64,000 nucleotides of DNA from Auanema rhodensis (GCA_964057225.1 OZ059897.1:5952001-6016000), one strand, 5' to 3'; shown: positions 1 through 64,000, counted from the first letter of the stretch. Notes: generated by a model from the letters alone, not told the origin. Numbers and translations are program-made.

Positions 1-2377
1 CTCCTCTAAGTACAAGTTCAATGTACACTCCATACATGGCTTATCAAGCTTATCCATCAGCAATAATTATTAATTCACAGCCGCCGTCACAACCAGTAAT
101 CACCACTTATCGTCAGCCTATCAGGTTAGTTGAAGAATTTATGATTATTATTAAGAAAATAAAAATATTTTGAAAATAATAATAAAAGAGAAAGAGAGAG
201 GGCGAGAGAGAGAGGGAAAGAGAGAAGATTGTACAAAAGAATACTTTATCATGATAAGGGATTCGGAGAAAAAGACCAAAAAGCACTTTTTCGAACAAAC
301 GAACATAAAATCAAAAGATTTATGAGTGCTTTGAAATTGAGAAAAAAAAGAGAATGAAAGAGATATATATAACATAAAATAAAACTAAAATTTCAATATG
401 TTCAAGAAATTTTACAAAAATTTGTTCATTTTCATTGGTATTGCATCATATTTCAGTTATCGGGTGGTGCAACCTTCCTACAGCTATATTTCACCATCAA
501 CATCCGCATCTGCTTCATACCAATCACCATACTATCAAAGTTTGTTAACAATAAAAAGCTAATGTTATAGCTTTGGAAAAGAATTTGAATGTGTGGGAGT
601 TAGCGAAATGATTATCATGAATAGAGAGAGAGAGAAAGATAGATAGAAGGGACTAAAAGAAAGAAATGTACACGTGACATCAACGAGGGCCCAACTTCAA
701 CATCTAGAAGATTTTACTTGTAATACGTTAGTTTGATATGTTTATTCAGATAATTATCAACCGTATTATCACCAACCAGCTAGATCCCCATATAAGATGA
801 GTTATCAAGAATTAGCCAAACGATATGAAAGTACTTCTGCTATATCTAATCCTAATACAGCTGGCTATCAGACATCTCCATATGGTTTCTACATGCAATC
901 TAATTTTTTTGTTTCATTTTTCTATTTAAGATTCTCAGTATAGTGTGCAATCTCAAAATCCGGATAATGGTATGGGATTGATTACACATGCGCCCTTAGG
1001 CAAGCTTTTCCCAGTGAATATTTCTTAGAAAAGTACATGGTGATTTTCAGCCAGAGCTCGAAATAATCTCAAAAATGAGCCAACTCAGAGAGAATTACAG
1101 CTATTGGAAAGAAGTATGTTTGTAGAAAAAAAAAGTTCAAAAATTAAACATTCATACAACTTTAGTGTCTAAGCAGCATCACCTAGAAATGGAAAAAGCT
1201 TCAAGAGCTGGGACATCTGAGGACGAGCATGCTTCCAAAGACAAATTATTAACAACTCCTGATTTTGAAGAACGTATTTTTCACTAATTTATACATATAT
1301 AGTTATATATTTTGAAATATATTATTATGGAGACAGAAAAAAAAATATTTATCATACCATTATCAGGATCATTGATAATTGCACGTACTATAGATTTTGA
1401 AATAGTCAAGCCATCTATCGCTCGATCAAAATGAACTGAGTAGATTTAGAGAGAACGAGAAGTATACCTTTACAACTATCTCACTAGACTACTAGTTTTT
1501 TTTTGATTTCAATTTTGATTTCAATATATTCGATAGAAATGCAGCGGAAACCAAAGAATTTTCAGAAAAATTCTATTTTTTTTAGAAGATAAAGAGGAAA
1601 AACATAGTAATCTGAAAGCAGATAATTCAGATTTGTAAGGGTTTTTTTGAAAAAAAAAATATTTTTCAGGGTTCAGATTCTGATCCAAAGGAAGATGATC
1701 ATAAAATCAAAAAAACAGAAAGTTCATCCGCAACAAATGAAATGAAACAGGCGAAATCTAAAAATGTACTCAATTTACCCTTTTAAGTTTTAAAAAACTT
1801 TTTTTTTAATTTGAAATAACATTTTTTTATCAAATATTTTATTTTTTTTCTGAACAAAAATTATGAAAACTGGAATGAAATTGTTGTGCCCTTAACTATA
1901 TGTTTCAGATTGATGATCTTGATATAGATTTGGACTATCCAGAGAAAGGAGGGTTAGTTATAGATATACATACTCTATATGTACTTTAATAGATCTTTCA
2001 TTTAATTTTTAAGAAAAGAACCTGAATTGCCTCCTTCTGTTACTGGAGAACATGAAGCTGATATGCATATGAGAACAACAACACAAAAAGATGAAACCGT
2101 AATAAACCAGATGAATATCATACTTAAATGAAAAGTTTTTCAGATTCATGAAAGCGAATTTGTACCAATTGGTAAAGATAGTCATCCATCTAAATCTTCA
2201 CCAGTTGAAGAAACTAAGCTAAATCCAAATGTTATTGAAGATATAAAGGTATAATTCAAAATTCAAATAGTACTAGAATATGATTTTCTTCAGAAAAAGT
2301 TGAAAGAAAAGGATTTAATGGAACAGAATGAAAAGGATAAATTTCTTCAAAACTTGAAAAAGACTGAAGTTCCTTAA
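1..2377 (+). CDS. 5'-truncated multi-exon gene; S/Y/P/Q-rich N-terminal part and E/K/D-rich C-terminal part; function unknown
   Basis: The exons I joined stay in frame: PLSTSSMYTPYMAYQAYPS...; SYRVVQPSYSYISP... (from 458); ...KKLKEKDLMEQNEKDKFLQNLKKTEVP*, with TAA at 2375-2377. Includes a GC-AG intron (1000-1050) and AAG acceptors (930, 2013). Not every middle exon was checked. Confidence 0.7.
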
Positions 2378-3497
2378 GTTCATAATGATCATAAAGAAAA
2401 TATAATTTCGTTTACCAAATTGTGGATTTGATATCCGCGTTGTACATGATTCTGAGTTTTGATAACCAGTACCAATAACATTCAAATATTAAAAAATATT
2501 ATTTTTGAATCAAAAAACTGGCACAAGAAGTTACTAGTCTTCATATCAGCTTCAACCATCAATGTTAAAGTTTGAAGTTTTGTTTGAGTATAATAACCTG
2601 TTCAGGTTTCTTTGTGTTTAAAGTTATTTTAATCATTTTTAAAATAAATTAAAAGATTTTCTTTATTATTAAAATAATATTATGTTGTATTCATCATTTA
2701 TTTCAAAAATAAAATTATTAAATGTTATGTTGTTTTCTAGTTTTTACATTAGAAGATGAAGACACTTGATTTACTATATGTGTTTTCTGACGATTTGGAA
2801 AGAAAAACTATTTTTAAAAGTTCATTTCAAGATTTGTTTGATAAGAACATTATAAAAGAGCACAAAAGTTTGATATTAGCAATTAGAAATTAAGTTTATT
2901 ATAAATAAAGTATATTCTTCCTTTTTGATTACAAGAAAAACAAGTTTTTACATTGGCCTTGCCCTTTACTCAGTCAACTCCCTATTTTCTATTTTTTGTT
3001 GTAAAAATGAAATATATACTAAGTATGTATATACAAGATTTATTTATACATATATATAGTTAGTTAACTATATGTAATTTCATTCATTTTCATTTATGAA
3101 AACTATATTTTTTCAATTTGAATCATTGAATTAGAAGTTCCATGTCCAGCCTCATTTAAACCTTCATCTTTTCTCTTGATGTCTCATGATCAAATACATC
3201 TGCATTTATATATAAATATATTTAATTTCAAATGAAACAATGAAATTTCTTTGAATTATACTTGATTTTTGAATTTCTTTCTTTAGATACTTCTCCCTCT
3301 TCACTCTTTCCACACCAGTGGTCAAGGGCAGAATTGCCACTCCCTTGCCCATATAGTATTTTATTTTATTTTATTGTAAACCTGTATATTGGCTATTTCC
3401 CTTTCTGTTAGTTCATCAATTGTATTTCAAACTTTTAATTTTCTCTGAAAACTTTAAAAGAAATTTTCTGATTTCTTTTGTAATTTTTCAGGTTAAT

Positions 3498-5238
3498 ATG
3501 GGAACAAGTCTCATCCTTGCCACAATATGCTTAAGCATATTACAAGTTGCATCTCTTGACATTACTAATAATGATGATATAACTAAGCTTCTAGAAGAAA
3601 CTATGCCAAAAGGTTTAAAACATGCTCAATATCTTTTTATTTTATTTTATAAATCTTAAGTTTGTACAAAAGATGGTCATACTTACCAAGTTGGTGAAGA
3701 ATTTCAAATAAACAGACTTCGATACAAATGCCATTCTTATGGTGTTTACTCAATAGAAGGTAATTCAAATATTCTGAATTTTTAAATATTTTTCTATAAT
3801 TAACTTTTAGGCTGTGTATCATCAGCAGGCACAAAATTGTCAAAAGATGAAAGCAAACTTGAAAATAATATTTTGACTCAATGTTTAACTGCAGGAAATA
3901 CATTATTCTTCAGAGAAACTGTAAGAATATTGATAAATAACTATTAAAAAAGTTTTATTTATAGTCTTGTGGTACTGATGGAATGATTTCTTGTGACAAA
4001 GTGCCAAAGCCAGAAGGTTTTGAGAAGAAGCTGAGAACAGTTGTTGAGAATGGCTTTGCCCAGGAACAAGAAAGGGTAACATACTGATGAACTTCGATTT
4101 AGAATAACGTTTTAACTATTAAGAGTAAACTACTTGATAATCCTAAGGGATGGAGAGTTGTTGACGAGGGACAGAAGAAATTGCCCGGAAAGAATGGTAC
4201 ATTCATCTTCCGAACCTTGATGTTTGACGGCATTCAGAGGTTTGTTCCTAATATTATTCGTGCGAATATTGAATTACTCTTTGATTTCAGTCGTCGTGCT
4301 CGTCGTGATTCTCAAAATGAAAACGTGGATTTGAGCAATATGAAGCTTGGTCACGGTATTGGTCGAGTCATTGGCATGGAAGATGTTGGTACAGACAAGC
4401 CACAAATGCCAATGGCATTATTCACGCAGTTGACTACTAAAAACAGTAAAGCTCACACTGTAAATGAAAAAGCATATGATGGTGAACAAGATATTCTTCT
4501 TCTAGGAATCTGGTCCAGGAAAACTGACATCAGATGGAGTAGCAGCACCAGGAAATGTCCAACATGCCCCAGTCAGTCCAAATATGTTTGGTGTAGCACC
4601 TCCACGAAGTGATATGCATGGATCTGTTACTCCTAATACAGTTGGTGTTGCTTCTCCAAGAAGTAGCTTACACGAAGGAGGCATGATGGGAGAATCAGCC
4701 CCGAAGAGTGGGCGAGTTATTTCCGTTCAAACAGTAACTGCTTCAACAAATCTTCAAGCACCATGTTCTAAATGCATGTGAGAAAATTTTTATATTGTCC
4801 TGTGAAATTTTCAAAAAAAAACATATAAGAGAGCTCAGTGAGCATACAGCTTAAAGCTTGAATATTCCTCAGTTTAAAAACGTTTCTAATGATATATGAA
4901 TAATATAGTTTATGAGATGATTTATTGTCAATTTCAGGAATAATGGAAATGTTGTTACAGGAATAACAGATTTAAAAGCTACATCACCAATTGTATCAGC
5001 TGGAGTTCTTAAGGTATGTAAGAAAATACATATAATTAATCAAAAAACAATCAATAATTTCATAAATACAATAAATAAAATTTAATTTCAGCCTGGTACT
5101 GTTAGAGGACATAGAAACTCAGTAAATTGGGATGGAAAAACAGTTAAAATGGAAGACAAAACATTGGCTACTGGAACAGGAAAATTCGTGTTTGGTCGTG
5201 ATGCAACTGGACAATCTTTCCTCAAGAAAGATGATTGA
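3498..5238 (+). CDS. Secreted Cys-rich nematode protein (MIG-18-like fibronectin type I-like repeats), with a furin-type site and 18-aa repeats
   Basis: TTTTTCAG acceptor 6 nt before the ATG. Signal peptide MGTSLILATICLSILQVAS. VCTKDGHTYQVGEEF...RYKC...IEGC...C...C spacing is typical of nematode Fn1-like repeats. Contains RRARR. Ends ...GRDATGQSFLKKDD* (TGA 5236-5238). About 10 exons. Confidence 0.75.
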
Positions 5239-5797
5239 ATCTCAAAACTCAGGATATAAATATTGTGTATGATATTGAATGATAAAAACATATTTTGGAT
5301 GTTTAAAACATAATTTGAATAAAATATACGTAAACTATGTTAACTATAATATGAATTTGATAGTTAATGATGAAAATATTCTTAAATTCTTTTTTAAAAA
5401 TGAAATATAATTCATAAATCTATCTATAAGTGAGAAATATAGAGAAGCAACATGAAGAGTAAAGAAAAAAAAAGAAAGAGAAATTGAAAGAGAGAGAGAA
5501 GAGAAAAAAGTAAAAAGAGTATGGAAAAGTGAGAGATTCGAAGTATATGCTGAAGACTGTATAACACACATCCGTTGCGCGAAATCTTGAGTTAGCAAAT
5601 TCTTGTGTTGTAAAGATAAACTGTCTTTGTGCTCTCATACCTTCATTTCTCAAAAGCATAATGAAAATCTGAGAGAACACAAGTTAGAGAATATAGGATC
5701 ACGGAGCAAGGGGGGTGGATATGAAGGTGAAACAGGAAAGAGCCGATCGGAGAAATCAGTTGCTTCTCAATCTGTGTGACAGACTTCTACCGACAAC

Positions 5798-7460
5798 ATG
5801 GTGAGTATCTAAGCTCTTCCTAATTAACTTTACTTCAAAGATATAATACATTTTAATTTAATAAATGAAGTATCATAGATTTTAATTAATATATAATTTT
5901 TTAAATTTTATTTTACGTATACTATTCATATAAATTTTTCAGGGAGATATTGTTGCTGATGCATTGGAACAGCTCACTGCTGATCAAATTGAGCGTAAGT
6001 TTCAACCTTTTTCTATTAAATTTTATGAAAATTAATTTATTTTCTTAATTTAATAAATATTATTTTAGAGTTCCGTAAATATTTCAATATGTTTGATAAG
6101 GAACAAAAGGGTTACATTCGTGCCACACAGGTAAAGCTGTTTAATATTATTTCTTTAAAATTGTTTTTTTTAAATTCATATTTCAAGTTGTTATAATATT
6201 GTTTGAATAAATTCAATATACTTATCCCTTAGGTAGGACAAATCCTTCGTACCATGGGACAAGCATTCGAAGAACGTGATTTGAAACAACTCATCAAGGA
6301 ATTCGATACTGATGGTTAGCTGATACAACTCATACAGAAAACTAGTATATATGAGTTTTTAGGTTCTGGAGAAATTGAATTTGAAGAATTTGCTGCTATG
6401 GTTGCCAACTTCGTTGTTGCTGCCGAAGACAATGAGGGTTTGGAAGAGGAATTGAGAGAAGCTTTCCGTCTTTACGATAAAGAGGTAAAAATTTGGAGAA
6501 ACTTTGCGTTCAGCTTAAAACTTAGAAGCAACCTAGACCCATACATTCAAATATGTTCCAATTATCTTTATTGAGTTTAAAACAACAGAAAATGCATTTA
6601 TTCTCTTGTAAATGAACAATCAATGAACTGTGAAGGATTTTCAGCAAAGAACTGTATAGGATTTGTTGATATTCTTCTATTTGCTCTCGAGATCCTTCAC
6701 GACGATTTTCCCTGTACCTCTTCGTCTTCATTATTGGCGCCCCCACAGATCATTCCCGACGTACTAAAGACGCATGAATATCAAGAGGATATAGAGATAT
6801 AGAGAAACAGTGAGAGAAATACCGAATGAGAGACAAAGCTTGATGTGCCGAAATGAGAGGCACAAAGCGGCCGATAATGCCATTTTCTGGAGAGTTCTGA
6901 CTGCCATCGACAACACAAATCTAGATTACGCCAGTCTGTCCGTTCCATACTCTCACAGTCACTGTGAGGGTCTGTGCAAATGAACAGCGAATTACGATGA
7001 AAATGTTGCATTTTTCTTGAAATTATGTGATTGGATAATGAAAAAACATCGATTCTCGTTTATATTTTGGAGAAAAAATGAACGAAAATAAGCTATGACG
7101 AGGTATTCATTGTTCATTCAGATTTTTGTAAAAAAAACGGAGTGTTATGTTACTGTTTTGAAAGAAGAGTAAGGGGGGGGGGGTAAGGAAAGTAAAGAAA
7201 GAAAAATTTTTTTGAATATAAAGAACATCAAAATCAAAAAAATATTTTAGGGTAACGGATACATTAATGTATCTGATCTTCGTGATATCCTAAGAGCTTT
7301 GGATGACAATGTCAGTGAAGATGAGTTGGATGAGATGATTGCTGAAATCGATCAGGACGGTTCTGGAACTGTTGATTTCGATGGTGAGTTTGTTGCAAAT
7401 ATTCAACAAAGAAAATTTATTATTGTTTCAGAATTCATGGAGATGATGTCTGGAGAATAA
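5798..7460 (+). CDS. tnc-2: Troponin C, TNC-2 type
   Basis: ATG-only first coding exon (5798-5800, followed by gtgagt). Spliced product [83 protein letters not shown]...[20 protein letters not shown] closely matches C. elegans TNC-2 as I recall it, not PAT-10. Confidence 0.95.
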
Positions 7461-10025
7461 TGAGAATCGTGGTGTTATTACTTTGTATAAAATACTATTT
7501 CGATTTAAAAACAGAATCTTATGAGATTTTTTGTGTTCTTTCTCCATTTTCTGTCTTCATTTTGAACCAATAAACTTAAGCTGCTTTCTTCCACATTTTT
7601 ACAAACAAACATCTAATCAAACATCAATCTGCAACATTTTTGAATATTTTCTCATACCAGTTCATTCTGAGAATTTATTTTATCCCTATCTCTCTCTATC
7701 TTTATCTCTCTATTTTTCTCTTTGTTTCAGAAAAAAATTAGAAAAGTCATGTTAACTCATAAAGGAAGAACACAAACAAATAATAGTTAGCATCGTATAT
7801 ACTATGTATACCTTCGCTAGTTATAATAAAGAATATATTTTTTAGATTATTATTCGAATTATAAACAACAAAAAATAAAATAAAAACAATGAATATATCT
7901 ATTCATGTAGTAACCAAATGTATTTTTTATTTAGAAACTTTGATTTATGTCACATTTCTTGTTACTAACGTTGTCTCAACAAGTAGGCCACAAACGGTTT
8001 TTGATGATTAGTTTCAAAAGCAACAAATGTAAATTCAGGACTTGCAAATAGAGCAACTTGCTTCAGTTTTCTTCATCTTTTCCATCATGGCTTGAAGCTT
8101 TGAAAGACCAAATTTCATGAATAAATATCTCAAAATTAAAGTTCAATTACATGTACATTCGTAGCATGTCTGTAATTCGTTAAATTAAAATAGAATAAAT
8201 TTATTTTTCAAATATAAAAATTACTAGCAATACATTGAATAGTTAAAATAAATATTATAAACACCTAATTATAAAAAAGTGCTAAAAGTCACATTTGAAT
8301 GAACTTTCCTTTGTAGTTTATACATCCATCTGTCTTTATTAACTATATGTGCTATATGCTATATGATACATGGTATATACATGTATATATATTTATCATT
8401 ATATATATGCATATATACAATTATTTTTTATTAAATATAATAAATATATTTAATTGTATAATCAATACCACCATTAGCACATGTGCTTCACGTGACAATC
8501 TACGTGAAATTAGCATGTAATAATCATTTTTTGACACATGAGTGCTATGTACGGTTGTTTTTTTTTTCATCTTCTTCTTATTATTATTATTATATTTTTG
8601 TTTTATTTACTATTTTTAATGTCTTTTCCTCATATTTCACAGAATAAAAATTCTTTTTCTTTATCACACTTTCATCCATGAAAGGTGTTCAATTTTATTT
8701 TATTTTTCTGCCCTAAACCACATCTATCCGCACTCTGATGTATCTCGTTTGTTATAACTCCGCCCACTAAACGGCTTGTTGCCCTCAACATCAGAACATA
8801 AAGTTCCAACTGTCATGACATAGCCAGAAACTATATATCATTTGTTGTATTGTATTTTTTTTATTTTTTTTTACCTTATTTTTGTTGTTTTTTTTTCTCT
8901 CAGCTTTACAGCTTACTCTGTTTCTTTTGTCACCTGATTCTCCTGTTTGGCCATTAAGCATTTCTCTTAAGTGATTGTGTAATTCATTATTTTCGACAAG
9001 GATGTTATATCTATTTTCAAGACAAAAAAAAAGAATTTTTTCTGTAATCGATTATATACTTACGCTACTAACCAATTTGCAATCCCAAAAAAAGTAGAAA
9101 AATATTTTTTCTTTTCCCATCATCTACATATACGCCAATTCAGTTGTCATATTGGACCTGATATTCTGTGGTTTGTCTCTTATTTTCTTCTTTTTCTTTT
9201 GTTTGAATTGTTTTCTTTTTCTAAGAAGACATTCGATATGTTTCTGGTGACAAAGTCATATCTCTAACTAAATGTGACAAATGAATTGTTTTAAGCGTGA
9301 TTTCATATATAGCGTCTTGTTTGTTGTTGTTTTTATTTTTTTTTTGGTTGAAACTATGGAATCTAATTCTGTCTCTCCCATCTCGTTTACTGCCGCCTAT
9401 TGCGCTGGCAAGTGGTCCTCCTTTTTCTTCAACGTCGTCTTGTTCGATCTTTCTTCCTCTCTCTCTTCCTTTCTCCCTCAATCTATCTATTCAATTCGCA
9501 CTTCATTACTCATAGCACCTTAAAATTTTCCTTTTTGTTTCTTTTAAACATGAGTATAATATTATTGGTTACATACAACATCTTCTATTAAAATTTGAAT
9601 AAATGTCAATCTTTTTCTTATATTATTCTCTGTTTCTACTTTTTTTTACTCAAATAAATAAGTGAGATAACATTTAAAATGCATGACCTATATAAAAACC
9701 TTCTAAGCACCTTTCCACTCAAAATCCTTCTCAGCATATTGGAACTAATAAATTCGTTCTGCTGCTATGATCGTCATCATGCTTGAATGACTGGACAAAA
9801 AATCTTTTCTAACATTTGTAATAGCCATTCGATGCTGTACTTAGTCAAGAGTTAGTTCCCTAGGGAAAGTGTAATGATTGCTTTTCCGCCTTTTCCCTTT
9901 ATACAAACTTATTTATTTTGATTATATTTATAAATATTTATACAAGATTATGCTTGATTATTGTTTGGTTGTTGATTGTAGTCGTCTCCAAATATAATAC
10001 AACAACCTACATATTTAGATCTAGG

Positions 10026-13000
10026 ATGGAATCATTTCGGGAATCAGAATTACGTGAAGTCTTCAAAGAATTTGACAAAAATGGTGATGGACGAATCACG
10101 CGTGAAGAATTAGAGGTTTCCATACATTCACTTGCTATTTTCAAGCTAACCACAATTGTTTATTATAGGTTGCTTTGATGCAATTAGGAGAAAAGCCATC
10201 AAGACCAAAAGTCGAAGCTATGATTCAGCAAGCAGATACGGACGGTATAGTTATCTTTTTCTTTTCTGGCCTCCTGATGTGAAACAAGTGTTATCGAAAA
10301 GCTTTTTCCTTGAACATCAAGAGTACTTTGAAGCATTTTCTGTCAAATTTCTGCTAGAAAAACATGATTTTTTCTTTCCAAAATGCTCTCAATAATGGAA
10401 ACGGAAATGATGCGACGAATTGTGGCAAACTGCCAAACGATTGGGGAGGGAGTCATATTGTGTAGAATGATAGAATTCAAGAGCAAGAAGATAATGATAG
10501 TTCAAGTTCAAGAGGAAGAACATGAAGACAGATTTGAATTTCATGAAGTCTTGACTAAGAATCAGCCAAAACAGTTTGAACTTTCAGTATATCTAGATCA
10601 TATATAGTTTATAAATGCTTTGGCTTAATTATATATTTTTATACTAATTATAATAACTATAAAATTAATATTTCTGTTTAAAATAGTTCTTCAGCTATGT
10701 GGCAATAGCTTTTTGTCTTTCCACAGAATGAAAATGACAAATTTATAAATGCACTTTTCCATTTCAGAGCTTATTCAGCTTTTACCTCATTCTTATTCTT
10801 TTACATTTATTCTTGCCATCCATTTTCACTCTATTTTCTTCGTTCATTTAGTTATTCTTCCAGCTTTATTCTAATGTTCATCATTTTCAATTTTTTCTTC
10901 ATCTTTTTCTATTTATTTTTCAAATATTTTGAGAGAAAAAAATGATAAACGAGGTTCAATTAAATGTCAGTCATTTAATAGACAGAAGAGAAAAAAAAAA
11001 GAAATGAGAGAACATTGGATATATAGAGTTATTGAGAATTGTTAACGAATGAATTCATCTCTACTATCATATATCACGGTTCAGAACACAACACATTTAT
11101 ACAATTGCTCATAAATTTTTTATTAAATTTAAGTTTAAAAATGGAATTTTAAACAAGAAAAAAAGCATAATGATGTTATATGAGACACGTGTGATGTTTA
11201 TGAATCGCCATATTCGCAAATCACGATTACTTGATCAACGGACATGATAATGAGATGCAACCGCTTTGAACGCAAACAAATTTCAGAAATGATGTAGTTA
11301 GGCATGATTGACGTGATCCACGTGAGAGTTAAATGTATATTACAACTCAAAGAAGATGGATCGAATACACACATATGTATGTATACATGGTATATGGTAG
11401 ATGGATTAATTTTATAATTATACCAAATATGTTCATGTCTCAAGGCTATTTTCTGATTTTGTAAGAGAATATTTGTATGAATTTGATGTATTTTGAGATC
11501 ATAATCTACGCATCAAAAGGAACAGCAGCATCATAGCAAATGTCTGTGTTCAGTTCTTAGTTTGCACAAATCCTTGATTGTCTCTTGACATGACATGTAA
11601 ATGAATTTAATCCTCTTGGCTATTATACTCATTTTTTCTCGTTACTTTTTATAATTTCCGTTTCATTTTTTTGTCTATTCAAACATTTTTGCAATTCAGA
11701 ACTCAATTTTCATGACTTTCTGGTTGGCATTTTCAATTTTCCTTGCTAATTCCTTGATCCTATATTCATTTATCTCAAAATTTAGTTTGGTATATCAAAC
11801 TTCTAACTAAGCAAGTACAGCTAGCCAGACTGCATTACATCTTCTCTCATAAGCAAATTTTTGTCGTATTTGAGGGACTAAAATGAAAACAAAACAGAAA
11901 AAAAGATAATTTCATGAAAGCATAACAGCATTTGCTGCTAATTTTTTCACAGCCACAGATAGGATTGATGGTGTAGAGTAGAAATGACTTGCATTTTCTT
12001 AACTCAATTGGACCAATAGAACTACAATATATTATTGAGCATAGTTTCAGCTTGTTCTGAATTCTAATTTTCGGTCAGACAGAAAGGCGTGAGAAGAACG
12101 TGAGAGGAAGGAAGGGACGGAGAAAATGTTGAAAATGAACATGAACTGGATTGCAGACTAATACAAATTTCATTATAGCTCTGATTCTCATGGGAGTTGT
12201 CGATATTCAATCAAAGCAAAAGAGGTACCATGAATGATCAATCTTCATATACTAAGAAAGCTAACATTCTTCTTGGTTTCTTAAAAAGAAAGAACACAAG
12301 TAGAAGCTATATAGAAGGAGATGCTTCTTGTTATTCTGGTGTTTTCAATTCCTTTTTCCGTTTTGGGTTAGTCAGGGAACAAATGAACCCAGCGAAAGAA
12401 AGGAATGTTATCCATAGCGGAAAGTTTGAAGCCCACCCATTAGAGATCTGCAAACTGCACTTCATTTAGTATTCCAATTGACCATTCAATTCATTATACA
12501 AACATTACTGAATTTTTTTCAACAAAAAATACACAACAACTATTAGAACAAGCTTTGAAGAAAGATAGTACATTGAAGATATTTATGTATGAAAGAGTGT
12601 TTGAGAGCAGAAGCCCTATTGCTATTTCATTAAACAAACCCAAGAACTAAAAGAACTAATCGATTATTCTGATGATTTTAAATAATAATTTATTCAATAT
12701 GTATATATTTACTATAAATATACAGACACATGTAAATAGAAAACTAAAGTATATTCCATGTAAATTCATTTCCTTCGTCTTTCTTCAATTCTATATCAGT
12801 CATGATTTCCTTTGGGGATTTTTTGCTTAACCAAAAGATTCACGTGAATCAAAATTGTAAAAATGTCACTATAACCATATGTCATATTTCAATATAAAAT
12901 AAATGTATATATATATATAGTTTATAGATATGGCATTCAAGCTCAAAATATACATAAGTGTAGCTTGTATTGTTAGATGAATTCGTTTAACTTATAACAT

Positions 13001-14410
13001 TTTGAATTTTGAAATTGATTTTCAAGTTGCTTATAAATCACACATCCTCTATTATTCAAGTGTAACGCTTGAAAATGGATATTTGAGGAAAAGCATTTGC
13101 AGCTGCACGAGTTTCAAGTTGCTTATACCATAATACCTTGATAACAACATTATTCTGAAATATTTTAAAGTCATATCCAATAACCAGTTTAAATAAAAAA
13201 AATATAAAATTATATATAGTATATGTATATCAACTCGTATAGAAAGGTACATATGATGTACATGAATTCATATAATATCTACACATATACATACATGTAT
13301 ATACGTGCATAGTATATATAATATTTTTCTGGATGAATGAATACATATAGCTAAGTCATGTGGCAAAACTTTATAATATAAAATATTCTCTTAAGATTAT
13401 AAAAATAGGTAATACTTACTGAGGCGAGGTGAAACAATTAGCTGATCCCCCTTCCCCTTCCTTCCATCTTATGGCTTTGACATTAAACTCTAATCCACTA
13501 GCCTTTTCAATGCATTTTCGTGAAAGTGTGCTAACAAAAATATGTTCAGTTTGATAAAATTGAATAAATTTTCATTTTCTTTAGGCAACGGCTGGATTGA
13601 TATTGACGAATTTCTTAACGTTCTCAGAAAACAATTTGTTGATCCAAAAGAAGAAAAGGAACTTCGACAGGTTTTCAATGTAAGTATGGCTGAAACCTTT
13701 TAATCTCTATAGAAGCTTTATAATTCATTAAATACTAACAACCATTATCTGAAAGAAAGAAGTTTTGAGCAACAAAATAGAAATCAAAAAAAGATTTATG
13801 TCCAGTTAGCACGCTATTTGTGAGAGAAGAGCTGGACATGCGTCACGTTTTCCGGAATAATAAATAGCCTGGTACTTTTTGTCTAAATCAAGAAAACAGT
13901 TCAGAACTAGTATAACTGAAAGAACTTTACGAATTGAAAATAATGTTTTTTAAAAAGAAGGGTAACGGCTTTTGCTATTCAGCAGAAAAGCAACAAGTTA
14001 AATCCATTAGAAAAAAGTCTTTGTAGAGGTCATACAAAGTTTAAAAATTTATAAATTTACAATGCAAATATGTTTATTTTAGGTTTTTGATAAGAATCAG
14101 GATGGACTTATATCATTAGATGATTTAGTTTACGTCATGATGTCGTTAGGAGAAAAGCTAACAGAATCAGAAGCAAAAGCTATGATCAAGGAAGGAGATC
14201 TGGATCACGATGGTATGATTGACTTCCAAGGTCAGTATTTAGAAAACGTTAGATCATCATAAGGCTACTTAAGCTAAAGCTTTTGCTCTTTGTAAACAAT
14301 TATGAACATCTTAAGTCTAGTTTTAACCATAGTTTAGCTTTAACTATACATGCAATCATCTATTCCTTTTCATTTTAGAATTCATAATGCTGATCAAGAA
14401 TCAAACATAA
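10026..14410 (+). CDS. Calmodulin-like four-EF-hand protein (cal family)
   Basis: MESFRESELREVFKEFDKNGDGRITREELE|VALMQLGEKPSRPKVEAMIQQADTD|GNGWIDIDEFL...LRQVFN|VFDKNQDGLISLDDL...DLDHDGMIDFQ|EFIMLIKNQT*. Has a 3.3-kb intron (~10245-13584). An upstream exon cannot be excluded. Confidence 0.88.
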
Positions 14411-14614
14411 GGATGCATTAGTGCTGGTATTCAGATATGAATTGAATATCATTTCATAACATACATATGTTGTTTGTGTTAATCAAATTATATATTGAAA
14501 AATCTATGTTTTGTATAAATTAAGACAAAAAAAAGAAAAAAAAAACAATTTTATCATTTCTTCGTTCTTATTAATATCATATAAAATTGAAGATTTATGT
14601 ATTCATTCTAATAA

Positions 14615-15311
14615 TTAGGTCGTCCAATTGAAACGTAGCCTCCCCCCTATATAGCCTAAAAAAAACTTTGAAAAAACATAAAAGTGCAAAAGTTTTTATT
14701 TTCTTAAATAATTTTCCTGATTCTGCATTCTTCCACTTTTCTTCCAAGTTTCTAATTCCTTCTCTGAAAAATGTTTTAGGTTCAGAATCAAGAAAAAAAA
14801 TTGGAGCTAGATCTGGAGAATAGGGAGAGTGCTTCAAAACATCCCAACCTAACTCCAGAGGCGTCTCTTGTGCTTTCACACAGCAGTGTGGGCGCAAGTT
14901 GTCATGTCAGCAGCGCTGATTTAAGAGTTGCACCGGGTCTCCGACGATCTCCGAGATCCATCTTGCCGGTTTTGAAGCGGACGAACCACTTCTTACATTT
15001 GTTGTAAGCTGGAGAACATTCTCCATAAACATCTTTCATTCTGCGACATGTTTCTTTTGCAGAAACACCATTGTGATAATGAAATGAAAAGATGTGGCTC
15101 ATATGATCATCCATAACGAAAGACACAAAAAAGAGAGCAAAATCAAACACGTTTTCCTGACGAATGAGCTGAGATTAATTAAAAATATTATTTTGTATCC
15201 GTTTAAATATACTCTAATTTAGTTTTATTTCTAAAATTTTACAAATTTTTGAAAAATTAGCATAATTTTTCAAAAAGATTAATGAGACCACGTTTCAATT
15301 GGACGACCTAA
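14615..15311 (-). mobile_element. Internally deleted, non-autonomous mariner (Tc1/mariner) DNA transposon, 697 bp
   Basis: Terminal inverted repeats TTAGGTCGTCCAATTGAAACGT (22 bp perfect; 28 bp with 2 mismatches) starting at 14615 and ending at 15311. TA follows the right end. Minus-strand transposase remnants: Mos1-type HTH (...SAKETCRRMKDVYGECSPAYNKCKKWFVRFKTGKMDLGDRRRPG), HDNLRPH, HSPYSPDLAP, FFREGIRNLEEKW. Confidence 0.95.
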
Positions 15312-16264
15312 TATATATATATTATATCGATCATTCAACATCAGATACATATATGTAAATAGTTTTAAGTATTAGATAAAAATATTTTTTTTCATAATTT
15401 GTCTGTTTATTTATTCATATTTTCTTATAAATATTCTCAAAAAAATATTTCAAAAGACTGTATCAACGAATACAAATATTTTACTAACAATTTTCATAAT
15501 AATCGAAATATTATATTATAAAAGAATTCGAAATATATTATAAATAATTTGCAAATTGATAAGCCTCTCAACGTTCACGTGAGCGCTCACGTGTACGTGA
15601 ACATTTTTTTTTTGGCCGTGTGGCATTTTAATTTCCGAAAAATAGATTTGAATGAACGGTTGTTTGCAACATTTGAAACAAGTTTCTTTCTAAGAATTGT
15701 TACTTATGTATATAGTTTATATTACTTTAATCAATAACGAAGATCATCAAAGTCTTTTAAGTGTTTAGAATATGTGTAACAAGTCCTAATTGACAAATCT
15801 AGATTATAGCATGTTAGGATATATACATATAAAGACATTTATAAGTGAAATACAATGTTATCTTAACATTCATCAAAATACTTTCGTTTATACTATATAT
15901 ATATAGTATACTATATATATACAAAGATCCATATAATATATTTATAAATAATATAATATAATATAATTTATATATAGTATGAAATCAATTTAGAATTTTT
16001 AATGATATAGTTGTGATTGTGAGATTATTAATTTTTTTTAAATTATAAGAAAACAAAGCTATTTGTTGGAAATTTTAATTTGATTGAAATAATTAGTCAT
16101 AATTGCTATATACTGTGGATGTTTTGAGTTTTATTTTAACAAAATTATTATTTTAATGTTGTTTTCAATATGAAATTATTTAAAATATTATATACAACAC
16201 AAAGGTTTTTGATATTTACATGTAGATCTGTTTCAATTTATCCCTTTCTTCTAACAATAAGTGA

Positions 16265-17984
16265 TTATAACGATACTTTCTTGAGACTTTTACGAATTGC
16301 TTCCGTTTTAGGAAAACATTGCTCTGATAATGCTAGATATTCATCCCGCAATTCAAACCTATAATTTATATTTTAAATATGAATGATATAGTAAAGCATA
16401 TATACCCGTGATCAATAAACTTGACTTCGCTTCCCTTGTGATGTGAAGCAATATGTTGCTTAACTACATCGATTCTCGTAAATCCAACACCACATTCAAC
16501 ACAACTATAATTAACAATAAAATGATGATGGAAAAGGGTTTTATACACATAAACTATTGATTATACTAAATATAATATATTATATAAATCTTTTAAAGTA
16601 CCTGTACTGTTTCCTTGTTGCATGAAGACGTGCATGTCGATCTGCACATTTCAAAAAGTTGCGCACATCTGAGCCAAACGTCACTTTGGTACCACACAGC
16701 TGAAGATTCGTATCAGTGTTATCTTTCGCCATCTAATTTCTACCTGGCATTCGTGTACATCAACTTTCTCTCCTGGTTTAGCTGTATGTTGCCGTTTCCT
16801 TGGCTTACTACGAGCTTTCTTCGTATTTTCTTGGGGAAATAGCTGAATTAGGACATAAAAGATAAACTTAGAACTGATAAGCTATACTGTAGTTCGTAAG
16901 GCAATCAGCTGTTCAAAAATAGATGGGGTCGTATCAAGATTTTCAGTGCCAACAGAGAGATTTGATTTCTATGAAAAAATCGATAATATGAATGAAAGAT
17001 TGAAAGAATGAAAAAGTTACATTAGGAGTGGTCATTTCAGAACTTTCATCGTGTTTCTTCACATCATTTGAAGGAGCATTCTGATTTAAAAGTGAAGACA
17101 ATATCAATGTATACGGACTCAGCTAAATAAATGTAAAATTCACTTAAATATTACATAAATATCAAACTTACTTTATCTACTTCATCACTAATGCAACCAT
17201 CTTCCGAAGCATCGAGTTCCGATTTTATCGAGCAGGAAGGCTCAGCTGTCATATCAGCTTGATTCTCAAACTCATGGAAAATCTCAGTAGGTGTCTAAAA
17301 CGGAAAAACATTCTTGAGTCAAATGAAAACAATATTTACATCGTCGAGCGTTGGAACTTCCACACGTGACTGAGAACTCTTACAGTTTGTACAGGCATTC
17401 TCCACAGATTTAGCAACAACAAAGGACATATAACCATTTTCGAACTAGAAGGAAATATTTTTATTCAACGAATTTACAACCTAGCCGAAATTTTGAAATT
17501 GAGCACTTTAGTTTGAGATGGAAAAGGAAAAAAGAATAGTTAGAATATTCCAAATACGCGTCATAAATAAATCTGGTTATCCAACCAGCACTACGATATC
17601 TTGTTTCAAAAGACCATTTTCTAAAAAAAATCAAAAAAAAAACTAACCAAAATATGGATAGCATTGTTTATTGCTAATCCTTCGCCAATTTCTAATACGA
17701 GCACAACCTACAAAGTTTTTTTCAAACTGGCACTAAAACTGTCTAAAATACTTCATCAGATTTTCTACCATTCCGACTAGTTGGACCACATGATGTACAA
17801 AGATTTTCGATGCTTTCTCCCATTCGAAATGTTGAATATCCATTTTCGAACTAAAATAATTGATTTGAATGGATTTAATGTGAACTTTAAGGTAAAAATT
17901 GTTTTAAAAATTGAAAAAACGAACCAAAATACGTATCATACAGTTAAGACTATCATCGTTTTTTGCATTGATCAAGAGATACAT
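16265..17984 (-). CDS. C2H2 zinc-finger protein of LIN-26/LIR-like architecture with a tandemly duplicated N-terminal module
   Basis: Exons 17984-17925, 17850-17752, 17707-17648 and 17444-17340 are all phase 0 and open. C-terminus: HECQ|LCGTKVTFGSDVRNFLKCADRHARLHATRKQYS|CVECGVGFTRIDVVKQHIASHH...DHG|FELRDEYLALSEQCFPKTEAIRKSLKKVSL*. This is two fingers plus a terminal CFP, as in LIN-26. Confidence 0.8.
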
Positions 17985-18958
17985 AACCGATATTAAGATA
18001 TGGCTTGTCTAATAATAGTATGTTGATCAGTTGAAAACAATAGCCATGCAGGTAGAAGTCAGAACGGAATAATAAGGACGCCCACTAAGAGAGTGATGTG
18101 GCTAGCAGAAATCGATGAGGGGCGGTCGCCGTATGAACAGGACCTGGTCTCCATTAGACCAAACGGAAGACCAGTTTTCGCCTATGCGCCGATCAATTGG
18201 AACACGGTCCTATATACAACTTCAAAACAACAAACATCATGAAAAACAGGAAGTTCGCGAAGGTAGCTGACGATACATCCAGCTGAGCCCCTTTCTCTTT
18301 CTCTCCTTCTTTCCCCCTTTTCCCTCTTTTCTTTGCTCTCTCTCTCTCTCTCTTTATACACATTGTTATTTCTCTATCTTCTGTCCAGTCTATCTGTCTG
18401 TGTCTCTATTTCACATAATATTTGTCAAACCATGGCTACCTGCTTCAAATGCATGCTCTCCTCATTCCTGAATATCCATTTTCCAGATTCCCTCAGTCTC
18501 TTTCACCTGTCGCTCATCTATTCTACCTTCGTAATATTTCTTGAAGACCAGCACAGTGCAGGCGAAGTCAGTGTTAGATCTCACCGTTGACTAGACGGCC
18601 TTAACCAAACGACTGTCTCTCCAAAGTGAATGGTTCAGTTCTCCCTAGCCCACCCCCATTCCTTCCATTGGACATCTTCAAAGTAGATACTTCGATTTTC
18701 AGTCTCCAATTCACCCTCTCATGACTTCGACAACCTCATACCTATTCTTCAGCTTCGTTGATCTTTGAACAGTCTCTTCCGTAGTTGTTCACAGTAGATC
18801 GTTATAACTGGGGACCAGCGCCTGCCTACGCTAGACTGCCTATGCCAGCTAACAAACGAAAGAGAGAATGAAGAAGGATTAGTTTCTGTTCTACTAGGGA
18901 TTTGTGAAAAAATATTCCCCTCTCTTATACTCTAATCAATCATCATAATCACATTAGG

Positions 18959-19670
18959 AGAATATTTTGATTTTAATATTTGCAAATTTCAAACTTTTTT
19001 GAGATTTCTAATAAAAATTTGAAGCTACTTTTCACAATTCTGTTATGATTAATATTTCCCTTTTATCTAATGTTTCTCTCTTTTTATGGGTTCCCTCCCT
19101 TATAAGTTGTCATGAGTCTCATCTTCCGCCAGTTCATGACATTGTCAACTCCTCCATACTGTCTTTTTCAATTTTTCTCTCAACACGTGATTCGTTATAT
19201 GGAAGGACAGATGCGAACCATATGAACAATGGCATCACACTCTTCCATTTTGCTCATTTTCGAAATCCGGAAACTGTCAGGCACTCAATATAAAGCAAAC
19301 AAAACGCCTTTCAGGAGATCGTCTGTCTTAAAATAGATTCAAACGTCTCCGCATAATCTTTTGTTTTCACTCAGTTAATTGTTCCAATTCAATTATATTA
19401 TCAGTACCATTCCTCTATAGTAACTTTTTTTGGTTGAAACGCATTGGAATGCAATCTACAGTTCCCCGCTCTCATTGACGAAGCAAGGAAAGTTCTCAGC
19501 ATGAGCCAACACAAAACGGTTAACAATGGAAAATAGGAAAGAAAAATATCGCATGCTGATGCTGCAGCAACGACTTACGAAAACACACGGAAAAAAGATT
19601 TTAAAAAAAAGTTTTATAAAAAAAATCAGAAGAAAAGTATGTAACATTCTGGCACTCTAAAGATGATAAA
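18959..19670. repeat. Copy 1 of a 712-bp direct repeat
   Basis: Matches 21076-21787 (offset 2117) wherever compared by eye, including homopolymer lengths. The ORF track gives identical translations for both copies. Confidence 0.95.
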
Positions 19671-21075
19671 TATTGGAAACAATGCCCTTCATAATGAATT
19701 TTAGTTTATAAATCTTGTAAGATTTATATTTTTTTATTTCAAAAGTTTTGTCTTTTCATATTGGGTGGCTTCTTTTTTTTTTTGATTTTTCAACTATGGC
19801 TGCATATTAATTTAATTCTCCTTCTCATTACATACGACATACAGGGTCTATTGTTATTGTTTTCACAAACAAATACTCAAAAAACAGTATCACCCGAAAT
19901 TGCTATAAACACCATTTTTACAAAAACAAAGCCACTTTACCTCTTCTTTATATAAATTAAAATAAATTAATGTCATAATTCGTTATGTCTTATCATACTT
20001 CCAGTGATTATCGACGGTCGAACATCCATCTCCTCCCAGTGTTTGTCAGCGCTTGATTCTCCACCCCTTCTTCTGGAAACTCCGACGTTTCTTTCAACAT
20101 CTTATCTTCTGGATTGCGCTGTATTCCAATTCCAAGCACTTTTCTCAAATTATATTGTGTTCAATGCCAGATTCTTTTCGACTTTATCTGGAATTCAAAG
20201 CCTTAGTTTAACTCTTGTTCTAACTTACTTACCAACATCTGGTGAGGTTTAATGGTAAACCAATTAATTCCCAGTTCATTATTTTTTTCTGATAAACAAA
20301 AGAACTCTTTATAACTTAAATCTATAATAATAACCTGACATATCCAGCAAACTACAAGATATGATGGGATCACATTGTTAGCAAAGTTTAAGATGTCAAA
20401 ACTCCTTAAAATTAAAATAGTTCAAAAGTTTTATTTGAAATGTGAATCAACATCTATGATTTATTTTGTATATAGTTTAATGTGATCAATTTTTAGAAAT
20501 TAATTTTAAATTATTGAAAAACGTATCAGAAACAAATAATTCAAGAATACTGTCTTTACAACATTTTACTAATATTCATGATTAAAGCTCACATTTACAA
20601 CTTGATCATCATAAAAATAAAAATAATTAAGTTTTATCTTGTGTATGTTCAACTTCATTAGCATATAGTATATGTATTCAATTACCACGTGAGTTACTTC
20701 ACGTAAAATAATATAATTTCCTGTACGAGTTAATTCTGATGCAGTATTTTCTCTATTTACAATAATTCGTTTTCTCGTATATTTCGAGGGCATAAATAAC
20801 TTTTTCTTAAATATTTAGATTTATGATTCTTTCAACTTGAGCAAAACTAAAATATTTTTATTTTACTATACTTCTATTTTCTCCATTACAATATAAATTC
20901 ATATAATTGTAGTGTGGGAGAATAGTATTATTTCCTGCACTTGAAGGACGTGAAGCGGTTGTTCCTCAGTTCATGTAACTTATTACCGCGCGCTTACAGT
21001 TTCAAAGAGATTTATATGATATTGAATAGCTACGAAGAATGATCCTCGATGCAATATTGATTTGATATCTTTATT

Positions 21076-21787
21076 AGAATATTTTGATTTTAATATTTGC
21101 AAATTTCAAACTTTTTTGAGATTTCTAATAAAAATTTGAAGCTACTTTTCACAATTCTGTTATGATTAATATTTCCCTTTTATCTAATGTTTCTCTCTTT
21201 TTATGGGTTCCCTCCCTTATAAGTTGTCATGAGTCTCATCTTCCGCCAGTTCATGACATTGTCAACTCCTCCATACTGTCTTTTTCAATTTTTCTCTCAA
21301 CACGTGATTCGTTATATGGAAGGACAGATGCGAACCATATGAACAATGGCATCACACTCTTCCATTTTGCTCATTTTCGAAATCCGGAAACTGTCAGGCA
21401 CTCAATATAAAGCAAACAAAACGCCTTTCAGGAGATCGTCTGTCTTAAAATAGATTCAAACGTCTCCGCATAATCTTTTGTTTTCACTCAGTTAATTGTT
21501 CCAATTCAATTATATTATCAGTACCATTCCTCTATAGTAACTTTTTTTGGTTGAAACGCATTGGAATGCAATCTACAGTTCCCCGCTCTCATTGACGAAG
21601 CAAGGAAAGTTCTCAGCATGAGCCAACACAAAACGGTTAACAATGGAAAATAGGAAAGAAAAATATCGCATGCTGATGCTGCAGCAACGACTTACGAAAA
21701 CACACGGAAAAAAGATTTTAAAAAAAAGTTTTATAAAAAAAATCAGAAGAAAAGTATGTAACATTCTGGCACTCTAAAGATGATAAA
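21076..21787. repeat. Copy 2 of a 712-bp direct repeat
   Basis: Matches 18959-19670. Confidence 0.95.
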
Positions 21788-22069
21788 ACTATAACAACCT
21801 CAAAATTTAACAAGAAATAAATAAAGCAAAGTTCTGGTAAAAATATGTGATTACAAATTTGATAATACTAATTGTCTAAGACAAGGAAGGCATAAATTGC
21901 GATAAAAAGTTGGATGTAAGAAATTGTAATATTAACAGACATGGTATACAAATTATTAATGAGATTATTTGACATAAAGCAGATAGACAGAAAAATTAAA
22001 AATGAGATTATGTCAAGAAAGATCAATACAAGTTATCAAACAAATATAAAAATCGGTGCCAAGGGTACA

Positions 22070-23524
22070 TTAAGTTCTAACCTCGTTCAGCCATTTCAAT
22101 TTATCTTTTCTTCGTCTATTTTGGAACCAGACTTTAACCTGAACAACGTTGATTATTATAATTTAATAATAAATGATGGTTACTCGTAATGCGTCAATTC
22201 CTAAACTCTCCATAAGTTGTTTCTTTTTGAAAGGATCAGCACAAGCATTAGGATCTTCGTTATAAAAACTTTCAAGAATTTCCTAAACATACGAACCATA
22301 TGATTCTCATTAAATATTGAAAACCAACCAAATCTCTTGTGTTGTAAACTATACGCCCTCTTCGAAGTTTTCCATTAGCCGATACTTAACTTGTACTATT
22401 AAAAGACGATATTCAATAAGTAGTACTTACCTACGTGACCGAGATTTCGACTTCCCGATTTTTTGGATGAATTTATATCATTATTAGCTGAGCTTGATAT
22501 CTATGAAAAAAAGTTAGATAATTAATTTAGAACTCCAACTCACTTCTGGTGATGAGCATTTGGAAATAGTTAGAGGTTGATCTAGAGGAGAAGGTGTTAG
22601 GCGATTGTAATGTGAGAATACGTTAGGCGTTGAAGATAATAGACAGGCTAGTAATGAAGGATGTAGGGTTTCAAAATTTGTTTCATTCTGAAAATAATTT
22701 GTTCAACAATGAAATATTAAAACAACTCACAGCATCTGAGTCAGCAATGGCATTAGCCGCATCTTCAACATCCGTATCAATAGAACTACCTTCTACAGCT
22801 TTTTCTTTACCAGTAGTAGCAGACGGAGAAGGTTGAGGTGTTTCTTCCTACAAATAAATCATCAAATAAAGCTTATGATAAAACGTAAGGTTTAATTTAA
22901 TTAAAAATAGAACACGATACCCTATCTTCCGATGACACTGACACCGTGGAAGAGGTAGATGATCCTTCACCAATCAAAACGTTAGGAGCAACAGTTGTTA
23001 AGACATTCTGAGCAACAGCCTACAAAAGGTTAAATATAGAGGTACAGCAAAGACAAAATATGATATTGATTGAAAAACAAATTAAAATAGCATTATACCT
23101 GCATTCCCATTTGTAAAAGTCCCGATTCCTTTACAGCAGATAAAACATCCTTACTATTACTGGTTGCTAAGTCTTGGTAAGTCTCCATAAGAGGGATTAA
23201 AGGATATAAGGAAGCAGGGACATGAGTTAGCTTAATCAAAATTGTAATCAACAAATGCTAATATAATAATAAAAATACCTGATCAATGGTGATATGTTTA
23301 GAATCTTCCATTTTTACATTAGGCTTGGTGTCTGAAGTTGGAAGTGTGGAACAACGAGGACATAACTTTTCCACTCGATCAACTATAGAAATAGGAACGC
23401 TATACTTATTAACCTGAATATAACATAGTTAATAAAGATTAATTATCAAAAGATTTCTAACCAATCCGGATATAATTTCCCCCATTTCAAATAGATGGTC
23501 TTCCAAATTCACAAGCAGAAACAT
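22070..23524 (-). CDS. Divergent Q50 homeodomain transcription factor (tentatively CEH-58-like)
   Basis: tttcag-A-ATG start at 23524. About 10 exons splice in frame, ending KLRRGRIVYNTRDL|EILESFYNEDPNACADPFKKKQLMESLGIDALR|VKVWFQNRRRKDKLKWLNEVRT*. WFQNRR is the helix-3 signature. Orthology is from memory only, so no symbol is given. Confidence 0.88.
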
Positions 23525-25310
23525 TCTGAAACTGTTTGATAAAAAAACATCAATAACATATGAAGAATAAGCAAAAGGATAGCGTCTGGATAGAAAGGCA
23601 TCGAACTATCCCTTCTGTTGACTAATCATTGAATTAAGTAGGCAAGCCTATGCATTTTGGGGCAATTTATCGTTCTCTAAGAGAGGCGGTCAGGGTCTCT
23701 TAATTGCCATTCAATCGATTGATGAATGCTCACAACACGATGCATCATCTAAGTTCTAATAAACAAAAAAAAGGAGAAAAGAATAATAAAAATTAATTGT
23801 CTATTACAAAAGCATTAGATCGGATGAAAAAATGGCTTAAGACATAGCGCACTAGTACGAGTCTGGTAATTTTTGAATTGAATAAGTAAGATCAGGATTA
23901 GTCGGCTGGAATGATCATTAAACTGTCGGTTGTAATTGGCTAACTTGCACTTTTAAAATCAAAAGGATGTGTATATACTGGTAGATGACTATGTGTGAAC
24001 ATTAGAAATAGATTTTTCACTAGTCATCATTTAAAAAAACAGTCAAAGATGATACCGAAATGAGGAATGAATGGCACTAACCAACACAACTAACAACGCT
24101 GATGAATGCCAAGGCAAAATTAATCAAAATCATCTTGGCATGTACGGAGGCTTTGTGATCCGCTTATGTAATAATCATAATCCGGAAGAGCTTAATTGAG
24201 CAAGTAGTTAGAAAAGCAGAGTTGATTCTGGGCTCGTAATCATTCCAGGAAAGAAAGGATAAAAATAACTTGTTAGGAGGGAATAAGAATTATTTTCCGG
24301 AAAACAAAGTCTTACATATAAAGGTCCACACGGTTCGTTTTACAAAGACAGGTTTAACAACATTAAATATTAACAGGAATAATTCAATTAATCGCTTATT
24401 CTGATAGGTAAAAAGAAAAAACCGATCGATGATGATTGAATAGCCTTAGTGGCAGCAGCCGTGAATGTAAAAGTTATAGGAGAGAAAGAAGATGCAAAAG
24501 AAGAACGAAATGAGGAAAATGGAACTAGTAAAAGAAAGAAAGAAAACGAGGCGGAGTGGATGGAGAACCCAGAATTTCGAACGGAACAAAGCGATTGATA
24601 TGGTCCAGGATTGAGGGATATAGTGAGCAATAAGAGAAGGACAATGGCCTAGTATTATTGGGGAACAAACGATATCCTTTACAATGTTTATGCGAGGAAT
24701 GGGGATAGGAAGAGAGAAAAGCTGTTGGAGCATTATTAGATCCAGATATACAGCCTATTTGACCCGATGATGATGTTGATGTGATGGCGGATGATGAAGA
24801 AGCTCTTTTCCGTCTCAGTCGCAAAAGCTTTTCTATTAATCATGCATAGCATATTATCTCGAGCTAAATGTACTAATACCCATGACTAATAGCAAAAGTA
24901 GCACCTCGAGAGAATCTAAATAAGTTGGAAGTAATGTTGATGATGAGTTATCTTGGACAGATAGGTCAATACTTCAAAGAATATTAGCTTAAGAAGCACA
25001 AACATGAGACTATACTAACGACTTCCAAACTGACATATTGTCAATTAAATAAAAAAAGTAAATATTAGACTAATTAGCGTTGGAGTAATTGCGACCAACG
25101 AGCAGAAGCAACAGCACCCGGGTTGACAAGGCCACACAAAGAAAGCATATAAAAGCATAACGTATCTTTTATTTCGAACAGACTGAGTAAATTAGTAAGG
25201 GACACTACGAGAGAGCAAAAGAGCAAGAGAAATAGGAAAACATAGAAAAGGTAAAGTTAATTGGCTGCAAAAACAAGTTTTAAGCTAAATTATTTAAAAA
25301 GACGTATGAA

Positions 25311-25400
25311 CATATATATATATAAATATGTGAATATATATATATATATATATATACATACATATATATATACGAATAAGTATATATGCATACATACATA
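25311..25400. repeat. Imperfect (TA)n/(TACA)n microsatellite
   Basis: Visible run of tatatata/catacata. Confidence 0.8.
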
Positions 25401-28006
25401 TTTGGAGATGCATATGAGGCTCTGCTAGATCCTCAGTACTAATCCGACATTTCGCATAATGCAGATGATCGTGGAAAGAAAAGGTCCCGCCCATCGATGG
25501 ACCCACTCTCGTAAGGAGGGGATCATCATCGTGTTAATTGAAAACTTTTGCAATTAGACCCCGAACTATGCTGATTTAATTAAATAAATGGACTGGTTTT
25601 ATCATTCTGGCAATATGTAGAGGCTATGGCTAAAGAATTCAAAGTTGTAGGGGATCCCATAAGATACCCTATAAGATGAAGTGAATGCGTAATAAGAGCG
25701 TGACTTATAATCAGAAATAACAAATTTAATCAACATGTTAAAAATGACAAAAAAGAAAATAACAAATTTAATAAACATGCTAATACTAATTGCCCCAAAA
25801 AATGTTATGTTTATTAGTTAAACTTTAAATAGACCTTTATTAGAAATCAATCGATTGACCCGTAATTTTATAACGCATTAGCTCGTGAATGGGAAAAATT
25901 AATAGCAGTATTGGAGGAATGGCAAGAATTAGGCAATATATTGTATAATAATAAATCACTTAGAAACACATTAGAAAGCTGACAAACATACATTTTGCAC
26001 ATAAAAAATTGGCATGCGGGGCTTTATGTTGTAAATTGGAGAAGATTACTAGTCGACTAAATATCTGCTAATTGCATGCCGGGTCAGTTGCACCGACCGA
26101 CCGGTCAGTATGCCGAAGGAGCAAACAATCCCACTATATCAATATGCAAATTCCATTAGCATATCCACGTGAATACAGATCGTGTCATTCGCGGCTCTAT
26201 TGATGTGGAAATCAGTTGAAAGCAAGAAGTGGATTGTATCTGAGGCAAAGTTTCTGTTACTGTACATGTTCGGTTGCATTCTTTAAGCGTAGTGCCATTT
26301 ATAGTTGTTCTCTCCCACATACCAGTAGAAATAACTTGTGTTTTTCTAATTTTCTTATACATATTGGAACATCATCGAGATTTGAGTTAAAAGAAGGCTT
26401 TCATCGGAAGTTTCTGGTGCCGGATATTTGCAATCAGTTAATTCCAAATAGGCTTGATATTTCATTTCAAGGGAAAGCTTTCTGGCTTTTTCCAGTCGTA
26501 AATAAGTTAATTAATTATAGTAGGATTACATTTATAATAGAAAGAATTGAGAGCATGTAAAGCTGTTATTTAGAAAAACAAGAAAAATTGAGGAGATTAT
26601 GATTATAAGATATAATTTTGAAGAAAATATATATAGCATTGAAACGATGTTCAAAATTAAAATGAATTGAAGAGCAATGTAGATTAAGTATAGGCTCTGA
26701 AAATGTTCATCGAAAAGATCAACATCGTAGTAGTAAGTTCTTTATATGATAATCGATTCTATTAATTAAACAATGTACATTCAAATTGCGTTCGTTCTAA
26801 TTGCAACAAAAGCTAATTAACAAGAAAATTATCGGAGCCATACATTGGGCAGAACATAAAACCAGAATAGCTAAGAAATAGCAAAGAAGAGGCAGAAATG
26901 TCCAACAAATATCCAGTTGTCGGCTAGCACTTTGTAGCTCCTGTAAGGCTATTCTGATTCATGGGCAACCTTTGCAATCTTTGATCTTTGATGACAGCTT
27001 TTTCATATTTTTGCATTTGTGTTCATCCATTCAGCACAATTTAAACAGAAAATAGACTAAAACTATATAAAATGTTCCAATACATTTCCACCACTAAGTA
27101 TGTATGTATCAACTTTATAATTAATATAGCTTGAAAATGAGGAGAAGATTGAAAACATCTATGAAAAAGCTTAGCCGAATATAAATCAGTTGTCAGGGAA
27201 ACTGAGGATTTGTCAGAAGTAAAAGCAATATAGATTGCTACACTTCTTATAACAACTCTAGTAATGATGAAGATCTGTAAAACTACAAATAAAAATCATT
27301 AATGTAGCCAATGAAAGAAAGAACAAAAAAAAAGATAATTTATGTTAAAATGCTTTGAAATCTGGACTATGTCAAGTACAACAATGATATAAAGTAATAT
27401 ATATGTGTGGGTGTATATTATAAATGTGTATATATGTATATCTTAAAGGATACTATAAAAAAAGTAAAGGATATCAAGGATAATAATAATTATTATAATA
27501 ATAAGGATGATAATAATAATGGTAAAAAGGATTTTATCTCATACATAAAGGCAAAGGCCTGGTAAAACAAAGAAATTGCTGATTCGGTTAAATAGGTTTT
27601 TATGCAAGTAAAGGCAATTATGTAGGCACATTCCGGTAAGTGATAGGATGGAAGGCAAGAGAAAATACACGAAAAGAATAATAAGGCAAGTTGAATATCA
27701 CACTGAGAAATTAAAACCAAAAAAATGAAAACAAATATGAAGAACAAAAATTATAAAAATGTTACTATACATGCATATATAGATTAATCTATACATCTAT
27801 TTATTTATAGATATAAAGATATATATATGTATATGAATTTTATAAATTGTATACAGAAGGAATGAATTTTTGAAGTGAAAATACTAAAAATTTAGGAATG
27901 GTAGGGCAATCGACGGATTGCTTCATGGGCTAGGTTTATCGAGATATGTAATCCACTAGGAATGGGATCAGGGGTGAGAATGCTTTTGGAACTATTTTCA
28001 AGAGAC

Positions 28007-31000
28007 CTAAGCCTCAACTTCGTTTTCAGTTGTAGAAGTCTCCTTAGGAGCGATCTCCTCGCTTTGCCATCCGCGAGTTTTAGCTTTCACATAATCCGGG
28101 AAACAAGCATGAAGCATAGCGTTCCATTCAGCTCTCATTTCGTCGGTACTGAAAATTTTTTAATAAAGATTTATTGAATGGGAATCATGACTTACGTTAT
28201 ATCGAAAGCATCATCGCATCTATGCCCACTTTGGCGGGCGTGTGAGATAACATTACTCTTGATTCCATTGAAATCACAATCGAAACACTGCAATAGAACA
28301 TGGATTAAACTATGTTTAACAAGACAATATTACCTGGTAGGGTTTGCTCTCCGAGTGAATCATGATTACATGACGTAGAAGGTTCCAACGTGATCCGGTG
28401 GAATTAAGGGTGGTTGGTTTACCGCACAACTAAAAAGGAACCAGGTTTTGACAGGTTGGTTCAAGATTGAACTTACAGCACACTTGTAAGTAGCCTTGCA
28501 ATGAACTCTTCCGTAGTTCTTTCCACGTCCGAATCTGCTCTCTTCTAACTCTCCATTTGTCATCCATCTGTGTTTCTTAGTGGCAGGACTGTAGTCGGAT
28601 CTTCTCCGAGAGTTAGTCTCTTCAATTTGGGCTGACTGTAATAACTATTTAAGAGATAAGTAATACGAACAAAAAATATTTACCCCGAAAGCACTTCCAA
28701 GAACGGGATTCAAAAGATGAATCATGGAAGCTCTAACTTGTTCATCTGATGTGCCCAATCCGAAGTCAACGCTATCGGAAGACTCGGTTTTAACTTCAGT
28801 GTCTTCATCATTCTGATCTTTTTTGATTGAGTCAAACTCATTAATTTCTGGAGATCTAGAAATATAACTCATAAATATCCATCAAAACTGTTGAGATTTC
28901 TTACACTCTTTCCTCAGTTTCAGTTACTGAAGCGACGTGTCCCAATATAATTCTTTGAATCTCTAACTGTTGGCGTTCTTGCTCCTTCTGTTGCTCGAGA
29001 GTCTGTCGGCTTTTATCCTCCAAGATTTTAGTAAGTGCCGAATGATTATTAGCCACTGGGGTGGAAGGAGTAGGAGCTCTCTGAAATTGAAGAATTATTG
29101 AAAGTAACTAATTTTATATTAAATTATGAAATAATTGAAGCGGAATAAATTAAGAGCGACCGGAAGTACACCTAATTACTTAAGGTGTGAGAATGAAAAT
29201 CTGTAGTTGACAACAGGCTCAACATTCGAAATGTTCACGCTGTCAACTAGTTCACCTAACATTCATCAAGCTATCAAAGAATCACTTAGTATTCAAGGAA
29301 CTCGTCTAACTACAACGATGGTAAGTGACACTAATAGTATCAGATTAAAGTTTATTTCAGGAAAGTCGTCCACAAACTATGGCAACCTTTCAGGAAACTT
29401 ATCATCGTGATGTGATTTCATATTTCTTTCTACGTTTTGATGATTTATACTGTTTTAGCATCATAACTCAGACGATTCAAAGAGAACAATTGTTCTGGGC
29501 AAAACTGAAAGACAAACTGCTATCAAAATCGAAAGTTTAGAACGGCGTTTGCAAGCTAATGAGAAGAATAGACGAGAAACTGAGGCTGAGTTGGAAACAT
29601 TTAAAAGGAAATACCAAGTAAACATTTCAAATTTTCTAAATTTCTTTGTATAATTGCGTAGAAAGTTCACGGAGACAACGAGCAATTACGAAGCGAAAAT
29701 GTAGAAATAAAGAAGGAATTAGAAGAATTTCGAATAGCTGAAAAGGATTTTAATGTTAAAATAAAGTATAACTAAGCGAACAAAATGCAATGCTTATGTT
29801 TTCTTTTCAGAGGGGACGCCATTTTGCTAGCCGAATTAACGGAAAAACTTGATAATATTGAGAGTGATTCTAAGGAAATAAAGGAGCAAATAGCAGCAAT
29901 TTTGTTAGAAAACGAAAACGAATTGAATATATTTGAAATGTCTTCAAATAATATTTTAAAACTTGTAGCACATGAAAGACAAGTTCGTCGACTAAAAGAG
30001 AAAGAAATTGAGGAACTTGATATAAACTTGAAACAGGTAAAAATCTTAAATATTATGTTATTTTGTGTTTAGACATCTGATCAACTGGCAAAAAGTCATG
30101 ATCACGTAATGAAGCTACTGCAACAAGTCGAGTTGGTTACTAAATCAAATCTCGAAAGAATCGATATTCAAAAAGAAGTTTACATTTTCATCATGAAGGT
30201 TATTTCAAAATATGCATTTAGGAAATTGAAATTGAAACAGAAGCTGCTAATCACTTAAAGACCAATTTCAAAAAAATGGAAGAGGAAGCAGCTGAGCGTA
30301 GAAAAAACCTTGGTTAGTTCATTGAGTGATTTAGTCATCACCGATCAAAAAAATATTTAGATGTCATGACAGCTGAGCTGCGATTGTTGAAGAAACAAAA
30401 GCGTGATTTTAAAAATAACGAAAGAAGTAACCAAATTCTTCTGCAATCATTGGAGACTGAGAGACAATCGTTTCTGGAAACGTTGTCAACGTTGTTAGGG
30501 TTAGAAGTACCTGTTGATGGAGCCGAAATCAAAAGGAGAATCAGGTACTTCAAATTAAAGTTTATGACTCACTGGAAAGGAATGCTGATTTTGTTTAGGC
30601 AACTACAAAAAGAATCAGATGATAACAAAACTATACAAACAAAGTTGGAAAGGGATTATAATGAAATTGAGGAACAACTTCTTGATCAAGCTAAGCAACA
30701 ACGTAATGCTTTATTTCGGGCAAGGTACGAATGAAGTATCTTTATTAGTACTAAAGAGTTTTTCAGAACAGCTGAAGAGGAACAGTCTGTTTTACAGGAG
30801 AAGATTCAAAGCTTGCTTCAGGAAATTAAAGCATCAGATCTTGTTATCAAAGAAAAAGATGCAAAGATAGAGCAGTTTGAAAGTATCCTTAAAAAGGTTC
30901 AAAACCAGTATTCCTTTCTATGAATTAAGAGTTTTTTAGATCAATAGCTCAATCGGATTACAAACCGAAAACGGCCCCAAAGAACTGATAGATCGCATTC

Positions 31001-32054
31001 AAGATCTGGCTATCTATGAGAGTCTACTTCAGAAAACAAGACCTAACCCGGTAAGCCATGCTCAATTAAACTAGAATAGTCGAGTGTATTAAGACAACTC
31101 TTCAAAAACTTGCTTCATCTGGAAAACCAAGTATGGTATGTTCTCGAACGCATGAAATGGGGTTAAATAGATCGTTACAGCATGCTGTAGCTCATACACT
31201 CTGCGGTAAGACAGCATGGGACAGATGGGACCAACATCTTCTTACAGCGGTCAGGCTTGAATCCATCAAAGCAGCCGATAATGAAAAAGTCTTGAGAGTT
31301 AGCCATCCATAGTATGGACCATTGTTTAACCACATTTTTTTAGAGAAAGTTGAGTGAAAAGGAGAAGAAAATCAGAGAGTTGGAAAAGGAAAGAAAGGAG
31401 GTCAAGTCACAAAAATTTTCCCGAAACAGTGAAGGAAGAGTAAGTTCAATGGGTGCCTGATGAATATTGACAAGTTCTGTTTCAGCTTTGTTCAACACAG
31501 ACAAAACAGAAAATGGAACCAGGGACACAAAAAGATGAAGAAACATAAGCCAAAATATACACTGAATCCAATAAAAATTATGAAAAACTAACCACAAGAG
31601 TATTGCTATTACTAAATCCATTTGATTGATCTGAAGAAGGGGATGAACGCTTTGATAGAGCTTGGGCAATATCGTTTATCGAAACCTAAACGTTGGCAAT
31701 TAGAATCAATTAATCTCATATAGGAAGTAATTTACCTTTGGTTTCCCATTTGTTGACGTGGAAGAAGATGTAGAGGAAGTAGAGGAAGAAGATGAAGATG
31801 ATGATGAGTTGGTTGCTGTGTTAGCATTACTTGAGCCATTAGTAGTTGTACCATTAATGGAAGTCTTGTATTTCAAAGATGGATGATCACACAAATCAGA
31901 AACAACTGCGAATTTATCAAAGCCATGAGTTATCTTAAGGGAAAATAACATTAGATAGAGTGGCTATGGATAGAAAACTCACTAAATATTGAACAAGAGT
32001 CATTGTGGCAGTCGTTGTGCTTACCTCCACCACTACATATTTCGACTGCAACAT
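28007..32054 (-). CDS. lin-26: LIN-26 epithelial/hypodermal C2H2 transcription factor
   Basis: N-terminus MLQSKYVVVEVSTTTATMTLVQYL|ITHGFDKFAVVSDLCDHPS. Also DEQVRASMIHLLNPVLGSAFG and RFGRGKNYGRVHCKATYKC. Fingers: KPTTLNSTGSRWNLLRHVIMIHSESKPYQ|CFDCDFNGIKSNVISHARQSGHRCDDAFDIT|TDEMRAEWNAMLHACFPDYVKAKTRGW. TAG at 28007-28009. All match C. elegans LIN-26 as I recall it. Confidence 0.93.
29318..31548 (+). CDS. Long coiled-coil protein nested antisense in a lin-26 intron (weakly CCDC170-like)
   Basis: ATG-only exon (29318-29320, followed by gtaagt), then ~14 short exons of E/K/L/Q heptad sequence, e.g. KIESLERRLQANEKNRRETEAELETFKRKYQ and LETERQSFLETLSTLLGLEVPVDGAEIKRRIR. Ends LCSTQTKQKMEPGTQKDEET*; AATAAA at ~31570. 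Confidence 0.8.
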
Positions 32055-32463
32055 CTGCAAAAATAAAATAAGAGATTGAAGAAACTGAATTATAAAACAA
32101 GAAAGAATATGGTAAAGTAGAAGAAGAGCATATATAAGAAATACAGAAGACATTGAAATGGGGTGGCATCAATAAACGACATCGAGAGATAAGAAAATGA
32201 GGACGTTAGAACCTCGCCCGAATAGGTTATTCAGCGATATTATTCCATTTTACTAACAATAACCTTGTCCTCTTACAATTATTAAGAAGGGAGTAGTCTG
32301 GATTTGCATCCTGATCTTCTACGCTAACTGAGTTCCATCTCTTTCAAAGTTCACTGATGTGCAGAAGTAATAGGGATGGTATGGCGAGAAGAAATGAAAT
32401 GCAATGTGGGATTCAAATAAGCAAAGTAGGTCACACCGGCGCAAGGGAGGCTCGTTCTTTACT

Positions 32464-32476
32464 ATTTATATATAAA
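32464..32476 (-). promoter_or_regulatory. Candidate TATA box for lin-26, ~410 bp upstream of the acceptor that abuts the ATG
   Basis: Minus strand reads TTTTATATATAAATAG, followed by a GC-richer segment. Function is inferred. Confidence 0.35.
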
Positions 32477-32479
32477 ATT

Positions 32480-44500
<12,021 letters not shown>

Positions 44501-45280
44501 ATATCTGTAATCCACTTATAAATGAAATAAACAACTAAGGATGAAGGATAGATAGTTTAATTTATAAGAATTCAAATACAATCTACAGACTTGAAATCGA
44601 AAGTAGATCATCACTATTGAGAATATAATCAATATTTTTACAATAAGAACGTACTTTATGTTTTCGTTTCTTCATAAAAGCATCCAAAATTTTGCTTTTT
44701 TGTAAAAACTATTTGTCGGAAGAATATGTCCGTTTTACTTCCGTATACAGTCTGCTTACGATGACCTCAAGATAATAAACTCCTAAATCTTTTCTTTGTC
44801 ACAGCTGTGCTCCAAGACGTGACAGTTCTTTGTGAAAAAATCTATTCAATCAATCCATTTGATTTAAAATTTGAATTACTATTTCAAACGTCGAGAAAAC
44901 TAAAAAATACAAAAAGCGTGGAAACTGTTTTAAAACTTATTAAACATCTTGATTCTCAAAAGTATGATTCTGTATCTAGAAAAAGATAAACAGCAAGCAA
45001 AGAAATCTTATAAACTATTCCGAAATTTTACGACCTTTATTCAAAGGTTGATGTATGACAGATACAACATTATCAACTTATTATACATACAAGGCTAGAA
45101 AGCTTCTGCAGCAGCAAAATTGATGTTTCAACTCTTAAACTTTAAAACAATCCATATAAAACTCAATAATTCAACAAAATGGCATAATTAATAAGACAGG
45201 GAATGATAGGCATTTTACAGGATACTCGTAGAAGAGTCATGTCATGTGAAAATATCAAAAATTATGCTACAATCTACGAA

Positions 45281-47991
45281 TTATTTCTTCAACATCCTCC
45301 TCTTATCATCATCCTCAAACTCTGTTTCACAGGGACTAGGATGAGGAGGTGCTACGCTACCAACTAAAGGAGTATTGGGAGGCTGTTGTCTTAAAGCATA
45401 CCCCCTTCCAATTCCCATACCATAGGAAGTTGTACTTTCGCCTCCTACCATAGAAGCGTAATCATTCGTCTAAAAACAAACAATACAGTGAATTATAGCT
45501 AATAACTGGATGTATACCACGGGGCTTTCACAGTCCTTTCTTCGAGCTCCTTTTGTTTTATCAAAGATAGTAATAGGGCTTATTGGCCAAGTTTGATCAG
45601 CCAATGGTGGTGGGATATTTTGAAGAGGATTTCTGATTTGACGAATTCCTGAAAAATTAATAATAGATTCACTCATTCTACCAGTATTACCTGGAGGAGC
45701 AGGGGAACCTAAATAGGTAACCTCTGTAGGAGCCTCCGGCCGTAATGTTCCACCACTTCCACGGGTACTATCTGCTCCACATCTCAGAGGAACACAGTCT
45801 AAATAAAGGAAAATAGAAAATTATTAGTTCAACCACACGATCTAACCTCCAAAAACATAATAACATTTCTCAGTGAATCTATGTTTACTAACTACATGCT
45901 TAATATAACCCTTGTCAAGCAACATAGTCGCGTACTGCTTAGCAGTTTTTCGATCAGGCAAATCTGACATATGTTCTACTAACCAATCTACTAAGCCTTG
46001 TCCTAAAAAAATGTTTCAATTCAAAAAAATAATTAGAAATTCTAACCAATAAATGACATCGGGACAGGGATCTTTAACCATTTCCGATTTTTGACTTGTA
46101 ATCCAGAATCTGGCCGTGCCATTGTTCTAACAACAAGTATGGGATCAAGAGTAATAGATAGATTTTCGGATAATTGATGATCTGTAAGCAAGAGATGGAT
46201 ATGCGTTTCAATCCCATTAATTATAAACCATTCTGATCATTATCTCTTCGTCGATGAGCTTCTTCTAATAATTGATGAGGAATACCATTTCTTCGTTGAT
46301 CATATAAAGCTCTTTCCTAAAAATAAAACATAATATATAACTGAAAATATTCCATACTTCGTCATCTGATTCCGGTCCTATCATTCCCAGTGTGCCCTCA
46401 TCAAATGTTTGTGAAATATCTGGTGCCCCCATTTCTTGTAGACGTTTTGTTTCCTCTGAACATTGCCTGAAATATATTTCGAAGATTAATATACGTGTAC
46501 AGGAAATTATTTAGAAACTTACACAGCAGTTTTGACCCATAATGAGATATCTAAAGGTAAAGTTTCTGAAGCTAAAGCAGCGAGAGGATCGTAATCATTA
46601 TTACGATGAGGCTTCGCTACATATAGAATAAATGGTCTGCAATTCAAAGAATACATTCAGTAAATCATAAGCCAAACATATGAACATACTTCTTTGCAGA
46701 TGCAACTTCTCTTAATAAGGCTACGGCAGTTGTATCCGATAAATTTTCAAACGACGTATTATTAATTTGAATAATCTGATCTCCCACTTCAATCTTGCCA
46801 TCAAGATATACAGCACCATCTTCAATAACATAACAGAATAATGAAAAAGAAATAAATATATAAAGATTACCTTGTAAGATTTCACTGACAAGTATAGCAC
46901 CTTCATAACTAACAACAGAAATCCCCAAATATGGAGCATTTTTCATACTCAGTTTGACTTCTAAGATTCGATCAAGTTCTTGACTAGCACTGAAAACATT
47001 CAGTAACAAATATTAATTTCAAAATTATGTAATCACCTGCTTTCTTCAGAGCCTATTGTACTAGGAACATAAGCTTTACGGAACCTATCTTTCCTAGGTT
47101 TTCGCTTCCTTACTTTTTCACCCTTATTCATACCTAGGGGCTCATACAGAGAGGAAGATAAGCCACTTAATCTAAAAATAAATTTTGAGATAAATTTAGC
47201 ATTCATTTTACCTTGATGATTGATCATAATGATACGGATCTTCCGAATTTGAAGTGTAAACCTCGGCTAAATGTTCACCAGCTCGTCCTGAAAACAAATA
47301 TTTGATTATTTTTAAAAATCACAGAGTTAGTCAAAACAGAACAAGCATAAGAAGGAAATAAGGTTGTCAAATATTCTTCCAGCTATTCCACAATCAAAGA
47401 AATAAAACTAACGACTTATTACAGTTCCTAAGCTACTTGCGGGATGAGAAGAGCTTGGACCTTCCAGCCCGTAATGAAGACCATCCAGTTCAGTTGAATT
47501 TCTGCGCCGTCTTTCCTGGAAATTAATACAACAATCAAAAAAATTAATTAAACCTAATAAACCTTGTCAGAAGATAAAGGTTCTTTATCTCTTCTTGGTA
47601 AAGTGCCTGGTCTTGGAAGCGTGCCATGACCAGGAATACTGAGCAAATATAATTCAAACAAGCCGTTGGCGTTCTTTCGCAGTCGGCAAGAATCTTCAGT
47701 CAACTCAATCTTCACTTCGCTATAAATACACACAGTCAAAATCAATTAACAATAAGCAAACAACCATCCAATATCCTTGTCAAGCTCCTTACAGAAATAC
47801 TGATACCCTTTTTTAGTAAAGTTCCTTTTAAAATCACCTAATGATACATTATCCGGTGATGTTTCTAACACCGAAACATAGGGAGTACGACTATCATCAA
47901 GATAATAATAAACCTCAAATAAAATTAAACATTTAAAAAATAGAAAAACTTAAAAACAAACCTTGGTTTCAGTAAGGCAATTAAGAGACAT
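45281..47991 (-). CDS. mig-5: Dishevelled (DIX-PDZ-DEP), MIG-5 type
   Basis: DIX: VYYYLDDSRTPYVSV...GDFKRNFTKKGYQYFCKELDKDI...EVKIELTEDSCRLRKNANG. Also RAGEHLAEVYTSNSEDPY. PDZ: LSMKNAPYLGISVVS...GDQIIQIN. DEP: MARPDSGLQVKNRKWLKIPVPMSFIG...FTEKCYYVFG. TAA at 45281-45283. Confidence 0.93.
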
Positions 47992-48566
47992 TTCTACTTA
48001 AATATTTTTGTCTATAACAATACCATATCTGTAATAAGATTTTATAAAGAGAGTTAAAATAAAGAGAATATTGCAATAAAGACAATAAAGTAGAATAAGG
48101 GCCATTATAATAAGGACCCATAAGCGTTTCAAAGATACATTTGAATCTCGAGGGAGAAATAATGAGAGGCCAGACACAGAGAGGTTTTTGGCCTGCCAGT
48201 GACGCAGGGGAACAGCTGATCGATTCAACCGTATATAGTAAGTTAAATTTGATGTTAATTATTGTAACCATATGATAACTCTATACTTTGATGTCTTAAA
48301 CTAAAGAAAAACAAGGTTTGTTTTTGTGTGTACATGTCCAACTTTAGTCGTATACCAATAAACTTTAACATTGATATTTTAACATTTGAACACTTATTAT
48401 GTCATCCACTTTGTAGATTAATTTAATTTGAAACTTTTTAAGCGATTTTCATTTGAATTTTTTATGTGTGTTAAATCGTCGGCTGAAAGTTGACCACAAT
48501 TGCGTTGTGTTTTCACGTGATGTTTTTCTCATTGCATAGCTATGTTATGTTTTTTACGAAGTTACC

Positions 48567-50089
48567 ATGGTAAGGCACAGAATATTCTATTGATTTGTCC
48601 TGCACGCATATTCTTAATTTTTAAATTTTATCTTCATTTAACTTATTTATTTTTTTTTAATAATTGATTTTTAACTGTAAGCTTTAGCTTACGAGTTATC
48701 TATCTATTTTCATTTTTTTCAAACGCGAACACTCTGAGCGGTTGTAATCGTTTCGGCATCGTTATTATTTTTTTCAAATTAATTTTTTCAGTTTATAATT
48801 TCGCCATTGTTATGTGACTCAATCTTAAGAATGCGTAATTGGATTCTGTTATCCTCCACTATATGCTTGGCATTGACATTTAAATTGCCTAATTTTTTTG
48901 TTTCCCAAGCGTCAGTCCAAGCCTTCCAAAAGTATTTGGGTATTATTTATAATTTTTAATTGTTTTAATAAGTAATATATTATAGAAGAAACCTGCCAAA
49001 CTGTTAATGATACTGATTTATTCTCACGATATCGAGACTGGGAGCTACATATGTTTATCAACAGTCTCAGAATAGAGTAAGCTTCACATTTTATAATATT
49101 ATTAAATATCATTTTTCAAGATTATTACCAGAAACCGAAAGTGGTAATTTTTCTGCATTTGTTAAAAGTCCCTTATCGAGAATTATGCCTGTAAGTCCTT
49201 TATTGGATTCTCTCGGTGAGTTGAAACTTCCATCTTTATTCTTATATAAAAACAGTTTAGATCCTGGCCGATGTTCACAACAGAAGAAGGCTAAAATCAA
49301 AAGTGTGGATCATCTAGTCACTAGTAATGCCTTTCAGGATTACATTATTGATCTGTGGGTTTTTTTCACTTGTGTTTTTGTATTTTTAATTTCCCTGAGG
49401 TTTTATCTTTATACTCATTACCATTTCTCATTACTCTATCCCAACCTTTTTACTATAAAACGAGCACATCATTAACCATTTACTATGCACGTTTGCTTTT
49501 AATTTTTTTAAAGTTAAAGCTTTTATGTTATGATCCACCTAGGAATTTCATTGGTATAACTAAGATCGAATTGGATAGAATAGTTGCTATGTGCCTGTGA
49601 GAGTTTATCTCGAAGTGTATTATGCATTAATTGCTTTTGGGTGAAATCGAGAAATTATTTTTTTTATCTGCCTGCTTTCTGCCGCATGTATTCTAACTTT
49701 ACCGCTTTCTCTCCCTAGCTAGATTCACTACAGGCTTCCAAGCGGATACTATTTCAGCACGGTTTTCGGGAATTATCATGAAATCTACTTAAAACTATAT
49801 TTGGCTTTAACATAGTTAACTTCATATTGTGCATGTAGAACACTATTAAGAAACGTATTCATGTGCTTCGTGAGGACAAGATGAATTGGTTGGTCTCTTC
49901 AGTCAGAGTTTGCTTTTTATGTTTCCAATTTGAACGGACAGCTTGCTTGCTAACATCTTTCACTTTTTTAGTTGCTCAATATTTTTAAATCTTAAGCTTA
50001 CACGGGATTCAAACATAGCGCCTAAGCTTCTATTAATCAATGCTTTCGAATTTCTTTCTTTCAGGTTGTTCGACAACCAGAACTCCTAA
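48567..50089 (+). CDS. Candidate small multi-exon gene of unknown function, divergent from mig-5
   Basis: Four consecutive exons (from ~48986, 49121, 49261, 49543) join in frame across GT-AG introns: ETCQTVNDTDLFSRYRDWELHMFINSLRIE|LLPETESGNFSAFVKSPLSRIMPVSPLLDSL|DPGRCSQQKKAKIKSVDHLVTSNAFQDYIIDL|NFIGITKIELDRIVAMCL. First and last exons are uncertain. Confidence 0.5.
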
Positions 50090-50403
50090 AACCGCATCTA
50101 CCTCATCACTATGATGGATTCTTTTCAGATTGTTCCAAGAACTATCTTCTTCGTCCTCATTGAAACGTATGGGTCGTCCTTAGTGCCTCATAATATGTAA
50201 TGCCAAGTGTTGTAAGCCTTTTACCTCATTCTTTTAGTTATTTACAGTATTAAGTCTTTGCTCATGTATACATGTATCAATTTATTTTCATAAATTATAA
50301 ATATCACACGAATTACAACAGAACAATTTTGTTAATGCTGCTTATCCCGTTTAAAAAAATGATAATTATTGAACGTGATTAAATGAGGAGAAACTGATAC
50401 AGT

Positions 50404-51144
50404 TTAAGCGACTGGTTCCTTAGCGGTCTCGAATGGGGTGGTTGGGACCTCTCCGGCGTCAGTAATGACGACATCTTCAGATGGCTTGTCTCCAGGTCTG
50501 GTCTTGGTGCTCTCAATAGCTCTGACGACTTCCATACCAGAGATAACCTTTCCGAAGACAACGTGACGTCCATCGAGCCATGGGGTCTTGACCTAAAATA
50601 AGATAAACCAGTTTACAGAATTATAGGCTGTTTTGCTTACGGTGGTGATGAAGAATTGAGATCCGTTGGTGTCTGGTCCAGCGTTGGCCATGGATAACCA
50701 TCCAGCTCCGTAATGTTGGAGAGCGAAGTTCTCGTCTTCGAAGCGTTCTCCGTAGATGGATTTTCCTCCAGTTCCGTCACCACGGGTGAAATCTCCTCCT
50801 TGGATCATGAAATCCTTGATAACTCTGTGGAATTTGCTTCCCTTGTATCCGAATCCCTTGGATCCAGTGGCAAGTTGGAAGAAGTTATCAGCGGTCTTTG
50901 GAACAACATCTCCGAAAAGTCCAATAACGATCTTTCCTTGCTGAAATATGATGGATTATTAAACATCCGAAGTATGATAAAAACGTACTGGCTTTCCTCC
51001 GATGCTGATGTCGAGGTAGACCTGCTTGGTGACGGTGACGGTGTCAGCGGCGGAGAGCTAAAAATACAGTCATGAAACATGAAACAAAAAAAAATCACTT
51101 ACGGAAACAAAACCCAAGAGGGCGATAACAGCTACAGATAACAT
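50404..51144 (-). CDS. cyn-5: Secretory-pathway cyclophilin B-type peptidyl-prolyl isomerase (CYN-5/CYN-6 group)
   Basis: Signal peptide [14 protein letters not shown]. Core [28 protein letters not shown]...[25 protein letters not shown]|[16 protein letters not shown]. Four exons with strong codon bias. cyn-5 versus cyn-6 is not resolved. Confidence 0.9.
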
Positions 51145-53534
51145 AGCCACTGGAAAAAATTAAATTAGATTATTGGCGTTTATCATTGAGAAAAAAAACG
51201 ATCAAAGGAAAACATCTCAAGTTTTTACAGAGCAAGGGCCACGAACTAGTGAACGGTCTTTGGACACTCCAAGGGAATGAGTGGTTCATTTTTTAGGAAG
51301 AGAATTGGATTTAAAAAATGTGGAAACGTACAATACAGTCTACCGCGTTGTCTAACCCTCCACGTTGGCATTTGTTCTAAGGAAAATGGAGGCGCGGGCG
51401 TATGCGACGCGTCAGCGACTGAACTGTGAAACTTGTCAGATAGTGATAGAAACCACGAAATAAAAAATCGAAAATATCAAATTTTAATCGCCGAACTACT
51501 GTTCAAAGCGAAGGTGATACTTATATCATCTAAGAGTTTGATTCTGATCTGCTATTTTCTACTTTATTATCTCACCCGCCCATTTATACGTAGGCTAACT
51601 ACGTACTCTGCTTGAACTAGAAAAGACTCAAATTTTTAAAAGAATTAGCGATCTAATTGGAGTAAAGTGTAACTGTAAAACGTATTTGTTCGTTACGGTA
51701 GTCACTGTTTTTAGAAATGGAGGAATAACGAAATAAAAATAGAAAAAACGAAAAAAATGATGAGCGGTATTTGGTGCACTACTTGATGAATGTAGCAATT
51801 TGCTGATAACGATGAAATAGTAGGCGAGCTCTTGGGCAATACGAAACGGGAAAAGAGCCTTATATACAAGCCAACAACTGAAAAGGCAATTGAGAAGCTC
51901 AGTGGGGAGCGACAGTACTCTGTTGTGATACAGGAACGACAATGTGAAAATTCTGGCCACAGGTTGGATATTTAGAGTCTTGCTTGGGGGTCAAATAGAT
52001 AAAACGACTGATTTTTCGTGAAATAGTGGTACTGAATGGCACAATGAATTGAATGGGAAATGGACAAACAAATCGGAAAAGAAAGTGTAACAATGTGCTG
52101 TCTCACGAGTTGAGCTGATCACGAAGACAGGAAATCTCAGAAATCTACCAAATGACCTTTATTTTGAGAAATTTACAATAGGAAGAACATGCTGGAACGA
52201 AAAAATAATATTGTATAATAGTATATGGTATTTGAGATGAGATGATGCGATGGTATAATGGGAGGGGGGGGGTTGAATTTGCTCAAAATTGTGTTGTAGT
52301 TATACAACTTTTCCATATAATACACAATTGTTGAGATCATCCTTATATAGAAGAAGAGTTTACTGACCTACAAAGTAAGGTCGATGTGAATGAGAAAGAA
52401 AAAGAACAGACTAAATTGAAGGTCTTCTGACTAAAACTTGAAAAGCAAAATTGGTAGATGGATGAGATTGTGAACAGAGAGAAAGTCTGAGTCTGCTGTC
52501 GAAGTCAGCATTCAGCTATATATACTCAGGGCTGAACACTCAAATCTAAGTTGATAGCCATTGGCTTATCTTACGGATCGGTAGTTCTTTGATCGAGCTC
52601 GCAAGGTCACTTGCTTGCTGAAGAAGGAGCTGTGGTGATTGGCATATCCCGTAATTACCTGTTTATAGGTCAGATTTGTGTTTCCCGGGATTAATGTTCA
52701 TAAATGGTTGATAATGCTATCAGCATTGATTACTCTTAACCTTCACGAGTCTATTGAATAAAACAAAATATTTTTTTATTATGAGTTAGTTATATGTATA
52801 AATAGAATATTTTGCACGTATTCAATACATTTTTAAGTTTTTAACCAGTTTCTTTGACAGATTGGGAAAGATCATATTTCTTTCCAAAATTTGTATCAAA
52901 TAGTATGCTGCTAACTAAGAAATATATTATAATTGAATTAAGCATAAATATATTATAAAATTTAAAAAGTTATAAAATTTGAAAATGAGGGGGTATTGAT
53001 TCTATAAAATTATGCTCTTTATAACTAATTTTCTAAAAAAATATTGTTTATTATTAAAAGTACAACAAAAAAGATAAAAATCTGGCCCAGTGAAGAAGAT
53101 AAAATCTGATATTAATTTTTTCATTTTTGACGCTATGACTCGGTTGTTCTTGACAAAACAAGTTTGCTAATTTGTGCTCTGATGAGTGTTCTTTAGGGAA
53201 TTGTTGGAAAGTCTCTTTCTGAAATAGTTTTCCCTCTAAATCATTTCTATATTTGAATATTACTAGGGGCTTTACTATTTTCAATATCAAAATAATTCAA
53301 TAATATGATATATCTTTATCTACATATAAATCTCTTTATGTTTAAAAATATACATTTCTGATAGTGTGAAAGAATATCTTTCGAAAGATATTAAAAAAAA
53401 AACAATAAAAACACAATGACAATGATGATTTTTACAAAATAAAGTAGAAGAAATATTGACAAACGCATGGCACTGTGTATGTTGATGTGCGATATATTTG
53501 TAAGGCTATATCAAAAAATTCCCTTGAAAAGTTT

Positions 53535-56500
53535 TTATGTTTTATCCCTGAATCGTAGATGAATTAATTGCTCATCATTTGCTGGAAGCATTCTGGATAA
53601 TCTTCGAAGTCCTTCTCGAGAAATTGTTGCTTGTGTTAACTCACGACTACCACGACCCCGGACTACACAGATACGCTCAGAAGGTGGAGACGGTGGAGTA
53701 ACAGCTACCTCTTTTCTAAATGAATCAACTATTTTAATAAAATATCTATATATATGTATATAATATATAAATGAATGTACAACATTAATATTAACAATAC
53801 ATCCAATGAACGGCTTAAAAGTTAACAAAACCACGTTTTCGTTTACTCTATGCGCCTAAGCGAGGTGCATTAAATTTTTGTGAATTCACAAACAATATCG
53901 CAAAATTTCATTTCGGAAGTAATTTTCAAATGATTGAACTTTTTCTTTTCTTAACCAGAAACGAATCTTATTTACTTTTTTATTTTATTCGGTTTGATTT
54001 AACCTTAATTCGATTTTAAATTGAAACGTCCGTTCAATAATTCATGTCTGAAATATTAAACGTCAAAACTATATTATTTCAAACTAGAGATAATACTGTA
54101 TGTTTCATACAAATATTAAAAAAAAATTGAAATATTTGTATGTTTCATCTATGATCCATAATCAGGTCATTCTATAGATCTTGGATGCCAGTTGGGAATT
54201 ATATAGGGAATATAGTAGTTGAATAATGAATAAACATGCCTTCATACTTCTGTTTTTCTAATACTACAGCATTACATTGTCCTTTCCATGCTTGAACATC
54301 TTCGAATCATATCACGATTTTTTGGAATTTCTGTGATGAAAATAAACATTCAATAGAGTTACAATCTATAATGGCTCGGTGCCAAGACAACAATAACAGA
54401 ACAAGAATATGACACGGTTCAATGCTAACCTGTTGCTTTCAAGTTTGCAGTAATCTTCACCTGCCGTGTCTAGCTGCATGTTACGCAACTTGCTTCGGCT
54501 TTTTTCAATTTTTTGATCAGAGTCCGAAACCCCGTTCCACCAATCAACAAACTGAAATTCATAATATACATACACTGAAATAGCTCAAATCTGCTACTTT
54601 TCCCAAGACAGTAAGTTTTAAGCGGAAAGAGTCATGACGAGATTCAATACAATATTCTCCTATAGCCATCAGACAAGCTACAACAACACCCGTAGCTAAT
54701 ACGTAGAAGATACCTTAAGAGATTCAATTTAACAATCACCCAGTGGTTGCAATAAATGATGAGGGCATTCTTACCGAAAACATTAGTCATAGGAGAAGCT
54801 TTTTGAGTGTCTTGAGGAATTGCACAACTTGGACCTTCTGTAAAGCATTAAGATTCAAGTATATTAATTTCTTTAGTAAGTACCTCGCCTATCTCGCCAC
54901 CATTTATTCTTCAATGCTTCTAGAATTGTACGTTCTTGTAACTGCAGTACTGTTCTCGATAACAAATCCCTAAGAGGTGAACCTTTTGGCAAAGCAATAC
55001 CATAACCCTGAATAGAAAAGAATATTGAAGAAACTTGTATGATGATAAGAAATAAAAATAAAAGAAGATGTTCCATTCTTTGATCAAAACATTTTTTGCT
55101 ATTTCAAAGTAAAACCTAATAAGCTGTGAATGTTAATTGAAGGAGAGGTGGAAATATGTTCATAGACCAAAAATTCATTTCATTTTGACTTTATACAAAG
55201 ACCGGTTGTGTTTTAAATTGTCTTGATAACTTATTTTTAGATACTTGACTAAATAGGTTCCAGTTAATAAATAAGAATTGATTACAATTCTTTTCTCTTT
55301 TTTTAATTTTAGAAAAAAATTATAATACTATTACTTTTGAATCAAGCAGTCCTCCAATACTTTGTAATTCACAATCTCTTTCCATATAGTATTCTAACAT
55401 AGATGATTCCATCATATAAGCATAGTTTCCTATAATATTAATTATTATTATAATAACTATTCCTAAAGTTTAGATGAAGATTTAAAAACAAACCAGCTTT
55501 AACTCGAGCAATTCCTTCTTTTGATGAATTAACAAATACTGGTGGAGATGATGATTCCATAACTGACCACCTAAATCAAAAGAAAATGTTTCCTTTTCTC
55601 CAGAAGTTCAATCATTTCTCACATTCGTTCATATATTGGAATTTTACTTTCACGGAAGAAATCCATTGTACTTCCACTTTTCAAAGTTCCATAACGAATT
55701 TTCTGCTGGCTAGCCAAATCCGCCGTACTTTCAATTGGTGTTGTCATCCGTTCAACTGAAACAATGCCAAATACTTTTGCAGATCATAAACTTATTCTCT
55801 AACCCGTTAGAAAAGCTGCTAACTGTGCTGTGTAGGAAGAAATAAGAATTTGAGTAAACATCCACCTGAAAAGCGTTTTGTTAAACTTCTGAATCCTATC
55901 GTATATTGCTTATGAGCTTACCATATAACTGCTATAACTCGTGTAGCAGCAGCTCTCGGTATCACATCACTTCCTTGTTGCATTAAAGATCCAACAGCAA
56001 ACCATAATGAATTCAGGACCGTAAACTGATTTTTTTGATTTTCAATCGACCTATCACGCTCATCAATTTTCTCTATGTCATACCTAAATTAAAAAATTAT
56101 TTTATTTTATAATAATTTTACTAATACCATTCATAAGGACTGAATTTAGCTAATAGATACATGGAAAATGATACGGATAAATAAGCAACAATGAGTGATA
56201 GCCATACAGATAATGACAAAGGTTCCAAGAATGTAAATAGAGATCCCTAAAAATTAAAAAAATAATTAAAATTTCTGTGACTTTCAGCTATATACATACA
56301 TGTATCTGTATATATGCTACTCACCTTATCAGATTCTTCCTTTGATTTTCCTAACAATATCGAAATTCCCAAATGCATAAAAGGTAAAGTGAAATCTATA
56401 ATATTCTCTTTGAATATATATGAAATTCTGTTTTTTAACTCATACCTACTACTTCAACACGACTATAAGTTATAGTTACAGCTGAAACTGATAAATCAGC

Positions 56501-57023
56501 TTCATGTCGCTGTAGGACACCGATGATTCCGTTCCATCTACCGGTTTCATCCTAAAACACAAAAATCTTTTCAGTTATAATCTTTAAAAGATAAAAATAG
56601 TAAATCATTGTTATAATAGAAAGCAGAAAAACAGACCTCAATACCGTAACTGCCATCTTGTACTTCAATGATTGTATAATTGAATTTAAGAACTGAAGCC
56701 ATCTCATTCAGCAAATCAATACAGAATCCTTCATATCCATTATCAGCTGTTTTCATAACAAATGGTTGTTCCTTAATTAATTATAAATATATAATTAATA
56801 TAATTAAAGAAAATTACTAAATAAACAACAATACGTAGATGCAATCCTTCTAAATCTTCTGAATCAGGATCAATATCAAATTCCCATTTATTCGCATATT
56901 TGCTATCAAATTGCCACCCAACAGTCTCGGACCAGTTACCAAGCTATAAAGAATTTTCTTTAAAATATTTTCTATTTGACAAATTTAGGTTTATTTTTCT
57001 ATTAAAAGAAACAACACACATGC

Positions 57024-57079
<56 letters not shown>

Positions 57080-60000
57080 TTTTCTCTAAATATATAATTA
57101 TGTATGTTTCTTTGATTTGCTTGATAATGATTGATCAGTTTCGTTGAAATTATGTCTTCAAATTGATTTTTTAAATCCTTTTTCACCCAAAATCAATAGT
57201 AGAATATCACAAATAGTATATATCAATAAGTAATATTTGTATAAATATTGAATTTTTTTAGATTTTTTTGAATTCAAAAAAGAATTTCTAAAAAATTTGA
57301 TTGAGAAACAGATAATTACCGTCGAATTTACACGAAAAAAAAAAGTTTTTTTCTTCGATAATTCAGTAAAAAACCCAATTTTGTTTGAAAAAAAGTTTGT
57401 TTTCAATCTTTTTTTTTCTTAAAAACTACAGATGATTTAATGTTTCAATCTATCAACTTTTCCTTTTCTGTGTCATTCAGAGACATCAGACTTCTCTTTG
57501 GCAAACCGGTATCGGTGTGAACCTACTATGTGTTTTGTTTTCGTTATTGTTCTGTTTTGGCTTATCGTCTTTTTGTTAAAAAAATTTTACGTGTAAGTTT
57601 TATATATTAACCGGAAATTTTTGAAGGCTATCTTAGTATTTTTCATATTTTCATGTTATGTACTTTAAGATCAAAACGATATTATTCTAAAAGAATAATA
57701 GAAAGTAAGTAAAAGATTGAGACAACAAAGATTTTGAATTAAAACTGAAAGAGAGAAGGGACATATAAGGAAGAATAAAGAGAAAATGAGAGAAAGACCA
57801 TCTGATATTCAACTCCATTGAAATAAACTTTTTTTTGTTCGTTGTTTAAAACGATTAAAAAGTGAGCTTTTACAATGAAATTGGAAAGAAAACTGGATTT
57901 CTTTTCGGAATCTGCAGAAATGTGAGCACACAGTAACTTTACCCGACACATACTCTGACACTTGGCGACGTATAATCAGACAGATAGTCGTATAAGTTCC
58001 AAAATGTGAAGAATATGATCGAAAGAGACTGTCAAACAGCTATGAGAACTGTTTCATAGGATATGAAAAACAGATCAGATATGAGCTACAACATCTCTGA
58101 ATGAGACTATATCCATTAAGTATAAAAACAGTTCTGGGTCGAACGGAGATAAAAGAACCGACCAAAACTTGGTCTTATTTGCTAAAAAAACCCGATAGAG
58201 CCTTATTCCGAAATATAGAACCAAGAAAGTGGACTGTTATTTCAAGAATATTATTTGTAACAATATCTAAAGTTCAACAAAAGTATTTATTTTACTTTTA
58301 CTAAGAATTTGAACAATATTTAGTTTGTAAAAATCAGTAAAGATACAGCTTTGTAGAAAAAACTGAGAAATACGTATGTAGCCTTTGGATGAATCATAAG
58401 TTATCTTAGTTTGAACAGTCTTTCAGCGACTTCTTTCTGATGATATCACCTTGTATATAAAACCAGGAAACGAACGATGACCTTGCTGCTGATACTCCTT
58501 AACTAATGTTTCTTTTGTCCCGATAGATTAGAGCATAAGGGTTCCAGAAACGTCTTCCTTGATTGGAATTAATTGACATTGTTTACGGACTGTTGTTCTA
58601 TGTACAGATGTTCTATGTATGAACTATAAAGATGGTTTTCTGGAACAGGAGAGAAGCTTCGAATGATCCAATCTATGGTGTACTTCCTATTCGCCAAACG
58701 TTTTGTTTGACCAGGCATCTTTCACGTCATTCATGTTTCTGTTGATGATTGTTCTTCTGACCCTCGGGCCAAACAGCGAACAGAATGATATAGTAAAAAC
58801 AAGAAGTTCCTTCACTGCTTCCTTAAACGCATACACGAAAAAGTAGAAAAAACGGACAGAGGCAAGATCTTGAAATGACGTGTTAGTTGTTCTTCATCTT
58901 GTCATTTCGTCCTTGTTGTAAACTATTGGGTAAAGGGAAACGATAAAAGATGAAGACAGACATTGAAGTTGAATTTTCGTGTTCTTCATTTCGTTGTGAG
59001 AGACGAAGAGAAGAATTCATATGTGATAGTTGAGAAAATCAAGAGAACAGCAGGTGAAGAGACGATTGCATGAAACTTCTGTTTTACCGTGCTGCTACTG
59101 GGCGATGTTGGTAGTGGGGAGAACCACCAGATGTGGGCGGAGCTATATAGATGGTCGTTAAGGTTGAAAGAGTTGTCGGAAGGCGGCTTCATTGCTATAT
59201 ATAAAGACTTCCAGCCACTGAATCGTCACATCTCGAGTCTACTCGTGGTCCAATCTCAGCCAATATGCTTAAGATCGCTGTTCTTGCCTGCTTCGTCGTC
59301 TTTGCTTTCTGCCAAGATGGCCCACCACCATTCCTCCAAGGAGCTCCACCAGCTAAGGTTCAAGAGTTCGGAGCCCTCATTAACTCCCTTGGAAACAGCA
59401 ACGATCAGCAAATTGACGAGGCCGTTAAGCAATGGATCGGAAAGCAAAGCGCTGCTATTCAAGTGAGTAGAGCTATATCTTTGAGCTACAGCTTGTCTTC
59501 CCTTTTAATTTTTTAATAATCGTTTTTTCTAGGGAGCTTTCGCCAAATTCCAAGCTGAAATCTTGAAGGAACAAGCTGCCGGAGAAGCCGCTCACCAAGC
59601 TGCCCTCAATAGCTTCTCCCCAGCCGCTAAGGCTGCTGATGCCAAGCTCTCCGCCATCGCCAACAACCCAAAGATCCCACCACAACAGAAGCAAGCCCAA
59701 ATCGAGGGAATCCTCAACTCTCTCCCAGCTGCCGTTAAGGCCGAGATCGAGAAAGCCATGCAAGGTTAAATGACTTTTTCTTATAAATACGTGTATTATA
59801 CTGTCAACGTTTCTATATATAAATATTTTACGTAACCTCTATATGTATTTGATCTTTTACTTCAAGTTACTTATTTTAAACACAAAAAAACACATATTGA
59901 CGCAATACTATGTGTAGGTATACGAATTAGCAAACATCAACATGCTCCCCCATGCTCTCCATGCTTCTCTATCTACATAGCAAGGGAGTAAATTCCAACG

Positions 60001-63000
60001 ATCAACTTCAAGAAACAACTATACAGCTCAACATTGCTTCTATGAAATACTAGAGAAAGAAGAGTTTCAGCTGAAACTATGTTGATTTTCAATGAATTCC
60101 CGAGACAATGAGCGAACTATCGGTGAACTTATCACTTCTAAACAAATAGGTCGATCTTTTTTTCAAATTGTTTCAAGTATTCAACGTGTTCTCAGTCAGT
60201 CACAATGATTGTTCTGAGACTAAAAGAGAGAAAAGTAATAAAGAGAAAGAGACAGAGAGAGAGAGCAATTTCTCACTCGTTTTTCTATAACCAGTCAGTC
60301 TTTTGTCAATTTTGAAACAACAACAGGTGAGCTGTACTGATTTCATCCAAATTTAGATATTTATTTCTTTGAAATAATATTTTATTTGTCATTAGTATTG
60401 TACTAAACATGTATTTTCATCATGTTTTCTCTCATATCTCTAATTCCAGGTGACCACAGATGGCTAAGAAGCGACAAGACTATTAAATCCATTGAGATTA
60501 TAGCAAAAAAAAAAGTGAAATATAGAAAGTTATACTGAAAAATCTGAAATAAACGGTCTACCAACCAGTTAACGGATTAAAATACTTTTTTTTCTAGCTG
60601 GATTTGTTAAACCACCTTTTTAAAGGATCTTATCTACTATAAACAGCTTAAGAACTAGATAATACTGACGTTTTAGAATTGCTGTGAAACATTTTCAAAC
60701 GTTAGAGAACAGGCTCCGACTTTTATGTTACGATGATTTTATTATTTTTGTTCGACAATGTTAGAAAAAAATTTAAAAATGAGACAAACCTGAACAAATT
60801 GCGAATTTATTCTCCCGATTCCATAAAACATGATATCTTCTCGTTCACCATTACTATCAAACCGAACATCTCCCGTAAGCTGATGCTTCAACGACAGCTT
60901 AATTTGTATAATTAATAATCAATTTTCAGTATTTTATTTCATTTTTAGATTAAAAAATAAATAATTAAAGTCTTCTTTTGGAAAATAATTAGGTTTCACG
61001 GTTGGGTAAGTTGACCAACTAAAAGAAAGATACACATCCTTATCATTTTCGACCATGTTGTCCCGAAACTCAGTTATCTTATAGAATATAAACAATATTT
61101 TTCTTTTCTTTTTTTGAACAAAAAACATCATTTTCCTTGTTTCTCTTGGCATTTTTTTGCTTTTTGTTTTGAAACTTTATGTATCATTACTCACTTTTCG
61201 AATTGCTCTGTTCATCTTATCACCATCTCTCCACTCATCTCGAGTATCGCATAGCATGGACATTGGACGAGCTGGACTTCCAATCTGAAGGTAACATTAA
61301 GAAAGGGAATTATCTTGTTTTTCGTCATGTCTTCCAATATTTTCTCCAATTCTCTTAGTATTCGCTTTTGCATCATTCAACAAACTTCAAAATTGATTTT
61401 TTGTATTGAAAATTGAAAATAAAAATAGTGAAAAGAGAGTCTAGACTTCAATTTTCATGGAATTGAAGATCGACGACGACAACGTTGGAGATGAAGGCGT
61501 CGATGATGATCAAGACCGAGGTAAGGTTCCGCAATAAAGAAGGGCAAGGACAGAAAACAGCGTTGAATCAAGAAACCAGTTTGTAACAATTCTTTTCAAA
61601 AATATAGATGCGAACTGGATGAATGAGATTGAACAAAGAGTCAAATTGAAAAGTTTGATGGTCTAACCTCTTGAAGACGATGTAATGCGCTGCCAATAAC
61701 TCCAACAGCTTCGGATGTCAATGCCAATTCCGTCTGAAATCATTTTCAATAAGTTTAGAAAGTAAGTATGATGAGTTTCCTTATTGAAACTAAGGGATTA
61801 GAACTAACCTTCATCATTGGATCATTCTTAACTAATTGAAGACCAGTAATATTACAATGAAAATGGCCATAAATGTTGTTAAGGAAATCTTCTAATAACG
61901 ATAAATCCTGAAAAAAATGAATGAAAAATACAATTGTTTCAGTATCTCTTAAGCTATGTTTCCTTGTTTTCGATTATAAATCTAAATTTTACTCACTGTG
62001 TTTGTAAAAACATAGGAAAATGGTGTATCAGTCATGTTGAGCCCTCTCGCTTGTTGAAGTAAATTATATAAAGTTGTTATATTGTATGAATGAATTATCT
62101 AAAAAAACATGAAATTTCAAGTATTATTTGAAAATAAAATCTTTTCAAACATCATCTTCAAACTTACAATATTTGTTTGCTTCAATTTATTTTTTATATA
62201 TTTCAAAAATGGCTCGTAATCGTGAGTGTTGTTGGGAAGTTTACGAACTCGAATAGTTGGTCGACGTATTTCACCTTCTGATCTTGTATATATAAGGGGA
62301 GCTAACTCTTCCAAATCTTAGATATATCATATTCAATTAAATTTATTTAAATTTTCATATTTTTAAACCTGAATCTTGTTGATAAGCTAATAAAAATGAT
62401 GTCCATCTAAGATCTTCTAAAAACTGGCTAGTTGCTTGAGCGGCTAAACCTCTGGCTGGTCCCAAAGAGGTCACAAAATCGGTGACTGAAAGATTTTCTC
62501 TTTTTTTACAACAGATTCAATAAAAATCAGAATCTTCTCTACCTGCATGTTCGTTATTTTTAGAGAATACGGATAAACAAGGGATTTTAAAATGATAGCA
62601 CATTGATTTAGCTAATGTGTCATCGAGTTTTGATATGTGGGGTGGTAGAACGATAGCAACCACACCATGTTGTAGAAGTTCACAAACTTAAAATAATTAA
62701 TATTACATATAGTTAGTTAGATTATATATATATATACATATAGTTAATCTTACATTTATCTTCAAAAAATTGAGAATGAGCCGGGGATACTATACGAAGT
62801 TCAATATCAGTATGAGCAGAATTTTCACTGTTCCACCTATCAATAGCATATCGTAAATTTTCATATGGTAGAGATCCCTGTAGCACTGTTGTTCCTAAAA
62901 TAAAAAATGAAAAAAACTTTATTAATATTTATTATAATCATAGAAGATTATTATTATTTTAAATTCATATTTCTAAGTATTTTCTCATACGAGCTTAATA

Positions 63001-63223
63001 TTTGATTGCCCATTCATGATGAATGACAAAAAAAAAGTGGCTTTTTTCGATTAAATCTTAACGACTTTTTGAACGAAAAACATTATTTTCAAAAAATTTT
63101 CTTTTAAAAAGAAATTATGGTGAAAAATAAAAATTTTAAATTCTTCTTACCAATATTGTACGTGATTAGAGCCAAGAGAGGCTGAATAAAAAATAAAAAA
63201 AATGATACACATCTCCAAATCAT
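53535..63223 (-). CDS. glr-4: Ionotropic glutamate receptor subunit, GLR-4 type
   Basis: Signal peptide MIWRCVSFFLFFIQPLLA. NTD: LRYAIDRWN...LGPARGLAAQATSQFL...KLPNNTHDYEPFLKY. S1: EGFCIDLL. Pore: GSLMQQGSDVIPRAAATR. M3: SSYTAQLAAFLTVER. S2: YGTLKSGSTMDFFRES...KGYGIALPKGSPLRD. M4: IFYVLATGVVVACLMAIGEY. Terminal exon ...RRLSRMLPANDEQL...DKT* is less certain. Confidence 0.9.
57027..57071. repeat. (TC)~22 microsatellite in a glr-4 intron
   Basis: Visible TC run. Confidence 0.92.
59196..59206 (+). promoter_or_regulatory. TATA box of the nested SXP/RAL-2 gene
   Basis: TATATATAAAG ~60 nt upstream of the ATG, with no splice acceptor in between. Confidence 0.6.
59265..59769 (+). CDS. SXP/RAL-2 family (DUF148, Ani s 5-like) secreted protein, nested in a glr-4 intron
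   Basis: Exons 59265-59462 and 59533-59769 (144 aa): MLKIAVLACFVVFAFCQDGPPPFLQGAPPAKVQEF...QIDEAVKQWIGKQ...AHQAALNSFSPAAKAADAKLSAIANNPKI...AEIEKAMQG*. PPFL and SPAAKAADAKL are family hallmarks. Confidence 0.93.
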
Positions 63224-64000
63224 ATCAATATCTCCAATTTAACATCTAAAATTATATAAAAATTTAAAATAATTGTAATATTATAAAGATAATAATGAGG
63301 AAAAATTAACAAATAGTATTAAAATAATCATAATAATCAACAATTTATATGAATTTAACAAAAATAAAAATAAATAGAACGAGTGGTCATGGAATTAGGT
63401 TTGGAGTAGATCAAACAGAAATTTTGATCATATATCATAATATTATATGTAATATAGATAATTTTATAAATAATTTTAATAGAAATGATGTTACATCTAC
63501 TTTTTCCTTTTTTTTTCATTTTGAATGACTAAGCTCAAGTGAAAGAGTATTACTGAGAATGTGAAAGATAGATGAGAAAGACAAAGAAGAGAGGTGGAAG
63601 AAAAAAAAAGTTTTAGCAGAGTTCTGACTGGAAAAAGTTATAACGGTACGACGTAAACACAAAAAAATTAAGGATGCAATTAGGAAAAAAAGAACGAAAT
63701 AGCAGGAAAAGCTAATAGGAACGAAGTGAGCCAAACGCACTGAAAAATAATGAAACTAGTGGTGAAAGGCTATTCCACGAGTTTGCTGGTAATGTGTGCT
63801 GCTGGCAACTAAACTAGGAACCTGTAAAGCTGTAGTTTAGTCTTGAGCTATATGAATACATAAGTACTTTTTCGTTTTTTTTTGTGAAAAAGTTGTGAGT
63901 GAAGCTGTTTTTAAAGTTTTATTTCTTTCTGGAAACTTATGAAAACAAAATTAAAAGGAAAAACACTTTTGAATGCTTAACAGGTGGCATGGGCTAGATG

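What the first reader, a model, noticed from the sequence alone, without database searches (positions are those of the whole stretch)
16265..32054. Three clustered transcription factors (two C2H2, one homeodomain) share an unnamed N-terminal module with an invariant intron
Seen: four copies align when spliced by hand (| marks the intron). lin-26: MLQSKYVVVEVSTTTATMTLVQYL|ITHGFDKFAVVSDLCDHP (exon 32054-31983). Homeobox: MFLLVNLEDHLFEMGEIISGL|VNKYSVPISIVDRVEKLCPRCS (23524-23462). ZnF copy 1: MYLLINAKNDDSLNCMIRIL|FENGYSTFRMGESIENLCTSCG (17984-17925). ZnF copy 2: VVLVLEIGEGLAINNAIHIL|FENGYMSFVVAKSVENACTNCK (17707-17648). Each has a hydrophobic strand ending E/N, an amphipathic helix ending in Leu, a phase-0 intron exactly after that Leu, and a second strand; 3 of 4 then have CxxC. 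All three genes are co-oriented, and no other confident same-strand gene lies between them. Known: LIN-26 and LIR proteins are described as sharing a C2H2 motif; I know of no named domain shared with a homeodomain protein. Inference: a nematode-specific oligomerisation module, analogous in role to BTB, SCAN or ZAD. A half-ferredoxin-like beta-alpha-beta unit with only two Cys would need a partner to complete a sheet and a Zn site, so LIN-26, the homeoprotein and the ZnF protein could form combinatorial heterodimers. Pairwise identity is low, so the homology call rests on residue pattern plus intron position.
Basis: partly seen in the sequence, partly recalled or inferred. Interest (0 to 1): 0.9.

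Follow-up and report, generated by a model that had tools for sequence, protein, structure and literature searches.

The report
Shared N-terminal domain in worm regulators

Summary
All four two-exon copies are at the stated coordinates with GT-AG introns in phase 0 after the conserved Leu. RNA contigs confirm the lin-26 intron.

A profile of three copies, searched against 1.84 billion proteins, found 11 significant hits. All belong to two families: CEH-58-type homeodomain proteins (C. elegans NP_496234.3) and a LIN-26-like 2xC2H2 family (C. elegans NP_496235.2). The module sits at or near the N-terminus.
- **Homeodomain versus zinc-finger module:** hhalign probability 96%, E 4e-9.
- **LIN-26:** its conserved N-terminus aligns more weakly (probability 61-75%, P about 1e-4 to 1e-5) but in the same register, with the intron in the same column, and it lacks the CPxC pair.
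- **Intron:** kept in all three families across Caenorhabditis, Auanema and Trichostrongylus.
- **Gene order:** the homeobox and zinc-finger genes are neighbours in Caenorhabditis, Diploscapter, Auanema and Trichostrongylus.

AlphaFold2 predicts a strand-helix-strand unit. Pfam has no entry for it, solved structures gave no match, and I found no paper describing it.

The proposed role as a dimerisation or zinc-sharing module is plausible but untested. Zinc sharing with LIN-26 is unlikely. This is a real, apparently undescribed, Rhabditina-restricted domain of transcription factors.

The parts
44177..44206 (-). 3' end of a non-coding lin-26 5' exon, donor CT|GTATGT. It is spliced over a 12.1-kb intron to the acceptor just before the ATG at 32054. 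Its upstream limit was not determined.
   Evidence: A loose end at 32054 in runs X1-X3 maps uniquely to 44177-44206. There is an in-frame stop 9 codons before the ATG.
31983..32054 (-). lin-26 coding exon 1, the first half of the module (strand plus helix): MLQSKYVVVEVSTTTATMTLVQYL.
   Evidence: It differs from Auanema sp. JU1783 by only 5 synonymous third-position changes. RNA joint 31933|31983.
31934..31982 (-). The conserved phase-0 intron inside the lin-26 module (49 nt).
   Evidence: RNA joint in X1-X3. The intron sequence has diverged from JU1783 while both flanking exons are conserved. The same position and phase occur in C. briggsae and C. auriculariae lin-26.
31736..31933 (-). lin-26 exon 2. 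The second half of the module (ITHGFDKFAVVSDLCDHPSLKYK) is followed by a Ser/Thr-rich linker.
   Evidence: RNA joints 31683|31734 (cut +2) and 29080|31593. Translation. It matches the KVSINEIASALSRK motif of LIN-26 orthologues.
28007..29080 (-). lin-26 exons 3-8: linker, two LIN-26-type zinc fingers and the ...EWNAMLHACFPD tail, ending at the stop codon.
   Evidence: All joints are confirmed by RNA, and exon 5 starts at 28644. 93-100% protein identity to JU1783.
23462..23524 (-). Homeobox gene exon 1, the first half of the module: MFLLVNLEDHLFEMGEIISGL.
   Evidence: The orthologue P0002 of Auanema sp. JU1783 starts the same way.
23414..23461 (-). The conserved phase-0 intron inside the homeobox gene's module (48 nt).
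   Evidence: The same position and phase occur in C. elegans ceh-58, C. bovis, T. colubriformis and JU1783.
23279..23413 (-). Homeobox gene exon 2. The second half of the module (VNKYSVPISIVDRVEKLCPRCS) is followed by linker.
22070..23230 (-). Homeobox gene exons 3-10. The homeodomain is split over the last three exons (22384-22070).
   Evidence: Pfam PF00046, E 6.9e-12.
17925..17984 (-). Zinc-finger gene exon 1, module copy 1, first half: MYLLINAKNDDSLNCMIRIL.
   Evidence: JU1783 P0031 is collinear.
17752..17850 (-). Zinc-finger gene exon 2, module copy 1, second half: FENGYSTFRMGESIENLCTSCG...
   Evidence: The intron at 17851-17924 is in phase 0.
17648..17707 (-). Zinc-finger gene exon 3, module copy 2, first half: VVLVLEIGEGLAINNAIHIL.
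   Evidence: The tandem copy is also present in JU1783 P0031/P0001 and in no other genus seen.
17340..17444 (-). Zinc-finger gene exon 4, module copy 2, second half: FENGYMSFVVAKSVENACTNCK...
   Evidence: copy 1 versus copy 2, E 3e-7. The intron at 17445-17647 is in phase 0.
16265..17294 (-). Zinc-finger gene exons 5-11: linker with LILSSLL, two LIN-26-like zinc fingers and the ...EYLALSEQCFP tail, ending at the stop codon.
   Evidence: C. elegans members of the two zinc-finger families align over fingers and tail: blastp P0034 versus LIN-26, 30% over 105 aa, E 1e-6.

Best explanation
**What it is.** The window, from an Auanema-like rhabditid nematode, carries lin-26, a ceh-58-type homeobox gene and a LIN-26-like 2xC2H2 gene in a row on one strand. 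Each protein starts with the same domain of about 42-45 residues.
- The domain reads: a hydrophobic strand (M-[YF]-h-L-h-N/E-h), a helix ending ...h-h-x-x-L, a second strand, then a short turn.
- In the homeodomain and zinc-finger families the turn carries an invariant [LI]-C-P-x-C.
- In LIN-26 the turn is D-L-x-D-H-P-S instead.
- The domain is encoded by a two-exon cassette, cut by a phase-0 intron directly after the helix Leu.

**How it arose (inferred).**
- The domain was already present in the ancestor of the LIN-26-like zinc-finger proteins. LIN-26 and the NP_496235-type family are collinear: module, linker, two fingers, CFP tail.
- A tandem partial duplication then placed the 5' cassette of the zinc-finger gene in front of a homeobox. 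This gave the CEH-58 family, which has stayed next to its donor gene.
- In Auanema the same cassette was duplicated once more, inside the zinc-finger gene.

**What it does (inferred, not shown).** It is probably a protein-protein contact domain, giving self-association, pairing between the paralogues, or docking of a shared cofactor. The two invariant cysteines are too few for a zinc site within one chain, so they may complete a metal site across two chains.
For: **The module occurs in two other families across genera.**
- The exhaustive hmmsearch with a three-copy profile found 11 hits at E <= 1e-3. All are CEH-58-type homeodomain or LIN-26-like zinc-finger proteins. The module starts at residue 1 in eight; P0005 and P0009 carry an N-terminal extension in their models, and P0001 is a truncated tandem model.
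- Orthologue sets gathered through the DNA-binding ends all carry it. They cover Caenorhabditis, Diploscapter, Auanema, Heterorhabditis and strongylids.

**Homeodomain versus zinc-finger module.**
- hhalign gives probability 96%, E 3.9e-9, over 46 of 48 columns.
- The observed score is 40.6, against a maximum of 16.0 in 200 column shuffles.
- It is the only region the full-length profiles share.

**LIN-26.**
- 25 retrieved LIN-26-type proteins start M(L/Q)(Q)SKFVVVEV..TMTL[VI][EQ]YL|[IV]T[HN]GFDKFAV..DLxDHPS.
- Against the zinc-finger module: probability 61-75%, P 2e-5 to 8e-5. The score is 23.5, and 0 of 200 shuffles reach it (maximum 20.5).
- The match is collinear with the finger-and-tail match, which has probability 91%.

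**Intron.** It has the same phase and the same aligned column in all three families, in C. elegans, C. bovis, C. briggsae, C. auriculariae, T. colubriformis and two Auanema species. Other introns vary.

**Constraint.** The first 45 residues or so are about as conserved as the DNA-binding domains, while the linkers are not. lin-26 exon 1 differs from JU1783 only by synonymous changes.

**One transcript.**
- A 1,141-nt C. elegans transcript contig encodes the whole 327-aa CEH-58, with module and homeodomain together.
- RNA joints confirm lin-26 here.

**Neighbouring genes.** The homeobox and zinc-finger genes are adjacent in C. elegans, C. bovis, D. pachys, T. colubriformis and Auanema. lin-26 sits next to the homeobox gene in C. 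auriculariae.

**Fold.** AlphaFold2 gives mean pLDDT 78 for the zinc-finger/homeodomain module, with a helix at residues 10-22. For LIN-26 it gives pLDDT 64, with strand 6-9, helix 13-25 and strand 31-34.
Against: - The LIN-26 link is only moderate. There is no signal against the homeodomain family alone, probability is 41% against the combined profile, and one column shuffle reached a score of 20.5.
- LIN-26 lacks the Cys pair, so the three modules need not share one mechanism.
- No evidence of any kind was obtained for dimerisation, zinc binding or a partner.
- In the zinc-finger/homeodomain monomer model DSSP calls no strands. This fits a need for a partner, but it also fits a weak model.
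- Splicing of the homeobox and zinc-finger first introns in this genome was not checked with reads. It rests on gene models and orthologues.
- Absence outside Rhabditina rests on a three-sequence profile and word-limited searches.
Confidence: 0.7

Rival explanations
1. Only two of the three families truly share the module. The LIN-26 N-terminus would be an unrelated conserved strand-helix-strand segment that resembles it by chance, with the intron coincidence accidental.
For: - There is no hhalign signal between LIN-26 and the homeodomain family.
- Probability is only 41% against the combined profile.
- Leave-one-out searches within the window rank lin-26 no better than random fragments.
- LIN-26 lacks CPxC.
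- A short hydrophobic strand-helix-strand is a common pattern.
Against: - Against the zinc-finger family the match has P 2e-5 to 8e-5 and exceeds all 200 column shuffles.
- It starts at the N-terminus in both families, and it places the phase-0 intron in the same column.
- It is collinear with the significant finger-and-tail homology of the two families.
- MAFFT reproduces the same register unaided.
Confidence: 0.2
2. The module is a regulatory tail rather than an association domain. It could be an N-terminal degron or stability element, a localisation signal, or an intramolecular lid on the DNA-binding domain. The CPxC would serve as a redox or metal sensor within one chain.
For: - The module sits at or within a few residues of the N-terminus, and the initiator Met and residue 2 (Y/F) are conserved. 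This is what N-terminus-dependent recognition would require.
- CEH-58 acts in a stress-signalling pathway (PMC9956597).
- No interaction data were found.
Against: - C. elegans-group CEH-58 proteins carry 7 extra residues before the module, and the second Auanema copy is internal. A free N-terminus is therefore not essential.
- About 40 well-ordered residues with a confident helix are more than a linear degron needs.
- No other conserved metal ligand exists in the chain (invariant columns).
Confidence: 0.15
3. The homeobox protein's module is an annotation artefact: 5' exons of a zinc-finger gene wrongly joined to a separate downstream homeobox gene.
For: The two genes are adjacent and co-oriented in Auanema and Trichostrongylus, which is the usual setting for merged gene models. 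No reads were laid on this gene in this window.
Against: - A 1,141-nt C. elegans transcript contig encodes the full CEH-58, with module and homeodomain together.
- In every genome examined the neighbouring zinc-finger gene has its own complete module.
- The ten exons here join in frame with 43-79-nt GT-AG introns.
- In C. elegans and C. bovis the two genes are on opposite strands.
Confidence: 0.02

Closest known systems
LIN-26 / LIR family of nematode C2H2 zinc-finger proteins (Dufourcq et al. 1999; LIR-3/MOAG-2, PMC5364375; LIR-2, bioRxiv 10.1101/2020.03.28.013060)
   Same: Two of the three genes belong to it. One is the lin-26 orthologue. The other is a LIN-26-like gene with two atypical fingers and the ...E(E/W)..L..CFP tail.
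   Different: The papers I could read describe the family as sharing only the C-terminal fingers. The N-terminal module, its intron, and its presence in a homeodomain protein are not mentioned. The founding paper, PMC1460593, was not available. Whether LIR-1, LIR-2 and LIR-3 carry the module was not determined; no copy was seen in the 10 kb upstream of C. briggsae lin-26.
CEH-58 (C07E3.6), a 'divergent' C. elegans homeobox gene (Hench et al. 2015, PMC4448998; PMC9956597)
   Same: The window's homeobox gene is its orthologue, with the same homeodomain and the same N-terminus. The C. elegans hit lies next to a diverged homeobox duplicate, as described for ceh-58 and ceh-57.
   Different: Neither paper, as far as my term searches of them showed, describes a domain outside the homeodomain or any link to LIN-26-like proteins. 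No paper in the searchable library mentions both ceh-58 and lin-26.
N-terminal association domains of zinc-finger transcription factors: ZAD (zf-AD, insects), SCAN, BTB/POZ, KRAB
   Same: The architecture matches: a small folded N-terminal domain, a long disordered linker and a C-terminal DNA-binding domain. It is lineage-restricted, and ZAD also uses Cys pairs. This comparison comes from my own knowledge of those families.
   Different: - No sequence match to any of them in Pfam.
- About 45 residues, compared with 75-120.
- Only one Cys pair.
- Three single-copy families rather than a large expansion.
- Shared between two different classes of DNA-binding domain.
Inter-chain zinc sites built from one CxxC per chain (Rad50 zinc hook; CD4/CD8-Lck zinc clasp)
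   Same: A single invariant C-P-x-C with no other conserved ligand in the domain. This is the logic of a metal site completed by a second chain. The comparison is from my own knowledge and serves only as a functional analogy.
   Different: There is no sequence or fold relationship and no evidence of metal binding. LIN-26 lacks the pair.
ANC1 homology domain (AHD, PF17793) of AF9/ENL/TAF14
   Same: A helix-G-H-strand stretch resembles it: AF9 LQQIVNLIEETGHFHIT against LQNVVQLLFAHGHRQLS. Ten of 28 module sequences give sub-threshold Pfam hits, best E 0.015.
   Different: The score of 15.7 bits is below the 27-bit cutoff. hhalign probability is 5%, and 75 of 5,000 shuffles do as well. There is nothing for the homeodomain or LIN-26 families. 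I treat this as chance.

Membership tests
LIN-26 orthologue group (for the gene at 28007-32054) | Two LIN-26-type fingers (YKCALCGKPTTLNSTGSRWNLLRHVIMIH; CxDCDFxGIKSNVISHARQ) plus the TDEMRAEWN..CFPD tail. | tested here: met
   The exon translations match C. elegans 'Transcription factor lin-26' P0065 and CBR-LIN-26 P0071, both retrieved with these exons.
LIN-26 orthologue group | Conserved N-terminus M..SKFVVVEV..TMTLxxYL|xTxGFDKFAV..DLxDHPS. | tested here: met
   It is spliced as read, according to RNA.
LIN-26-like (LIR-type) zinc-finger family (for the gene at 16265-17984) | Two atypical C2H2 fingers followed by the ELREEY..L..CFP tail, homologous to LIN-26. | tested here: met
   Model. Orthologues P0031/P0001 (JU1783) and C. 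elegans NP_496235.2. Family profile against LIN-26: probability 91%, P 9e-7. blastp E 1e-6.
Homeodomain proteins, CEH-58 orthology group (for the gene at 22070-23524) | A homeodomain passing the Pfam PF00046 threshold. | tested here: met
   45.5 bits against a cutoff of 22.9.
Homeodomain proteins, CEH-58 orthology group | Orthology to C. elegans ceh-58 rather than to another homeobox gene. | tested here: met
   The JU1783 counterpart P0002, syntenic with the window gene, is a full-length hit in the search that retrieved C. elegans NP_496234.3. That gene sits next to a diverged homeobox duplicate, as described for ceh-58/ceh-57. The gene name itself is my inference from that paper.
The new N-terminal module (homeodomain and zinc-finger type) | M-[YF]-h-L-h-N ... 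L | ... [LI]-C-P-x-C within about 45 residues of the start, with a phase-0 intron after the Leu. | tested here: met
   Met by the homeobox copy and both zinc-finger copies.
The new N-terminal module (homeodomain and zinc-finger type) | The same features in LIN-26. | tested here: inconclusive
   Register, strand-helix-strand order and intron column are met. The CPxC pair is absent, and there is no direct signal against the homeodomain family.
ZAD / BTB / SCAN / KRAB | A match to the Pfam model of the domain. | tested here: not met
   None of these families is listed, even at E up to 10.
ZAD / BTB / SCAN (functional class: dimerisation domain) | Demonstrated self-association. | not testable with these tools
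   No multimer prediction is offered and no interaction data were found.
AHD (PF17793) | A score above the Pfam gathering threshold, or a significant profile match. | tested here: not met
   Best 15.7 bits against a cutoff of 27. hhalign probability 5%.
Inter-chain zinc site (zinc hook / clasp type) | Zinc bound by two Cys from each of two chains. | not testable with these tools
   Only the ligand count argues for it: C38 and C41 are the only invariant potential ligands.

The most novel reading that the evidence does not exclude
The CPxC module would be a zinc-bridged pairing device that joins the CEH-58-type homeodomain protein to its neighbouring LIN-26-like zinc-finger paralogue. It could also pair each protein with itself. 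The result would be a composite homeodomain-plus-zinc-finger DNA reader. That dependence would help explain why the two genes have stayed neighbours across Rhabditina. LIN-26, the epithelial fate regulator, would keep a zinc-free version of the same contact surface. The tandem copy in Auanema would be an internally paired form.
Probability: 0.2. Interest if true: 0.75.

Novelty: new variant of a known kind. Interest (0 to 1): 0.62.

Why it matters
LIN-26 is a long-studied master regulator of epithelial fate in C. elegans, and CEH-58 was recently tied to inter-tissue stress signalling. For both, only the DNA-binding domain is annotated.

A second domain, as conserved as the DNA-binding domain and shared between a homeodomain family and a zinc-finger family, gives a concrete handle on how these factors are regulated or partnered. 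It is directly testable in C. elegans by knock-in deletion, yeast two-hybrid and zinc assays.

It is also a clean example of exon-cassette shuffling between classes of transcription factor. The donor and recipient genes are still side by side, the marker intron is retained in all three families, and one lineage shows a further duplication of the same cassette.

It deserves a domain-family entry. It also corrects gene models: the JU1783 lin-26 model lacks the N-terminal exons, and the C. auriculariae homeobox model has a spurious extension.

Tried and rejected
- **Searches within the window.** Leave-one-out HMM searches showed that only the two zinc-finger copies find each other. No further copy exists in the window or in seven related loci.
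- **Pfam.** Exon pieces, modules and full-length hits gave nothing on the module.
- **Solved and predicted structures.** PDB by sequence gave only trivial CxxC hits at E >= 0.2. Foldseek against PDB gave 0 hits and AlphaFold DB Swiss-Prot gave none. VIA-align wide gave a best Z of 2.6.
- **ESM Atlas.** Feature scores were 0.6 or lower, which is uninformative.
- **AHD lead.** Followed and rejected.
- **A second shared motif in the linkers** (SALELL / AALQN / ASMIHLL). Not supported by full-length profile comparison.
- **Literature.** Dufourcq et al. 1999 could not be read. A search for T09F3.1 found nothing, so the C. elegans zinc-finger gene is given by accession only.
- **Spliced proteins.** Full-length spliced proteins of the window have no reference, so I did not type them. 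Only module-sized peptides (70 aa or fewer) were typed.
- **Reaching LIN-26 orthologues.** Several alignments of exon references gave scrambled profiles. An alignment of database proteins plus exon references worked.
- **Loose-end sequences.** Two RNA loose ends, at 26598 and 29710, have no match in the window.

Full report
**1. What is in the window**

The stretch is AT-rich nematode DNA. It is syntenic, at 68-89% nucleotide identity in conserved blocks, with contig CALQYR020007453.1 of Auanema sp. JU1783, so it comes from a related Auanema-like rhabditid.

Reading the minus strand by hand gave three complete gene models. All introns are GT-AG, mostly 43-79 nt.
- A LIN-26-like gene at 32054-28007.
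- A homeobox gene of ten exons at 23524-22070. Its homeodomain passes Pfam PF00046 at E 7e-12.
- A 2xC2H2 gene of eleven exons at 17984-16265. Its fingers and ...EYLALSEQCFP tail resemble those of lin-26.

Each has a phase-0 intron (49, 48, 74 and 203 nt) directly after a Leu.

**2. Is the resemblance more than chance?**

Inside the window alone the answer is only partly.
- Leave-one-out HMMs find copy 2 of the zinc-finger gene from copy 1 (E 3e-7, second half).
- The homeobox copy ranks only in the top 1%.
- lin-26 ranks at random.
- Shuffle tests of Smith-Waterman scores give z of 4-5 for the homeobox copy against zinc-finger copy 1 and for lin-26 against both zinc-finger copies; homeobox versus copy 2 and homeobox versus lin-26 give z 1.7.

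The decisive evidence is comparative. I searched a profile of the two zinc-finger copies and the homeobox copy (A1) exhaustively against 1.84 billion representative proteins. It returned 11 hits at E <= 1e-3, with the module beginning at residue 1 in eight of them; P0005 and P0009 carry extended N-terminal models and P0001 is a truncated tandem model. They fall into two families.
- **Homeodomain proteins:**
  - Auanema sp. JU1783 P0002
  - C. bovis
  - C. auriculariae
  - Diploscapter
  - Haemonchus
  - Trichostrongylus
  - C. elegans NP_496234.3/Q17792
- **LIN-26-like 2xC2H2 proteins:**
  - JU1783 P0031/P0001
  - C. elegans NP_496235.2/G5EDA0
  - Necator
  - Haemonchus
  - Heterorhabditis
  - Diploscapter
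  - others

The C. elegans homeodomain protein lies next to a diverged homeobox duplicate and has orthologues throughout the genus. By the description in PMC4448998, that makes it ceh-58.

The orthologue sets were collected through full-length searches driven mainly by the DNA-binding ends, yet every complete member carries the module.
- Family-against-family hhalign gives probability 96%, E 3.9e-9, over 46 of 48 columns.
- The score of 40.6 compares with a maximum of 16.0 in 200 column shuffles.
- With full-length profiles it is the only shared region.

**3. LIN-26**

LIN-26 orthologues could not be reached with single exons because of the length filter. I built an alignment of two database zinc-finger proteins plus four lin-26 exon references (A6). 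It retrieved C. elegans 'Transcription factor lin-26', CBR-LIN-26 and about twenty others.

All begin M(L/Q)(Q)SKFVVVEV..TMTL[VI][EQ]YL[IV]T[HN]GFDKFAV..DLxDHPS. The window gene is therefore the lin-26 orthologue, and its first two exons encode a highly conserved N-terminus.

Evidence that this N-terminus is a divergent copy of the module:
- Against the zinc-finger module the LIN-26 profile gives probability 61-75% and P 2e-5 to 8e-5.
- The score of 23.5 is reached by 0 of 200 column shuffles, with a maximum of 20.5.
- The alignment starts at the N-terminus of both families.
- It is collinear with the significant finger-and-tail homology (probability 91%; blastp E 1e-6).
- MAFFT reproduces it unaided.

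Evidence against:
- Against the homeodomain family alone there is no signal.
- Against the combined profile the probability is 41%.
- LIN-26 lacks the Cys pair.

I rate LIN-26 as a divergent member at about 0.75-0.8.

**4. The intron**

Walking annotated proteins along their loci shows a phase-0 intron after the same Leu in every case examined.

| Gene | Species | Junction |
|---|---|---|
| ceh-58 | C. elegans | INQL\|VADYG |
| zinc-finger gene | C. elegans | VQLL\|FAHGH |
| homeobox gene | C. bovis | same position and phase |
| homeobox gene | T. colubriformis | same position and phase |
| homeobox gene | Auanema sp. JU1783 | same position and phase |
| lin-26 | C. briggsae | VEYL\|VTHGF |
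| lin-26 | C. auriculariae | same position and phase |

- Other introns differ between species. C. briggsae lin-26, for example, has a 924-nt second exon.
- In the hhalign register the LIN-26 intron falls in the same column as in the zinc-finger family.
- One database prediction (P0051) reads through this intron at exactly that point.

**5. Expression and gene structure here**

Four RNA-type runs, held as assembled contigs, were laid on 26201-32200.
- They confirm every lin-26 intron I had drawn, including intron 1 (joint 31933|31983, depth 107-137 in three runs).
- They add a 93-nt exon at 31593-31685, which encodes the conserved VSINDIAQALSK motif.
- They move the start of exon 5 to 28644.
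- They show that the acceptor in front of the ATG is joined to a non-coding exon ending at 44177. An in-frame stop lies nine codons before the ATG, so the module is the true N-terminus.

lin-26 exon 1 differs from JU1783 only by five synonymous changes, while the intron has diverged.

For the homeobox protein, a 1,141-nt C. elegans transcript contig encodes the entire 327-aa CEH-58. This rules out a merged-gene artefact.

**6. Gene order**

The homeobox and zinc-finger genes are neighbours in several genera.

| Species | Arrangement |
|---|---|
| Auanema | co-oriented |
| T. colubriformis | co-oriented |
| D. pachys | consecutive locus tags on one contig |
| C. bovis | convergent |
| C. elegans | divergent, 15.8 kb apart, no gene called between |

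lin-26 directly precedes the homeobox gene in Auanema and in C. auriculariae, but not in C. briggsae. The tandem second module is confined to the two Auanema genomes.

**7. Structure and known families**

Predicted structure:
- AlphaFold2 on the homeodomain-plus-zinc-finger alignment gives mean pLDDT 78, and over 80 for residues 1-40. It has a helix at 10-22 flanked by extended segments that DSSP does not pair.
- The LIN-26 alignment gives pLDDT 64, with strand 6-9, helix 13-25 and strand 31-34.

Comparison with known families:
- No match was found in Pfam.
- No match was found in PDB sequences, Foldseek PDB or AlphaFold DB Swiss-Prot.
- The wide structural search gave a best Z of 2.6.
- A sub-threshold resemblance to the AF9 AHD was followed and rejected.
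- Papers on LIR-2, LIR-3 and CEH-58 describe only the DNA-binding domains.
- No searchable paper mentions ceh-58 together with lin-26.
- The founding LIR paper was not available.

**8. Interpretation**

*Shown:* a conserved N-terminal domain of about 45 residues, encoded by a two-exon cassette with an old phase-0 intron. [quoted passage not shown] It is as conserved as the DNA-binding domains, while the linkers are not.

*Inferred about origin:*
- The module is ancestral to LIN-26-like proteins.
- It was copied from the zinc-finger gene onto the adjacent homeobox gene. The homeodomain module is close to the zinc-finger module, not to LIN-26's.
- It was duplicated again within the Auanema zinc-finger gene. 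In the window and in JU1783 the cassette starts and ends in phase 0, which allows in-frame duplication.

*Inferred about function:* it is a protein contact domain. The only invariant potential metal ligands are C38 and C41. A zinc site, if there is one, would therefore need a second chain. This cannot apply to LIN-26. None of this was tested.

**9. Verdict**

- The homology is strong for two families and moderate for the third.
- The mechanistic reading is plausible but open.
- The domain appears to be undescribed.

Noticed in passing
window 32055-44176 (minus strand): A 12.1-kb intron in the lin-26 5'UTR covers the GC-richer part of the window (40-45% GC against about 30% elsewhere). Blocks at 32416-32822 and 33673-33947 are conserved with Auanema sp. 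JU1783. This recalls the long conserved intron reported upstream of lin-26 in Caenorhabditis and may hold regulatory elements.
   Followed up: partly
window about 29200-31500, + strand: A coiled-coil protein gene is nested on the opposite strand inside the 2,512-nt lin-26 intron (29081-31592). It is annotated at 428 aa in JU1783. It has low RNA depth (2-6) and five GT..AG joints. It has no Pfam family. A loose end at 29710 has no match in the window.
   Followed up: partly
window 18959-19670 and 21076-21787: A 712-bp direct repeat at 100% identity, 2,117 bp apart, lies between the homeobox and zinc-finger genes. JU1783 has a single copy at L001:11963-12151. It is either a very recent duplication or an assembly artefact.
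   Followed up: partly
window 14905-15174, minus strand: A fragment of a mariner/Mos1-type transposase (Pfam HTH_48, E 4e-12).
   Followed up: no
window 17021-17122 (zinc-finger gene exon 6): An LxxLL motif (LILSSLLNQ) is conserved in JU1783. LIR-2 of C. elegans is reported to bind NHR-25 through LxxLL motifs (bioRxiv 10.1101/2020.03.28.013060). Other genera have ...SALELL... at the corresponding place.
   Followed up: no
L001:4845-5829 (JU1783) and L008:13086-22652 (C. auriculariae): These public gene models appear wrong at the 5' end. The JU1783 lin-26 model (P0054, 250 aa) lacks the three N-terminal coding exons. The C. auriculariae homeobox model (P0009) carries a 46-residue extension before the module's Met. 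The JU1783 zinc-finger gene has two models (P0001 and P0031) that differ in the first exon.
   Followed up: partly
window 26401-26598: A short low-depth RNA contig (depth 2-5 in all four runs) ends at 26598 and continues into sequence not found in the window. It could be an unannotated exon, possibly a 5'UTR exon of the homeobox gene, or a repeat.
   Followed up: partly
L002:13956-15877 (C. elegans ceh-57): The diverged duplicate next to ceh-58 shows no trace of the module in a six-frame HMM scan. The duplicate therefore lost it or never had it.
   Followed up: partly
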